A stretch of 64,000 nucleotides of DNA, from the NCBI GenBank assembly GCA_965250085.1, contig OZ252287.1:256001-320000 (forward strand), given 5' to 3'. Under the pieces are notes generated by a model. It saw only the letters and a program-made list of their open reading frames with translations. It made no database searches and was not told where the DNA came from. Source of the DNA: Candidatus Altimarinota bacterium (lineage in GTDB: Bacteria > Patescibacteriota > Gracilibacteria > CAIRYL01). A program made the translations under genes and the position numbers. How positions within the stretch are numbered: position 1 is the stretch's first letter; each line of letters begins with the position of its first letter. Positions 1-64,000 of this stretch are shown in pieces.

Positions 1-2
1 CT

Positions 3-461
3 CTGGACAATACTATTTATGTGGACGAAACTTTTTTTGATGAACTGCAGAGTCGTTTTGGAGCCGCTGGAGGAGATGTGGCGGAAGCCTATGTGATGTC
101 TCATGAGGTGGGACATCATGTGCAAAATCTCTTGGGCATCAGCAATGATGTCCGACAGGCACAACAAAGATATCGTTCCAGTGCCAATGAACTCTCGGTA
201 CAACTGGAACTCCAGGCCGATTGCTTTGCTGGTATGTGGGTCTATTCTATTGGCGGGCAAGGTGTACTGGAGCGAGGCGAAATCTTGGAAGCAATTGATG
301 CTGCTGAGGCCGTGGGAGATGATCGCATTCAAGAAAAAACTATTGGCAGAACTCATCCTGAATCATGGACTCATGGTTCATCAGAAGATCGGAAAAAATG
401 GTTTCTCATGGGATATGAACACGGGTCATTTAATAGGTGTAATACATTTGATCAGAGATAA
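3..461 (+). CDS. Neutral zinc metallopeptidase (YpfJ-like), 5'-truncated by window edge
   Basis: HEVGHHVQ zinc motif, ELQADCFAG, and THGSSEDRKKWF C-terminal motif. Confidence 0.85.
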   Translation: MDNTIYVDETFFDELQSRFGAAGGDVAEAYVMSHEVGHHVQNLLGISNDVRQAQQRYRSSANELSVQLELQADCFAGMWVYSIGGQGVLERGEILEAIDAAEAVGDDRIQEKTIGRTHPESWTHGSSEDRKKWFLMGYEHGSFNRCNTFDQR

Positions 462-580
462 ATTGAAGTTATTTTTGAACACTTCATAATATTACAAATA
501 TTGCCTCAGTACGCATTTAGAACGCGTGCAATTCTCAAAAAAACTGGTATACTTTTTCCGTTTTTTAAAAAAATTATGCT

Positions 581-2467
581 ATGAAAAAAAATCTCAACCT
601 CTCCCTCCTCTGCGTTTTTTTGCTGAGTGGTGTTTTTGGAGTAGCAAAATATGTTGTTGCTTTCACCGATGTAGATGATTCACATCCATATAGTGAGGCT
701 ATTCTTGACTTTAAAGATGAGGGAAAAATTCAAGGGTATGAAGATGGAACATTTCGACCCGATACTACTATTGCCCGAGGTGAGTTTCTCAAGGTTTTAT
801 TTGAAGCGAATCCAAGTTTGGAAGCTGAAGAAAATACAAACTGTTTTCCGGATGTGAAGGATGAATGGTTTGCGAAGTATGTGTGTACGGCAAAAGAAAT
901 GGGAATTGTGAATGGCGGCGGTGATGGACTGTTTCATCCTGAGGACGAGATTATTTTTGCTGAAGCGGCGAAGATTATTTTAGCCTTCCAGTATGATTAT
1001 TTTTCCAAAGACAGTTTACAGGATGATCCATGGTATAAAGATTACTTAAGTAACCTCAGTGGAAGGAAGGTTGTACCCCCTAGCATTAGAGATGCTCACC
1101 ATAAAGTTACTAGGGGCGAAATGGTAGAAATAATCTGGAGAAAAGATAATTATGACCGCTTTAGAAAATCTAGCCTTTTTGTTCTTTGGAATGATGCCAC
1201 ATATACTTTAATGATTGACCTTGGTAATCCATATCACTGGAAAGATGGAATTGTGCGATATTACTCAATTGATATGCCAGAAGCTGATTTAGATTCCTTC
1301 ATTTATCTGGGAGAAGGTTATGCTCGGGATAAAAACTATGTGTATTATCGAGGTGAGACATTTGAACTGCCTGGGGTAGAGATGGATTCATTTGAAGTGC
1401 TGGGCAACCATTATTTCAGAGATGCCGATACAGTCTACTATAAAGACAAAAAAACACTTATAAATCCCACAACTGTTGAAGTGTTCAAATCGAATCTACC
1501 AAATGCAAGTCTGTTATGTTCATTGTGTCCATTTGCACGTGATAAAGAGAGTTTGTATTTTGCAGGTAAATTTATTCCGATTGATCTAGTTTCTTTTGAG
1601 TTTCTGGAATATAAGTATATAAGAGATAAAAATGGCGTGTACTATCAAAAATTTGACCATGAAGACAATATAACCATTGAAAAAATTGAAACTGCAGATA
1701 TAAATACATTTCAGCTTCTGAACGCTGGATATGCAAAAGGTAAAGACGCTGTATATTATTACGGGGAAGAATTAACGGATGCAGATTCTGATACCTTCAT
1801 TGTTTTTTCATGGTCTCACGGAAAAGATGCGAATGCTGTGTATTTTCAAGAACACAAAATTTCTGAAGATGTAGACTTCTTTAAACTTATAGGAATAGGG
1901 CAGGATAGTTTCTCAAAAGATTCACAATTTGTATACTATGGGGCAAATATTATTTCTGACGCAGATCCAGAAACATTTGAATTGATCGAGATCGAAGGAA
2001 TCTCTCCTCAACTGTACACAAAAGATAAGAATCATGTTTACTTTCTATCTGGCTATGATGAACGGCAAGGAGATATCGGAACTATCACTATACTTCCGGA
2101 ATTAGATTCAGAAACATTTGAAGTGTTAGGTCATGGGTATACGAAAGATACGAACGCTGTATATTACATTAACGAGAGAATTATTGGCGTAGATTCAGAA
2201 ACATTTGAAGTGTTGGGTTATGGGTATACGAAAGATACGAACGCTGTATATTACACTAACGAGAGAATTATTGGCGTAGATTCAGAAACATTTGAAGTGT
2301 TGGGTTATGGGTACATAAAAGATGCAAATGCTGTGTATTACAATCTCTACACCAATGAAATTAAAGAAGTTATCGGTGCCGATCCCACAACATTTGAGCC
2401 TCTTGATTGGGAATTGGCGAAAGACAAAAATTATGAATATAAAAGAGGCGAAAGAATTTCTCAATAA
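581..2467 (+). CDS. Secreted SLH-domain protein with DKNYY-type repeats
   Basis: Signal peptide; SLH motifs (FTDV, GYEDGTFRPD, TRGE); repeated YxKDKNxVYY / DSETFEVL units. Confidence 0.8.
   Translation: MKKNLNLSLLCVFLLSGVFGVAKYVVAFTDVDDSHPYSEAILDFKDEGKIQGYEDGTFRPDTTIARGEFLKVLFEANPSLEAEENTNCFPDVKDEWFAKYVCTAKEMGIVNGGGDGLFHPEDEIIFAEAAKIILAFQYDYFSKDSLQDDPWYKDYLSNLSGRKVVPPSIRDAHHKVTRGEMVEIIWRKDNYDRFRKSSLFVLWNDATYTLMIDLGNPYHWKDGIVRYYSIDMPEADLDSFIYLGEGYARDKNYVYYRGETFELPGVEMDSFEVLGNHYFRDADTVYYKDKKTLINPTTVEVFKSNLPNASLLCSLCPFARDKESLYFAGKFIPIDLVSFEFLEYKYIRDKNGVYYQKFDHEDNITIEKIETADINTFQLLNAGYAKGKDAVYYYGEELTDADSDTFIVFSWSHGKDANAVYFQEHKISEDVDFFKLIGIGQDSFSKDSQFVYYGANIISDADPETFELIEIEGISPQLYTKDKNHVYFLSGYDERQGDIGTITILPELDSETFEVLGHGYTKDTNAVYYINERIIGVDSETFEVLGYGYTKDTNAVYYTNERIIGVDSETFEVLGYGYIKDANAVYYNLYTNEIKEVIGADPTTFEPLDWELAKDKNYEYKRGERISQ
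2103..2341 (+). repeat. About 2.7 tandem copies of an 87-bp (29-aa) coding repeat
   Basis: tagattcagaaacatttgaagtgtt starts at 2103, 2190 and 2277. Confidence 0.9.
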
Positions 2468-2506
2468 TGCAATCTACTTTTTTTTCTATCTATTTCTTCA
2501 TTTCCT

Positions 2507-5500
2507 ATGAAAAAAATTATCAACCTCTCCCTCCTCTGCGTTTTTTTGTTGGGAAATTCGCTCTCTGCTTCAGCACTCAGTGATATTGGCAACCATAGAT
2601 ACCAGAGAGCCATCAGTCATATGGCAAATGAAGGAATTATCAATGGATATCCAGATGATACATTTCAGCCGGAAAAAACGGTCAACCGTGCGGAAATGGT
2701 AAAAATCATGGTGGGAGCCAAAGGTGTCACCCCTGCTGTTTCAGAATATCATGATTGCTTTCCCGATGTGCGCAGAGAGTGGTTTGCTCCCTACATCTGT
2801 TATGCAAAAGCTCAAGGATGGATCATAGGATATTACGATGCAACATTTCGTCCGGACCAAACCATAAATTTTGCAGAGGCTTCCAAGATTTTTTCCGAGG
2901 TATTTGAGCTTCCCGATGTTTCGTATACGACACACACTTCAGAAGCATGGTACATCTCTTATGTTCTTCGACTCATAGAGCAAAATGCTGTCCCGCCCAC
3001 TATACAAGGTTTCCAGGGTTCTCTTCGCAGAGGAGAAACGGCAGAAACCATGTATCGACTCATGGAGAACATACTCTCTTCAGATTCTCTGAGTTATTCA
3101 GATTTGGAGATACGATCTGGTATAGGGCTCGAATACCTCAGACTTCAGGAACTCTTGCAAGAAACGCAACAGCTTTCTCAAGAACACAGTTCTCGAAATC
3201 CTATTTTACAAACCCAGGAAACCATGCTCCTTCATAAACTTGGTATGCTCGAATCACGATATTCCAGAACACTTGCGGATAATGGTCTTTCTGTAGAGCT
3301 CTCAGGAGGATTTTCATCCGATTCACGCGGTTTTAGTGATATGCGACTCCTGACCGGTGAGCGAGCGATTGATGAGAGCTTGCAGTTGGGGTCTATTGGA
3401 TCAGATAGGTCTGACGGAAGTGATCAAACATCTGCAGATATTCCGATTTCAGATATTACCTCGGTATCAATCCCCTCTCATCCTTGGGATGAAATGTTGC
3501 AGGGAAAAACATTCTCCGTTCCTGCCATTGCAAAGCTCGCACCAAAAGACATGCTGTTTGTGCATATACAAAATGCTCAAGATTTCCTGGAGCTGGAAGA
3601 TACCATGATCTCTCTTTCCAAAGCATTTGGAGATCTGTACACCTTTGGACACATGGCTGAGCTGCGGCCAAAGATGCTACGGCGGCTGGGAATACCAAAT
3701 ATGGATACATTTGTGAGTCAGATAGATGAAGGAGGGTTTGTCAGTGCCGATCTTTCTTTTACGCCCCGCACCGACTATGCCTTGATATTAAAATTCAAAA
3801 GTACAACCGCTCAATCAGCATTTACAGCACTCTTGGGAAGTAGCACTCTTTCTGAAACCATTCAGGGATACACCGTCGTTGCTACCAATGCATCAGTGCT
3901 GGAAGAAATACAAAATGCAACCAAGAGCACCTCACTTTCCCTCTCTACGCAAAAAGATTTTCACTTTGCCCTTTCCTCGGTTGAGCCTAATAGAGATGGC
4001 ATGGTGTATCTTTCTGATGCATTTATCCGCAAACTCACTGGACCCGAATATCGCATCAATGCCCGACGGAGAAATACTGCTCTGAGCACTCTGAAGATGC
4101 TTCAATATGCTTCCTTTGCCTATCATCGCATTACCGGATCATGGCCAGATTCATTAGAGCACATGCGGAATGAACGATATATATCTCTGGATACCGTTTC
4201 TGAAGTTGCCAAGTACTCTGTTGATGCTCAGGGCAGAGTGCATCACTTGGATTGGGGAACTGTTTGGGAGGTCACGCCTGTGGGTCAGGTAGAGATTCCT
4301 ACTGTCTCAGAAACGGAAAAAGATCTTTATGAGCGATTTTTGAATGAATATCAGGGATACTTTCAGGAATTCTTTGATCCCGTTGTCATTGCCTTTGATA
4401 TTGACGAAGAGATTACCTTTCATACCGTTATCCTTCCGCTTATCGAAAATAGTCAGTACAACTGGCTCAAAATATTTACCGGGGGCATGACTTCCGAGCT
4501 TTCATTTATCAGTGACCCAGATAGAGCAGGAGATGTGTATTTTGCCTCCCACTTTGCCATTGATGATCTGCTGGCAGAATTGGGAGAACAATTTCTCTTT
4601 TCCCAGCCTAAAGAGGACAGCACACTTTCGGAGGAAGAATTTATTGAAATAGTGGAACAGGAAATCGCTGAGGAATTTGATATTGATCTTCAGCCCGGAG
4701 AACGGCTTCTGGACTTTATAGGAGATGAGATTTTGGTGGGAATCAATGCCGAGAGTTTTCAATCTAATGATGCAGAAAATATCGATGCATGGCTGGGGAT
4801 CAAAGTAACGGATCAGGAAAAAGCGCACATGTTTTTTGGGAAAATTCACGAGACTTTGTCTTCATCTCCTCAAAGCTCACAAGATGCTGTGCGAATATCT
4901 GACATCTCTACCCTACGCCTCGCTACTCAAATCTACTATGCCGATACTGCCACATATCCCGCAGATTTCTCCCCACTGGAAGGAGCATATATTGCCTCCA
5001 TACCCACTGATCCCGAAACAAATGAGCCGTATCTCTATGAGCTTCCTTCTGCTGACTGCTTCCGCATTACAACCCACCTGACCGCTCAAAACAATGCACA
5101 GCGGATGAAGGACGATGGAGGAGTGGATCCCAATCTGTATGAAGTGGGAACTCTTACGGACACCTGCAATCCCCTCTTTTCTGTTACCGATCCGGCGCAA
5201 TATGAGGCAGAAGCTCCTACTCCGCCTGAAATCCCAAAAAACGAATACAAAGGCACAGAATACTTTGTCCTCTCCTTCTACGAAGATGTGTACTATACAT
5301 TTTTAGACGACACGCTCTATATGACCCTCTCCAAACAAGCTCTTTTGAAAGTTATTGATGGATATCTGTCCCCCGAAAGCTCTTTCTCCGCCCATGTGCA
5401 AACACATATAGATAATATTGGATCTGGGCAGAGTATTGCTTTTCTTTTTGATTTGATAGCTCTTTCCAATACTCGATCAAGTTCGGGAGAATATATATTC

Positions 5501-5902
5501 GCTCCCAGCAAATGGAAATCTTTTCGTGATATTGAAAATAAAACAACATACCTGAGTGAAGCACTGACCCTTGCGGAAAATCTGCCCAATTTTGATGGAA
5601 CCCTCTCCAATAGCACCTCATATTATCGCTATGCTCCCAAAACTGTCTTTGGTGCAGAATTTGCAGTGCGCGATGGCAACATATTCCTCAGTGGCAATGG
5701 ACAAGAAGTAAATCTTTCCTCTTTAGGAATATCATTTTTTAGTGAAGAAGCAGATCTGATATATGAGACGATACTAGATCTTGAAAGCATTTCTGAGAAT
5801 ATGAAGGCTCAGTTGCAGGCTCTCAAAGGATTTGCTGTTGGACTTATGTTCACAGAAGAAGGAGTAGATATCAAAATATCTTTTGGAAGCCCAAAACAGT
5901 AA
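2507..5902 (+). CDS. Large secreted SLH-domain protein with internal pseudopilin-like domain
   Basis: Signal peptide; SLH repeats (GYPDDTFQPEKTVNRAE); internal DAVRISDISTLRLATQIYY..YP..IPTDP segment. Confidence 0.7.
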   Translation: MKKIINLSLLCVFLLGNSLSASALSDIGNHRYQRAISHMANEGIINGYPDDTFQPEKTVNRAEMVKIMVGAKGVTPAVSEYHDCFPDVRREWFAPYICYAKAQGWIIGYYDATFRPDQTINFAEASKIFSEVFELPDVSYTTHTSEAWYISYVLRLIEQNAVPPTIQGFQGSLRRGETAETMYRLMENILSSDSLSYSDLEIRSGIGLEYLRLQELLQETQQLSQEHSSRNPILQTQETMLLHKLGMLESRYSRTLADNGLSVELSGGFSSDSRGFSDMRLLTGERAIDESLQLGSIGSDRSDGSDQTSADIPISDITSVSIPSHPWDEMLQGKTFSVPAIAKLAPKDMLFVHIQNAQDFLELEDTMISLSKAFGDLYTFGHMAELRPKMLRRLGIPNMDTFVSQIDEGGFVSADLSFTPRTDYALILKFKSTTAQSAFTALLGSSTLSETIQGYTVVATNASVLEEIQNATKSTSLSLSTQKDFHFALSSVEPNRDGMVYLSDAFIRKLTGPEYRINARRRNTALSTLKMLQYASFAYHRITGSWPDSLEHMRNERYISLDTVSEVAKYSVDAQGRVHHLDWGTVWEVTPVGQVEIPTVSETEKDLYERFLNEYQGYFQEFFDPVVIAFDIDEEITFHTVILPLIENSQYNWLKIFTGGMTSELSFISDPDRAGDVYFASHFAIDDLLAELGEQFLFSQPKEDSTLSEEEFIEIVEQEIAEEFDIDLQPGERLLDFIGDEILVGINAESFQSNDAENIDAWLGIKVTDQEKAHMFFGKIHETLSSSPQSSQDAVRISDISTLRLATQIYYADTATYPADFSPLEGAYIASIPTDPETNEPYLYELPSADCFRITTHLTAQNNAQRMKDDGGVDPNLYEVGTLTDTCNPLFSVTDPAQYEAEAPTPPEIPKNEYKGTEYFVLSFYEDVYYTFLDDTLYMTLSKQALLKVIDGYLSPESSFSAHVQTHIDNIGSGQSIAFLFDLIALSNTRSSSGEYIFAPSKWKSFRDIENKTTYLSEALTLAENLPNFDGTLSNSTSYYRYAPKTVFGAEFAVRDGNIFLSGNGQEVNLSSLGISFFSEEADLIYETILDLESISENMKAQLQALKGFAVGLMFTEEGVDIKISFGSPKQ

Positions 5903-5944
5903 TTTGAGAAACATTATATCAACAAAAAAGACTTTCCAAAATTC

Positions 5945-5973
5945 TTGATTTCTCTATACGAAATCGATACTAT
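5945..5973 (+). promoter_or_regulatory. Sigma70-type promoter for the tRNA-Gly locus
   Basis: TTGATT-17-TACTAT ending 15 nt upstream of the first tRNA-like copy. Confidence 0.6.
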
Positions 5974-5988
5974 TTCCAGCGCTTTTGA

Positions 5989-6055
5989 GCGAGTATAGTA
6001 CAGTGGCTAGTACACGACCTTGTCCCGCACTGCGGGATTGAGACATGGGTTTGAT
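5989..6055 (+). pseudogene. Degenerate tRNA-Gly copy with palindrome replacing the anticodon
   Basis: 5989-6022 identical to 6354-6387; then tcccgcactgcggga instead of ccatgg; then ttgagacatgggtttgat vs ttgagacacgggttcgat; no 3' acceptor strand. Confidence 0.85.
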
Positions 6056-6074
6056 GATTTGTTTCTAGTTTAAT

Positions 6075-6350
6075 ATGAGTTATTCGGTATACATACTCCA
6101 GAGCAAGACAATCGGAAGAAGATATATAGGATATACTGAGGATGTAGAGAAGCGATTAGAACAACACAATTTAGGACTCAATACTTCAACCAGAAATTAC
6201 GGACCATGGAAAATAATCTATTTAGAAAAAGGATTTGAAACAAGGCAGAAAGCACTAAAAAGAGAAAAAGAAATCAAAAAGATGAAAGGTGGTATTCAAT
6301 TAAAAGATCTTTTACATCAATACTCTTCGAAGATAAAAAACTCACGATGA
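6075..6350 (+). CDS. Stand-alone GIY-YIG nuclease (UPF0213/SLX1-like)
   Basis: YSVYIL...YIGYT...RLEQHN...ALKREKEIK. Confidence 0.9.
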   Translation: MSYSVYILQSKTIGRRYIGYTEDVEKRLEQHNLGLNTSTRNYGPWKIIYLEKGFETRQKALKREKEIKKMKGGIQLKDLLHQYSSKIKNSR

Positions 6351-6353
6351 TAT

Positions 6354-6428
6354 GCGAGTATAGTACAGTGGCTAGTACACGACCTTGCCATGGTTGAGAC
6401 ACGGGTTCGATTCCCGTTACTCGCTCCA
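6354..6428 (+). tRNA. tRNA-Gly (GCC)
   Basis: Acceptor GCGAGTA/TACTCGC; anticodon arm cgacc-ttGCCat-ggttg; GGTTCGATTCC T-arm; encoded CCA. Confidence 0.95.
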
Positions 6429-7637
6429 GATAGGAATAACCTTCGAAAGGTTTGCCTTTTTCATTTTATATAAGCCATTTTTAAGAGGTTCGAGCGAGCC
6501 GAGAGCTTTTTCTGTGTCTTTCATCCCTTTTTGAATGGAAACGAATGGTTTATTCAGTTCCATAAACAATTTCTTGTCTTGGAGTAAAAAGTTCGAGCCA
6601 AGAGCAGAAAAAATTCTTCGTTTTGTTTGAAGGTCTCCTTTTTCAAATTCTACGCGGGCGTGTTGGGCAAAATTGAATATCTTTTCTATTTTGTTAAGCC
6701 AATTATTTTTCTCTGTGTTGTATGAGTTAATCCGTTGATTTAATTTTCTTTGTTCCTTTTCAAAGTTCTTCTTATGTTGCTTGTAAGTTTCGTCTGAAAT
6801 AACTCCTTTAAGAAGTTTTTGAAGAAGTGTCTCAATCATTACTTCATTCTCGTTGTATCGCTTTTGTAATTGAGTACGCTTTACGACGAACTCTTTTGTC
6901 TCTTGCTTTGACCGTTTACGCAACTCCTTTGCAAACCATTCAGCAAATGCTTTTGGAATTTGAATAGCATTCAGCACTTTCTCTATTTGTTTCTCAAGAT
7001 CTTTTACCTGAAGATATTTTTGACCGCACTTAATAGTAGGATTTTTTTTGGTACAACGAAGATAATGGTAAATACGCACTCTACCATCTCCCTTATTTAC
7101 TTTTCGTTTTGGTGGTTCTTCCGTAACCATACATCCACATTCAGCACACCTAATTAGACCATTGAAAGCGTGTTCATACTTATTTTTTCTAGCTTTTCCT
7201 TTTCTTCCGAGAATTATTTGTGCCTGATCAAAATCTTCCAGACTTATTATTGAAGTATGGTTTCCGTGCTTTATTTCTCCGTGCCAGTCATAAAATCCTG
7301 TATAGAAGAGATTATTGAATATCGCATACCAGGTACTCAAAGAAACTGGTGCGGATCTTCGAGTTCTTAATCCTTCTTCGTGTGCTAGTTCTTTTATCTT
7401 GGATACTGAAAAATTACCTGTTAATAGCCTTTGCCAGGCAGTTCGAAGGTGAGGGAGTCTTTCAGGATTATCCTTTACTTCCTTTATCTTATTTCTACGA
7501 GCTCTTTCTTTTTGAAATTTCTTCCAGGGAATCAGCGGCTTCTTGTCTTCACCAATAGGGATTACGGAGTATCCTGATTTTTCATAATTTAAAGCAGCTT
7601 TGAGTACTTCATTTACGTTTTTGTGATGATTGTTCAT
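6417..7637 (-). pseudogene. Deletion fusion: prim-pol N-terminus joined to a large serine recombinase lacking its catalytic domain
   Basis: N-terminal ALNYEKSGYSVIPIGEDKKPLIPWKKFQ (prim-pol start); then recombinase domain (IFNNLFYTG, GNHTSIIS), Zn ribbon CAECG..YLRC and coiled coil; stop codon lies inside the tRNA. Confidence 0.75.
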
Positions 7638-7779
7638 TTACTTCATGATTAAAGATGTATTGGAATAGGCTGAGAATTCTTTCGGCACTAGCTTCTGCTT
7701 CCCTTTCGGTAATTTCTTCACCGAACTCAGCAAAATGTATTTGTTGATACTCCCTAATTGATTCTGGTGACAGTTTCAT
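7609..7779 (-). CDS. Small hypothetical island protein (56 aa, MKLSPESIREYQQIHFAEFGEEITEREAE...)
   Basis: Hand-translated ORF, coupled by an ATGA overlap to the SpoVG-like gene. Confidence 0.6.
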   Translation of the reverse strand: MKLSPESIREYQQIHFAEFGEEITEREAEASAERILSLFQYIFNHEVNEQSSQKRK

Positions 7780-8051
7780 AAGGGATAATTAGTTATGTCT
7801 TTAACTTTCCTAAAAACAACCTCTTCAATCTCTTTCGACAAATCCTTATTCAGCGGATGAAAGAAGTTGATATGATGTTCTCCAATTTTCTTAGTCGGAT
7901 ATGTCAGCCTTAATCCTTCTCCATCTAAGCGCGTATGCACTCCAATCGATCCAAGATAGAGCTTGTTATCAAATACCAAGCTGGCAAAAGCTATGAGACC
8001 GTTCTTTGGTTTTATAGGTACTATTTCAACTTCGGTTATTACGTTGCTCAT
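7776..8051 (-). CDS. SpoVG-family nucleic-acid-binding protein
   Basis: ITEVEI..LIAFASLVFD..IGV..LTYP..FHPLN pattern. Confidence 0.7.
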   Translation of the reverse strand: MSNVITEVEIVPIKPKNGLIAFASLVFDNKLYLGSIGVHTRLDGEGLRLTYPTKKIGEHHINFFHPLNKDLSKEIEEVVFRKVKDITNYPL

Positions 8052-8154
8052 AAATTTTGTTTAAATAAAAAAGCCCGCCGACGAGCTGACGCTCTCAGCG
8101 TATCAATAAGTAACCGTGTGATTAAAGGTGTTTAAAAGCGGATTTTTGTGTGAT

Positions 8155-9327
8155 TCACAGGGTGTTTTTGAGGATTATTTGTTCAGTTATCTCTACCAAT
8201 CCACCATTTAACCGAATTAGAAAAGAATCTGTTAGCTCTTTTGGGGCTTTTGCTTTTTTAAGTTTTACACGTAATCTATTCCTTAATCCTTTAATTTGAT
8301 CTGCATAGAATACTCTTTTTGTTCCAGTTTTTCCATGTGGTAACTGATGTTGAACTTTCTCTCCTCCAAATGCATTATTAAAAACTTCGCACGGTGTTGT
8401 TCCCTCATTAATTCTATGAATAGACTTCCCTCCAAAATAAAATTGTAGCTTCAAAGGATCATATTCAACCTTTAATGAACGGTGTCGTCGCACATTATTT
8501 TTTATTGTTTCTGATTCAGTATTCTTTTTACTTTTTAGTCCTGTTTTAAGATATTCAAAGTCAAATTCAAAAGTTAGACCTTTCATTTTTTCTTTGAAAT
8601 CGTCATAAAACTTTTTGTATATATTAATGCGAAATGCCCAAAGATATTTATTTTTTTCTGTAAAAGATAAATGATCTTCGACAGCTCCTATATGCACAAT
8701 TTTAATATCACCAATTTTCTCTAAAAACATCATAACCGCAACAAAATCTAAGTCATCATGGTGACTCTCCTGATTTACAATTAAATTCTTATCAGGATGA
8801 TCTTTGAGTAAGGAATATATTTCTTTAACTATTTTTTCTGTCTGTTTTTCAGCTTTCAAGAAATTCTTTTCTTTCATAAACAATTCATCATTCTTCCATT
8901 GTCTTAAATATGACTCTATAAAGCGCCACACTGCCGAAGGATCAAGATTGATTGAATACATATGACTTTCACTTCCTTTTGGTTTTGGCGTGAAAATAGC
9001 AAAAGGATCATAATCGTCATTATTATCATCAAATTTGTATCGAAGAGATTTTAGCAGGTCACTGAACGCTTCTTCCTTAAAGTGGTCTATGTAGAGCTCT
9101 TTTATTACTCCATATTGCTTACACAGCGATACTAAGTAATCATAGAAGTCTTTATCAGGAATCATTTCACATATAGCATCACTCTCATAGAATCCAGGAT
9201 AATCAAAAAAGCCTTTACCATGATTGCTTTCATTTCCTCGTTCCATGGCATGACTATATTCAGCCATCAAATAATAAACGATGAATAGTAATCTGCTGTC
9301 ACAATATGTAAAAGAAAACCTCTTCAT
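8155..9327 (-). CDS. Hypothetical island protein
   Basis: 390-aa ORF; start uncertain; basic C-terminus. Confidence 0.55.
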   Translation of the reverse strand: MKRFSFTYCDSRLLFIVYYLMAEYSHAMERGNESNHGKGFFDYPGFYESDAICEMIPDKDFYDYLVSLCKQYGVIKELYIDHFKEEAFSDLLKSLRYKFDDNNDDYDPFAIFTPKPKGSESHMYSINLDPSAVWRFIESYLRQWKNDELFMKEKNFLKAEKQTEKIVKEIYSLLKDHPDKNLIVNQESHHDDLDFVAVMMFLEKIGDIKIVHIGAVEDHLSFTEKNKYLWAFRINIYKKFYDDFKEKMKGLTFEFDFEYLKTGLKSKKNTESETIKNNVRRHRSLKVEYDPLKLQFYFGGKSIHRINEGTTPCEVFNNAFGGEKVQHQLPHGKTGTKRVFYADQIKGLRNRLRVKLKKAKAPKELTDSFLIRLNGGLVEITEQIILKNTL

Positions 9328-9428
9328 TATTGGTTCATTACTTTTTTAGTATCTTTTGACAAAACAAATTTTAGCCGTTTTATCTAAGGAAATAAAGTGA
9401 AGAGTCGATGAAACACTACATAATATAT

Positions 9429-11342
9429 TTATTCTCCTTTACCGTAATGATCCTCAATTATTCTATGAGACATTTCAACCAGTTCATCATAACCGCGTTT
9501 AGCTCTTGGATCTTCCCCCATATCTTTAATATGACGATCATCAAATCCAAGCAATTGTCCTTCTGTTTCTGAAACATCAGCTTTGCCGATATTGTGTTCT
9601 TGCTGAAAACTATGGATTGCAGTAGTAGGATCCCCATCATAAAAAACTATATGATTTGGTCTTTGTTCAGGATGTTGTTCAAAATATTTTTCCCAATACT
9701 CTCTTGCAGGAATTGTGTTCTGAGCTCGCTTCCAATTTGCACTAGCTGATCGTAATTGGCTTAGTGCAGCATCTTTCTTGGTGTCTCCAAAACCAATAGA
9801 ACCATTGTATTGATATTGATTTATGCCATCAACACTACTAAATAAATTACGTGTAATCCCCATAGCAGCTTCTTCAGAAAATCCAAGTTTCATAATTTCA
9901 CTTCTAAATACGTCAAAACAGGTTCTCTCTCTATCTTCTCTGTTAGTCCAATAATCGTTTCTTTTTGCATCATATTCTTTGTAGGCTTGAATGACTGGTG
10001 ATTCATCGGTCAAATTTTCTGCCCACTCAACAAAAGCCGCAATAAGTTTTTCATCTTCTACCATTACTCTTTTTTCTTCGCCATCGACAGTTTGTAGTTC
10101 AGAAGCATATTTTGATCCAGTTTCAGGATCTACAGGAGTATTTTCTGGTAGAAATACTATCCCAGCATCAACAGGAATACCAGAATTATCTAAAGTTGAA
10201 GGCCAAACAAATATATCGTTCCATTTAGTTTCACTTTGAGGTCTTGTAAAATCTTTTTCTGATCCATTGAAAGCGTAATCGTATTGTGAAGCTAAAACAT
10301 CAGAAGGGTACAGAAAGAAAACTTCGTTATTCCTTTCTCCGCCATAATAACCATCTGCTACAAGTTGAGCAGCAAAGTGAACAGCAGTTTTATCAGGATA
10401 ATTTGGTGCAGTTGCAAGAGAATGGTTTAGTTGAGCATTAAGTCTGGCTTTCGCCTCTTCTTCATTTTCAGCTTTTAGAGCCCAATCCTCAAGAAATCTT
10501 CTTACAGACACCTCATCTCTTGAACGTAATCCATCACGAACAGCCATAGGTGAACGAAGTATTTTTTTATCTTGCAATACGCCAACTAGTCCATCGTGAA
10601 ATTCTTCCAAACCACCTGAATGGTAAATCATAGCATTATGGTCGCGGAAACCTTGGCGTGTAACATGTGATAAATAATGAGGATTTAATCTGCGCCATAG
10701 TGCAATATATTCATCTGTAGTTAACCCAACAAGAATTTCTGGTCTTAATAATTCTCTTTTTTCTTCATTCGAAAGCGGAACAGTTTCCATTTTTTCATAA
10801 TATGCATCAAGTAGACTCCTAGGACTTGGGATTTCTGCTTGTTTTTGACTTAATTCTTCCAATTCACCTCTTATTCTTACTGCTTGAGTAGATAGTTCTG
10901 TTATTTCCACTTCTATTGAAGTAACTTCTTTTTGCAAGTTGACAGCAGCTTTGTCTCTTATTCTTAATAGCTTTTTTAGTCGTACAAATAAAGTTTCTAA
11001 TTTTTGTTCTAAGGCTAAGACTTTCTTTGCTTTAGATGTCTCTAGCAATGCTGCTGCTTGTTCCCTTCGCTTTAAATCTTCTTCCTTTTCTGTAATACTA
11101 GCTAATACAGCTTTTTGTCGTCTACGAGCTTCTGAAACTTCTGATTCGACTCTTTCTCCACCCTCTTGATCATATTTTTCCGAAATAGCACGAGGATCAA
11201 ATAACGTACGCTTGATCTGATCAAACGTTCTGTTAGCTACATCCATCAATTCAGGCATTGCACTACTTTCAAGTGCAGGCTCTTGCGATGAACCACTTTC
11301 TAGAGGAGTATCTTTTGCTTTTTGTTGTTCCTGATCATTCAT
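9429..11342 (-). CDS. Hypothetical protein: N-terminal coiled coil plus globular, possibly enzymatic domain
   Basis: 637-aa ORF; heptad-rich aa ~60-175; HVTRQG...AVHFA...YYGGE. Confidence 0.65.
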   Translation of the reverse strand: MNDQEQQKAKDTPLESGSSQEPALESSAMPELMDVANRTFDQIKRTLFDPRAISEKYDQEGGERVESEVSEARRRQKAVLASITEKEEDLKRREQAAALLETSKAKKVLALEQKLETLFVRLKKLLRIRDKAAVNLQKEVTSIEVEITELSTQAVRIRGELEELSQKQAEIPSPRSLLDAYYEKMETVPLSNEEKRELLRPEILVGLTTDEYIALWRRLNPHYLSHVTRQGFRDHNAMIYHSGGLEEFHDGLVGVLQDKKILRSPMAVRDGLRSRDEVSVRRFLEDWALKAENEEEAKARLNAQLNHSLATAPNYPDKTAVHFAAQLVADGYYGGERNNEVFFLYPSDVLASQYDYAFNGSEKDFTRPQSETKWNDIFVWPSTLDNSGIPVDAGIVFLPENTPVDPETGSKYASELQTVDGEEKRVMVEDEKLIAAFVEWAENLTDESPVIQAYKEYDAKRNDYWTNREDRERTCFDVFRSEIMKLGFSEEAAMGITRNLFSSVDGINQYQYNGSIGFGDTKKDAALSQLRSASANWKRAQNTIPAREYWEKYFEQHPEQRPNHIVFYDGDPTTAIHSFQQEHNIGKADVSETEGQLLGFDDRHIKDMGEDPRAKRGYDELVEMSHRIIEDHYGKGE

Positions 11343-11560
11343 TTTTGTTTGTTAAATCATACAATTATACCTTATTTAGGGAACATTTTCAATGATAGCA
11401 CGACTGTAATGTGTATTCCTTTAATCATTGTGCAAACTGCAATCGAGACAAGAACTGCTTATTCAAAAGAAGTTCACAGGTTCGATTAGCTTCCAGTAAG
11501 GAGCTCCAAGAGTATGAACCTGAGTGAAACGACGAAGTAAATACTTTGGTGGTTAATTTT

Positions 11561-11893
11561 TTATTCTTCAGTTTTTTTATCATTCTCTACAAGTTTTAAT
11601 ACTCCTGCTTTTGTAGCATCAGAAATCTCAGCAATATATATAAAAATTTCAAGACCTTGAGATCCTTCTCCTACGTCGAGCTCGATCTGATCTCCATCAA
11701 AAATATCAAATTCTCGATCAGGTTGCAGTCCAAAAACATATCGGCATCCATTTCTGACATTTTCTGCCAATTCTCCGATTCCACTATCTTCTATCATAAT
11801 TGCATACTCCTCAGATTCTCCAGAGGTATTGGTTATGGCAAATCTGTTTTTACCATCTTTTATTATAAGCGAAGGTTCAAAATCCTGTGACAT
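11561..11893 (-). CDS. Hypothetical protein
   Basis: 110-aa acidic ORF with an AT-rich upstream region. Confidence 0.55.
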   Translation of the reverse strand: MSQDFEPSLIIKDGKNRFAITNTSGESEEYAIMIEDSGIGELAENVRNGCRYVFGLQPDREFDIFDGDQIELDVGEGSQGLEIFIYIAEISDATKAGVLKLVENDKKTEE

Positions 11894-12076
11894 TTGAGTG
11901 TTTAAATAATTGTATATAACTTTATAGTATATTAGTCAATTTTGCAAATGGTTATAACATCAGCAAGAGAGATTATGACAGAAAAGTCATTTATAAGTAT
12001 AAAAACAATAACCTCTTGCATTTCTCTTAGGATTTTGAAAGAATTTCCCCGCTATTTTTTTAAAAAGAAAAATTGT

Positions 12077-12286
12077 ATGGCTATCTACGCAGTAAAGAAA
12101 AAAGATGAAACCAATGAGCGCCTTATCAAGCGTTTTAAGAAGCAATTTCAAAAAGCTCGTATTTTACAAGAAAAACGTGCCCGAAAGTACTGGTCCCAAA
12201 CACCAAAAAAGCGAGTTATTCGAAAAAAAGCCATTATGAGAGAGATGTATCGAGAAAAAAGAGCTCGAGAGCAATTCTATGCATAA
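12077..12286 (+). CDS. rpsU: 30S ribosomal protein S21
   Basis: ETNERLIKRFKKQ...EKRARKYW; start moved to ATG 12077. Confidence 0.8.
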   Translation: MAIYAVKKKDETNERLIKRFKKQFQKARILQEKRARKYWSQTPKKRVIRKKAIMREMYREKRAREQFYA

Positions 12287-12323
12287 ATTCAAACAGGTTC
12301 GTATATTTTGCTGAAATATTGGC

Positions 12324-13709
12324 TCAGTTGCTCTTTCGAACTGACTTGTGTTTTATCCTTCTGATAAAATTTCTTTTCTTCGATCCTTTCATCTCCATAA
12401 TAATTGGAGTTCCTGCAAAACCAAATGCATCACGAAGTCTGTTTTCGAGATACCTTTGAGAAGAAAAATGAAGCTTTTGTAAATGCCTCCCGTGAAATAT
12501 AAAGTGTGGAGGGAGTATTCCCACTTGGGATCCGTATTTAATTTTGGGAAATGTATTTTTGATACCAGCAAGTGGATGAAGTTGTTGCACTTCCGACAAA
12601 AAAGCATTGAGTTCTGCCGTAGAAACTCTCTTTTTTCGTTCTATAACTATTTGTTCTGAAAGGTCAAAAATCTTATAAATATTTTTTCGCTCCAAGGCCG
12701 AGAGAAATAAAACTGGTGCCCATGGAAGAAATGGAAGTTCTTTTTGAAGATGTGCGTGAAACATTTTTTGCTCTTCTTCTCCTTTTCCCTGAAGATCCCA
12801 TTTATTTATTCCCAATATAACTCCAGTTTTTGCTTCTATAACATGCTCTAAAATTCTTTTATCTTGATGAGTGACTCCTTCTTCAGCACTGATAAGAAAA
12901 AGAGTTATATCTGCCCTGTGCAATGCTACCAAGCTTCGCAACACAGAATATTCTTCTAATTCTTCTACAATTTTACTCTTTCGGCGAATACCAGCGGTAT
13001 CAATAAATCGAAATTTTCTCTTTTCCCACGCAACATCCATGTCTACCGAATCTCGTGTTGTTCCTGCTATTTCAGAAACAATAAGTTTCTCTGAATCGCT
13101 CAGTGCATTGATCAGTGATGACTTTCCAACGTTTGGTCTTCCCAGTACTGCAATAGAGAGCCTATCTTGTTCTGATTGAGCATCTTTTTGAAATCCCCTC
13201 TTCCAGAGGATATTTTCTACTTTATGTACCAACTTTGAAGTGCCAATTCCTTGAAGAGCTGAGATAAAAATCGGTGCATTCTCTCCAAGTCCAAGTGAAT
13301 ACAGATCTCCTTCATCAAGAATTGTAGATTTTCCTTCTTTCATGGTTCCGACAACAAGAATGGGCTTTGTGCCCGATCTTTTCCTCAAAAGCCTGGCAAC
13401 TTGATGATCAGCAGATGTGAGCTCGTTTTTTGTGGAAATACAAAACACGACCATGTCAGATTCTTGCAGAGCAATTTCTGCCTGTTTTTGAACATTTTCT
13501 TCTATTTCCCCTTCTCGTTTTCCAAATTCAAGTCCTCCGGTGTCCACAAAAAGCATGTCAATTTTCTCACCTTCATAAAGTCCACTTACCGGATCTCGAG
13601 TTGTTCCAGATATCGGGCTTTCTATAGCGATTCTTCTCCCTAAAATACGATTAAAGAGTGTGGATTTTCCAACATTTGGCCGACCAATAATTGCAACAAC
13701 TGCTGGCAT
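12324..13709 (-). CDS. der: Ribosome biogenesis GTPase Der
   Basis: Two GRPNVGKS G-domains, DTGG/DTAG, C-terminal KH-like domain ending FGFAGTPI. Confidence 0.95.
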   Translation of the reverse strand: MPAVVAIIGRPNVGKSTLFNRILGRRIAIESPISGTTRDPVSGLYEGEKIDMLFVDTGGLEFGKREGEIEENVQKQAEIALQESDMVVFCISTKNELTSADHQVARLLRKRSGTKPILVVGTMKEGKSTILDEGDLYSLGLGENAPIFISALQGIGTSKLVHKVENILWKRGFQKDAQSEQDRLSIAVLGRPNVGKSSLINALSDSEKLIVSEIAGTTRDSVDMDVAWEKRKFRFIDTAGIRRKSKIVEELEEYSVLRSLVALHRADITLFLISAEEGVTHQDKRILEHVIEAKTGVILGINKWDLQGKGEEEQKMFHAHLQKELPFLPWAPVLFLSALERKNIYKIFDLSEQIVIERKKRVSTAELNAFLSEVQQLHPLAGIKNTFPKIKYGSQVGILPPHFIFHGRHLQKLHFSSQRYLENRLRDAFGFAGTPIIMEMKGSKKRNFIRRIKHKSVRKSN

Positions 13710-13927
13710 AAAAAAAAGGAAATATCAAAGAAAGTATAGGGCATGAATCAGGAAGCGTGAAGCATGAAATATGTTTCAAAATCTACGGCTCATAATTTTT
13801 AATATATCAATTCTGAAATAATTGTTTTGCTGTTTCCTCTCTTCCTTTTTACAATATTTCGTCAAGAAAGAAGCATTGAAAAAAAACTTGTTTTCCGGTA
13901 AAATGATAGGATTTATAAATATTAAAA

Positions 13928-15532
13928 ATGCATATGCTTCACAAAGCAGGACTTGCTCTTTTCCTTCTTATTGCTACTCTCGGCATTGTTGTCGGTTTGA
14001 ACAATATAAGCAAAGGTGAGACTGGTCTTCTCAAAGGACAAATAACAACGGGTGATCTTACTTGCCCGCAATCGGTGTGTAATATCTGGCATGACGGATC
14101 TACCGATTCTACTTGTAAGGCGAAAAAATTTACAATTGCTAGTGGAGAGCGTTGCACGTACACAGGGTTTGTAGAGAATGCAGGACTTGTTTGGAAAACA
14201 GGTGACCCCAATCATTCAAATCCAGACAGAAGGGATGTCGCTACCCTCTCAATTATTGGAAATAACTGTACTGAGCAAACAATCGATTTCCCCGGATGTG
14301 GTCAGCAAGCACTGAGCATTACGTGTGATACCGGTGAGGTTGTCTTTGCCACTGATGATAGTTCTTTTGCTCAGATCAGTGAGTCGTGCATTCCGTATTC
14401 TGGAGGAGATGGAGATGGAGATGGAGACGGTGATCCTACCGATCCCTTGGCAATATCGATCCCTTCTCAAACTATTTCTCTGGGAGAAACTCCTCAGAAT
14501 ATTGTTATCTCCGGTGGAACTCCTGGATATGCTGTTATAAACATAACGGACAATGGAACGGGGCTTACTGCTGTATTTGATGGGAATAATACTCTCACAT
14601 TCTCTAATGCTACTACTGGGGTCGGTACCCTTCAGGGAACTGTAACTGACGCTGGTAGTCAATCGGTAAATTTTTCCATTCTTGTTTCAGAACAGGTTGA
14701 TTCTTTTTCTATAGATTCCTCTTGTGCCGAACAAACTGTGTTTGTTGGTGATACATGCGTACTGGTAGCCACAGCACCTCTTTCTGACGGAAGTACTCGA
14801 GATATTTCTGCTGAAGTCACTTGGCAAGGATTTGAAGGCATTGGAGAGGTTACTAATAATGTACTTGAAATAACAAAGAGAGATGCTGTACCTCGTACAA
14901 CAGCTGTTATTTCAGCAAGTAAGGAAACAGTAGCTTCAGATAATACTTTTAATATTTTTGTAGAAGAAAGAGTTCCCATTATCGAATCTGTAGAAACCCT
15001 TGGAAACTTTGGGGTTGAGCGGGCTACGACCGAAACACTCTATATCAGAGTATCGAGTGAGCAAGGTCAAGCCTCATTACAGGATGTTGAAGTATGGTTT
15101 GTAGAAGGCGCTTTTTCTTCTCCGGAAAGTATTCCTCAAAGTGCTCAAAGATTTGCAGTATCTGACTCAAGCGTTCCGCCAGATATTACTGAAGAAAGTA
15201 CCGTGCCTATTACGGTGTTGTTAAAACTTCCTATTTTTATTCCCGATTTCGCAGAAATGGATGATGGTCCATTTACTTTTCTCATAAACATCCATACGAG
15301 TTCTGGCAATGTAATATCTGCTGTAGAGCCAAGTTTTTTGGGAAGAGTGGCTTCAGGCGATGCCAATGGGGATGGAGATTTGACACTTGTCGATGCGATT
15401 CTCATTCTGAAGATGGCGAATCGTGAAATCGTTCCTACTTCGGCTCAACTTTTAGAAGTAGACTTTAACAAAGACTCGGTAGTGACTGTACTAGATGCTA
15501 TTTATGCACTTCGTCTTTATTTTAGCAGTTAA
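13928..15532 (+). CDS. Secreted/membrane-anchored Ig-like protein with C-terminal dockerin
   Basis: N-terminal hydrophobic helix, Cys-rich head, GDGDGD linker, GDANGDGDLTLVDA...DFNKDSVVTVLDA. Confidence 0.75.
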   Translation: MHMLHKAGLALFLLIATLGIVVGLNNISKGETGLLKGQITTGDLTCPQSVCNIWHDGSTDSTCKAKKFTIASGERCTYTGFVENAGLVWKTGDPNHSNPDRRDVATLSIIGNNCTEQTIDFPGCGQQALSITCDTGEVVFATDDSSFAQISESCIPYSGGDGDGDGDGDPTDPLAISIPSQTISLGETPQNIVISGGTPGYAVINITDNGTGLTAVFDGNNTLTFSNATTGVGTLQGTVTDAGSQSVNFSILVSEQVDSFSIDSSCAEQTVFVGDTCVLVATAPLSDGSTRDISAEVTWQGFEGIGEVTNNVLEITKRDAVPRTTAVISASKETVASDNTFNIFVEERVPIIESVETLGNFGVERATTETLYIRVSSEQGQASLQDVEVWFVEGAFSSPESIPQSAQRFAVSDSSVPPDITEESTVPITVLLKLPIFIPDFAEMDDGPFTFLINIHTSSGNVISAVEPSFLGRVASGDANGDGDLTLVDAILILKMANREIVPTSAQLLEVDFNKDSVVTVLDAIYALRLYFSS

Positions 15533-15543
15533 ATATTTTTTCT

Positions 15544-18500
15544 ATGAAAAAAGCTGTTTTTCTTTCAATGCTCTTACTCGGCGCCTTTGGGATTTACATC
15601 ATAAATCTTGAGGTAGATTTCTTTAATGCCATGCTCCAGTATCAAACAAAAATTACAGCTTCGCTTTTTGGTGGTGGCGATGAAGCAGCAAATGAAGTTC
15701 CGACAGATGTATATATTCCAGGTGATTTTGTGGCCATTGCAGGAGAAAATGGTGAAGTATCCCTCAGGAGCGCTGGAAATTGGGAAAATGTCCTTGGACT
15801 CTCTTTTTCTATTTCTTGGGATGCGAGCAAGGCAACCTTTACTGATGTGCTTACTCTTGGGACCGTCTTTGAATCAGAAGGGTTTTTTGTTGATAAAAAT
15901 GTAAATCAAAGTGAAGGAACACTCAATGTTGCTCTCGTAAAAGGAAGTAACGGTGTTCAGGTTCAAGAAAACAATGACCTTCTGAGCATTGGGTTTGCTC
16001 TTTCAGCAGATCTTATTGTAAATGATGTTGTTGATATAAGTATTCATACTGCAGAAATTGCCTATGAAGACACGGCAACCCAAACGCTTCTTTCTGAAAA
16101 TATTTCAAGTGAAGGAGGAGCTATCACTGTGCAAAATGTAAGTATTTCTGCTATGCCACTGGCTTTACCACAAGTCACTGCAACCATCAGTAGCAGTGCT
16201 CAGAAAGCAAACAGTGTTGCGCTCAAGGCACCTCAAGCACTCTCTGAAATTGTAGGAATGAGCTTTGTGATGGAATGGAATAAAAATGAAGCAACTTTTT
16301 TGAATGTTTCCCTTGATGGGACAGCCCTGGAAGGATCTAACTTCTTGGTAGAGCACTTTTTGGAAAACCCTGGAGTCTTGAGAGGAGCACTTGCCAGCAG
16401 TGGGAGTGGAGTAAATACTGAAAATAACCAATCACTCATAAATATAGCAGTGGAAATCTCAGATACACTTGCAGTTGGAAGTATTGTAGACTTTCTCTTT
16501 AGAGACGTTGAAGTGATTTTGAGTGATTTGAGTGTGCAAACACTTGAAAACCAATCGGTGTCGCTGACAGTAAGCACCAGAGGCACCTTGCAACTCCTGC
16601 AAACCAGAACTCTTTCTCCTACTTCTCTGGAACTTGAGTTTTCCGATTTTATACGTACTGCAAGTATTGGTGATGTAATTATTTCTCCAAACATTGTGAA
16701 TGCGAGTTCCACTCTTGTAAGAGATAATAAAAAGATAATTCTTGAAAATCTTGATCCCCAGACCTCGCAAAGACTTTATAGAGTCGATGTGTTGCCGACA
16801 CTTCGCAGCAATTCTGAAGGAACTATTGACCCTGAATTTTCCACTGGATTTATGAGTGGCTTCCCAAATGGAAGTTTTGACCCTTGGGACTTTTCTGTAG
16901 AAAGTGCACAAGTACTTTCTGGAGATACTGTCGAGGTTATGTTTTCTGAAAGTATTGCCGATGAAATCACTCCATTGAATGTTGATATGCTTTATGATGC
17001 AGATGGCGTAACTCGCAGATTGACGGTTGTGAACACGAAGACTCAAGGGAGAAAACTTACGCTTCACACTGCACTTCAAGACGAAGGAGAACAATATGTA
17101 TTTTTAGCTCGCAGAAATCAGTTTAAAAATATTTCTGAGACCCCTCTTAATAAGATGAATAATATTGCTTTTTTTGGATTTGAAGAAATGCTCCCACAGA
17201 TCACTTCGCTGACTCCAACAAGTGTCATGAATGATGTGGATACAGACGTAACGATCTCTGGCGTGTATCTCCCTCTCGATATCTCTGAAATTAAAGTAGG
17301 AGGCACTTCAGTAAACATTGTAGGATCTTCAACAAACACGGAGATCATATTTACCCTTCCTGCGCAATTTATAAGTGGCAGCCATGAAGTTCAAATATTT
17401 ACATTACATGGAGATATTATTACTGCATCTCAAAATCTTGTGGTTTCAGATCCTGCTTTGGCAATCCGGGTTCTCTCTAAAGAAAGCTATGCCAGTCCTG
17501 AACAAGTTGAGCCAAATCAAACGACAACACTTTGGACAGTTGTTGAAGATCCACGAGGGGTTTCTGATATCGAAAAGGTTACTGCTGATCTCAGAGAATT
17601 TGAAGGGTCTCCTACTGCAGAATTCACGCCTGACAAAATTGTAAACCTTCAGAGATGGTATTCACTTGATCTTACCATCCCCAGTAGTATCCGAATTAAA
17701 GAAGGTGTTCCCTATATCATTCCCGTTACAGCAGAAAATAAGAGTGGTGAAACTGCAAAAGGAACAGTATCTCTCTTCGTTGTGAGAGATGCTACCGGAA
17801 ACAACCCTCCAGAGATCATCAGTGCAGCATCCAGTAAACCAAATGTTGCTCCTGGATCGGATACCACTTTCCGATTCACTGTACAAGTACGAGACGCAGA
17901 CGGAGCGAATGATATTAGGCGGGTAGTAATAGATGCGACACAAATTGGTCTTCATCCTCTTTCTTTAACTCCTCTCGAAAGTGGTGATGGGGGACCGTTC
18001 CCAACCAAAATCTGTACTGAAAGTGATTATGTTCTTGGTGAATATGGTGAATGTGTGAATGGAGAACAAATTCGAAGTGTTCAGAAAAAGTCTGGTGTCG
18101 ACTGTCGAGACGATGCGATCATCCACGAGGCGCTTGAACGACGATCATGTACTACTGCTTTTCTTGAGAACTTTCAGAATATGCTCTTTTCAAAGGCATA
18201 CGCTCAAACAGTACCTGGAGTGAGTACTCGGTTTTTCCTTAGTGATGAACTTACCCTTCCGGTGGACGTCGTCCAAGGAACATATGACCTTCCCGTAATT
18301 GTTACTGACCGTCAGGGAAGTGAAGTTACTGGCATTCTTTCCTTTGCGGCAGTTCGTACGAGCGGTGGTGGTGGTGGTTCTCCTCGTATAGACGATAAAG
18401 ATATTACCTTCTCTCCGAGTAAAAGTATGAAACGTGACGGAAAAACAGTATATACCATTACTATAAAAGTTACTGATGCTAATGGAGGAGATAATGTAGA

Positions 18501-20112
18501 GAGCGTTGTAGCAGATCTTTCGCCCCTCAAGCTTCCTCCAACACCAATGGGAAAAGTAGCAACCGTGGGAGATACTGTTTTCTTTAGTACAGAGTTTGTC
18601 GTTCCCGAAACAGCATTCATTGGTTTTAATACTATGGAGTTTGTTGCTAGTGATGCACAAGGAAATACCACTTCAGAAAATGTAACCATTGAAGTTGTCA
18701 AAGCGAATGAAGATCCTAACGGTCGTGACCCAGAAGTGTATTCTGAAAGAGGCTATATGACTCCAAAATTTGCGATGAATGATGGACTTACTCGTTTTAG
18801 CACTTTTGTATTTGTACAAGACAGAGATGGATTCGATGACATTTCCCATGTGACATTGGAGCTCGGGAACATCGCTCATTTTTTCGGAAAAACATCATAT
18901 CAGTTTAATCCTTACGAGAATGTTAATGGAGAAGGTGAAGACGATAATCCTCCAAAAGTCTTTTCACTTATTCCTCAAGCAATTGCACAAGAGGAAAGCG
19001 AAAGTATTTCTGAAAAATGTGTCACGACTCCAACTCTTGTATGTATGTTTCCGTCGATAACCGAGGGAGATGCTGGACGATGGTGGTATGTTCCGGATCT
19101 TGTTATCCCTCCTACGACTCCTGTGCCTCCGAGTGGAGAACCATATTTGCTAAGAGTTGTGGCTACTGACCACTCTGGCAGATCTGGAGAAGGTATTGTA
19201 AAAATTGCTGTCACAGAGCCTAGATCATTTGTTTCTACTCAACACGAACCATTTCTTACCTCTGCTGTTGCTACCGATACACGTGAGGTACAAGCACTTT
19301 TTTCCACTCCAATAGAACGAAAAAAAATCGTCAGCAGTGCCTTTAAAATTGTTGGCAAAAACAATGTTCTCGAAGTACTTCCCATACAGGGAGTCAGTAT
19401 GTCTTCTGATGGAAAATCGGTAACCCTCAGGACAAATTTTATGCTTCCAGTGCCCTATACCCTTATTGTTGATACCGAAAAGCTGGGAGTAGAACGCATA
19501 AGCTTCAGTGGAGACAGAATAGATTTTGAAGGATATTCCCGAGAGATTGCAGAGAATGCAGATGAGCCCAGTGCGCTTGTCGCGAAATCGAGAAATGGGA
19601 ATACTGTGGAAATCTCTTTTGACAACCCTCTTCTTCCTTCTGAACTCCATGCTGCAGAATTCAAAGTATATGAAAGAGCCAATACCAATAAGTCCCTAGA
19701 AATAAAAAAAGTCTCTCTGGGATCAAATGGAACACTTGTGACTCTGCTTACTTCAGCTCAAAAAACAGGAATCGAATATACGGTTCATATCCAAAATGTA
19801 AAAAGTGTTTATAAAAAGGTTTTGAAGAGCAAAAAACTCAATTTCATCGGAAGTAAAATGAGTTCGGATCAATTTGTTCGTCTCTGGAATCAAGCAGATC
19901 TTGATCGAAATGGAAAAATTGATTTTTCCGACTTTACCCTCTTTTCAGCTGTATATGGCAGTGAGCAAGAAAACTCTCCTGGAGATCTCAATGGAGATGG
20001 ACTGATCAACTTTTCTGACTTCACAGCTTTTGCCGGACTGTATGGCACTTTGCCTCCCCCACCCCCAGTGTCAGAAAAAACTCAAGAATCTGGCAAAATT
20101 ATTGGAAGCTAG
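15544..20112 (+). CDS. Scaffoldin-like surface protein: two cohesin-like domains, Ig/IPT domains, C-terminal dockerin
   Basis: VLGLSFSISWD and IVGMSFVMEWN cohesin-like strands; PQITSLTP IPT; DLDRNGKIDFSDF / GDLNGDGLINFSDF. Confidence 0.7.
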   Translation: MKKAVFLSMLLLGAFGIYIINLEVDFFNAMLQYQTKITASLFGGGDEAANEVPTDVYIPGDFVAIAGENGEVSLRSAGNWENVLGLSFSISWDASKATFTDVLTLGTVFESEGFFVDKNVNQSEGTLNVALVKGSNGVQVQENNDLLSIGFALSADLIVNDVVDISIHTAEIAYEDTATQTLLSENISSEGGAITVQNVSISAMPLALPQVTATISSSAQKANSVALKAPQALSEIVGMSFVMEWNKNEATFLNVSLDGTALEGSNFLVEHFLENPGVLRGALASSGSGVNTENNQSLINIAVEISDTLAVGSIVDFLFRDVEVILSDLSVQTLENQSVSLTVSTRGTLQLLQTRTLSPTSLELEFSDFIRTASIGDVIISPNIVNASSTLVRDNKKIILENLDPQTSQRLYRVDVLPTLRSNSEGTIDPEFSTGFMSGFPNGSFDPWDFSVESAQVLSGDTVEVMFSESIADEITPLNVDMLYDADGVTRRLTVVNTKTQGRKLTLHTALQDEGEQYVFLARRNQFKNISETPLNKMNNIAFFGFEEMLPQITSLTPTSVMNDVDTDVTISGVYLPLDISEIKVGGTSVNIVGSSTNTEIIFTLPAQFISGSHEVQIFTLHGDIITASQNLVVSDPALAIRVLSKESYASPEQVEPNQTTTLWTVVEDPRGVSDIEKVTADLREFEGSPTAEFTPDKIVNLQRWYSLDLTIPSSIRIKEGVPYIIPVTAENKSGETAKGTVSLFVVRDATGNNPPEIISAASSKPNVAPGSDTTFRFTVQVRDADGANDIRRVVIDATQIGLHPLSLTPLESGDGGPFPTKICTESDYVLGEYGECVNGEQIRSVQKKSGVDCRDDAIIHEALERRSCTTAFLENFQNMLFSKAYAQTVPGVSTRFFLSDELTLPVDVVQGTYDLPVIVTDRQGSEVTGILSFAAVRTSGGGGGSPRIDDKDITFSPSKSMKRDGKTVYTITIKVTDANGGDNVESVVADLSPLKLPPTPMGKVATVGDTVFFSTEFVVPETAFIGFNTMEFVASDAQGNTTSENVTIEVVKANEDPNGRDPEVYSERGYMTPKFAMNDGLTRFSTFVFVQDRDGFDDISHVTLELGNIAHFFGKTSYQFNPYENVNGEGEDDNPPKVFSLIPQAIAQEESESISEKCVTTPTLVCMFPSITEGDAGRWWYVPDLVIPPTTPVPPSGEPYLLRVVATDHSGRSGEGIVKIAVTEPRSFVSTQHEPFLTSAVATDTREVQALFSTPIERKKIVSSAFKIVGKNNVLEVLPIQGVSMSSDGKSVTLRTNFMLPVPYTLIVDTEKLGVERISFSGDRIDFEGYSREIAENADEPSALVAKSRNGNTVEISFDNPLLPSELHAAEFKVYERANTNKSLEIKKVSLGSNGTLVTLLTSAQKTGIEYTVHIQNVKSVYKKVLKSKKLNFIGSKMSSDQFVRLWNQADLDRNGKIDFSDFTLFSAVYGSEQENSPGDLNGDGLINFSDFTAFAGLYGTLPPPPPVSEKTQESGKIIGS

Positions 20113-20170
20113 AAGCGTTGAAGCACAAGGAAAAAAGAGTGTCATCTTTCATTTAAAATTTATAATTTCC

Positions 20171-20767
20171 ATGCTCATGAACAAAAGAAGCATCATCATC
20201 AGCTTTGCAATTGTCACTTTTATTTTTTCCGCTTGCTCATGGCAGACAAAAGAAAAAAAAGAGGTATCTCGTTCATCAGAGAGCTTACTTATTCAAAAAG
20301 TAGAAACAGAACAAACTTTGGAAAAAAATGTGTTTCTGAGTATGAATGTCATGGAAAAAAATGAGAACACGGTCAAAGTGCAGCTTTTCCTAGAAAACCC
20401 ATCAAAGAGAAAACTGGAAAGTGTTCGCTCTTGGATCAGTTTTCCTTCGGACATCTTAGAAGGAACCAAAATTGAATTTCCCACAAATGCTCCCTATACA
20501 CTCACGGCTCCTGGAGAAGAACAGTTTGATAATAAGGATGGACTCGCAAAGATTGGAGTGTCTTTTGATTCAGATTTTGTGCCAGAAGGTATTGTGCCTC
20601 TCGCAACGCTTCATTTTGACAAATTGCAAAATGAATCTGCTGCTCTGAGTTTCTTTGATGCTCGAGATGAAGGACATACTCAGGCACTTATGTTTCACAA
20701 GAGAGGTCTGAGAAATGTATTGGATGAGGGCAAGTTAGAGGTATTGATGGTAGAGACAGAGAAATAA
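20171..20767 (+). CDS. Lipoprotein with a cohesin-like domain
   Basis: Lipobox FSAC; VKVQLFLEN..LESVRSWISFP..LATLHF..LSF. Confidence 0.65.
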   Translation: MLMNKRSIIISFAIVTFIFSACSWQTKEKKEVSRSSESLLIQKVETEQTLEKNVFLSMNVMEKNENTVKVQLFLENPSKRKLESVRSWISFPSDILEGTKIEFPTNAPYTLTAPGEEQFDNKDGLAKIGVSFDSDFVPEGIVPLATLHFDKLQNESAALSFFDARDEGHTQALMFHKRGLRNVLDEGKLEVLMVETEK

Positions 20768-20777
20768 AAACCAATTC

Positions 20778-20872
20778 CGTCATTCTGATTCCGCCGAAGG
20801 TGGATGAAGAATCTCAGAGCAAGCGGCATAAGAGGTCCTGAGTTTTTTTCGTCTGTGGCGAATCAGTATCCC
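20778..20872. repeat. Degenerate inverted pair of GTCAT-type REP-like palindromes
   Basis: cgtcattctgattccgccgaaggtggatgaagaatctc followed by a decayed inverse copy (gcgaatcagtat). Confidence 0.5.
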
Positions 20873-20962
20873 CGAAAGAAAATTGGGGAAGAATATGGAT
20901 AACTCCAATTGTTTTGAGGCTTAAAAAGTGGTACAATGGAGCTAACTTTTCCTTCAATACAA

Positions 20963-23392
20963 ATGCTTAAAAAAATCATGAAACTCCTCGGTACAAAGCG
21001 CAAAAAAGCTTTTGTACTCTGGTTCAAAGAATTGGGAATTAAAGATGTTCCTTTGGTGGGAGGAAAAAATGCTTCCCTTGGTGAAATGTATCAGCGCTTG
21101 ACCGAAAAGGGGGTCAAAATCCCAAATGGATTTGCCATTACTGCATATTCATATCACTACATACTCGAAGAGGCAGAAGTAAAAGATAATTTGAAAGAGA
21201 TCTTAAAAGGACTCGATCCTAAAAATATTCGGCAGCTCCAAAAAGCAGGAAAAGCAGCCCGAAGGCTTATTCGTGAAACTGCATTTCCAGAGGACCTGAC
21301 CGAGGAAATTCTTGCTTCATACAAAGAAATGGAAAAGATGTATGGCAAGAACTGTGATGTTGCCGTGCGTTCATCCGCTACAGCAGAGGATCTTCCAGAT
21401 GCATCATTTGCCGGACAGCAAGAAACCTATCTCAATATTCGAGGAAATAATAATTTATTGAAATCATGTCATGATTGCTTCGCTTCCCTTTTTACCGATC
21501 GCGCTATTGCTTATCGAGAAGAAAAAGGATTCGATCACTTTAGCATCGGACTTTCTATTACTGTTCAAAAAATGGTGAGATCTGATATTGGTACTTCTGG
21601 TGTCATGTTTAGTATCGATACCGAGACAGGATTCCAAAATGCTGTATTTATCACTGCTGCCTATGGTCTTGGTGAAAATGTAGTGCAAGGAGCGGTAAAC
21701 CCTGATGAGTTTTATGTGTTTAAACCTACACTCGATCAAAAAGGATGCGTGCCAATTCTTAGTCGAAAAATTGGAGAAAAACAAATTAAAATGATCTATC
21801 AAAAATCAAAAAAAGGAGGTTCTCCTGTAAAGAACATACCTGTTCCAAAAAATCAAAGAGAGATGTTTTGCATTTCTGATACAGATGTCATTGTCCTCGC
21901 AAAATGGGCCAAGATTATTGAAGATCACTATTCGAAAGAAGCAAAATATTTCAAACCTATGGATATGGAATGGGCAAAAGATGGAAAAACAGGTGAGCTC
22001 TTTATTGTACAAGCACGTCCAGAGACGGTGCATTCTCAAAAAGACGGCTCAGTTTTGGAGGAGTACAAGCTACAAGAAAAAGGAAAGATTTTGGCAACAG
22101 GAGCGCCTGTTGGTGCAAAAGTAGCCAGCGGAAAGGCCAGTGTGATCTTGCGCCCCAGTCAAATTCTTAAGTTTAAAAAAGGAGATGTGCTCATTACTGA
22201 TATGACTGACCCCGACTGGGTGCCAATTATGAAAATTGCCTCTGCCATTGTCACTAATCGCGGAGGGCGCACTTGTCATGCTGCCATCGTCTCCCGTGAA
22301 TTGGGGATTCCGTGTGTCGTGGGGACCAATAATGCGACCAAGGTGATAAAAAATGGAAAGTCGGTAACTGTTGCATGTGAAGGCAATGGAGGACATGTGT
22401 ACGAGGGGCTTCTCAAATATAACGTTAAAAGAACAAGTCTCAAAAATCTTCAAAAGCCAAAAACAAAAATTATGATGAATATTGGAAATCCTGAAATTGC
22501 TTTTGAAAGTTCGTTTCTCCCAAATGATGGAGTGGGACTCGCGAGACTGGAATTTATTATCAATTCTCATATTCAAATTCACCCTCTGGCACTTCTAAAC
22601 TATAAAAAACTGACCAACAAAAAACTCAAAGCGCAGATCGAAAAACTCACTCATGGATACAAAGATAAAACAGAATTTTTTATCGATCGCCTAGCGGAAG
22701 GAGTAGCAACCATTGCTGCGGCCTTTTACCCCAACGACGTTATCGTTCGCATGAGTGATTTTAAGAGTAATGAATACGCAAATCTGATTGGAGGAGAACT
22801 GTACGAACCTGAAGAAGAAAACCCTATGCTCGGGTGGAGAGGTGCCAGTAGATATTATGATCCAAAATATTCTGATGCTTTTGCTTTGGAGTGCAAAGCG
22901 TTAAAAAAAGTGCGAAACAAAATGGGACTTACAAACGTAAAAGTGATGATTCCTTTCTGTCGCACAGTTGAAGAAGGCAAAAAAGTAATGACTCAGCTGA
23001 GAAAAAACGGTCTTAAACAAGGGGATAACAATCTTGAAATATACGTAATGTGTGAGATTCCTAGTAATGTGATTTTGGCTGATCAGTTTGCAGAAATTTT
23101 TGATGGATTTTCCATTGGATCAAACGACCTCACTCAGCTGGCTTTGGGAGTCGACCGTGATTCATCCTTAGTAAGCCATGTCTACAACGAGCGAAATGAT
23201 GCGGTTAAAGCCCTGATTCGCCAAGTGATCAAAGTGGCAAAACGAAAGAAAAAGAAAATCGGGATTTGTGGTCAAGCGCCAAGTGATTATCCAGAATTTG
23301 CCCGATTCCTTGCTGACGCTGGTATAGATAGTATGTCACTCAATCCTGACACTATCGTCAAAACAATTATTGATCTGACAAAAAAGAAATAG
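20963..23392 (+). CDS. ppsA: Phosphoenolpyruvate synthase
   Basis: VGGKNASLGEM, AVRSSATAEDLPDASFAGQQETYLN, GGRTCHAAIVSRELG, GFSIGSNDLTQ. Confidence 0.97.
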   Translation: MLKKIMKLLGTKRKKAFVLWFKELGIKDVPLVGGKNASLGEMYQRLTEKGVKIPNGFAITAYSYHYILEEAEVKDNLKEILKGLDPKNIRQLQKAGKAARRLIRETAFPEDLTEEILASYKEMEKMYGKNCDVAVRSSATAEDLPDASFAGQQETYLNIRGNNNLLKSCHDCFASLFTDRAIAYREEKGFDHFSIGLSITVQKMVRSDIGTSGVMFSIDTETGFQNAVFITAAYGLGENVVQGAVNPDEFYVFKPTLDQKGCVPILSRKIGEKQIKMIYQKSKKGGSPVKNIPVPKNQREMFCISDTDVIVLAKWAKIIEDHYSKEAKYFKPMDMEWAKDGKTGELFIVQARPETVHSQKDGSVLEEYKLQEKGKILATGAPVGAKVASGKASVILRPSQILKFKKGDVLITDMTDPDWVPIMKIASAIVTNRGGRTCHAAIVSRELGIPCVVGTNNATKVIKNGKSVTVACEGNGGHVYEGLLKYNVKRTSLKNLQKPKTKIMMNIGNPEIAFESSFLPNDGVGLARLEFIINSHIQIHPLALLNYKKLTNKKLKAQIEKLTHGYKDKTEFFIDRLAEGVATIAAAFYPNDVIVRMSDFKSNEYANLIGGELYEPEEENPMLGWRGASRYYDPKYSDAFALECKALKKVRNKMGLTNVKVMIPFCRTVEEGKKVMTQLRKNGLKQGDNNLEIYVMCEIPSNVILADQFAEIFDGFSIGSNDLTQLALGVDRDSSLVSHVYNERNDAVKALIRQVIKVAKRKKKKIGICGQAPSDYPEFARFLADAGIDSMSLNPDTIVKTIIDLTKKK

Positions 23393-23643
23393 TGACACAT
23401 GTGCAAAACGTAGTGCATTTTCCTTGTCGCTGTACACATTGCTGTTTCACGATCTGTGGCAGTCATGTATCTGGCAAGTGACGTGTAGTTACTTCGAGGG
23501 AGATGGCTCTCTTATCTGCAGAGTCAGTGGGCAGTTATTTCGCTTATCCTTGCTTTTTTTTCCTGTTTTTGATACAATTACCGGATGGCATAATATTCTC
23601 ATAATGATTGCAGGATGCTTTCTCACTAATTCGTTCAGAAAAT

Positions 23644-26600
23644 ATGAATATCAAAAACAAATACTCTCGCTTATTTTCCCGGACAATTGCTTTGATAGCA
23701 GCATTTTCTATAATACAGGGAGAGATTGTGGCGATTCCCCTGGCGTATGCTCAGGAGGAACAGATAATAGAGGAACAGGAAACTAGAGAAGAACTGCAGG
23801 ATACTCAGGATTTTGAGGAGGAAGAGGAGGAAGATGAAGAAGTATCAGAGGATGAGACTACAGAGGGTTCTGAAGAAACTAGTGTAGAAGAAAAAGAGGG
23901 TGAAAATGAAGATACAGTTGAAGAAGGAGAAATAGAAATAGAAGAGGAGGCAGAAGTTGGCGGTGAGGAGGAAGATCAGAGTGAACAGGGAAATGAATCA
24001 GAATCAGAAAATAAAGAAGTGTCAGAAGAAAATACTGAGGACACAGTGAACGACGAGGAAGATGAGAGTGAAAAAAAGGAGAATGGAGATGATGAAATTT
24101 TAGAGGATAAGACTATAGGAGATTCTGAAGAGGAAGAGGTTGGCGATGAAAAGGACGGTGAGGATGAGAGTGAGAAAAATGATCAGAGTGCAAATGATGA
24201 AGATGAGAGTGAGGAGAATGGTGAGGAAGAGGAAGAAGAGACAGATGCTGTGTCGGAAGGAAATGATCAGAGTGCAAATGATGAAGATGAGAGTGAAGAG
24301 AATGGTGAGGAAGAGGATGGAGATGATAAAGTGTCAGAAAAAACCAGTGAAGAGGAAGTCGAATCAGATGAAGAGACACAAGAAGACTTTCTTGGTATAG
24401 AAGGACTTTCCGGAGAATTGAGAATATTAGATGAGAATAAGTTTGCTTTTGTACTGACCGAGCGGGATGTACCTGAACATCGTGAAGGACAAGCGATCAA
24501 TCAAACTGAAGTGCTTGAAACCTTGACCAAGGCACTCACCACCAGTGAGGAAGTGCTGGCTGAAAAAGAAGCTGATGAGGATAAAAATTTTATTACCAAA
24601 ACCTTCACCTCTGATGTATCTGATCTCTCAGAAGTAGTTACCGATGATCCAGAAGAAATTATCGAAGAAGTGGTGGCTGAGATCGTAGAAGAAAATCAAG
24701 AATTTACCAATTTCTTTAGTGTGCAGATCACGCCAAAAGCTGGCGGGGAGACTATCACTCTTGACCCAGCAGAAGAGTATTCTTTTGTCTCTGGTTCGGT
24801 GGTGTTGGTGCTCGAGCCCAATCTAGTGCTGGACCCAGGCACCTACATCATCACGGTGGAGGTGGTGAACCCGATTACTGGAGAAACCGAAATCATTACC
24901 CAAGATCTCAATTGGGGTGTCTTGGCGATGAATACTAATCAAGATACGTACTTGGCGAACGACACTGCTACTATTGATTTTGGGATGATAGATGAGACGG
25001 GGGCTGTTGTGTGTGATGGAGCATTGGATCTGGATATAACTAAGCCAGATGGAAGCACCACTACACTTTCTACCGCTAGCGGCGATATCGTCGTGTCGGA
25101 AACTTGCGGAGAATTGACGAATGATATTCCGGCGGACTACACGACCACCTACGCTTTCACCCAAGAAGGCACCTACACTCTCGCTCTCGACGCAGTAAAT
25201 GCAAATGGTGCGTATTCCGATGTTACTTTTGGCAGGCTGGAAAAAACGGTTGTGGTGGGGGCAGCCTCTTTTGATGCGGTGATTTCAAGAAATATGAACA
25301 CCCGTCTTTTCCCAGGCAAAGATGCTGATGTGTCTATTACCCTTGATTTTTCCACCGATTTTGCTGGTGGGATCTATGATGTGGCACCGCTGGAGTTTGA
25401 GTTAAAAAATATTGGGCAGGGTGGAGTAGAAGACATTTCAGAATCGGGTGAACACAAAGTGATCGTCTGGAATGTAACGGCGAGTGCCGGAGAAAGCATT
25501 ACCCTGAGCTACACCTACAACGCACCAGATGTGTCTCCGTACTTTTACACCGTGGGTCCACTGCAGAGTGCTGATGGGAGTATCGTGGAAGCGCAGGTGT
25601 GGCAGATTGCCAATGACGCGCTACCAGCTCCGGGAGCGGTGGACACTAATCTTGAACTATGGCTTAAGGCAGATGCGGGAGTAGAAGAAGCTGCCAGTGA
25701 CCCAGCAGAAGATGCCGATGCGGTACTTAACTGGTTAGACCAATCAGGAAACAACAATGATGTTACGCAAGCTACCACAGCAAATAAACCTGCGTATGCT
25801 GCTTCTACTATTAATTTCAACCCGGGCGTGGATTTTGATGGAGTAAACGATATCCTGAAAGGGAGCAGTGCCCTCTTGGCAAACACGCCCGGTTTTGATG
25901 TGTACATGGTTACGCAAACAGACGCTACTCAAACTCAAAACTATGGAAGAGCCTTCTACGCAGGGGGGACAGTAAGTAATGGCCGTATTAATCTTATCCT
26001 TGGAGTCAATAATGCCAACCCTCGAATTATGAGAACTCTGGGACATCAAGGGGCAACAAATATCATTAATGTTGAAAATGTAAGCGCTGTTGGCATCCCA
26101 ACACTCTATGAAGGACGTCTCGATGATGCCAACAACGATCGCCTTTTGATAGTCAATGGAACAGAACATGATAATGATGCCTTTACCACTAATACGAACA
26201 ATGGCACAGATAACTTTATGTCTCTCGGAGCTGAAATAGGAGAACCGACCTTTAGTTATGAAGGAATGATTACCGAGATAATCGTATACAACCAGGACAA
26301 CGCCACTGCCGCAGATCGACAAAAGATCCAATCCTACCTCGCCCTTAAATACGGTATTACCCTAGACCAAGGTACGGCCCAAGACTATCTCGCTAGTGAT
26401 GGCACGGACAAAATCTGGGATAAAGACGCCACAGGAGCCAGCACTTATGACAATGACATAGTGGGAGTAGGTCGTGATGATGATAGTGCCTTGGGGCAGG
26501 TCCAATCAAAATCTGTCAACGACGATGCCATCGTCGAGGTCTTGGCAGAAAGCGAAGGTACCAACGCGGCCAACAGCTTTGTCGATATTGCAGATTTAGA

Positions 26601-29600
26601 ATTTCTCACTTTTGGAAATGATGATGGTGCTGCTACATGGACTGCTACTGGCGCACCCACTGACTATGAGATCCTCACGCGACAGTGGAGTGTCCAAGAA
26701 ACAGGCGATGTCGGTACCGTGCAGCTCGATATAGATGTGGCTGATGCTGACTTTGACCTTCCGAGTGTTCTTGATGATTACTATTTTATTTACGACGCTG
26801 ACAATGATGGCGACCTCTCTGATGAAACCCCTGTCGTTATGACCGACCAAGGTGGCAACATCTGGCGGATTACAGGCATTAACTTTGATAGTGGAGAGGA
26901 GTTTACCCTGGCTCGGGCAGAGCCTCTTTCTCCAGGAGGGGTTGCTTCCAACTTACAACTTTGGTTCAAGGCCGATGCAGGAGTAACGGGCACTACAGCC
27001 GTAACCGCCTGGACAGACCAAAGTGGTGCAGGATACGACGCCACGGCTACCCAAGGTCCCGAACTTTCCACCAACAGCATCAACTTTAATCCTGCATTGG
27101 ATTTTGTAAGTGCAGGCAGTGAATATTTACAAATTATCAACGGAATTTTAGGCACATCTACCCACAATGATGCTTGGGTATATACCGTTTCCAAAACAGA
27201 TCTGGATCAGCAGCAAAACATTTTCTTTGAGAATGTTTCCGGAACAAGTGAATATTTTAATCTTATAACGCCTTGGAACAATGAACAGACCTATTTCGAT
27301 TTTGGCAATATTACAGTGGCAGGAAGGATTCAGGTACTCTGGGGGAGTAATTATGGAGATTATAATATGTGGACTTATGGAACTTCTGACGGAACCGCAA
27401 CCCCTAACAGTACCCGTAAGGTCATTCAACGCGATGGAGCCGTTATTGCCTCCAACAACAACAATGATAACGCTACCGGAAATAATTCCAACTTCAACAT
27501 AGGAGGAGGCTATTCAGATGGTGTGGGCACAACCAACAGTTTTGACGGAAAGATAGCTGAAATGATCGTTTATTTAGGTGTGCCTTCTGCATTAGAGCAA
27601 GAGAAAGTGCAAAGTTATTTGGGCGTTAAATACGGTATCACCAAAAATAGTGCCGACAACGGTGGTACTGGCGGAGAAGATGAACGAGATTACTTTGCCA
27701 GCGATGGCACCGTAATCTGGGATTACTCTGCTAACTCCACCTACCACAATGATGTAACCGGTGTCGGTAGAGATGATGACAGCGGTCTCGGTCAAGTCGA
27801 GTCTCGCTCAATCAACGCTGATTCCATCATCCACATTACCGCTGATGGAGAAGGTACCAACGCCGCCAACAGCTTTGTCGATATTGCAGATTTAGAATTT
27901 CTCACTTTTGGAAATGATGATGGTTCAACATCCGTAGCCTCTTCGGAAGTTCCTTCGGGCATCGATGAGCGTCTCGCTCGCGAATGGCTCGCACAGGAAA
28001 CAGGAGATGTCGGGAACATCACCATAGCCTTTGATCTTGATGATCAAACAGCGCTTACAAATACTGGAACCGCTTCGGATTATAGGCTTCTCGTAGATGC
28101 AGACGGCGACTTCTCCAACGCTACTATTTCATCAGCCACCGTAGCGTTTGTGGGGAATGAAATTACTTTTTCTGGAGTTTCTGAGCTGGATGATGGTGAG
28201 TATTTTACCGTCAGCATGGTGAACTCCGCCCCCACCGACCTTCAAATTGACGGTGGAAACACCGATAGTATTGATGAAAACACTTCCTCTGGAACAACCG
28301 TTGGAACCCTAACAACAACTGACGCTGATGGAGGAGACACTCACACATACACCTTTGTTGCTGGTACGGGAGATGAAGACAATGCCAAGTTCACTATCGG
28401 AGGTGCAGGGTCTGACGAAGTGAAGCTTGCCTTCTTGCCTGACTTTGAAACGCCCGTCGACGCCAACACCGACAACACCTACAACCTGCGGATTGAAACT
28501 AGTGACGGAGCCCAAACTTACGCCGAAGCCATCACGATCACAATCAACGACCTTAACGTCGCTCCAACCAACATTGATATTGATGGTGGCAATACTGACT
28601 CACAGTCAGAAGGAACAGCTGCAAACACTGTGATCTCTGCAATCACCTCAACTGATGATGGCGAAGACAATACGGAAAGCTACACATACTCGCTCACTTG
28701 TACCGTAGCTGGAGTTGATGACGCCCACTTTAATATCTTAGGTACTGATCTTCGCAACACAACAGTCTTTGACTTCCTGGTACCAGTTGATGACAATACC
28801 GACAATGACTACGAGATTTGTCTACGAGTTACGGAAACCAATGGAGGTCTCACCTATGATGAAAACTTCACCATCACCGTGACTGACACAAACTCTGCTC
28901 CAACTGATATCCAAATTGATGGAGGGAACACCGACAGTATTGATGAAAACACTTCCTCTGGAACAACAGTTGGAACCTTAACAACAACTGACGCTGATGG
29001 AGGAGATACTCACACATACACTTTTGTTGCTGGTACGGGAGATGAAGACAATGCACTCTTCACTATCGGAGGTGCAGGGTCTGACGAAGTGAAGCTTGCC
29101 TTCGTGCCTGACTTTGAAACTCCAGTGGATGACAATACCGACAATACATACAACCTGCGTATTCAAACGGATGATGGTAATGGTGGCACTTATGTAGAAG
29201 CTATTACTGTGACAGTTAATGACCTTAACACTGCTCCAACCAACATTGATATTGATGGTGGCAATACTGACTCACAGTCAGAAGGAACAGCTGCAAACAC
29301 TGTGATCTCTGCTATTACTTCAACTGATGATGGCGAAGACAATACGGAAAGCTACACATACTCGCTCACTTGTACCGTAGCTGGAGTTGATGACGCCCAC
29401 TTTAATATCTTAGGTACTGATCTTCGCAACACAACAGTCTTTGACTTCCTTATCCCCGTTGATGACAATACCGACAATGACTACGAGATTTGTCTACGAG
29501 TTACGGAAACCAATGGAGGTCTCACCTATGATGAAAACTTCACCATCACCGTGACTGACACAAACTCTGCTCCAACTGATATCCAAATTGATGGAGGGAA

Positions 29601-32600
29601 CACCGACAGTATTGATGAAAACACTTCCTCTGGAACAACAGTTGGAACCTTAACAACAACTGACGCTGATGGAGGAGATACTCACACATACACTTTTGTT
29701 GCTGGTACGGGAGATGAAGACAATGCCAAGTTCACTATCGGAGGTGCAGGGTCTGACGAAGTGAAGCTTGCCTTCGTGCCTGACTTTGAAACTCCAGTGG
29801 ATGACAATACCGACAATACATACAACCTGCGTATTCAAACGGATGATGGTAATGGTGGCACTTATGTAGAAGCTATTACTGTGACAGTTAATGACCTTAA
29901 CACTGCTCCAACCAACATTGATATTGATGGTGGCAATACTGACTCACAGTCAGAAGGAACAGCTGCAAACACTGTGATCTCTGCTATTACTTCAACTGAT
30001 GATGGCGAAGACAATACGGAAAGCTACACATACTCGCTCACTTGTACCGTAGCTGGAGTTGATGACGCCCACTTTAATATCTTAGGTACTGATCTTCGCA
30101 ACACAACAGTCTTTGACTTCCTTATCCCCGTTGATGACAATACCGACAATGACTACGAGATTTGTCTACGAGTTACGGAAACCAATGGAGGTCTCACCTA
30201 TGATGAAAACTTCACCATCACCGTGACTGACACAAACTCTGCTCCAACTGATATCCAAATTGATGGAGGGAACACCGACAGTATTGATGAAAACACTTCC
30301 TCTGGAACAACAGTTGGAACCTTAACAACAACTGACGCTGATGGAGGAGATACTCACACATACACTTTTGTTGCTGGTACGGGAGATGAAGACAATGCCA
30401 AGTTCACTATCGGAGGTGCAGGGTCTGACGAAGTGAAGCTTGCCTTCGTGCCTGACTTTGAAACTCCAGTGGATGACAATACCGACAATACATACAACCT
30501 GCGTATTCAAACGGATGATGGTAATGGTGGCACTTATGTAGAAGCTATTACTGTGACAGTTAATGACCTTAACACTGCTCCAACCAACATTGATATTGAT
30601 GGTGGCAATACTGACTCACAGTCAGAAGGAACAGCTGCAAACACTGTGATCTCTGCTATTACTTCAACTGATGATGGCGAAGACAATACGGAAAGCTACA
30701 CATACTCGCTCACTTGTACCGTAGCTGGAGTTGATGACGCCCACTTTAATATCTTAGGTACTGATCTTCGCAACACAACAGTCTTTGACTTCCTTATCCC
30801 CGTTGATGACAATACCGACAATGACTACGAGATTTGTCTACGAGTTACGGAAACCAATGGAGGTCTCACCTATGATGAAAACTTCACCATCACCGTGACT
30901 GACACAAACTCTGCTCCAACTGATATCCAAATTGATGGAGGGAACACCGACAGTATTGATGAAAACACTTCCTCTGGAACAACAGTTGGAACCTTAACAA
31001 CAACTGACGCTGATGGAGGAGATACTCACACATACACTTTTGTTGCTGGTACGGGAGATGAAGACAATGCCAAGTTCACTATCGGAGGTGCAGGGTCTGA
31101 CGAAGTGAAGCTTGCCTTCGTGCCTGACTTTGAAACTCCAGTGGATGACAATACCGACAATACATACAACCTGCGTATTCAAACGGATGATGGTAATGGT
31201 GGCACTTATGTAGAAGCTATTACTGTGACAGTTAATGACCTTAACACTGCTCCAACCAACATTGATATTGATGGTGGCAATACTGACTCACAGTCAGAAG
31301 GAACAGCTGCAAACACTGTGATCTCTGCAATCACCTCAACTGATGATGGCGAAGACAATACGGAAAGCTACACATACTCGCTCACTTGTACCGTAGCTGG
31401 AGTTGATGACGCCCACTTTAATATCTTAGGTACTGATCTTCGCAACACAACAGTCTTTGACTTCCTGGTACCAGTTGATGACAATACCGACAATGACTAT
31501 GAGATTTGTCTACGAGTTACGGAAACCAATGGAGGTCTCACCTATGATGAAAACTTCACCATCACCGTGACTGACACAAACTCTGCTCCAACTGATATCC
31601 AAATTGATGGAGGGAACACCGACAGTATTGATGAAAACACTTCCTCTGGAACAACAGTTGGAACCTTAACAACAACTGACGCTGATGGAGGAGATACTCA
31701 CACATACACTTTTGTTGCTGGTACGGGAGATGAAGACAATGCACTCTTCACTATCGGAGGTGCAGGGTCTGACGAAGTGAAGCTTGCCTTCGTGCCTGAC
31801 TTTGAAACTCCAGTGGATGACAATACCGACAATACATACAACCTGCGTATTCAAACGGATGATGGTAATGGTGGCACTTATGTAGAAGCTATTACTGTGA
31901 CAGTTAATGACCTTAACACTGCTCCAACCAACATTGATATTGATGGTGGCAATACTGACTCACAGTCAGAAGGAACAGCTGCAAACACTGTGATCTCTGC
32001 TATTACTTCAACTGATGATGGCGAAGACAATACGGAAAGCTACACATACTCGCTCACTTGTACCGTAGCTGGAGTTGATGACGCCCACTTTAATATCTTA
32101 GGTACTGATCTTCGCAACACAACAGTCTTTGACTTCCTTATCCCCGTTGATGACAATACCGACAATGACTACGAGATTTGTCTACGAGTTACGGAAACCA
32201 ATGGAGGTCTCACCTATGATGAAAACTTCACCATCACCGTGACTGACACAAACTCTGCTCCAACTGATATCCAAATTGATGGAGGGAACACCGACAGTAT
32301 TGATGAAAACACTTCCTCTGGAACAACAGTTGGAACCTTAACAACAACTGACGCTGATGGAGGAGATACTCACACATACACTTTTGTTGCTGGTACGGGA
32401 GATGAAGACAATGCACTCTTCACTATCGGAGGTGCAGGGTCTGACGAAGTGAAGCTTGCCTTCGTGCCTGACTTTGAAACTCCAGTGGATGACAATACCG
32501 ACAATACATACAACCTGCGTATTCAAACGGATGATGGTAATGGTGGCACTTATGTAGAAGCTATTACTGTGACAGTTAATGACCTTAACACTGCTCCAAC

Positions 32601-34947
32601 CAACATTGATATTGATGGTGGCAATACTGACTCACAGTCAGAAGGAACAGCTGCAAACACTGTGATCTCTGCTATTACTTCAACTGATGATGGCGAAGAC
32701 AATACGGAAAGCTACACATACTCGCTCACTTGTACCGTAGCTGGAGTTGATGACGCCCACTTTAATATCTTAGGTACTGATCTTCGCAACACAACAGTCT
32801 TTGACTTCCTTATCCCCGTTGATGACAATACCGACAATGACTACGAGATTTGTCTACGAGTTACGGAAACCAATGGAGGTCTCACCTATGATGAAAACTT
32901 CACCATCACCGTGACTGACACAAACTCTGCTCCAACTGATATCCAAATTGATGGAGGGAACACCGACAGTATTGATGAAAACACTTCCTCTGGAACAACA
33001 GTTGGAACCTTAACAACAACTGACGCTGATGGAGGAGATACTCACACATACACTTTTGTTGCTGGTACGGGAGATGAAGACAATGCACTCTTCACTATCG
33101 GAGGTGCAGGGTCTGACGAAGTGAAGCTTGCCTTCGTGCCTGACTTTGAAACTCCAGTGGATGACAATACCGACAATACATACAACCTGCGTATTCAAAC
33201 GGATGATGGTAATGGTGGCACTTATGTAGAAGCTATTACTGTGACAGTTAATGACCTTAACACTGCTCCAACCAACATTGATATTGATGGTGGCAATACT
33301 GACTCACAGTCAGAAGGAACAGCTGCAAACACTGTGATCTCTGCTATTACTTCAACTGATGATGGCGAAGACAATACGGAAAGCTACACATACTCGCTCA
33401 CTTGTACCGTAGCTGGAGTTGATGACGCCCACTTTAATATCTTAGGTACTGATCTTCGCAACACAACAGTCTTTGACTTCCTTATCCCCGTTGATGACAA
33501 TACCGACAATGACTACGAGATTTGTCTACGAGTTACGGAAACCAATGGAGGTCTCACCTATGATGAAAACTTCACCATCACCGTGACTGACACAAACTCT
33601 GCTCCAACTGATATCCAAATTGATGGAGGGAACACCGACAGTATTGATGAAAACACTTCCTCTGGAACAACAGTTGGAACCTTAACAACAACTGACGCTG
33701 ATGGAGGAGATACTCACACATACACTTTTGTTGCTGGTACGGGAGATGAAGACAATGCACTCTTCACTATCGGAGGTGCAGGGTCTGACGAAGTGAAGCT
33801 TGCCTTCGTGCCTGACTTTGAAACTCCAGTGGATGACAATACCGACAATACATACAACCTGCGTATTCAAACGGATGATGGTAATGGTGGCACTTATGTA
33901 GAAGCTATTACTGTGACAGTTAATGACCTTAACACTGCTCCAACCAACATTGATATTGATGGTGGCAATACTGACTCACAGTCAGAAGGAACAGCTGCAA
34001 ACACTGTGATCTCTGCTATTACTTCAACTGATGATGGCGAAGACAATACGGAAAGCTACACATACTCGCTCACTTGTACCGTAGCTGGAGTTGATGACGC
34101 CCACTTTAATATCTTAGGTACTGATCTTCGCAACACAACAGTCTTTGACTTCCTTATCCCCGTTGATGACAATACCGACAATGACTACGAGATTTGTCTA
34201 CGAGTTACGGAAACCAATGGAGGTCTCACCTATGATGAAAACCTTACTGTGGGTATAAATAGTCTTGGTGATACAGTAGCTCCAAGAGGTAGTGGGAGTA
34301 ACAGACGAATTCGTGAAAGTTTTGCACGGAAAGAAGAAGAGTTAAGGACCAGTGCTTCTGAAGAAGATACTTCAGAAGAAGACTCATGTACAACAAAGTT
34401 TCGAGATACACAAGAGCACTGGGGAGAAAGGTATATTACCAAACTCGAATGTCTGGATATTGTTCATGGAAGAAGTAATAATCTGGAGATCTTTGAACCA
34501 GATGATGAGATCATGAGAGCTGAGCTTGCTAAGATAGCTGTTCTTATTGCTGGTTACAGTCCTGATTTGAATGCTGTTGATGCATTTCCTGATGTGAGAA
34601 AGGATCATTGGGGACTCCCCTACATCTCTGTGGCAAGAGAAAAAGGAATTCTGCGGGGATACAAAGATGGATACTTCAGACCATCACAGTTTGTTACCAG
34701 AGCTGAAGCTCTCAAGATGCTTCTTCTTGCCGGAGGGTTTGATCTGGGTTCTTTGAGAAAAAGGATTTCTCAGTTCAGAGATGTGGAGGACTTTGCTTGG
34801 TACAGAGATATTATTGACTTTGGAATTGAGAAAGGGATTATTGAGGGATATTCTTCCAAAGTATTTAAGCCTAATGAGTACATCACAAGAACAGAAGCAG
34901 CAAGGATGGCAGTTTTGGTATTGGAGTTTATGGAAGCAAATCAGTAA
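23644..34947 (+). CDS. Giant surface adhesin (~3767 aa): acidic stalk, two LamG/lectin-like modules, 18 cadherin-like domains, C-terminal SLH
   Basis: Signal ending AYAQ; E/D-rich region; LWLKADAGV and SYLALKYGITL modules twice; NSAPTDI..DEN..DADGGDTHTY..DFET; C-terminal SLH motifs. Confidence 0.85.
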   Translation: MNIKNKYSRLFSRTIALIAAFSIIQGEIVAIPLAYAQEEQIIEEQETREELQDTQDFEEEEEEDEEVSEDETTEGSEETSVEEKEGENEDTVEEGEIEIEEEAEVGGEEEDQSEQGNESESENKEVSEENTEDTVNDEEDESEKKENGDDEILEDKTIGDSEEEEVGDEKDGEDESEKNDQSANDEDESEENGEEEEEETDAVSEGNDQSANDEDESEENGEEEDGDDKVSEKTSEEEVESDEETQEDFLGIEGLSGELRILDENKFAFVLTERDVPEHREGQAINQTEVLETLTKALTTSEEVLAEKEADEDKNFITKTFTSDVSDLSEVVTDDPEEIIEEVVAEIVEENQEFTNFFSVQITPKAGGETITLDPAEEYSFVSGSVVLVLEPNLVLDPGTYIITVEVVNPITGETEIITQDLNWGVLAMNTNQDTYLANDTATIDFGMIDETGAVVCDGALDLDITKPDGSTTTLSTASGDIVVSETCGELTNDIPADYTTTYAFTQEGTYTLALDAVNANGAYSDVTFGRLEKTVVVGAASFDAVISRNMNTRLFPGKDADVSITLDFSTDFAGGIYDVAPLEFELKNIGQGGVEDISESGEHKVIVWNVTASAGESITLSYTYNAPDVSPYFYTVGPLQSADGSIVEAQVWQIANDALPAPGAVDTNLELWLKADAGVEEAASDPAEDADAVLNWLDQSGNNNDVTQATTANKPAYAASTINFNPGVDFDGVNDILKGSSALLANTPGFDVYMVTQTDATQTQNYGRAFYAGGTVSNGRINLILGVNNANPRIMRTLGHQGATNIINVENVSAVGIPTLYEGRLDDANNDRLLIVNGTEHDNDAFTTNTNNGTDNFMSLGAEIGEPTFSYEGMITEIIVYNQDNATAADRQKIQSYLALKYGITLDQGTAQDYLASDGTDKIWDKDATGASTYDNDIVGVGRDDDSALGQVQSKSVNDDAIVEVLAESEGTNAANSFVDIADLEFLTFGNDDGAATWTATGAPTDYEILTRQWSVQETGDVGTVQLDIDVADADFDLPSVLDDYYFIYDADNDGDLSDETPVVMTDQGGNIWRITGINFDSGEEFTLARAEPLSPGGVASNLQLWFKADAGVTGTTAVTAWTDQSGAGYDATATQGPELSTNSINFNPALDFVSAGSEYLQIINGILGTSTHNDAWVYTVSKTDLDQQQNIFFENVSGTSEYFNLITPWNNEQTYFDFGNITVAGRIQVLWGSNYGDYNMWTYGTSDGTATPNSTRKVIQRDGAVIASNNNNDNATGNNSNFNIGGGYSDGVGTTNSFDGKIAEMIVYLGVPSALEQEKVQSYLGVKYGITKNSADNGGTGGEDERDYFASDGTVIWDYSANSTYHNDVTGVGRDDDSGLGQVESRSINADSIIHITADGEGTNAANSFVDIADLEFLTFGNDDGSTSVASSEVPSGIDERLAREWLAQETGDVGNITIAFDLDDQTALTNTGTASDYRLLVDADGDFSNATISSATVAFVGNEITFSGVSELDDGEYFTVSMVNSAPTDLQIDGGNTDSIDENTSSGTTVGTLTTTDADGGDTHTYTFVAGTGDEDNAKFTIGGAGSDEVKLAFLPDFETPVDANTDNTYNLRIETSDGAQTYAEAITITINDLNVAPTNIDIDGGNTDSQSEGTAANTVISAITSTDDGEDNTESYTYSLTCTVAGVDDAHFNILGTDLRNTTVFDFLVPVDDNTDNDYEICLRVTETNGGLTYDENFTITVTDTNSAPTDIQIDGGNTDSIDENTSSGTTVGTLTTTDADGGDTHTYTFVAGTGDEDNALFTIGGAGSDEVKLAFVPDFETPVDDNTDNTYNLRIQTDDGNGGTYVEAITVTVNDLNTAPTNIDIDGGNTDSQSEGTAANTVISAITSTDDGEDNTESYTYSLTCTVAGVDDAHFNILGTDLRNTTVFDFLIPVDDNTDNDYEICLRVTETNGGLTYDENFTITVTDTNSAPTDIQIDGGNTDSIDENTSSGTTVGTLTTTDADGGDTHTYTFVAGTGDEDNAKFTIGGAGSDEVKLAFVPDFETPVDDNTDNTYNLRIQTDDGNGGTYVEAITVTVNDLNTAPTNIDIDGGNTDSQSEGTAANTVISAITSTDDGEDNTESYTYSLTCTVAGVDDAHFNILGTDLRNTTVFDFLIPVDDNTDNDYEICLRVTETNGGLTYDENFTITVTDTNSAPTDIQIDGGNTDSIDENTSSGTTVGTLTTTDADGGDTHTYTFVAGTGDEDNAKFTIGGAGSDEVKLAFVPDFETPVDDNTDNTYNLRIQTDDGNGGTYVEAITVTVNDLNTAPTNIDIDGGNTDSQSEGTAANTVISAITSTDDGEDNTESYTYSLTCTVAGVDDAHFNILGTDLRNTTVFDFLIPVDDNTDNDYEICLRVTETNGGLTYDENFTITVTDTNSAPTDIQIDGGNTDSIDENTSSGTTVGTLTTTDADGGDTHTYTFVAGTGDEDNAKFTIGGAGSDEVKLAFVPDFETPVDDNTDNTYNLRIQTDDGNGGTYVEAITVTVNDLNTAPTNIDIDGGNTDSQSEGTAANTVISAITSTDDGEDNTESYTYSLTCTVAGVDDAHFNILGTDLRNTTVFDFLVPVDDNTDNDYEICLRVTETNGGLTYDENFTITVTDTNSAPTDIQIDGGNTDSIDENTSSGTTVGTLTTTDADGGDTHTYTFVAGTGDEDNALFTIGGAGSDEVKLAFVPDFETPVDDNTDNTYNLRIQTDDGNGGTYVEAITVTVNDLNTAPTNIDIDGGNTDSQSEGTAANTVISAITSTDDGEDNTESYTYSLTCTVAGVDDAHFNILGTDLRNTTVFDFLIPVDDNTDNDYEICLRVTETNGGLTYDENFTITVTDTNSAPTDIQIDGGNTDSIDENTSSGTTVGTLTTTDADGGDTHTYTFVAGTGDEDNALFTIGGAGSDEVKLAFVPDFETPVDDNTDNTYNLRIQTDDGNGGTYVEAITVTVNDLNTAPTNIDIDGGNTDSQSEGTAANTVISAITSTDDGEDNTESYTYSLTCTVAGVDDAHFNILGTDLRNTTVFDFLIPVDDNTDNDYEICLRVTETNGGLTYDENFTITVTDTNSAPTDIQIDGGNTDSIDENTSSGTTVGTLTTTDADGGDTHTYTFVAGTGDEDNALFTIGGAGSDEVKLAFVPDFETPVDDNTDNTYNLRIQTDDGNGGTYVEAITVTVNDLNTAPTNIDIDGGNTDSQSEGTAANTVISAITSTDDGEDNTESYTYSLTCTVAGVDDAHFNILGTDLRNTTVFDFLIPVDDNTDNDYEICLRVTETNGGLTYDENFTITVTDTNSAPTDIQIDGGNTDSIDENTSSGTTVGTLTTTDADGGDTHTYTFVAGTGDEDNALFTIGGAGSDEVKLAFVPDFETPVDDNTDNTYNLRIQTDDGNGGTYVEAITVTVNDLNTAPTNIDIDGGNTDSQSEGTAANTVISAITSTDDGEDNTESYTYSLTCTVAGVDDAHFNILGTDLRNTTVFDFLIPVDDNTDNDYEICLRVTETNGGLTYDENLTVGINSLGDTVAPRGSGSNRRIRESFARKEEELRTSASEEDTSEEDSCTTKFRDTQEHWGERYITKLECLDIVHGRSNNLEIFEPDDEIMRAELAKIAVLIAGYSPDLNAVDAFPDVRKDHWGLPYISVAREKGILRGYKDGYFRPSQFVTRAEALKMLLLAGGFDLGSLRKRISQFRDVEDFAWYRDIIDFGIEKGIIEGYSSKVFKPNEYITRTEAARMAVLVLEFMEANQ
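28222..34250 (+). repeat. Nine tandem ~672-bp coding repeats, two cadherin-like domains each
   Basis: aactctgctccaactgat at 28891, 29563, 30235, 30907, 31579, 32251, 32923, 33595 plus a divergent 669-bp first unit. Confidence 0.97.
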
Positions 34948-35011
34948 GATGCGAGGGGGGAGGAGATGGTGAGGTTTTATTGGAACTGACGTAATAATAC
35001 AACAGATCACA

Positions 35012-35040
35012 TTGAACCTTACAGTTAGGTATTATAGAAT
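35012..35040 (+). promoter_or_regulatory. Promoter for tRNA-Arg
   Basis: TTGAAC-17-TAGAAT. Confidence 0.6.
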
Positions 35041-35069
35041 TCCTTGGCTTCTGTGAGTTATATTTTTTT

Positions 35070-35146
35070 GCCCGTGTAGCTCAATTGGATAGAGTACCTG
35101 GCTTCGAACCAGTAGGTTGGGGGTTCGAGTCCCTCCACGGGCACCA
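35070..35146 (+). tRNA. tRNA-Arg (UCG)
   Basis: GCCCGTG/CACGGGC acceptor; ctgg-ctTCGaa-ccag; GGTTCGAGTCC; CCA. Confidence 0.93.
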
Positions 35147-35253
35147 CACAGTTGAATTTACTACCAACGAGGAATGGAATGAGGAAGTGAGCAAGGAAAG
35201 ATACTGAGTCAGGAGCAAAGCGAATGGCGAAGGATTAAAATTTTACCCTCAAA

Positions 35254-35800
35254 ATGAAAAATTTTCTTCAAAAACCTCTTTCTGTCAGGAACGCTGGTTT
35301 CACTCTTGTAGGATTCTCTATTGTTTTTGTAGTTATCGGTCTTTTGATGACCACTACTTTTGTGACGTTCGTAAATATGAAAGAGCGATCTCGAGATGTG
35401 CGACGTGTTTCAGACATGGCAGGTATCAGTGGTGCTCTACACCTCTTTTTTAATGATAAAGGACATTATCCTGGCCCCACACGAATGAAGGAGTTTTAGA
35501 TACAGGAGAAATGATCGGTGACGATAAAAATGGTGCCTTTGAGATATCTATTAGACAATACATAACCTACGTTCCCAGAGATCCCCGACATGGATGGTAC
35601 GACATATTACTATGCATATGATCCAGAGCATCTGGTGGATAATCCACAAGAAAGTTGTAATAGCTCTGGAGGGTTCAAAGCAATATTGAGCTTCCAAACA
35701 TCTTAATCTTCTAAAACAGAATTGGAAAAAGAGACTTGCAGTGACAGTGAGATGGGAATTGATGCTTCTGCCTATAACGTTGGATTTTATCCTCCAGGTT
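35254..35800 (+). pseudogene. Frameshifted type IV pilin/pseudopilin paralog
   Basis: GFTLVGF (E5 lost); RSRDVRRVSDM..HYPGPT; then out-of-frame VPRDP and YYYAYDPEH..NPQESCN matching the next gene. Confidence 0.75.
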
Positions 35801-35814
35801 CGTAAAATAAGCCT

Positions 35815-36327
35815 ATGAGAAAGAATGGTTTTACACTTATTGAGCTCTTGGTGGTCATTGCAATCATTGGAGTCCTCGCTGTTGGAGCAGTTTCTGTGTT
35901 TAATGAAATACAAAAAAAATCTCGCGATACACACCGCCTTGCTGACATGCAACACATCCGAAAGGCACTTCAGCTCTTCTTTACAGAAAATGAACACTAT
36001 CCAGGACCCACTGGAGAAAGTGTTTCTACCAGTGCTGAAGAACTGGGAGATGATATGGGAAACATAGAGACGGTTCTCGCTCCTTACTTTCAGCGCATTC
36101 CAAAAGATCCTATCGATGATGCAGATCATTACTATAGTTATGATCCACAACATAATACTGATGATCCACAAGGAAGTTGCAATGCTGCTGGTGTGCAAGC
36201 GGTTGTATTTGGATTTAACCGCGCAGAAGCTTCGAGCACTACGCTTATAAAAGACACCTGCAGCGGGAGTGATCAAAATTTAGACGATGCCGACTATAAC
36301 ATAGCACTGAGGTCTATAGGGCCATAG
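35815..36327 (+). CDS. Type IV pilin / GspG-like prepilin
   Basis: GFTLIELLVVIAIIGVLA; KSRDTHRLADM; IPKDP; C-terminal Cys pair. Confidence 0.9.
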   Translation: MRKNGFTLIELLVVIAIIGVLAVGAVSVFNEIQKKSRDTHRLADMQHIRKALQLFFTENEHYPGPTGESVSTSAEELGDDMGNIETVLAPYFQRIPKDPIDDADHYYSYDPQHNTDDPQGSCNAAGVQAVVFGFNRAEASSTTLIKDTCSGSDQNLDDADYNIALRSIGP

Positions 36328-36330
36328 GGA

Positions 36331-38139
36331 TTATTCTTCTCTCTTGAGAATCGCGAGAAACGCTTCCTGCGGAAGTGCCACTTTTCCAATAGCCTTCATT
36401 CGTTTTTTCCCTGCTTTTTGCTTTTTGAGGAGCTTGTTTTTACGCGTAACGTCACCACCATAGAGTTTTGCGGTCACATCTTTTCGGTATGCAGGTATGG
36501 TCTCTCTGGCGATGATACGAGATCCAATAGCCGCTTGCAATGCTATGGGAAAGTTGGCTCTCGGGATAATATCTTTGAGCTTTTTGACAACTGCCGATCC
36601 GGCATTTTGCGCCTCATCTCTATGCAGGATTTGCGCCAGTGGTGGCACCGCATCCCCTGCGACAAGTATATCCATTTTGACCAATGCATCTGTCCGCATT
36701 TCCAAAAACTCATAACTGAGTGATGCATATCCAGAGCTTAGACTTTTGAGACGATCATAAAAGTCAACTACTAGGTTTGCCATGGGGACCTCGGCAGTGA
36801 TCACAGCTCTTTCAGTATTCAAATACAAAATATTTTTAAATTTTCCTCTTTTTTTCTGAATGAGCTCCATCATCGCTCCAACATATTCTTTAGGAGTAAT
36901 AATCTCTATTTTGGCGATAGGTTCTGCAAGAGATTCAATATGACTCGGATCTGGGAGTTCTGCTGCAGAAGAGATTTCCAAACACTCTTCTTTTTTTCCA
37001 TGCACCGTATATCCGACACTTGGAGCCGTTACAATCAAATCCAAATTGTATTCTCTTTCCAGGCGTTCTTGAACGATATCTAAGTGTAAGAGTCCCAAAA
37101 ATCCACATCGAAATCCATTTCCAAGTGCTACAGAGTTTTCTGGTTCAAATGAAAGAGCAGAATCTGAAAGTGAAAGTTTTTCAAGTGCATCCCTCAGGAG
37201 TGGATAATCCCCTCCTTCAGTACAAAAAATGCCAGAAAAAACCATTGGCTTGACCGATTCATATCCTGGTAGAGGACTTACTGTATCTGTATCTTTGCCT
37301 CCATAAATAGTATCCCCCACCCTTGCCTCTCGCGTTGATTTGAGTCCTGTCACGACATACCCCACTTCCCCAGCAGAAAGAGAACTAAGGGGTACATATT
37401 TTGGCGTAAATTTTCCGACCTCCAATATATCAATTTGCTTTTTAGTTTTCAGAAGCAAGACTTTGTCTTTTCTCTTGAGTTCTCCAGATACCACACGGAC
37501 AAACGCCATTACTCCTTTGTATGAGTCATAGACAGAGTCAAATATAAGAGCTCTTGCTTCTTTGTCATCCGTAATATTTTCTTTTTTCCTCATTCCTGCA
37601 TCTTCAGGATTTGGTATTTTTTCTACAATGCGATCTAAAACGCTCTCTATATTCGTTCCATCTTTGGCAGAAATAGCGATAATATCTTCTTTTGGAATGC
37701 CAATTGCGTTTTCAACTTCAGTACTCACGCGCTCTATATCCGCTGCTGGCAAATCTATTTTGTTAATAATAGGAATGATTTCAAGATCGTATGCAAGTGC
37801 GAGATAAAGATTGGAGAGCGTCTGTGCTTCAATTCCCTGTGTTGCATCAACTACCAATATGGCTCCTTCACACGCGGCAAGTGAGCGGGATACTTCATAT
37901 TGGAAATCTACATGCCCAGGAGTATCAATGAGGTTGAGTTGATAGTTGTTCCATTCCATTCTCACTGGTTGCAACTTGATAGTGATCCCTCGTTCTTGCT
38001 CAAGCTCCATCGTATCCAAAAACTGTTTTTTCATATCCCGCTTTGCAACCGTATTTGTAAGTTCCAAAAATCGATCAGCAAGAGTTGATTTGCCATGATC
38101 AATATGCGCAATGATGCAAAAATTTCGGATGTTTTTCAT
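36331..38139 (-). CDS. lepA: Elongation factor 4
   Basis: IRNFCIIAHIDHGKSTLADR; GFRCGFLGLLH; LYGGDVTRKNKLL. Confidence 0.97.
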   Translation of the reverse strand: MKNIRNFCIIAHIDHGKSTLADRFLELTNTVAKRDMKKQFLDTMELEQERGITIKLQPVRMEWNNYQLNLIDTPGHVDFQYEVSRSLAACEGAILVVDATQGIEAQTLSNLYLALAYDLEIIPIINKIDLPAADIERVSTEVENAIGIPKEDIIAISAKDGTNIESVLDRIVEKIPNPEDAGMRKKENITDDKEARALIFDSVYDSYKGVMAFVRVVSGELKRKDKVLLLKTKKQIDILEVGKFTPKYVPLSSLSAGEVGYVVTGLKSTREARVGDTIYGGKDTDTVSPLPGYESVKPMVFSGIFCTEGGDYPLLRDALEKLSLSDSALSFEPENSVALGNGFRCGFLGLLHLDIVQERLEREYNLDLIVTAPSVGYTVHGKKEECLEISSAAELPDPSHIESLAEPIAKIEIITPKEYVGAMMELIQKKRGKFKNILYLNTERAVITAEVPMANLVVDFYDRLKSLSSGYASLSYEFLEMRTDALVKMDILVAGDAVPPLAQILHRDEAQNAGSAVVKKLKDIIPRANFPIALQAAIGSRIIARETIPAYRKDVTAKLYGGDVTRKNKLLKKQKAGKKRMKAIGKVALPQEAFLAILKREE

Positions 38140-38156
38140 GAGCAATGCTTTATCTT

Positions 38157-38218
38157 TCCCCCTTGAAAAGGGGGACCAAGGGGGTTAAAGCCCACCTAGC
38201 CTCCCTTTGCAAGGGAGG
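38157..38218. repeat. CCCC/GGGG-family palindromic repeat doublet
   Basis: tcccccttgaaaagggggaccaagggggtt and cctagcctccctttgcaagggagg. Confidence 0.75.
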
Positions 38219-38381
38219 AACTAGAAATACTTCTTCGGAATATCCCTCCAATACGGTCGGGATGACGCGACCGATTGTAGACAAAAAAAGACCGTTTCAC
38301 AATTTCTTCACGAATCATGTATCATAGAGCACACAACACTCACAATTTATAATCTATAATTTAAAATTTATAATTTCGTAA

Positions 38382-39335
38382 ATGGCTTCCAAAAATATTC
38401 GCATCTTTGCCGCTAACTCTCATCCTCATCTCGCCGAAAGCATAGGGAAAAGCATGGGATGCAAGCTGTCATCAGTAGAGATCAAAAAATTCTCGTGTGG
38501 CGAGATGTATGTGCGATTTGGAGAAACAGTCAGAGGAAGAGATGTGTTTGTGGTGGGGACATGCAATGCTGGCAATGTGAATGAAGATCTTATGGAACTC
38601 TTTCTTCTCTGTGATGCTGCCAAGCAAAGTTTTGCAAGATCTATCCACGTCATACTCCCCTTCTATGGATACTGCCGTCAGGACAAAGTGCACGAGGCTC
38701 GAGAAGGGATCTCCGCACGACTTATGGCAAATCTTTTGGTCAAAAGCGGAGCAGATCACATTATCACCGTGCAACTCCATTCAGATCAGATCCAAGGATT
38801 TTTTGATGTACCGGTGGATAATCTGCATATCAGAAAAATGATTGCCAAGTATTTTATCGGTCAAAAGATAGAGGGTGATCTGGTCGTGGTGTCTCCAGAT
38901 GCCGGTGGAGCGAAGCCGGCAAAAAAGGTGGCGGATATTCTCGGAGCCAGACTGGCCATCATGCACAAAACCAGACCAAGACACAATGAATCATCTGTTA
39001 CACACGTAGTAGGAGATGTAGAGGGAAAGACAGCAATCCTTCTGGACGATATGGTAGACACTGCCGGAAGTGTGGCAGGAGCACGGCAGGCTCTGCTCGA
39101 TGCCGGAGCAAATGAAAAAGTATATCTCTGCGCAACACATCCGGTCTTCTCCGGACCCGCAGTAGAAAGACTGAGCAAAGCAGGATTTCACAAAATAGTA
39201 GTGAGTAACTCCATACCGCTTTCAAAAGAGGCTCAAAAAAAATTGGATATCGATGTGATCGATATCGCTCCCCTTCTCGCACAAGTCATCAAAAGTGTTA
39301 TGGAAGATACTTCCGCTTCAAAGTGGTTTTCTTAG
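38382..39335 (+). CDS. prs: Ribose-phosphate pyrophosphokinase
   Basis: YGYCRQDK, LHSDQIQGFFD, VVSPDAGG, LDDMVDTAGS. Confidence 0.96.
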   Translation: MASKNIRIFAANSHPHLAESIGKSMGCKLSSVEIKKFSCGEMYVRFGETVRGRDVFVVGTCNAGNVNEDLMELFLLCDAAKQSFARSIHVILPFYGYCRQDKVHEAREGISARLMANLLVKSGADHIITVQLHSDQIQGFFDVPVDNLHIRKMIAKYFIGQKIEGDLVVVSPDAGGAKPAKKVADILGARLAIMHKTRPRHNESSVTHVVGDVEGKTAILLDDMVDTAGSVAGARQALLDAGANEKVYLCATHPVFSGPAVERLSKAGFHKIVVSNSIPLSKEAQKKLDIDVIDIAPLLAQVIKSVMEDTSASKWFS

Positions 39336-39345
39336 TATAAGCCAA

Positions 39346-39430
39346 AAAATCTCCTCTACTCCCTCTTTTTTAAAGAGGGGAAGTAAAAATTCTCCCTCCC
39401 TTTGTAAAAGGGAGGCTAGGAGGGATTTTT
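39346..39430. repeat. CCCC/GGGG-family palindromic repeat doublet between convergent genes
   Basis: ctccctcttttttaaagagggg and cctccctttgtaaaagggaggctaggagggattt. Confidence 0.75.
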
Positions 39431-39967
39431 TAATATCACTTTCAAAAGCTCTGGAAATTCCGTATATCCAAATTCTGTATTCAAATGTCCTCCCTTTGGA
39501 ATGACTGTACACTCTGCCCTTAAATTATGAGCCAATTGCTGGGCACTTTGGAGTGAATTATAGGGATCGTTATCAGCGTGGAATATAAAGAATTTTTTGC
39601 AGTATTTTTGAATATTTTCAAAATTATATGGAGTATTCACAAATGTTTGGGGACTAAATTCCACCGGAGTCTCCTTTCCTGCTGGAGCGGTCAAAAAACA
39701 AGCAGAAATACTTTTTTTCGTATTCTCCAAAATCCTCAAAGAAAATGGACATCCCAAGCTATGGGCAACAAAAATCGAGTCCTTGTGAATATAAGATTCG
39801 TATTCTTCAAATATTGTGCACCAATTTTCAAAAGTTTGATGCTCAGGAGTTGGGAATCGAGGAATAAAAACCGTATGACCTTCAGGTTCCAATTTATCCC
39901 GAAGCCATGGAAACCAGTTTTCATCTGAATGTCCGTGAGCGCCGTGAAAAATAAATATATGTGCCAT
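39416..39967 (-). CDS. RBBP9/YdeN-family alpha/beta hydrolase
   Basis: FHG..NWFPWL; VAHSLG; DNDPY; GGHLN. Confidence 0.9.
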   Translation of the reverse strand: MAHIFIFHGAHGHSDENWFPWLRDKLEPEGHTVFIPRFPTPEHQTFENWCTIFEEYESYIHKDSIFVAHSLGCPFSLRILENTKKSISACFLTAPAGKETPVEFSPQTFVNTPYNFENIQKYCKKFFIFHADNDPYNSLQSAQQLAHNLRAECTVIPKGGHLNTEFGYTEFPELLKVILKNPS

Positions 39968-39982
39968 ACAAGAAGCATACTC

Positions 39983-40612
39983 TTAACTCAAAAACTCCTC
40001 CATCATTTGAAGAAAAGTTGGAATGGGAAATCCCACAATATTCCAAAGGTTTCCTTTTATTTCTTTAATAAACACTGAGCTCTTGCCTTCTACGCAAATG
40101 GAGCCACTTCTCCCCTGCCACTCATTGCAGGAAAGCATATATTCCGCTTCATCATCACCAATATGTCCAAATACAATTTCCGCCTTCTCATACCGCACAA
40201 GACATTTTTCTGAACTCATGACACAGATACCAGATATGACTTGCTCCGTAGTATTCGATTTTTGCAAAATCATTCTTTTTGCATCTTCCTCATTCTCTGG
40301 CTTTCCAAGAATTTCTCCATCTTCAGAAACTACCAGTGTATCTACTCCCACAGAAACCATTCTGCCTCCCTGATCAAGAGGGTTAAGGGGGTTCTTAGAA
40401 TTCAGTCGTGCAAACACCGCCTTCGTCTTCCCTTCCGCAAAATCTTTCGCGTTCTGTTCTGGTGAAAGATGAAGATTCACCATTTCTTCAAAATCACTCG
40501 TCACAACTCTGAATGGAACATTCATCATTTCCAAAATTCTCTTCCGCTGAGGGCTTGCGGAGGCGAGTATGAGAGGGGTTTTCTCAAAAAAACTATGAAG
40601 ATTGTGTGTCAT
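39983..40612 (-). CDS. maf: Maf-family nucleoside triphosphate pyrophosphatase
   Basis: LILASASPQRKRIL; DTLVV..GEILGKP; NIVGFP. Confidence 0.9.
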   Translation of the reverse strand: MTHNLHSFFEKTPLILASASPQRKRILEMMNVPFRVVTSDFEEMVNLHLSPEQNAKDFAEGKTKAVFARLNSKNPLNPLDQGGRMVSVGVDTLVVSEDGEILGKPENEEDAKRMILQKSNTTEQVISGICVMSSEKCLVRYEKAEIVFGHIGDDEAEYMLSCNEWQGRSGSICVEGKSSVFIKEIKGNLWNIVGFPIPTFLQMMEEFLS

Positions 40613-41204
40613 CAGCTATATCTTCTCCTGATTTTAATACTTCTTCAAGTATTGTTAAAAAATCTCCGCATCTTTCATAAGCAAAATCAATGTCTGCCCC
40701 CATCTTACTTTTATCAGGCAAAAGATCGGCTTCATACTCATCGGGTACTATTTCTTCGTAGCGATTGAGTACTCGAGAAAATACTAATCCACCTTCATCG
40801 TACACACAGGTGTTATCTGGCGTTGCAATTCCCTTTCCACGGAGAAAATAATGGTGGAATCCGATGTTTCCATTGTTTCCAATTAAAGCAAATATTTCTC
40901 CATAAACCCCTTTTTTTATCCCTTGTATTCCAATGCAATTGATAAGAACCTCAGTATTGCGGAAAAAATCTGGTGATGCTGAATGGCATTTTCCATCACT
41001 CTCTTCTAATGCAGCGATTTTCTTTATTTCCTCTCCAATTTTTATAAGTACAGGTTTTTGTTGTTCCCATTTTTTCACAACCTGAGTCCTTTCTGCCTCA
41101 AAGACTATCTCTTTATCAGGCTCTATTCCTTCTGTGCAAGCACTTAAAGCCGACGTGAGTGCAACAACTTGGGCACACCTTTTAAGTGATTCTTTGAGAG
41201 GCAT
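40593..41204 (-). CDS. Hypothetical lipoprotein
   Basis: Lipobox LSAC; several Cys residues. Confidence 0.55.
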   Translation of the reverse strand: MPLKESLKRCAQVVALTSALSACTEGIEPDKEIVFEAERTQVVKKWEQQKPVLIKIGEEIKKIAALEESDGKCHSASPDFFRNTEVLINCIGIQGIKKGVYGEIFALIGNNGNIGFHHYFLRGKGIATPDNTCVYDEGGLVFSRVLNRYEEIVPDEYEADLLPDKSKMGADIDFAYERCGDFLTILEEVLKSGEDIADDTQSS

Positions 41205-41214
41205 AATAAAATAA

Positions 41215-42256
41215 CCTCAATTCGAGTTTGAAGTGCACCACCTCGGAAGAATTTAATACTCTAGGTGCATGAACAACTATGAACACTTCAGTAAGAGCGA
41301 GAGACAAGAACTCTTAATACTCCACTCCAAAGGGTATTCGATGAGATCGATAGCCAAAGCGATGAACAGGAGTCACTCTACAATCATCAGAGAGCTCAAG
41401 CGGAAGATGAAGAGAGGAGGATACGATGCGTGTAAGGCTCATCAAAAAGCACAGAACAAAAGAAGATTTAGTAAATACCAAGGAATGAAGGTACGTGAGG
41501 ATGATGAGATAGAGAAGTATATGCGAGAAAAGATGTTGTTAAAATGGTCACCAGAGAAGATTGCAGGAGTACTGTACTTGGAGAAGAGAGTTCGTATTGG
41601 GAAAGATGCCATCTATACATATCTCTACAGTGCACACGGACAAGACCTATGTCCTCTTCTTTATCGCAAGAGATATAGGAAGCGTAAACGGAGAAAGAAG
41701 AAATCAAAGCATGAAATCATCAAAGATAGAGTGTTTATTGCCCAAAGACCTCAGCATATCAACCAGAAGAAAAGATTTGGACACTACGAAGGAGATACCA
41801 TGGGCAGACCCAAGAAAGCTTCCCCACAAACTCTTGTCATCGTTAGAGAACGACTCTCTCGTAAAATATTCGTGAAGAAGGTGTCTCGGCTCAGAGAATC
41901 CATGCAGGGATTTGGAGACATTCTGCACCAACTCCCTGCATACTCACTTACCTTGGACAACGGTGTAGAAAACACCAGATATAAAGACTTAAGAATCCCT
42001 ATTTATTTTTGTGACCCCTACTCTTCTTGGCAAAAAGGCTCTGTAGAAAACGCCATTGGAAAACTTAGAAAATTTGTCCCTAAGAAAGCTGACCTCAAGA
42101 ATTTCTCTCAAAACCAGTTACAATCCTTTGTTGATACTCTTAACAACACTCCCATGAAAGTTCTCGGCTTTAGAACTCCCACCCATGTCTTTGACTTCTA
42201 TAACAATCTCTAATATCTTTTTATCCCAAGTGGTGCACTTCACCACAGAATGCGGG
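41215..42256 (+). mobile_element. IS30-family insertion sequence
   Basis: Imperfect 27-bp TIRs cctcaattcgagtttgaagtgcaccac / gtggtgcacttcaccacagaatgcggg; TAA duplicated at 41212-41214 and 42257-42259. Confidence 0.9.
41269..42213 (+). CDS. IS30 transposase
   Basis: HTH RSHSTIIRELKR; GHYEGDT, TLDNG, SSWQKGSVEN (DDE). Confidence 0.93.
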   Translation: MNNYEHFSKSERQELLILHSKGYSMRSIAKAMNRSHSTIIRELKRKMKRGGYDACKAHQKAQNKRRFSKYQGMKVREDDEIEKYMREKMLLKWSPEKIAGVLYLEKRVRIGKDAIYTYLYSAHGQDLCPLLYRKRYRKRKRRKKKSKHEIIKDRVFIAQRPQHINQKKRFGHYEGDTMGRPKKASPQTLVIVRERLSRKIFVKKVSRLRESMQGFGDILHQLPAYSLTLDNGVENTRYKDLRIPIYFCDPYSSWQKGSVENAIGKLRKFVPKKADLKNFSQNQLQSFVDTLNNTPMKVLGFRTPTHVFDFYNNL

Positions 42257-42307
42257 TAATAAAGTATATAATTTTTATATACTTTAATTTACTTTTTGTC
42301 AATATTT

Positions 42308-43516
42308 TTAAATACCGAGGATTTCTTTTACTATCTCTTTATCATTCCACGGCACTTCCATTCCACCAATGTTTCGTGATTCTTCAGCTCCCAATCCCGG
42401 AATGACCACGACGTCTCCCGGTTTTGCTCGCTGCAAAGCAAATTCTATCGCATTACGACGATCAGGGATTTCCCAGAAGTGCACGGAGTCATCACCATCG
42501 TTCCATACCTTTGTCTTTTGAATCCCCTCTCTCACCTGTTCACGAATCATATCTGCAGATTCTGTATAGGGTTCATCATCAGTAAGCACTACAAAATCAG
42601 CAATTTCTCCCGCAAGTTTTCCCATTTCTGGGCGCCTCTTTTTGTCCACATCTCCATAGCATCCAAACACCACCCAGAGGTGATTTTGAGTGAGCTCTTT
42701 GGCTGATTCTAGAAGATGTTTAAAGGCATTGCTCGTAACCGCAAAGTCTATATATACATCAAAATTTTGACCACAGTCTATTTTTTCCAGTCGCCCCTCT
42801 ACTCCAACAAAATTCTTCAGTGCCTTTGCAATATCGATATTGGAAACTCCATATGACTCGGCTACTGCAGATGCAACAGCTGCATTTTCTTTGTTAAATT
42901 CTCCAGGAATACCAAGTTTTTCAATATATGGAGAAGAAATTGCTATCTTCTGAGCAGATATGTCTTCTTTCCAAGAGGAGACCACTGTATCATTCATATT
43001 CAGCACCGCAGCTCCACTTGTTTTAAGGTATTTGGTAAAGAGAAGTTTTTTAGCATTGGCATATTTCTCAAAACTTCCATGATCATCTACATGTCCTTCG
43101 CTCACATTGATAATACCCGCAATATCACATCTTATTCCAAAAATTCGTCTTTGTTCTGTCGCGTGAGATGAAATTTCCAATATCGCCACTTCTGATTTTT
43201 TTTGAACCGCTCTTCTCAAGAGTTTTTGCATCTGCCACGGAGAGAGTGTGGTGCGCTTGGTGGCATTCTTTGAGTGTTTTTCATTAAGAAAGATCGACAC
43301 TGTGGAAATTTTCAAATGTAAAATTTTTGCTGTTTGAAAAATATGAGAAATCATTTCTACAGTAGTGGTTTTTCCATCAGTTCCGGTGATGCCAATGATT
43401 TGTATTTTTTTTGCAGGAAATCTGTACCAAAAAGCGGCGAGTACTGCTTTAAACATATACCATACTTTTCGCACTGGTGAATTTTTGGGAAATAAATTCC
43501 TGAGAAAGCCCATCAT
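42308..43516 (-). CDS. murE: MurE-type UDP-MurNAc-tripeptide synthetase
   Basis: GITGTDGKTTT, LEISSH, GRLE, KKRRPEMG, DRRNAI. Confidence 0.85.
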   Translation of the reverse strand: MMGFLRNLFPKNSPVRKVWYMFKAVLAAFWYRFPAKKIQIIGITGTDGKTTTVEMISHIFQTAKILHLKISTVSIFLNEKHSKNATKRTTLSPWQMQKLLRRAVQKKSEVAILEISSHATEQRRIFGIRCDIAGIINVSEGHVDDHGSFEKYANAKKLLFTKYLKTSGAAVLNMNDTVVSSWKEDISAQKIAISSPYIEKLGIPGEFNKENAAVASAVAESYGVSNIDIAKALKNFVGVEGRLEKIDCGQNFDVYIDFAVTSNAFKHLLESAKELTQNHLWVVFGCYGDVDKKRRPEMGKLAGEIADFVVLTDDEPYTESADMIREQVREGIQKTKVWNDGDDSVHFWEIPDRRNAIEFALQRAKPGDVVVIPGLGAEESRNIGGMEVPWNDKEIVKEILGI

Positions 43517-43613
43517 AAAGACAATTTTGTGAATCTTGCCAAGTAATTATAGATACCAATTTTATTCCCTCCAAGAGATATTTCCTACAGAAGAAAAAAC
43601 ATACGAAAAACCT

Positions 43614-43642
43614 TTGACATAGCGGCGGCGGATTGATAAAAT
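43614..43642 (+). promoter_or_regulatory. tuf promoter
   Basis: TTGACA-17-TAAAAT. Confidence 0.75.
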
Positions 43643-43680
43643 CCCTCTGCTATTTTTTCAGATATTTTTTTATTTTTTTT

Positions 43681-44862
43681 ATGGCTGATGCATTTCAGCG
43701 GACCAAACCGCACGTAAACGTAGGTACGATTGGACACGTCGATCACGGAAAAACAACTCTTACAGCTGCTATTACCACCGTTTTAGCGAAGAAAGGTGGA
43801 GCCGAAGCGAAAGCTTTTGATGCGATTGATAACGCTCCTGAGGAGAAGGCTCGTGGTATTACTATTGCCACTTCTCACGTAGAATATGAAACCGATAACA
43901 GGCACTACGCTCACGTAGATTGCCCAGGCCATGCCGATTATGTAAAAAACATGATCACTGGCGCTGCTCAAATGGATGGAGCCATCCTCGTTTGCTCTGC
44001 AGCCGATGGACCTATGCCTCAAACTCGAGAGCATATCGTCCTTGCTCGTCAGGTAGGAGTCCCTTCTATTGTTGTGTTTTTGAATAAGATAGATCAAGTA
44101 GATGATGCTGAACTTCTTGATCTCGTAGAAATGGAGCTTCGTGAGCTTCTTTCAAAATATGAATTTCCAGGAGATGATATTCCTTTTATTAAAGGATCAG
44201 CCCTCAAGGCTCTCGAAGGCGATGCTGAAGCAGAAAAAGCAATTGAAGAACTTGCTGCAGCACTTGATAGCTACATTCCTGAGCCAGTTCGCGAACTCGA
44301 TAAACCATTCCTCATGCCGGTAGAAGATGTTTTCTCTATTAAGGGTCGTGGTACCGTTGCAACCGGTCGTATCGAACAAGGAATTGTAAAGGTAAACGAT
44401 GATATTGAAATTGTGGGTATCCGTGAAACTCAAAAGATTACTGTGACCGGAGTGGAAATGTTTAAGAAGTTGCTCGATCAGGGACAGGCAGGAGACAATG
44501 TCGGTATCCTTCTCCGTGGTATTGAGCGTGAAGATATTGAACGCGGTCAGGTTTTGGCAAAGCCAGGATCTATCACTCCTCATACTGAGTTTGAGTCAGA
44601 GGTATATGTCCTCTCCAAAGAAGAAGGTGGACGACACACTCCGTTCTTCAAAGGATACAAGCCTCAGTTCTACATTCGTACAACTGATGTAACTGGTGAG
44701 ATAGAACTTCCTGACGGAGTGGAGATGGTAATGCCGGGCGATAATATCAAGATGACCGTAAAACTCGGCTCTGAAATTGCTCTTGCAGACCAAACCAAAT
44801 TCGCGATTCGTGAAGGAGGTCGTACCGTTGGAGCTGGAGTCGTTACTAAAATCTTAAAGTAG
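43681..44862 (+). CDS. tuf: Elongation factor Tu
   Basis: [34 protein letters not shown]; start ATG 43681. Confidence 0.99.
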
Positions 44863-44937
44863 ATTTCTCGGTCCCTCACTCTTGATATCAAAAGTGAGGG
44901 GTGGAAAGTTTATTTCACTCTTTGATCTTTAAAACGT

Positions 44938-45282
44938 ATGGCAACCAAAAAAGCTGCATCACCTGCAGGTCAAAAAATTAGAATTACGCTCAAAAGCTTT
45001 GATCACACTGTGATCGACAAAGCGTGTAAAACTATTCTTGAAACTGCTGAACGAACAGGGGCTATAATTTCTGGACCGATCCCTCTTCCGGTAAAGATCA
45101 GAAAAATAACCCTCAATAAATCCACGTTCGTCCACAAAGACTCTCGAGAGCAATATGAAATTCGCATCCACAAAAGGCTTATTGATTTAGATGAAGCTAC
45201 TCCTCAAACGGTAGAAGCCCTCTCCAATCTTCACTTACCAGCTGGGGTTGATGTTTCTATAAAAATGGTTGCTGAAAAGTGA
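44938..45282 (+). CDS. rpsJ: 30S ribosomal protein S10
   Basis: KIRITLKSFDH; GPIPLP; KDSREQYEIRIHKRLID. Confidence 0.97.
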   Translation: MATKKAASPAGQKIRITLKSFDHTVIDKACKTILETAERTGAIISGPIPLPVKIRKITLNKSTFVHKDSREQYEIRIHKRLIDLDEATPQTVEALSNLHLPAGVDVSIKMVAEK

Positions 45283-45306
45283 TAGACTTTGTAGTCAATG
45301 ACTTTC

Positions 45307-45335
45307 AAAAGCCTCACTTTCTTGAGGCTTTTTTT
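45307..45335 (+). terminator. Intrinsic terminator after rpsJ
   Basis: aaaagcctca-ctttct-tgaggctttttttt. Confidence 0.8.
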
Positions 45336-45384
45336 GTGTTTTTAAAAAAGATACAATACTTCTCGGATTTTCTCAAAACATACC

Positions 45385-46440
45385 ATGCCTTCAATAGATA
45401 TCAAAAAATCTTCTGATGCACCCTTGCGGGTTATTCTCGAAAAATCTCGATCAGAAAAAATAATAGGAGGGATTTGGACTTTTGCAAAAATATTTTTCTT
45501 TTTTCTTATTCTCTCTACATTTTTTCAAGCTTCTCAATTTGAATATAACTTGAGTGGAGTTCAGAAAAACTATTTTGATAATTACTATGGACCATCTCAA
45601 AAAGATATTACTGCCAAAGAGGTGGCAGTGATTCCTCTCTTCGGAGAAATCGTCGATACTCCTCCAGCCTCTTCTCTTGCGTCCAGTAATACTATATTTG
45701 CTGATGACGTTATTCATTTGCTGAACAAAGCAATGAATGATGAAGAGGTCGCTGCTGTACTTCTCCGGATTGATTCCCCCGGAGGCACAGTGCTCGCCTC
45801 TGAAAAAATAGCTCATATGATCAATGTGGTCCGAGAAAAAAAACCTGTTTTTTCACTCCTTGAAGCAAGTGCTACAAGTGGAGGATATTATATCGCCAGT
45901 GCATCAAATAAAATCTACGCATATCGAAATACTCTTACTGGTAACATTGGCGTCATCATTTTGCTCCCTAAGGCCAAAGAGCTTTTTGAAAAAATTGGGA
46001 TAGAGATGAGGACTCTCAAATCTGGTGAGTATAAAGACATGGGGAGTTCTTTTCGAGATTTGACATCAAAAGAGCAGCAGATTTTTGAAGATCTGATTAC
46101 GGAAAGTTACGAAGGATTTGTAAGCGCCGTTGCTAAAGGAAGAGATATGCCTGTAGAAGAAATCAAAAAACTGGCAGATGGAAGAGTCTATTCTGGGACT
46201 GAAGCTGCAAAAAATGGGCTCATCGATAGCACTGTTTATTCATTTGCAGAAGTTATGGATGCTCTTTCTGCGGAACTCAGTGGTACAAAACTCCAAGCTG
46301 TTTCGTTCAAACTCCCCTTCACTCCTTGGTGGGAAGAGTTTTTGCTGGGAATAAAAACAGGAAACCTTGACCCTGAAAGCATTTCTCAATTTTTTAAAAG
46401 AAGCATTTTGGGAAGTGGTCCGCGACTTCTCTCAATATAA
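45385..46440 (+). CDS. sppA: Signal peptide peptidase SppA (S49)
   Basis: RIDSPGG, SGGYYIA, TGNIGV, KSGEYKD, DGRVYSG. Confidence 0.93.
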   Translation: MPSIDIKKSSDAPLRVILEKSRSEKIIGGIWTFAKIFFFFLILSTFFQASQFEYNLSGVQKNYFDNYYGPSQKDITAKEVAVIPLFGEIVDTPPASSLASSNTIFADDVIHLLNKAMNDEEVAAVLLRIDSPGGTVLASEKIAHMINVVREKKPVFSLLEASATSGGYYIASASNKIYAYRNTLTGNIGVIILLPKAKELFEKIGIEMRTLKSGEYKDMGSSFRDLTSKEQQIFEDLITESYEGFVSAVAKGRDMPVEEIKKLADGRVYSGTEAAKNGLIDSTVYSFAEVMDALSAELSGTKLQAVSFKLPFTPWWEEFLLGIKTGNLDPESISQFFKRSILGSGPRLLSI

Positions 46441-47814
46441 AGATTCTTTATCAATGCTCCCCAGTGGTCCGATAATTCCCATTACTTTTTCAATTGATTC
46501 TTCATATTCTCGTTCGGCAGTAGAATCTATCACAATCCCTCCTCCTGCTCTGACCTCTAATTTGGGGCCTATTTTCTGAAGCGTGCGTATCAAAATATTA
46601 AAATCCGCATTTCCATTGAACGAAATATATCCCGCACTTCCGCAATATACACCACGTGATGAGGGTTCAAGTTTCGAAATAATATCCATGGTTTCTACTT
46701 TGGGTGCACCAGTGATACTTCCTCCTGGGAAGAGTGCTTTCACAACATCCAATGCATCCTTTTCTGGTCGCAATTGAGCATACACATCAGATACTAAGTG
46801 GATAACTGTTACATATTTTTCAACTCGCAAAAAATTTCTGACCTCTACACTTCCAAACTCTGCAATCCGCCCAAAATCATTGCGAATCAAATCTACAATC
46901 ATGGAATGTTCTGCTTTTTCCTTTGCATCATCCAAAAGGTCCTGAATAAGCTGTGTGTCCTCTCTTGAGTCTTCTCCTCTTCTTCTGGTTCCCTTGATAG
47001 GCTGTGCAAACAGAGTGTCTTTTTGCAACGAAAAAAGCCGCTCTGGGGTACAGGAAATAACAGCTCCATCATTGTGTTCACAAAAAAACATCATTGGAGC
47101 AGGATTTTTTTGTACGAGATGAGAAAAAAGCGTAAATGCGTCTTGATTCGTCTGAGTCGTCCATTTTTGCGAAAAGTTGACCTGATATGTATTTCCAGTC
47201 ACAAGCTCATTCTTGATGTTCTCAATTGCTTTGGTGTATTCATCTTGAGAGATCTCAGGCAAAAACACATGGCGCTCTACTGACGTACTCGTATCAGTCA
47301 TAAGTCCTTCCACTGTCAGAAAATTACTTTCAAAATGTGAGAAAAATATTTGCGCTTCTTGTGACGAATCAAACCAGCCTCCTACATATGCTTTTTTTTT
47401 ATGATGATCAAAAGCGCAAAGAGTTTCAAATAACTCAAAAAATCCGAGTGGGATAGATTTTTTCTCCTTTTGTGACCAAGCAAATTGTTCAAATTCATGT
47501 CCAAACTCATATGAAAAAAATCCAGCTAGACCACCACAGAAGTGATGAAATGCTTCTGGAGCGTTCATTGGGATTTTTCTTTTTCTTCCAAGGTTCTTTC
47601 TCAAAAGTTTAAGAAAATCACTTCCCTCCCTATAAAGAAGAATTTTTTGAGGTTCAAATGGAAGAAATGAATACTTCCCTCCATTTTGCTCAGGATTAGT
47701 AACTCCTGAAAACAGAAGAATTGGCTTTTTTTTCTTTTCTCGAAGAAAACGATACAGGACAAGAGGTGAAACCCAAGGGATTTGATGCCAATAAAATGAT
47801 TGTTGTTGCATCAA
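46432..47814 (-). CDS. pabB: Aminodeoxychorismate synthase component I
   Basis: YQVN, TPER, PIKGT (PabB Lys motif), MIVDLIRND, FPGGSITGAPK. Confidence 0.85.
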   Translation of the reverse strand: MMQQQSFYWHQIPWVSPLVLYRFLREKKKKPILLFSGVTNPEQNGGKYSFLPFEPQKILLYREGSDFLKLLRKNLGRKRKIPMNAPEAFHHFCGGLAGFFSYEFGHEFEQFAWSQKEKKSIPLGFFELFETLCAFDHHKKKAYVGGWFDSSQEAQIFFSHFESNFLTVEGLMTDTSTSVERHVFLPEISQDEYTKAIENIKNELVTGNTYQVNFSQKWTTQTNQDAFTLFSHLVQKNPAPMMFFCEHNDGAVISCTPERLFSLQKDTLFAQPIKGTRRRGEDSREDTQLIQDLLDDAKEKAEHSMIVDLIRNDFGRIAEFGSVEVRNFLRVEKYVTVIHLVSDVYAQLRPEKDALDVVKALFPGGSITGAPKVETMDIISKLEPSSRGVYCGSAGYISFNGNADFNILIRTLQKIGPKLEVRAGGGIVIDSTAEREYEESIEKVMGIIGPLGSIDKESLY

Positions 47815-48083
47815 AGCTTATTCTGTTGATGTTTTTCCCATATCTTTCGAAGCGAAGGAATCGTAAGCGTTGAAAAAAGGAATGCAAGAGCGGGTACAAG
47901 AGATGAAAACAAAAGAACCCTCATGTCTGATGTAATTCCAGCTATCGAAAGGAAAGTAAATGCTGATAAAAATGTTATGGTCATAATAAAAATTCTGCGC
48001 ACAAAAGATGTTTCCCATGCTTTGTGCATTTCTACCTCTTTATTTCGTTGGTGGAGCCTCCGTATTTCTTCTTCAAAGTTCAT
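47811..48083 (-). CDS. Small two-TM hypothetical protein
   Basis: MNFEEEIRRLHQRNKEVEMHKAWETS plus two hydrophobic helices; start moved to 48083. Confidence 0.65.
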   Translation of the reverse strand: MNFEEEIRRLHQRNKEVEMHKAWETSFVRRIFIMTITFLSAFTFLSIAGITSDMRVLLFSSLVPALAFLFSTLTIPSLRKIWEKHQQNKL

Positions 48084-48142
48084 GCTTCTATTATACCCTT
48101 TCCCTTTTTTGATACTCAAGTTTTTGGCATTATTACATCTGT

Positions 48143-49075
48143 ATGCTTTTCGATGATATACAAAATTTTCTGGCAAAAAAGTCTATAAAGCCGAAACTCG
48201 TAGCAGTGATTGGTCCAACTGCAAGTGGCAAGACGGACATCTCAGTGCAAATAGCAAAAAAGTATGATGGAGAGATTATCAATGCCGACTCTCGGCAAAT
48301 GTACAAATATCTCAGTATCGGGACGGCAAGTCCTACGGAAAAGGAAAAAAGCGGTGTTCCACACCATCTTTTTGATTTTTTAGACCCAAAAGATGAATGT
48401 AACGTCGCCGAATGGAGAGAGTTTGCAGAAAAAAAAATATATGAAATTACACAAAAAGATAAATTGCCGATTTTGTGTGGAGGTACTGGGCTTTTTGTAA
48501 ACGCTCTTACCCAAAATTTCTCCCTCCCCAGCATTCCTCCTAATGCTGAGTTCCGTAAAAAAATGGAGCAAAAAAATTCTGAAGAGCTTTGGAAAAATCT
48601 TAAAGAGAAAGATCCGGAAGAAGCCAGTCGCATCGATCCCCAGAATAAAAAATATATTATTCGTGCGCTTGAAATATATGAATTCTCTGGAGAAAAAAAG
48701 TCTCAAATAATGAATACAGGAGAAGCTCTCTATGACACCTTCGTTGTGGGAATAACACTTCCGAGAGATCTATTGTATAAAAAAATTGATCAAAGAACAG
48801 ATACCATGGAAAACATGGGATTTTTGGACGAAGTAAAAGAACTTCTTCACAAAGGATATTCAAAAGAAGATCCTGCCATGATGAGCCATGGATATAGAGA
48901 AGCTCTTGAATATCTTGAAGGAGCCAGATCTTTAGAATCTCTGTTGGAAATAATGAAAAAAAATACCAGGAATTACGCCAAAAGACAGCTTACTTGGTGG
49001 AGACGAGATACAAGAGTACACTGGTATAATTCATATTCTCAAGAAGCAATTATCACTATGGATTCAGAATTTTAA
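48143..49075 (+). CDS. miaA: tRNA dimethylallyltransferase
   Basis: GPTASGKT, NADSRQMY, GGTGL, TRNYAKRQLTW. Confidence 0.96.
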   Translation: MLFDDIQNFLAKKSIKPKLVAVIGPTASGKTDISVQIAKKYDGEIINADSRQMYKYLSIGTASPTEKEKSGVPHHLFDFLDPKDECNVAEWREFAEKKIYEITQKDKLPILCGGTGLFVNALTQNFSLPSIPPNAEFRKKMEQKNSEELWKNLKEKDPEEASRIDPQNKKYIIRALEIYEFSGEKKSQIMNTGEALYDTFVVGITLPRDLLYKKIDQRTDTMENMGFLDEVKELLHKGYSKEDPAMMSHGYREALEYLEGARSLESLLEIMKKNTRNYAKRQLTWWRRDTRVHWYNSYSQEAIITMDSEF

Positions 49076-49164
49076 AAAATCACTTGATTCTCAGTCTTAA
49101 CTCCCAGTACAATCTTGACGGAGCCCCGAGAGAGGCTTTTTTTAAGCGTTATTTTTAGATACAC

Positions 49165-49338
49165 ATGAAAACCATCGCTGAGTATTTTAAGGGAGCCGTA
49201 CATGAGATCAAAAATGTAACATGGCCCACACAAAGGCAAGCTATTCGTCTGAGTATCATCACCATAGGGTTTGTACTGGTTTCAGCTCTGGTTTTTGGAG
49301 CTTTTGATGCCCTTTTGAATCTCCTTCTCCTTTCATAA
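49165..49338 (+). CDS. secE: Preprotein translocase SecE (57 aa, not in ORF track)
   Basis: EIKNVTWPT plus TM helix, immediately upstream of nusG. Confidence 0.9.
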   Translation: MKTIAEYFKGAVHEIKNVTWPTQRQAIRLSIITIGFVLVSALVFGAFDALLNLLLLS

Positions 49339-49343
49339 GAACT

Positions 49344-50303
49344 ATGACCGACATTACCCCTTCTGACACACCAGAAGATCAAGCTCTTCAAGATCTTGAA
49401 GAAAAAAAATTAGACGCTGCTGACCTAGAATCTCTAGATAATAAAGAAACTCCTAAGAGCGAGTCTCCAGAGGATATAGTTCTCGATGAAGCCCTTTCTT
49501 CTCCTGAAGAAGAGTCTTCTGAGAATCAAAATAGTGAAACGACAGAACATATGGACAAAAGCTCTGAAACCCAAGAATCATCCGATGAAGCCGAACAGGT
49601 AGAAAATCCTCAGGAGAATGATCTTCCCGCTGAGCAAAAAGAGGAAAAGAAATCTCCATCTGAAAAAGAAGATGTTTCAATTGACGATGCTCCCTCAAAG
49701 GTAGCTGGAGTTTTTGAACTGGATGAAGAGGATCAAAAGAAAGAATTGGAAAAAATGGAAAAAGGCAGACAGCCAAAGCAAGGGCGTAATTGGTATGCTA
49801 TTCACACCTACTCAGGGTACGAAGACTCTGTGGAAAAGGCCCTAAGGCAGAGAATTGAAACACTCAATATGCAAGACAAAATATTTGATGTTTTGGTGCC
49901 AAAAGAAACACAGATTGTGATGCGAAGAGGGAAACCTGTGGAAATAAAAAAGTGTTTGTTTCCTGGATATGCTTTGGTAGATATGACGGTAACCGATGAC
50001 TCATGGTATGTGGTGCGAAACACTCCAAATGTCACTGGGTTTGTAGGATCAGGAAATATTCCCGTCGCGGTCACTCTTGAAGAATTTGGCGTGGTGCAAT
50101 CACGAATGGGAACCGATGAGCCGAAGTTTAAATCTGACTTTAATAGTGGGGATATTGTCAAAATAATGAAGGGACCCTTTGCAACTTTTGAAGGGAAGGT
50201 AGATCAGGTAGATACGGGAAAAGGAAAGCTCACCGTTCTCGTGACCGTATTTGATCGTGAAACCCCGGTAGAACTGGACTTTGATCAAGTAATAAAGAAA
50301 TAG
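49344..50303 (+). CDS. nusG: NusG with long acidic N-terminal extension
   Basis: WYAIHTYSGYE, FPGY, VRNTPNVTGFVG, KOW GPFATFEG, RETPVEL. Confidence 0.95.
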   Translation: MTDITPSDTPEDQALQDLEEKKLDAADLESLDNKETPKSESPEDIVLDEALSSPEEESSENQNSETTEHMDKSSETQESSDEAEQVENPQENDLPAEQKEEKKSPSEKEDVSIDDAPSKVAGVFELDEEDQKKELEKMEKGRQPKQGRNWYAIHTYSGYEDSVEKALRQRIETLNMQDKIFDVLVPKETQIVMRRGKPVEIKKCLFPGYALVDMTVTDDSWYVVRNTPNVTGFVGSGNIPVAVTLEEFGVVQSRMGTDEPKFKSDFNSGDIVKIMKGPFATFEGKVDQVDTGKGKLTVLVTVFDRETPVELDFDQVIKK

Positions 50304-50329
50304 ACTTCCTGTTTTTTTGAATTTTTCAG

Positions 50330-50941
50330 ATGAATAAAACCGTTATTGCTATTGTTCTCACGGTTATTATAGGAGTGATTATCTCTCTCGAATATTTTTT
50401 GCATCCAGAAAGATCCTTACCTGTCTCGGGATCAAAAAACATTTCCACTGAAGAACGCGTCACTCCATACCAGAAGAAAAAAACATATATGCTCCCCCCA
50501 TCTCAAATAGATTTAGAAAGTGTGAGTATTGCTAGCATTCAGAATGTATATAAAAAAAGGTCAAACCCTATCTCACATATATTTGGCGCCGTTCAATTCG
50601 ATGTAGAAGTAGATGGTGTGCAGATTCTCAAAACAGACATTGCCGACAAAGCATCTGATCGGGTTTTAATAAGTGTATATGAGATTTTCCCCATAGAAGA
50701 CACTACTGTGTCACGGCTCTTTTCCTTTTTGGAACAAAAATTTGAGTCTCGTTTTGTGAATGATCCAGAAACAAGTGTCAATCGCACTGATGAATTTGGA
50801 TTATATTCGTTCTATTTCAATCCTTCTCAATCACCTGAAAAGGCTTTTCTTTTAGTCGCGAAAGAACAAAGGGTCTTTGGTTTTGAATATATAAAGGCAA
50901 ATCACAATCTTCTCGTTCCTTTCTTTGAAGATCTTTCTTAA
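50330..50941 (+). CDS. Hypothetical membrane-anchored protein
   Basis: N-terminal TM helix; 203 aa. Confidence 0.6.
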   Translation: MNKTVIAIVLTVIIGVIISLEYFLHPERSLPVSGSKNISTEERVTPYQKKKTYMLPPSQIDLESVSIASIQNVYKKRSNPISHIFGAVQFDVEVDGVQILKTDIADKASDRVLISVYEIFPIEDTTVSRLFSFLEQKFESRFVNDPETSVNRTDEFGLYSFYFNPSQSPEKAFLLVAKEQRVFGFEYIKANHNLLVPFFEDLS

Positions 50942-51020
50942 AAAAAGCTGGTACTTTTGAGAGAAGCATTCTATACTCCATTGCCCGTTTTTTCGTTCAT
51001 TATTTAATTACAGTAGAGAT

Positions 51021-51446
51021 ATGGTCAAAGAAATTTCACGCGTCATAACACTGCAAATCCCTGCAGGAAAAGCAAATCCAGCACCGCCAATTGGTACTGT
51101 TTTGGGGCCTACAGGAATTGATATGCAGCAGTTGTGCCAGCAGTTTAATGATCAAACCAAAGAGATGGGAGACACTATTATTCCTGCAGAAATTACGATT
51201 TATGAGGATCGCTCATTTACTTTTATACTCAAATCTTCTCCTGCAGCGATCCTTCTCAAAAAAGCGGCTGGAATCTCAAAAGGGTCTGGTGTCCCTCATA
51301 CCGAAAAAGTAGCAAGTGTGAGTTGGGCTCAAATTGAAAAAATCGCTGAAGAGAAAATGAGAGATCTCAGTGCAAATGATTTGGAAGGAGCAAAAAAAAT
51401 CATAGCAGGGACTGCCCGATCTATGGGGATTGAGGTCAAAGGATAG
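51021..51446 (+). CDS. rplK: 50S ribosomal protein L11
   Basis: LQIPAGKANPAPPIG; IAGTARSMGIEV. Confidence 0.98.
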   Translation: MVKEISRVITLQIPAGKANPAPPIGTVLGPTGIDMQQLCQQFNDQTKEMGDTIIPAEITIYEDRSFTFILKSSPAAILLKKAAGISKGSGVPHTEKVASVSWAQIEKIAEEKMRDLSANDLEGAKKIIAGTARSMGIEVKG

Positions 51447-51615
51447 CGTCTAAAAATTCCAACCATCAAAGCAAAAAATCCTAAGTAATTTCAAAGTTTT
51501 CTTTTTTGAGTACTTGTTTTCTTATTTGAGCATTATAATTTTGGTATTGTTTGTTTTTTCGATATTTAAACTTAGAACTTTGGAAGTTTTCTAGGATAAA
51601 AAATATTTACAAAAT

Positions 51616-52473
51616 ATGCGTATGGATAAACGACAACTTCTTTCTCCAGCAAAAATAAATCTTTCCCTTACGATTGAGGAAGCACTCCCCTGCTCCATTC
51701 GGAGTAATGAGATGCTCCATACACTTCTCAGCACATTCATTTCCATTCCTATATATGATGAAATCGTAGTAGAAAAAATAGCTCGGAAAAAAATAGAAAT
51801 GTTTTTCTCAGGACCATATTCAAAAGGAATTCCTAATAATGATCACAATAGTATTTATAGGGCCGCAAAGCTCTTTTTCACAGAAACTGGATTTTCAGAA
51901 GGAATACGAATTCACGTTGTCAAAAACATTCCCCTCGCATCAGGTCTTGGTGGTGCGAGTTCCAATGCCGCAACCATATTAATAGCGCTCATAAGAATTT
52001 TTCCAGAAAAGTCACAAAAGATTGGAATACAAAGGTGGAGAGAAATGTGTCTCTCGCTTGGAAGTGACGTTCCCTTTTTCTTTTCTGAAGAAAATGTCGC
52101 AGAAGTTTCCGGCTTTGGTGAAAAAATAAAAAAGATTTCATTCCCTTTTTCAAAGCCAATATACGGAGTCGTTGCGATGCTCCCAAAAATTGCAATAAAA
52201 ACTCCATGGGCATATGAAACCCTTGATTCTTTTAGAAAAAAAGGAGAAAGAGAAGAAAAAGGAAAGAATGACTTTGAACCTTGCATATTTTTTCATTTTC
52301 CAAATTTGGAGAAATTACGAGATAATTTGCTTTCTTTTGGAGCGCTGCAAGCAGGGCTCACCGGTTCAGGAGGAGCTATTTTTGCACTTTTTGAGGAAAA
52401 AAAGAATTCCCTGCTAGCGGAGCAAAAAATACGGTCAAAATGTGAGTATTGGAAAACATTTGAAATCATTTGA
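51616..52473 (+). CDS. ispE: 4-diphosphocytidyl-2-C-methyl-D-erythritol kinase
   Basis: PAKINLSL, KNIPLASGLGGASSNAA, LGSDVPFF, LTGSG. Confidence 0.88.
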   Translation: MRMDKRQLLSPAKINLSLTIEEALPCSIRSNEMLHTLLSTFISIPIYDEIVVEKIARKKIEMFFSGPYSKGIPNNDHNSIYRAAKLFFTETGFSEGIRIHVVKNIPLASGLGGASSNAATILIALIRIFPEKSQKIGIQRWREMCLSLGSDVPFFFSEENVAEVSGFGEKIKKISFPFSKPIYGVVAMLPKIAIKTPWAYETLDSFRKKGEREEKGKNDFEPCIFFHFPNLEKLRDNLLSFGALQAGLTGSGGAIFALFEEKKNSLLAEQKIRSKCEYWKTFEII

Positions 52474-52531
52474 TTTGTCCAAATTTCAAAAATTCTCTAT
52501 TCTCTGCTGTGCATGTATTTTTATGTAGTAT

Positions 52532-53443
52532 ATGAAAAAAATTGCTCTTTTCCTCAGTCTTGTTCTTTTTCTCTTTGGATGCACCTTCCCAAAATTTATA
52601 CCTGGAGAAACTTCTGACGAGGAGCCATTGGAAGGTCCTTCAGATCAACTTGAGCTAAATCAGAGCCCAGATGATCTTTTGGAAAACATACATTTGGAAG
52701 AAATATCTGAAATTGAAGGAGTTTCTGCCTCTGAAAAAGAAAGTACCGATCAAGAAAACAGTTCTGAAATACTTCCGGAAGACCCCATTGCAGAAATTGA
52801 TCTCAGTTTATTAGACGAATCAGAAAATCTTCTACCACCTTCGGAGCACATTGCCCTCGACGTAAACCCTCCTTTTGAGCAGCTCCAGCCTGGAGCAGAA
52901 GATGAAACAGAAGCAAGTTTCGAAGAGATTCCCCCTGAAGGAGCTCCTGCCCCTGAAACTGAGGGAACATTGACTGGCGAAATAGAGATTTTTGAAGACT
53001 ATCAATGTCCATATTGCAAACAATTTGAAAAAGAAGCCCTTATTCCTCTCCGAAACAAACACCTTGGAGTAAGCATTGTTTTCCGGCATTTTCCTCTTTC
53101 TTCCATCCATCCGAATGCTTATGAATCTGCCAAGTTTTCTGTGTGTGCAGAAAATCAGGGAAAATTCGTAGAGGTGAGTGACGCACTCTTTTTAGCTTCT
53201 GATCTATCTACAGAAAATCTCTGGACCCTCGCTGGCAATTTGCAACTCGATACAGAACTCCTTACCACATGCTTGGACTCCTCAGATACCGTCAATAGAA
53301 TCGAGGCTGATCGTACACGCGGACAATCTTTAGGCGTCACTGGCACTCCCACGTTTTTTATAAATGGCAACAAATTCAAAGGAGCGTACCCATTAGAAAA
53401 TGTAGAAATGGAGCTAAGGAAATTTCAGAAAAATAAAAAATAA
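52532..53443 (+). CDS. DsbA-family lipoprotein with acidic linker
   Basis: Lipobox LFGC; DYQCPYC; FRHFPL; GVTGTPTFFING. Confidence 0.9.
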   Translation: MKKIALFLSLVLFLFGCTFPKFIPGETSDEEPLEGPSDQLELNQSPDDLLENIHLEEISEIEGVSASEKESTDQENSSEILPEDPIAEIDLSLLDESENLLPPSEHIALDVNPPFEQLQPGAEDETEASFEEIPPEGAPAPETEGTLTGEIEIFEDYQCPYCKQFEKEALIPLRNKHLGVSIVFRHFPLSSIHPNAYESAKFSVCAENQGKFVEVSDALFLASDLSTENLWTLAGNLQLDTELLTTCLDSSDTVNRIEADRTRGQSLGVTGTPTFFINGNKFKGAYPLENVEMELRKFQKNKK

Positions 53444-53511
53444 ATCCCCCTTTGATAAAGGGGGAGATTTTATTTTTCCCCTCTTTGATAAAGAGGGGCT
53501 AGGGGAGATTT
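53444..53511. repeat. CCCC/GGGG-family palindromic repeat doublet
   Basis: tccccctttgataaagggggaga and tcccctctttgataaagaggggctaggggagattt. Confidence 0.8.
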
Positions 53512-53553
53512 TAGGAAGATTTTTTCAAAAAACTTACATACAATCGTCATATC

Positions 53554-54666
53554 ATGAACAACTTTGATATTATTCAAACGGCATTTACAGAATATCCCCG
53601 AGAAGCAATCGTAACAACTCTTCTGGTCCTCCTTCCCGTCATTGGATGGGGATTTGCCTTTACCAGACGAAAAACACCTGGGAAGAAGGTCATATTTCTC
53701 ACGTTTGGAGCCGGTATTATTTCGGCGCTCATTATGTTTCTCTACCAATATTATTGGGAAACGAAGCTGGATTTTGGATTCTTTGAACTCACACCGGTAG
53801 ATTTTCAAGAAAACATAGGTGGATGGGTGCAAAACAGGCTTCTTTCTATTTTTTTGGTCGCCATGTCTATCGGTCTTATAGAAGAATATTTGAAACATTG
53901 GGTCGTCAAAAAATCAGATCATAACTATTTTGATTCTGTAAATGATGTGATAGAGCTTTCCATCATCGCCGCCTTGGGGTTTGCATTTACAGAAAATATG
54001 ATTTATCTCCTTCGAGAAATCATCACTCATGGCATGACTCAGAAATTTTTTTCTCTCTTTATTTTGAGATCGCTCTTTGTGGTCTTTGTGCATGTGCTGT
54101 GTTCCGGTATTTATGGATACTACTATGGGGTGGGATATTACGCGAGACCGATACTTGAAGAAGACGAACACGAAGGTCGTAAAAGGTGGATCCCTAATTT
54201 TCTTCATCGACTCATTCATTGGAAAAAAGCACGCATCTTTCATGATGAAATGATTGCCTTGGGACTCATTATCTCGGTAGTAATACATGGATTATTCGAC
54301 TTTTTCATGTCTGTCAATTGGAGTGTGGGAAGTATGCTCGGCGTTGCGAGTCTCGAAAAAGTGGGGATCCATATCATCGTTCTGCCCGCATACCTTATCT
54401 TTGGACTCTTATACTTGGCAAAAATATTTCAAAAAAAGAGATATCATGAGCATTTTGGCCATCTCACAGTACAAAAAGTCTATGGCGAATACGATCTCAA
54501 ACAAAATATTGAAAAACTCCGTGAAGTCGAAGAAGCAGTAGAAGAAAACTACCGCCACAAAAATGAGGGAAAATCTGAGGAAAACTTAGAAGAAAACCTC
54601 AAAAAAATGAGAGATATGGAAGAGACAATTGAAGATCATTATAAGAATCAGAGAAAAGATTCATAA
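53554..54666 (+). CDS. PrsW-family intramembrane metalloprotease
   Basis: GLIEEYLK, LGFAFTEN, VHVLCSG, IHGLFD; multi-TM. Confidence 0.88.
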   Translation: MNNFDIIQTAFTEYPREAIVTTLLVLLPVIGWGFAFTRRKTPGKKVIFLTFGAGIISALIMFLYQYYWETKLDFGFFELTPVDFQENIGGWVQNRLLSIFLVAMSIGLIEEYLKHWVVKKSDHNYFDSVNDVIELSIIAALGFAFTENMIYLLREIITHGMTQKFFSLFILRSLFVVFVHVLCSGIYGYYYGVGYYARPILEEDEHEGRKRWIPNFLHRLIHWKKARIFHDEMIALGLIISVVIHGLFDFFMSVNWSVGSMLGVASLEKVGIHIIVLPAYLIFGLLYLAKIFQKKRYHEHFGHLTVQKVYGEYDLKQNIEKLREVEEAVEENYRHKNEGKSEENLEENLKKMRDMEETIEDHYKNQRKDS

Positions 54667-54796
54667 GGCATGAAAAAGTCCCTAGAAGGGGGTGATAGGC
54701 TACTGGTTTAATTCCAGTATGGATCAAGTCTCCCATCTCTGAATTTATCTCTCTTCCATTGTTCTCGTGCATATTTCTCTGCTATGTCTTCATCTG

Positions 54797-55723
54797 TTAA
54801 GATATCCATGGAACCCTGAGTGAGCCGCGCCATCCTAGGTTTTTGCTCCAATCTTCAACGTTTCGTAAGCATACGTTAGTCCCCCCAGTCCCCATTAAAG
54901 CTCTATCACTCATTCTTATATTGATATCTGTATTGAGCCAACAAGAATCATTTTGATCAAGACGATTCCCACCAGAATGTGGATGAGAGCCTGCATCATA
55001 CTTTGGTCCAAGAACATATAGGTAGTGATGTTCACTCATAAGTTTTACACCCATTGCCTCAGCTTGTTCTACAGCACCATTTTTATTGAGGCGTTTTGAA
55101 GCTAATTTCTTTTCTCGTTCGCTTAGTTTTCTTGACCTCCTGACATGCTCAAGTGCAGTATTGTCGAACACGCAAAAAGAAGAATCTATAGGAGTATCCA
55201 GGGAACAAGTACCAACATTAAACCCAAATTCATCTGAATGATAGATATTTGGCTCATGGCCTGCTTGTTCCATTTGACGAATGCTCCAGATAAACCTTGG
55301 GTCCTCCTCAATAGAACCTTTAACTTTGTACAATTGTAAATCTTCTTGACCTTTATGTAAGTTTTCACATCTTCTATATCTTTTAGATAGGATTCGAAAG
55401 GTCTCTTCTTTTTTTTCTGAAGTGAGTTCATATGATTGATCTTCATTTGACTCAGAGGTTTCTGAAGGAAGATGTTGTAAAGCTATCCTTAATGCTTCAT
55501 TACTCACGTTTTTCTTTATTTTATTCACATCACTTTCCGATGAAAGGTTTATTCTACCTCCAATGTCATCAATAGTAGCATCTCCCAAAAGTGCCATTCT
55601 CTCTAGGAGGAATATGGTCCTTTCTTCAGATGATTCCTCTGGTTTTCTACTGTCTTTGTCCTCTTGAGTAGCGGTATGCACTATTGGAGTTTTGGTGGAA
55701 GATGAATCTGGTAGCTCTGACAT
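54797..55723 (-). CDS. DUF4256-like protein with N-terminal extension
   Basis: WSIRQMEQAGHEP, CSLDTP, AVEQAEAMGVKLM, SCWLNT, GWRGSLRV. Confidence 0.7.
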   Translation of the reverse strand: MSELPDSSSTKTPIVHTATQEDKDSRKPEESSEERTIFLLERMALLGDATIDDIGGRINLSSESDVNKIKKNVSNEALRIALQHLPSETSESNEDQSYELTSEKKEETFRILSKRYRRCENLHKGQEDLQLYKVKGSIEEDPRFIWSIRQMEQAGHEPNIYHSDEFGFNVGTCSLDTPIDSSFCVFDNTALEHVRRSRKLSEREKKLASKRLNKNGAVEQAEAMGVKLMSEHHYLYVLGPKYDAGSHPHSGGNRLDQNDSCWLNTDINIRMSDRALMGTGGTNVCLRNVEDWSKNLGWRGSLRVPWIS

Positions 55724-55788
55724 TAGGATGTTGTAAAATAATTTAAGCTAAGAGCAGAAAAGGATTGTGGGGTATTTCTGACATCTTC

Positions 55789-55817
55789 ATTTTAGTATAC
55801 ATTTTACTTTATGTCAA
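55789..55817 (-). promoter_or_regulatory. Promoter of the DUF4256-like gene
   Basis: TTGACA-17-TAAAAT on the minus strand. Confidence 0.7.
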
Positions 55818-55988
55818 TACCTAGTCTTGTCTAATACAAGATTGCCCTGAACAAAGGATCGATTTCTAACGCAGAATTGCCCTGAATGGTCTAAAATGGA
55901 CAGCTTTATCACTCCATTTAATGACTTTCATGTTTAATGACCGTAAAATTCGACGGGTACAGGATCTACTTCCATTTCTGAATACTCT

Positions 55989-56416
55989 GTTGGTTCAGGT
56001 TTGCAACCTGAATCCCTCTGTTTCCATCGCTTTTTTATGCTGAAATGCCCTCCTTCGAAGGGGTCCCTTTGGGACAAGGGTTCTCTCATGGAGAACGGGA
56101 AGACAGAGACATCAGAAGTAAGTTACAAACTTGCTCCAACGGAAGATGAATATTTCAATCAAGTAGAGGACGGGTTGCGACCCGTCCCTTCCATAAGAGT
56201 GTCGTGAGCCTAAGGCTGGTTCAACTCTCGTGAGTTGAATCATGATGTTTCGGTTGCTCCAAATTCTTTCCCCCAAAGTAAGAAGCGCAATGGATCGTAT
56301 CTCTTTTCTGTCCTCGAAATAAGGGGAGCAACTCAGAGAGATTGCTCCAGCTTAACTTTCGAGTAGTCCCTACAAAAACTGACAACTGACTTGACTACGA
56401 AGCGACCCCTTTGGGG
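55989..56416. repeat. Cluster of nested REP-like palindromes
   Basis: gttggttcaggtttgcaacctgaatcc; gtaagttacaaacttgctccaac; gtagaggacgggttgcgacccgtcc; gctggttcaactctcgtgagttgaatc; ggagcaactcagagagattgctccagc. Confidence 0.75.
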
Positions 56417-56424
56417 CTTACTCC

Positions 56425-58380
56425 TTATTTCTTCTTTTTCTTCTTCTCTTCTTTTTTCTCTTTTTTATCCTCCTTTTTCTTATCATCATCTACCACTTCT
56501 GCATCTTCGACATCATCCTTTTTTTCGTCTGAAGCATCAGAGCTCTTCTTGTCTTCTTCTGCTTTTGCCTCTTCAGCGGCCTTCTGATAGATCTCAGCAC
56601 CACCTTTTTGAAGCGCTTCCATAAGAGTGTCGTGAGCCTTTTTGAGTTCTTCTCCAGAGGCTTTTTCATTTTTGAGCACCTCTCCAGCTGATGTGAGCTC
56701 TTTTTGAATCGCTTCTACATTTTCTTTGGATATCTTATCTTCATCATCTTTTATCATTTTTTCTCCTTGAAACACAGCAGCATCCAAGTGATTGCGGGCT
56801 TCTATCAATTCTTTCTTCTGCTTGTCTTCATCAGCATGTGCTTCAGCATCTTTTTGCATCTTCTCGACTTCTTCTTCACTGAGACCAGATGATCCTTGGA
56901 TCGTAATATGCTGCTCCTTTCCAGTGCCCTTATCCTTTGCTTTGACATTCAAGATACCATTAGCATCGATATCAAAGGTGACCTCAATTTGGGGTACGCC
57001 ACGCGGAGCTGGAGGAATTCCATCCAAGATGAATCTTCCAAGTGATTTGTTATCTACGGCCATTTCGCGCTCTCCTTGAGACACATGCACCTCCACACTG
57101 CCCTGGTTATCAGCAGCAGTAGAAAAAATCTGAGATTTTGATGTGGGGATAGTGGTGTTTCGTTCAATGAGTTTGGTGGCAATTCCTCCCAGAGTTTCAA
57201 TACCGAGAGAAAGCGGAGTCACATCCAGAAGTACGACATCCTTTACATCACCAGTAAGGACTCCTCCTTGGATAGCGGCCCCAATAGCAACCACTTCATC
57301 AGGATTGACTCCTTTGTGTGGATCTTTTCCAAAAAACTTCTTTACCGCCTCTTGCACTGCTGGCATACGCGTCATTCCTCCTACGAGAATCACCTCATCG
57401 ATGTCACTTGCTTTGAGCTTGGCGTCTTTGAGGGCTTTTTCGCAGGGTGTGATTGACCTTTCGATCAGATCTGAAACCATGCTTTCGAGCTTGGCTCGTG
57501 AGAGTTTGTGCACAAAGTGCTTTGGCCCACTACTATCGGCGGTAATAAAGGGCAAATTAATCTCCGTCTCGGTATTAGAAGAAAGTTCTATTTTTGCCTT
57601 TTCTGCACCTTCTTTCAGTCTCTGGAGTGCCATTTGGTCCTTGGAGAGATCAATGCCTTCCGATTTTTTGAATTCTGCGAGGAGATGATCAATGATTGCC
57701 TGATCAAAGTCGTCACCTCCAAGATGAGTATCTCCATTCGTGGCGATTACTTCAAAAACTCCATCTCCGAGTTCAAGAAGAGAAATATCAAAAGTTCCTC
57801 CTCCCAGATCATAAACGGCGATTTTTTCATTTTTATGCTTTTTTTCCAGTCCATATGCGAGTGCAGCAGCGGTTGGTTCGTTGATAATACGCTCTACTTC
57901 GAGTCCAGCAATCTTTCCGGCATCCTTGGTGGCTTGGCGCTGTGAATCATTAAAATATGCTGGAACAGTGATCACTGCTTTTGTTACTGGCTGACCCAGA
58001 AAACTCTCTGCATCTACTTTGAGTTTTTGCAAAATCATAGCCGCAATTTCTGCTGGTTGTTTTTCTTTGCCATCAAACATAATGCGCACATCACCATCTT
58101 TTCCCTTTGTAATGTCATAGGGCATTTCTTTCATTTCTTGTTTTACTTCGTCGTACTTACGACCGACAAAACGTTTGGAAGAAAAAATAGTGTTTTTGGG
58201 GTTGGTGACTGCTTGGCGTTTTGCAGGGATCCCTACCAGACGCTCAGCATCTTTTTGTGCGACGACAGATGGAGTCGTTCTCCCTCCTTCTGCATTGGGG
58301 ATAACCGTTGGCTCTCCACCTTCCATCACGGCAACGCATGAGTTGGTGGTCCCGAGATCGATTCCTATAATTTTTGACAT
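56425..58380 (-). CDS. dnaK: Chaperone DnaK
   Basis: [31 protein letters not shown]; start ATG 58380. Confidence 0.99.
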
Positions 58381-58406
58381 TTTGAAATAAAATAAAAAAT
58401 AAAAAC

Positions 58407-58433
58407 TTAGCACTCTCCATTTTAGAGTGCTAA
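58407..58433. promoter_or_regulatory. CIRCE operator (HrcA) overlapping the dnaK promoter
   Basis: Perfect TTAGCACTC-N9-GAGTGCTAA; minus-strand TTGACG-17-TAAAAT overlaps it. Confidence 0.95.
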
Positions 58434-58480
58434 AGAAGATGCGTCAAGAACTTTTTTTTAGATTTTATATTTTTTGTCGT

Positions 58481-58738
58481 CTATTCCACAGAGATATTCG
58501 TTCCTGTTGATTCTTGGAATGCGGTTATTTTCCGATAAAAATTAGGATCAATTTTATTATGATTTTTAAGTGTTATTGTTGTAGAAATCCCATCTCTCAC
58601 TATCTCTACAAGAGTAGCTGAGCTCTCTTCTAAAGCGACACAGAAGTGTGTATTTGAAAGGATGCTTTCAACATTCTGATGATCGGTTGTAATGGTGATC
58701 GTTTCCGTTTCTTGATTTTCAAATATTTCTGTTGGCAT
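58481..58738 (-). CDS. Small hypothetical protein (paralog pair member)
   Basis: 85 aa; C-terminus similar to the adjacent ORF. Confidence 0.6.
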   Translation of the reverse strand: MPTEIFENQETETITITTDHQNVESILSNTHFCVALEESSATLVEIVRDGISTTITLKNHNKIDPNFYRKITAFQESTGTNISVE

Positions 58739-58767
58739 ATGGACTAAAAAAAAATATGTTCCCCAAA

Positions 58768-59016
58768 TTATTGCACCGTGACATACGCTCCCCTAGTATT
58801 TTGAAGTTTTCTTATCTGGGAATTAAAATCAGGATGAATTCCTGCACTGCTCCCAAATTGAACCTTAAATTGTCCAGAATCTGGATCTAAGGTCGCTGCT
58901 ACTTCAGAATTTGAGTTCATTATGAGTCCAGTGATAATATCTTCCTCATGTTCCCCCGTCTCGTGCCTGCTTACAATAGTGACAGTATCCCATTCTTTTG
59001 GTACTTCTCTAGGCAT
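58768..59016 (-). CDS. Small hypothetical protein (paralog pair member)
   Basis: 82 aa; C-terminus similar to the adjacent ORF. Confidence 0.6.
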   Translation of the reverse strand: MPREVPKEWDTVTIVSRHETGEHEEDIITGLIMNSNSEVAATLDPDSGQFKVQFGSSAGIHPDFNSQIRKLQNTRGAYVTVQ

Positions 59017-59026
59017 ATTAAATATA

Positions 59027-59736
59027 GGCTCTTGAGTAGAATAATTACTTCAATTATTCTCTTAACATGCTTAAACACAGTAAAATATCGAATTATAAGA
59101 TCAAAAAAATATTGAAGTGTTTTTGTGAAGATCTCAATGCATCAAAAACAGCAAATATTCTAGATCTCAATCGGAGAACGGTTGATCGATATTTTAATAT
59201 TTTTAGAGAAAAGATTGCAAAGTTCTCTTTAGCACAGTCAAAGAGTTTTGGAGAATTTGAACTTGATGAAAGTTACTTTGGAGCAAAGAGAATGAGAGGA
59301 AAGAGAGGAAGAGGAGCCGCAGGAAAGACTCCTGTCTTTGGAATCCTTCAAAGAGAAGGAAGGGTATTTGTTTCTATTGTAAAAGATTGCTCCAGAAAAG
59401 AGCTCCTACCTATTATTCAAGGAAAAATACTAGAAGGATCAACTATTCATACTGATGGATGGAGAGCTTATGATGGACTCATTCTCAATGGATATGATCA
59501 CTATCGTATTCATCACTCAGAAAATGAATTTGCACGAGGAAAATGTCATGTAAATGGTATTGAATCCTTTTGGTCTTTTGCGAAAAGAAGACTCTCTAAG
59601 TTTAACGGAATTGCTTCTCACAAGTTTAACTTTCACCTCAAAGAATGTGAGTGGCGATGGAACTATAAAGATCAAGATATTTTTGTTATAATGTCCAAAA
59701 TTATCAGAGATTTTTAAAATCTCCTACTCTAGAGCC
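59027..59736 (+). mobile_element. IS1595-family (IS1016-like) insertion sequence, 710 bp
   Basis: TIRs ggctcttgagtag / ctactctagagcc; 8-bp TSD TAAATATA at 59019-59026 and 59737-59744. Confidence 0.93.
59067..59717 (+). CDS. IS1595-family transposase
   Basis: ELDESYFG, KRGRGAAGKTPVFG, IHTDGW, HVNGIESFWS, LKECEWR. Confidence 0.95.
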   Translation: MLKHSKISNYKIKKILKCFCEDLNASKTANILDLNRRTVDRYFNIFREKIAKFSLAQSKSFGEFELDESYFGAKRMRGKRGRGAAGKTPVFGILQREGRVFVSIVKDCSRKELLPIIQGKILEGSTIHTDGWRAYDGLILNGYDHYRIHHSENEFARGKCHVNGIESFWSFAKRRLSKFNGIASHKFNFHLKECEWRWNYKDQDIFVIMSKIIRDF

Positions 59737-59828
59737 TAAATATATTAAAGAATAATTTATTTTAGTATTAAACTTCTGCATATATTTGTCAAGAAAATTC
59801 CGTATTTATCACGCTTTTTACTAGATAA

Positions 59829-61871
<2,043 letters not shown>

Positions 61872-61944
61872 GAAAATATATTTTAAGTAATTTTTAATAT
61901 TCTTTGCTTCAAGGGGAGTTTTTTTGTGTTTTAAAAATTATTTA

Positions 61945-62595
61945 ATGAAAATCCTTTCAAAAACAATTTCCTTCCTTTTTCCTCCCGAATGTCTTGGGTG
62001 TTCACAGGAAGGAAATTTTGTCTGTCAGAAATGTGTAAACCTTATTCCCAGAAAAGTCTCTAAACGATCTTTTGACCTCAAGTATTTTGAAAAAATATGG
62101 GTACTCACCGATTACGAAAATCCAATTGTAGAAAAATCTATAGCGCAATTTAAATTCAAGCTTTCAAAAAAAATATTAGATGATTTGTCTCTGTTTTTTG
62201 AAAAATCACTCCCAAAGAAGAAAATTCCAGAAGGCGCTATATTTGTCCCTGTCCCACTTCATCCATTTCGCCAAAACAAGAGAGGATATAACCAAAGTTT
62301 ACTGTTGGCAGAAACATTTTCCAATATTTGCTTTGGAGAAAATCGTGTACAGAATATCTTAAAACGCATCAGAAATACTCGCCAGCAAGTAAAACTTTCA
62401 AAGGCTGAAAGGAAAGAAAACGTAAAGAACGCTTTTCAGGTGGATACACAAAAAACAAAAATTCCACTCAAAACACCAATTATTTTGATAGATGATGTGG
62501 CAACAACCGGATCAACGCTCCTTGAATGTGCAAAAGCACTAAAGCAATATGGCTATGATTATGTCTGGGGACTCGTCATTGCCAGAGGAAGATAA
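61945..62595 (+). CDS. comF: ComF-family competence protein
   Basis: FPPECLGC..VCQKC; VPVPLH; RGYNQS; LIDDVATTGSTL. Confidence 0.9.
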   Translation: MKILSKTISFLFPPECLGCSQEGNFVCQKCVNLIPRKVSKRSFDLKYFEKIWVLTDYENPIVEKSIAQFKFKLSKKILDDLSLFFEKSLPKKKIPEGAIFVPVPLHPFRQNKRGYNQSLLLAETFSNICFGENRVQNILKRIRNTRQQVKLSKAERKENVKNAFQVDTQKTKIPLKTPIILIDDVATTGSTLLECAKALKQYGYDYVWGLVIARGR

Positions 62596-62662
62596 TGAGT
62601 TACGAATTACGAATGGGGAAGTTACGAATAAAAAAATTCGTAATTGTTACATTCGTAATTGA
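62596..62662. repeat. Inverted heptamer (ttacgaa/ttcgtaa) short-repeat element between convergent genes
   Basis: gttacgaattacgaat..gttacgaat..attcgtaatt..attcgtaatt. Confidence 0.7.
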
Positions 62663-64000
62663 TTAGTCTGCCCCTTTTTGTGACAGCACAACTCCAATAG
62701 TTCTCAGCAGAATTTTGAGATCCATCCAAAAACTCCAGTTCTTCATATAATACAAATCCAATTTTGCTTCTTCTTCAAAGGCAAGGTCGGACCTTCCAGA
62801 AACTTGGGCAAGTCCCGTTATACCCGGTTTCATCATGAGGACTCGTTTTTGCCAATTTTTATATTTTTTGATTTCTTCGGGAAGATGAGGTCTCGGGCCA
62901 ATAAGAGACATCTCTCCCTTAAATACATTGATGAGATTGGGGAGCTCATCGAGAGAAAATCGGCGTAAAAATTTTCCAAATCGCGTGATACGGGGGTCAT
63001 TTTTTACTTTAAAAAGTGGACCTTTCCGATGGTTCTTGTTCTGTAAGGTGCTTTTTTGAATTTCAGCATTTTGAACCATGGAGCGAAATTTCCAGAGGAG
63101 AAATGGTTTCCCTTCCCTTCCCAGACGAGGGCTTTTGAAAAACACAGGGCCTTCCGAATCAAGCCTAATACCCAACGCAAAAAGGAGAAAAGCGGGAGAA
63201 AGAATGAGAAGCAAAGCAAAAGACACAAAAATATCAAAGCCTCTTTTTATAATTCTCTGCCACGCGGTTAAGGTAGCCGGAAGAGCAAGAATAAGAGGAA
63301 TCCCCGCAATAAGAGCAAATTCCATTCGTGCAGAAAAGAGACTCTGTTGACTTGCTGCAAAACGAAAGAGGAGATGTTTTTCATCACAAATAGATTGTAG
63401 TTTTTTGAGCACCAATTCTGAGATGCCTGTGTCGCAACACCAGAGCTCATCCATTTTTCTTTTTACATGTCGAATATGGCTCAATTCATTTTCTCCAAAT
63501 GATCCATATACCAAAAATTGATCGTCATTTTTGAGCGCCTTTGAAAGTTCTTTTGTGTATTTCCTAGATCCAAAGAGGACAATTCGTTTTTGATTTTTTC
63601 CTGTTTTCCAATTGAGCATTTGGGTAAGTCTCAGGAGGAGTCGGGTACTAAAACTGAGAAAAAGTGTAAAAATCATTGCCTGCATGAGGATGATTCGTGA
63701 AAAAATAAGTTCATGACGAAAGAGAGCGTACCACGCTACAATGAGCATCCCCCAGATAAAGACTGAAAACATGAGAGTAAAAAATTCTCTTACTGGCTCA
63801 AAAGTATCGGAAAAATGATATTTGCCGAGGAATCCTTGTAAAAAAACAAAAGCAAGAGCAGAAAATACTGCAAATGGAACAAAAAATGACATAAGTGGCA
63901 GATTCTCTGCTGGGAAATATCGCTGTACCCAAGGAATAAGATCCGTAGAAGGCCTCAGGGCATACGCAAAAAACCAAGCCGAAGCAGCTGATACAAAATC
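62663..64000 (-). CDS. Polyprenyl-phosphate phosphoglycosyltransferase (WcaJ/WbaP-type), 5'-truncated by window edge
   Basis: IKRGFD, KFRSM, DPRIT, SLDELP, GEMSLIGPRP, KPGITGLAQV; frame open to 64000. Confidence 0.92.
   Translation of the reverse strand, partial: DFVSAASAWFFAYALRPSTDLIPWVQRYFPAENLPLMSFFVPFAVFSALAFVFLQGFLGKYHFSDTFEPVREFFTLMFSVFIWGMLIVAWYALFRHELIFSRIILMQAMIFTLFLSFSTRLLLRLTQMLNWKTGKNQKRIVLFGSRKYTKELSKALKNDDQFLVYGSFGENELSHIRHVKRKMDELWCCDTGISELVLKKLQSICDEKHLLFRFAASQQSLFSARMEFALIAGIPLILALPATLTAWQRIIKRGFDIFVSFALLLILSPAFLLFALGIRLDSEGPVFFKSPRLGREGKPFLLWKFRSMVQNAEIQKSTLQNKNHRKGPLFKVKNDPRITRFGKFLRRFSLDELPNLINVFKGEMSLIGPRPHLPEEIKKYKNWQKRVLMMKPGITGLAQVSGRSDLAFEEEAKLDLYYMKNWSFWMDLKILLRTIGVVLSQKGAD

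Follow-up and report, generated by a model that had tools for sequence, protein, structure and literature searches.

The window, a 64,000-nucleotide stretch from a 1.37-Mb Patescibacteria-type genome (hereafter the source genome), encodes on its minus strand the chaperone DnaK (Hsp70), which was identified by its Pfam match (PF00012; 886 bits; E = 9e-267) and its translation and which ends in a Lys/Glu-rich C-terminal tail. Behind dnaK lies a 700-nt spacer occupied by a BIME-like cluster of REP hairpins; these fall into two families, one tagged by GTAG and the other by GYTGG. In order of position, the features of the locus are as follows.

55789..55817, - strand: promoter-like TTGACA-17-TAAAAT (11/12) before the next gene (54797-55723, - strand), at the far end of the REP cluster
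55989..56026, + strand: second GYTGG-family REP, tag GTTGG, hairpin 55992-56014, tail CCTCTGTTTCC
56131..56140, + strand: TTGCTCCAAC, recognized as a repeat and by comparison of copies; looks like an inverted REP's 3' arm and tag, with which the first element would close
56163..56187, + strand: GTAG-tagged REP hairpin, GTAG at 56163-66, arms 56168-75 and 56180-87, loop TGCG
56188..56211, + strand: intergenic copy of a 24-mer, an exact match with sharp borders
56215..56254, + strand: GYTGG-family REP, tag GCTGG, hairpin 56217-56242, tail ATGATGTTTC
56323..56351, - strand: inverted REP, GCTGG-AGCAA... on the minus strand
56363..56373, + strand: GTAG-TCC-CTAC, as read from the sequence; probably both GTAG/CTAC "feet," almost stemless
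56400..56419, - strand: terminator-like hairpin AAGC-GACCCC-TTT-GGGG-CTT (plus-strand letters) just past the dnaK stop
56425..58413, - strand: dnaK
56616..56639, + strand: copy of the 24-mer in dnaK (donor), encoding KAHDTLME on the minus strand

Genetic code 25 was considered for this genome, since the sole DnaK-like match in our scans of public contigs carries a Gracilibacteria label; it was set aside, as table 11 yields long open reading frames (ORFs) genome-wide and dnaK is without an in-frame TGA. The spacer ORFs read under code 25 are themselves unsupported.

REP families of the spacer and of the genome

Both families consist of short (20- to 40-nt) palindromes with a conserved 5' tag that occur in many copies, mostly extragenic. 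The GTAG family is represented in the source genome by 44 strand-wise matches, corresponding by our count to 33 loci, 11 of which are perfect GTAG...CTAC palindromes, and the hairpin at 56163-56187 is among those recovered by the scan. GTAG precedes GC-containing perfect hairpins at a rate of 6.25 per 1,000, as against 0.1 to 1.3 per 1,000 for 10 other permutations of the tetranucleotide, a 5- to 50-fold enrichment. Hairpins with the GYTGG tag gave 25 strand-wise matches. These copy numbers are far below the >100 per genome that is typical of proteobacterial REPs (PMC2817692). Within the spacer, 56215-56242 and 55989-56014 match other copies of the family at 83 to 100% over 24 to 48 nt; the REP at 56215..56254 has a copy elsewhere in the genome (533388-533414) that is 95% identical. 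The inverted REP at 56323..56351 has copies at several loci of one relative (G032) with 93 to 100% identity over 27 to 45 nt, and hairpins of its type flank a RAYT (REP-associated tyrosine transposase) gene in four others (G005, G031, G001, and G004). Together with the REP at 56215..56254, it forms a REPIN/BIME-like doublet. We had also entertained a covarying helix that closes an RNA as the meaning of the GYT...ARC ends, but these ends are instead the tags of an inverted pair of REPs. The attC sites of integrons, DNA uptake sequences, CRISPR repeats, and a likeness to the T-arm were rejected because the order of motifs or the number of copies was wrong or the resemblance was at chance level; inverted repeats of the MITE kind, with TGAATA duplicated (55978/56147), were dropped on like grounds.

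A 24-nucleotide piece of dnaK beside a REP hairpin

The sequence CTTCCATAAGAGTGTCGTGAGCCT occurs at 56188-56211, directly after the GTAG hairpin, and again at 56616-56639 within dnaK, both times on the plus strand, so that the two copies make an exact direct repeat 428 nt apart. The first-pass annotation had reported this repeat, its position in the K-A-H-D-T-L-M-E region of dnaK, and the hairpins on either side of the intergenic copy, and all of this held: the repeat was recovered by exact search and withstood comparison with shuffles, the translation gives the stated residues, and GTAG with the hairpin GGACGGGT-tgcg-ACCCGTCC (56168-56187) and the second hairpin (56217-242) are as described. 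There is no third site for the 24-mer even when up to 3 mismatches are allowed, and none of 100 dinucleotide-preserving shuffles contained two or more matches. The borders are sharp, with the bases outside the two copies differing on the left (c/g) and on the right (a/t). The repeat unit both starts and ends with CT, a dinucleotide whose local frequency is 0.09; by our own arithmetic, the chance of CT at both ends is about 0.008. In dnaK, the plus-strand edges of the copy read GC|TT and CC|TT.

A misassembly of this arrangement is unlikely, because contigs of three sequencing runs (16,824 nt each) cover 55600-57000 with no differences and no joints; the three runs come from one sample of one study, which is possibly the window's own source. 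As a separate observation, deletion between the copies of such a 24-nt direct repeat could truncate DnaK; the contigs of the three runs show no deletion of this kind.

To judge from its relatives, the dnaK copy is the original, ancestral one and the intergenic copy the derived one, since the DnaK proteins of two relatives (G004 and L042) encode KAHDTLME at the same place and the tail of the source genome's DnaK is homologous to tails in relatives. In one of these relatives (G004), a plain terminator hairpin stands alone behind the dnaK stop (stop at 1721, next ORF from 1775); the gene that follows is unrelated to its counterpart in the source genome, and thus there is no orthologous empty site to compare. 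Searches with the 3' part of dnaK (tblastn and blastn) matched the 24-mer and no other dnaK-derived sequence in the spacer, which speaks against a decayed dnaK duplicate there. The same searches bear on a further explanation, raised in part by the first-pass annotation, namely, that an element used the 24-nt identity to recombine into the 3' end of dnaK, to which it supplied a replacement tail (an att-like core or "gene-tail cassette") or that the repeat is the remnant of a larger, RAYT-free tandem duplication. The direct repeats do flank a 404-nt unit comprising the DnaK tail, the terminator, and the REP doublet, as such a scar would. However, the intergenic copy is followed by no orphan DnaK tail (the dnaK frame there reads GTGRNPSST-stop), the present tail is the one shared with relatives, the 404-nt unit holds the tail, terminator, and REPs alone with no integrase, and the two copies are out of frame relative to their spacing (428 = 3 × 142 + 2). 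We therefore consider an integration scar or larger duplication very improbable.

RAYT genes and a candidate capture mechanism

A search for RAYT/TnpA(Y1) genes, as the first-pass annotation had proposed, was productive: the source genome encodes four. The NCBIfam model NF047646 ("REP-associated tyrosine transposase") recovered two ORFs above its cutoff of 80 bits (95.6 and 82.4 bits) and two further ones below it (69.8 and 56.1 bits); Pfam Y1_Tnp matches were also found for the RAYT ORFs, and in one of them the HUH and YxxxNPV...W.SS motifs align with those of Escherichia coli TnpAREP (PDB code 4ER8). RAYT-1 (1238737-1239237 in the source genome) has a GYTGG-family hairpin right before its ATG and an inverted copy 2 nt past its stop, and the architecture of the REP at 56215..56254 likewise flanks this gene and its orthologues. 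With flanks read by eye and the source genome counted, inverted hairpins stand on both sides of 9 of 11 RAYT-1-type loci and downstream alone in the other 2; the RAYT-1 clade is present in 15 of 40 relatives. RAYT-2 has inverted GGGAGCAGGTGT arms on its flanks. The second clade (RAYT-3 type) carries a GTAG...CTAC palindrome in frame within the gene at 9 of 11 loci, with an identical copy of the palindrome in the flank at 3 of 11; such an in-gene palindrome is a signature of subclass 2.4 (Quentin 2018, PMC6006769). These associations show that both hairpin families have cognate RAYTs encoded in the genome. Among the matches listed in our search of the RAYT/REPIN literature, there was no mention of Patescibacteria.

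The published C|T rule for RAYTs of other bacteria fits the junctions of the repeat. E. coli TnpAREP requires C|T, cuts CC|TAC at the REP foot, makes C|T cuts on single-stranded DNA throughout >400 nt to either side of a BIME, and carries out strand transfer, and its investigators proposed that REP units thereby take up flanking gene fragments (Ton-Hoang 2012, PMC3333891), the sole relevant report that we found on TnpAREP capture of gene fragments or linkers. Positions 3 and 4 of GTAG select the CT site, and for the Marinomonas enzyme cleavage 3' of the stem-loop was shown (PMC8266576); C|T cutting and strand transfer are on record for enzymes of E. coli, S. maltophilia, and Marinomonas (PMC3333891, PMC8266576). 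At our locus, the transferred core would be the 22 nt at 56189-56210, lying between the C and the T of a split C|T site one base 3' of the 3' foot of the GTAG REP hairpin. Deleting these 22 nt restores, as read from the sequence, GTAGA-GGACGGGT-tgcg-ACCCGTCC-C|TAAGG, and the insert is hence at the published cutting position of TnpAREP.

Our leading explanation, given about an even chance, is that the intergenic 24-mer is a footprint of the genome's own RAYT (an HUH/Y1 enzyme), left by RAYT-mediated capture. A RAYT bound to the GTAG REP would have cut the plus strand at the C|T beside the hairpin (56188|56189 before the event) and also at two C|T sites in dnaK, ~430 nt along the same strand (56616|17 and 56638|39), and the 22-nt piece TTCC...GAGCC would have entered the cut beside the REP by strand transfer. 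The identity would be 24 nt long because the piece shares a C on its left and a T on its right with the acceptor. Same-strand cut-and-paste would delete 22 nt of an essential gene, and so the proposal assumes a sister copy, heteroduplex repair, or an equivalent two-step route. In the latter, a RAYT-type tandem duplication would first span the interval that begins at the C|T beside the REP and ends at the distal C|T in dnaK; excision would then remove what lies between the C|T beside the REP and the proximal C|T in dnaK, and dnaK would never be damaged. By analogy with the studied enzymes, the RAYTs of this genome may likewise cut at C|T and transfer strands; what the sequence shows is a footprint of three C|T sites. 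The proposal rests on a single event, its agreement with C|T was recognized in hindsight, and the restored tag, CTAA rather than CTAC, is one C shorter than in typical cCTAC copies. Cutting at C|C was tried as well, as a rule for the GCTGG tag, and was rejected because the left donor border does not fit. Y1 enzymes prefer the lagging-strand template; the cumulative GC skew of the genome has its minimum near 1.17 Mb and its maximum near 0.17 Mb, and the local skew, at 0.002, is close to zero and does not mark the plus strand as that template.

The same short, sharp-bordered patch could arise with no transposase at all, if a polymerase stalled at the REP hairpin foot, copied 22 to 24 nt from a template ~430 nt off, and returned by 1 to 2 nt of microhomology (CT). 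Template switches typically leave short patches of this kind, copied from a local template and sharply bordered, the insert directly adjoins a stable, GC-rich hairpin of 8 bp, the event is a one-off, and CT microhomology at the hairpin foot fits this explanation as well. BIME-dependent natural polymerase stalling sites have also been reported (Ton-Hoang 2012, PMC3333891). Against this, the two switches would share no more than 2 nt of homology in total, and nothing in a template switch demands CT as the shared dinucleotide or the C|TA foot of a GTAG REP as the site; on this point alone, given the CT frequency of 0.09, we estimate that the transposase model is favored ~10-fold. We regard a template switch as the main rival, though a rather unlikely one.

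The event at this locus looks like a one-off accident and not a guide-RNA system, and we read its product as a neutral scar in a linker between REPs and not a working part. Among 160 REP-type hairpin matches in the source genome, this is the only locus at which a flank is copied from nearby non-REP sequence. Local exact repeats of at least 18 nt within 5 kb amounted to 198 pairs, almost all of them in repeat proteins or paralogues. Isolated repeats of at least 20 nt genome-wide made up 111 entries; on reading those of at least 22 nt, we found no second dnaK-like footprint, the others being hairpins or REPs, intergenic-intergenic or within-gene repeats, or a tRNA-like piece. A scan of 344 kb of one relative (G035), made up of contig 1 in full and 100 kb of contig 2, yielded 4 isolated local repeats, and no GTAG hairpin lies within 8 kb of any of them. 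At the dnaK loci of 4 relatives, the homologous 24-mer occurs just once even when as many as 4 substitutions are allowed (the register in L015 is approximate). A wobble-degenerate version of the 24-mer, scanned against public genome contigs (22 loci) and metagenome contigs (32 loci) other than those of the source genome, gave two copies at none of the 54 loci, of which one (L042) is a DnaK. These searches gave no sign of a recurrent, spacer-like process. The first-pass annotation's suggestion of REP/HUH capture is the best supported of its readings, given the two REP families, the four RAYTs, and the C|T junctions, but its "spacer-like acquisition" was not supported (1 locus among 160; nothing similar at the dnaK loci of 4 relatives), nor was the co-variation of the copy with dnaK that it had proposed to look for in relatives.

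It had also envisaged a guide or antisense RNA: a plus-strand transcript of the REP cluster with the 24 nt directed against dnaK mRNA, to which a minus-strand decoy in a long dnaK 3' untranslated region may be added. The match is perfect, and the predicted plus-strand fold leaves the first 16 nt of the segment unpaired between hairpins. Upstream, the proposed plus-strand ATGACT-17-TAAAAT is present, yet it is a weak promoter-like site that matches the consensus at merely 9 of 12 positions, in a region with 3 promoter-like sites versus 1.1 ± 1.2 in shuffles. REP hairpins by themselves would account for the low fold energy, and the flanking structures are ordinary REPs known from unrelated loci; the "scaffold" is a REP doublet. 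No Rfam family was found at E values up to 1 on 54500-57500, and no TnpB-type match exceeded the cutoff (best PF07282 score, 14.1 bits versus 26.3); at six loci with copies of the REP family, Rfam at the gathering score gave nothing and ARAGORN found no tRNA or tmRNA. The most similar element, at 533 kb of the source genome, is without a second copy of at least 16 nt of its upstream flank, and no co-varying copy was found in relatives. A functional RNA is for these reasons very improbable. More improbable still is the specific version in which REP/RAYT activity set a 22-nt piece of a chaperone gene between REP hairpins, where it became a structured antisense segment against dnaK mRNA in a plus-strand transcript; if true, it would be an HUH-transposase-based, CRISPR-independent targeting RNA made from the cell's own genes.

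Comparison with known systems and implications

The E. coli REP/BIME-TnpAREP system (REPtron; PDB code 4ER8; Ton-Hoang 2012, Messing 2012, Corneloup 2021) resembles the present one in its GTAG hairpins clustered in alternating orientation after genes and in the REPs that each RAYT gene has on both its sides; the insert described here lies at a C|T by the hairpin foot, and its donor is ~430 nt off on the same strand, within the in vitro C|T reach of >400 nt of the E. coli enzyme. The differences are that our host has a 1.37-Mb genome of the Patescibacteria type with only tens of REP copies per family, and that the captured piece is 22 nt and readable at base resolution; for the gene-scale captures of E. 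coli, C|T borders are not given in the passages of PMC3333891 consulted. The subclass 2.4 TnpAREP/RAYT group 4, with its "double foot" REPs (Quentin 2018), likewise has REPs with 5' GTAG and 3' CTAC, a likeness that extends to RAYT-3/4 by shared signature alone; unlike these, the acceptor REP, with the insert taken out, combines its GTAG with CTAA behind the stem. The Pseudomonas REPIN-RAYT system (Bertels and Rainey 2011) shares the repeat unit of two inverted REPs with a spacer, the REP-flanked RAYT, and inheritance within a lineage (seen here in the spread of the RAYT-1 clade), and is distinguished by tag (GYTGG/GCCGG here instead of GTAG, with a conserved ..TGTTTC tail), by copy number (~15 here versus hundreds), and by the doublet arms, which here have different stems.

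Two more distant systems offer partial parallels. The "peel and paste" elements of the IS200/IS605 family (IS608) use the same enzyme superfamily, cut single strands beside hairpins at sites specified by a guide tetranucleotide on the 5' side of the hairpin (PMC8266576), and leave no target-site duplication; in contrast, the moved piece here is without hairpin ends of its own, is not an element, and has no TnpB partner that we found. CRISPR spacers and natural guide RNAs (the omega RNAs of TnpB/IscB, TldR) are alike in having ~22 to 24 nt from another locus beside a repeat hairpin, whereas here we found no array, second acquisition, Cas/TnpB/IscB-type gene, or Rfam family, and the target would be the cell's own essential gene.

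Knowledge of REP/BIME diversification and of RAYT action on host DNA in vivo comes mostly from test-tube work on a few proteobacterial enzymes. There is perhaps an even chance that this locus preserves, for the first time at base resolution, what a RAYT leaves in vivo after long-range C|T cleavage and strand transfer. If the RAYT reading holds, the locus is a product of these reactions formed in nature and legible at each base, with its three C|T sites, 428-nt reach, and insertion at a REP foot, and it supplies a concrete set of substrates for in vitro work, from a reduced Patescibacteria-type genome that keeps three REP families and four RAYTs.

Origin of the repeated dnaK segment

A 24-mer, CTTCCATAAGAGTGTCGTGAGCCT, occurs twice on the plus strand, once within dnaK and once in the spacer 3' of that gene, and no third site was recovered even when 3 mismatches were allowed.

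56425..58413, minus strand: dnaK (HSP70, 886 bits)
56616-56639, plus strand: 24-mer within dnaK, where it codes for KAHDTLME
56188-56211, plus strand: 24-mer in the spacer (intergenic copy)

The repeat reported by the first-pass annotation is real and nonrandom: the pair is exact, two matches were found in 0 of 100 dinucleotide-preserving shuffles, and the contigs of three public runs are identical. In each of these runs a single 16,824-nt contig spans 55600-57000 with no differences and no joints, which speaks against the misassembly that the annotation had wished to exclude; in a fourth public run the interval lies in two pieces. All four runs derive from one sample of one study, possibly the window's own source, and the contig agreement shows reproducible assembly rather than an arrangement common to independent strains. 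The genome holding the window (G000) is a single contig of 1.37 Mb.

The bases flanking the two copies are unlike on both left and right, and protein and nucleotide comparisons of the 3' part of dnaK with the spacer found the 24-mer to be the sole shared sequence. DnaK proteins from a genome of the same family (G004) and from a metagenome-assembled genome labelled Gracilibacteria (L042) have the matching segment followed by a homologous Glu/Lys-rich tail; by this shared arrangement the dnaK copy and the present DnaK tail are native and the intergenic copy is derived. An att-type or gene-tail cassette scar, corresponding to the proposal of an integration scar in the dnaK 3' end, is contradicted by the absence of any orphan DnaK tail. 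In G004 the dnaK stop (1721) is followed only by a plain terminator hairpin, with the next ORF starting from 1775; in G000 the gap between dnaK and the following gene is 700 nt long.

The DnaK end (56425-56615, minus strand) forms an unusually long acidic/basic tail, with homologous Glu/Lys-rich tails in relatives, and low-complexity contigs of other organisms stack on this interval when contigs are matched to the window. About 650 nt upstream of dnaK lies a 216-aa ORF (59067-59717, plus strand) whose product has a DDE transposase domain of the ISXO2-like/IS1595 type (E = 5e-33).

Hairpin families and their transposases

The spacer is a patchwork of hairpins also found at other loci, and the labels "REP-like" and "GTAG-type" initially given to them were apt, as they belong to two families of REPs (short tagged hairpin repeats).

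55989-56026: GYTGG-family REP
56163-56187: GTAG-family hairpin directly left of the 24-mer, GTAG-A-GGACGGGT-TGCG-ACCCGTCC
56215-56254: GYTGG-family REP
56323-56351, opposite strand: hairpin of the GYTGG kind, GCTGG-AGCAA...

The GYTGG family, of the form G(C/T)TGG, a hairpin of ~10 bp and ...TGTTTC, occupies ~15 loci genome-wide (25 strand-wise regular-expression matches; BLAST copies). Perfect GC-containing hairpins preceded by GTAG have 44 strand-wise matches in G000 (33 loci by our count), 11 of which are perfect GTAG...CTAC palindromes; GTAG precedes such hairpins in 6.25 per 1,000 occurrences, against 0.1-1.3 per 1,000 for ten other orderings of these four letters.

Since 56323-56351 is an opposite-strand element like 56215-56254, the two form an inverted REP doublet over 56215-56351, with a sister doublet at 533.2-533.4 kb in G000. 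A covarying RNA helix formed by the GYT...ARC ends was considered and rejected, these ends being the tags that each inverted arm carries. The proposal that the spacer encodes a guide or antisense RNA against dnaK is unsupported: there are no Rfam family matches, a TnpB-type partner was not found, the "scaffold" is a REP doublet of the ordinary kind, and no guide-like match was found for the sister element.

Other features of the spacer include three copies, 65-77% alike, of a 26-nt motif ending (A/G)A(A/T)TGCCCT, two of them on the stretch from the promoter of the next gene to the first REP and the third within the first REP element itself (55823-55883, 56026-56051). TGAATA stands on either side of this element (55984-56146), at 55978-55983 and 56147-56152, and may be either a 6-mer repeated by chance or a duplication, though RAYT-type insertion would not be expected to produce the latter. 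Runs such as CTACTACTTACTACTTA or ACTGACAACTGAC, rich in TAG/TAA/TGA on the gene's strand with stops in several frames, follow stop codons at 56376-56399 in the window and at ~409.66-409.70, 533.96-534.00, 465.1 and 877.8 kb in G000, possibly as back-up stop tracts.

The suspected Y1 transposase exists: four G000 ORFs of 166-180 residues (RAYT-1 to RAYT-4) match the NCBIfam model "REP-associated tyrosine transposase," two above its curated cutoff of 80 bits (95.6 and 82.4) and two below (69.8 and 56.1). In one of them the HUH motif and a YIENNPVKKKYV..DWIYSS segment align with Escherichia coli TnpAREP (PDB code 4ER8; E = 0.006).

G000 1238737-1239237: RAYT-1, with a GYTGG hairpin just before the start codon and an inverted copy two bases past the stop
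G000:C1:118202-118229 (L110:1778-1805): in-gene GTAG...CTAC palindrome
G000:C1:394644-394671: in-gene GTAG...CTAC palindrome

The RAYT-1 clade is present in 15 of the 40 relatives searched. Inspection by eye of 11 RAYT-1-type loci, that of G000 included, found inverted hairpins on both sides in 9 and downstream only in 2, with stems that vary by genome and include both stem types of the window. RAYT-3 and RAYT-4, whose clade is found in 22 of the 40 relatives, contain a perfect GTAG...CTAC palindrome in frame, immediately past the HUH motif. Of 11 loci of this type, 9 have such a palindrome (both in G000 and 7 of 9 homologues from relatives; L111, L113, L115-L120), with a stem that differs in every genome, and 3 of the 11 have an identical copy in their flanks. 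Quentin et al. 2018 already report such an in-gene palindrome for TnpAREP subclass 2.4.

Another conserved motif, CC(C)GTTGGTTTTAGTCT, adjoins RAYT-3 and recurs near the RAYT-1 locus (G000:C1:118475-118500, 1238455-1238480, and 1240168-1240195), with REPs close by each time. At the RAYT-2 locus (G000:C1:927900-929300; L086/L108), the gene is followed by an incomplete second copy of its 5' portion (928942-929139), which has 48% identity to RAYT-1 over residues 1-66 and sits among members of a third REP family (GGGAGCAGGTGT...ACACCTGCTCCC) recurring over 922-931 kb.

Recurrence in the genome and its relatives

All-against-all searches of G000 recovered no second case. The genome has 198 local exact repeats of at least 18 nt, nearly all in repeat proteins or paralogues, and 111 isolated repeats of at least 20 nt; by our reading, the other isolated repeats of at least 22 nt are hairpins or REPs, intergenic, within-gene, or one tRNA-like piece. 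The first-pass annotation had suggested a genome-wide search for REP-adjacent segments matching neighboring genes, and among 160 REP-type hairpin matches a flank with a local copy of at least 14 nt of non-REP sequence was found at the dnaK locus alone. It had likewise suggested looking in relatives for covariation of the copy with dnaK; the dnaK loci of four relatives have their own version of the segment without a second copy, and wobble-degenerate scans of public genome and metagenome collections recovered 54 loci, of which one is a DnaK and none holds two copies. The 344 kb searched in another relative, G035, have four isolated local repeats, none near a GTAG hairpin. On contig 1 of G035 (L124-L136; 33887-33986), two copies of a 41-nt tRNA-like fragment lie 59 nt from each other, a kind of repeat left after integration at a tRNA gene.

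Junctions and probable RAYT-linked capture

The plus strand reads GTAG A GGACGGGT TGCG ACCCGTCC C|TTCCATAAGAGTGTCGTGAGCC|T AAG GCTGG... in the spacer and ...GAAGCGC|TTCCATAAGAGTGTCGTGAGCC|TTTTGAG in dnaK (vertical bars mark borders), so that the repeat unit has CT at its start and at its end. Of the dinucleotides in this region 9% are CT, and by our own post hoc arithmetic the chance of CT at both ends is ~0.8%. Subtraction of 22 nt in any of three equivalent registers leaves GTAGAGGACGGGTTGCGACCCGTCCC|TAAGGCTGG, a GTAG REP followed by CTAA, near the CTAC/cCTAC foot of the GTAG family. These borders and the restored foot are as expected from three C|T cuts and two joinings. The C|C rule that the published guide model predicts for a ..GG tag was rejected, as the left donor border does not fit it; from this misfit, the recruiting site was likely a GTAG-type REP and not the GCTGG one.

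Passages of Ton-Hoang et al. 2012 (PMC3333891) describe E. coli TnpAREP as binding the GTAG hairpin, with C|T at the cut absolutely required, and as cutting CC|TAC at the inverted-REP foot plus C|T in linkers and, on single-stranded DNA, C|T sites across more than 400 nt on either side of a BIME; a 5'-phosphotyrosine link and strand transfer yield linker variety and extra units. The same passages suggest that the enzyme's reach lets a unit pick up flanking genes or gene fragments, with models that include excision/insertion and rolling-circle-like amplification. In passages of Corneloup et al. 2021 (PMC8266576), CT is selected via positions 3-4 of GTAG, and the Marinomonas enzyme cuts a site 3' of the stem-loop. 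In position, strand, dinucleotide, and distance, the sequence of the dnaK locus fits these enzyme properties.

The first cut would fall at the C|T one base 3' of the GTAG hairpin and two more at C|T sites 428 and 450 nt onward on the same strand, followed by two joinings. An intact dnaK could result if a sister copy supplied the piece or if repair restored the donor. Alternatively, the interval from the REP-side C|T to the distal dnaK C|T may have been duplicated and the stretch from the REP-side C|T to the proximal dnaK C|T then excised; this route would need the same three sites and would never interrupt dnaK. A template switch by a polymerase at the foot of the hairpin would account for the place and size of the copy with no enzyme, but it leaves the CT borders and the GTAG foot without a reason, and we consider it unlikely.

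The best explanation of the intergenic 24-mer is REP/RAYT-linked capture in its plain form, which retains the transposase part of the original proposal, given the REPs, the RAYTs, and the C|T borders; the spacer-like acquisition also proposed is unsupported, as no sign of recurrence was found. The dnaK locus is a new example of an already known kind of element and process. It is of interest chiefly, if this reading holds, for the clean natural footprint that RAYT chemistry would have left, and for showing several REP-RAYT pairs side by side in a genome of very small size.
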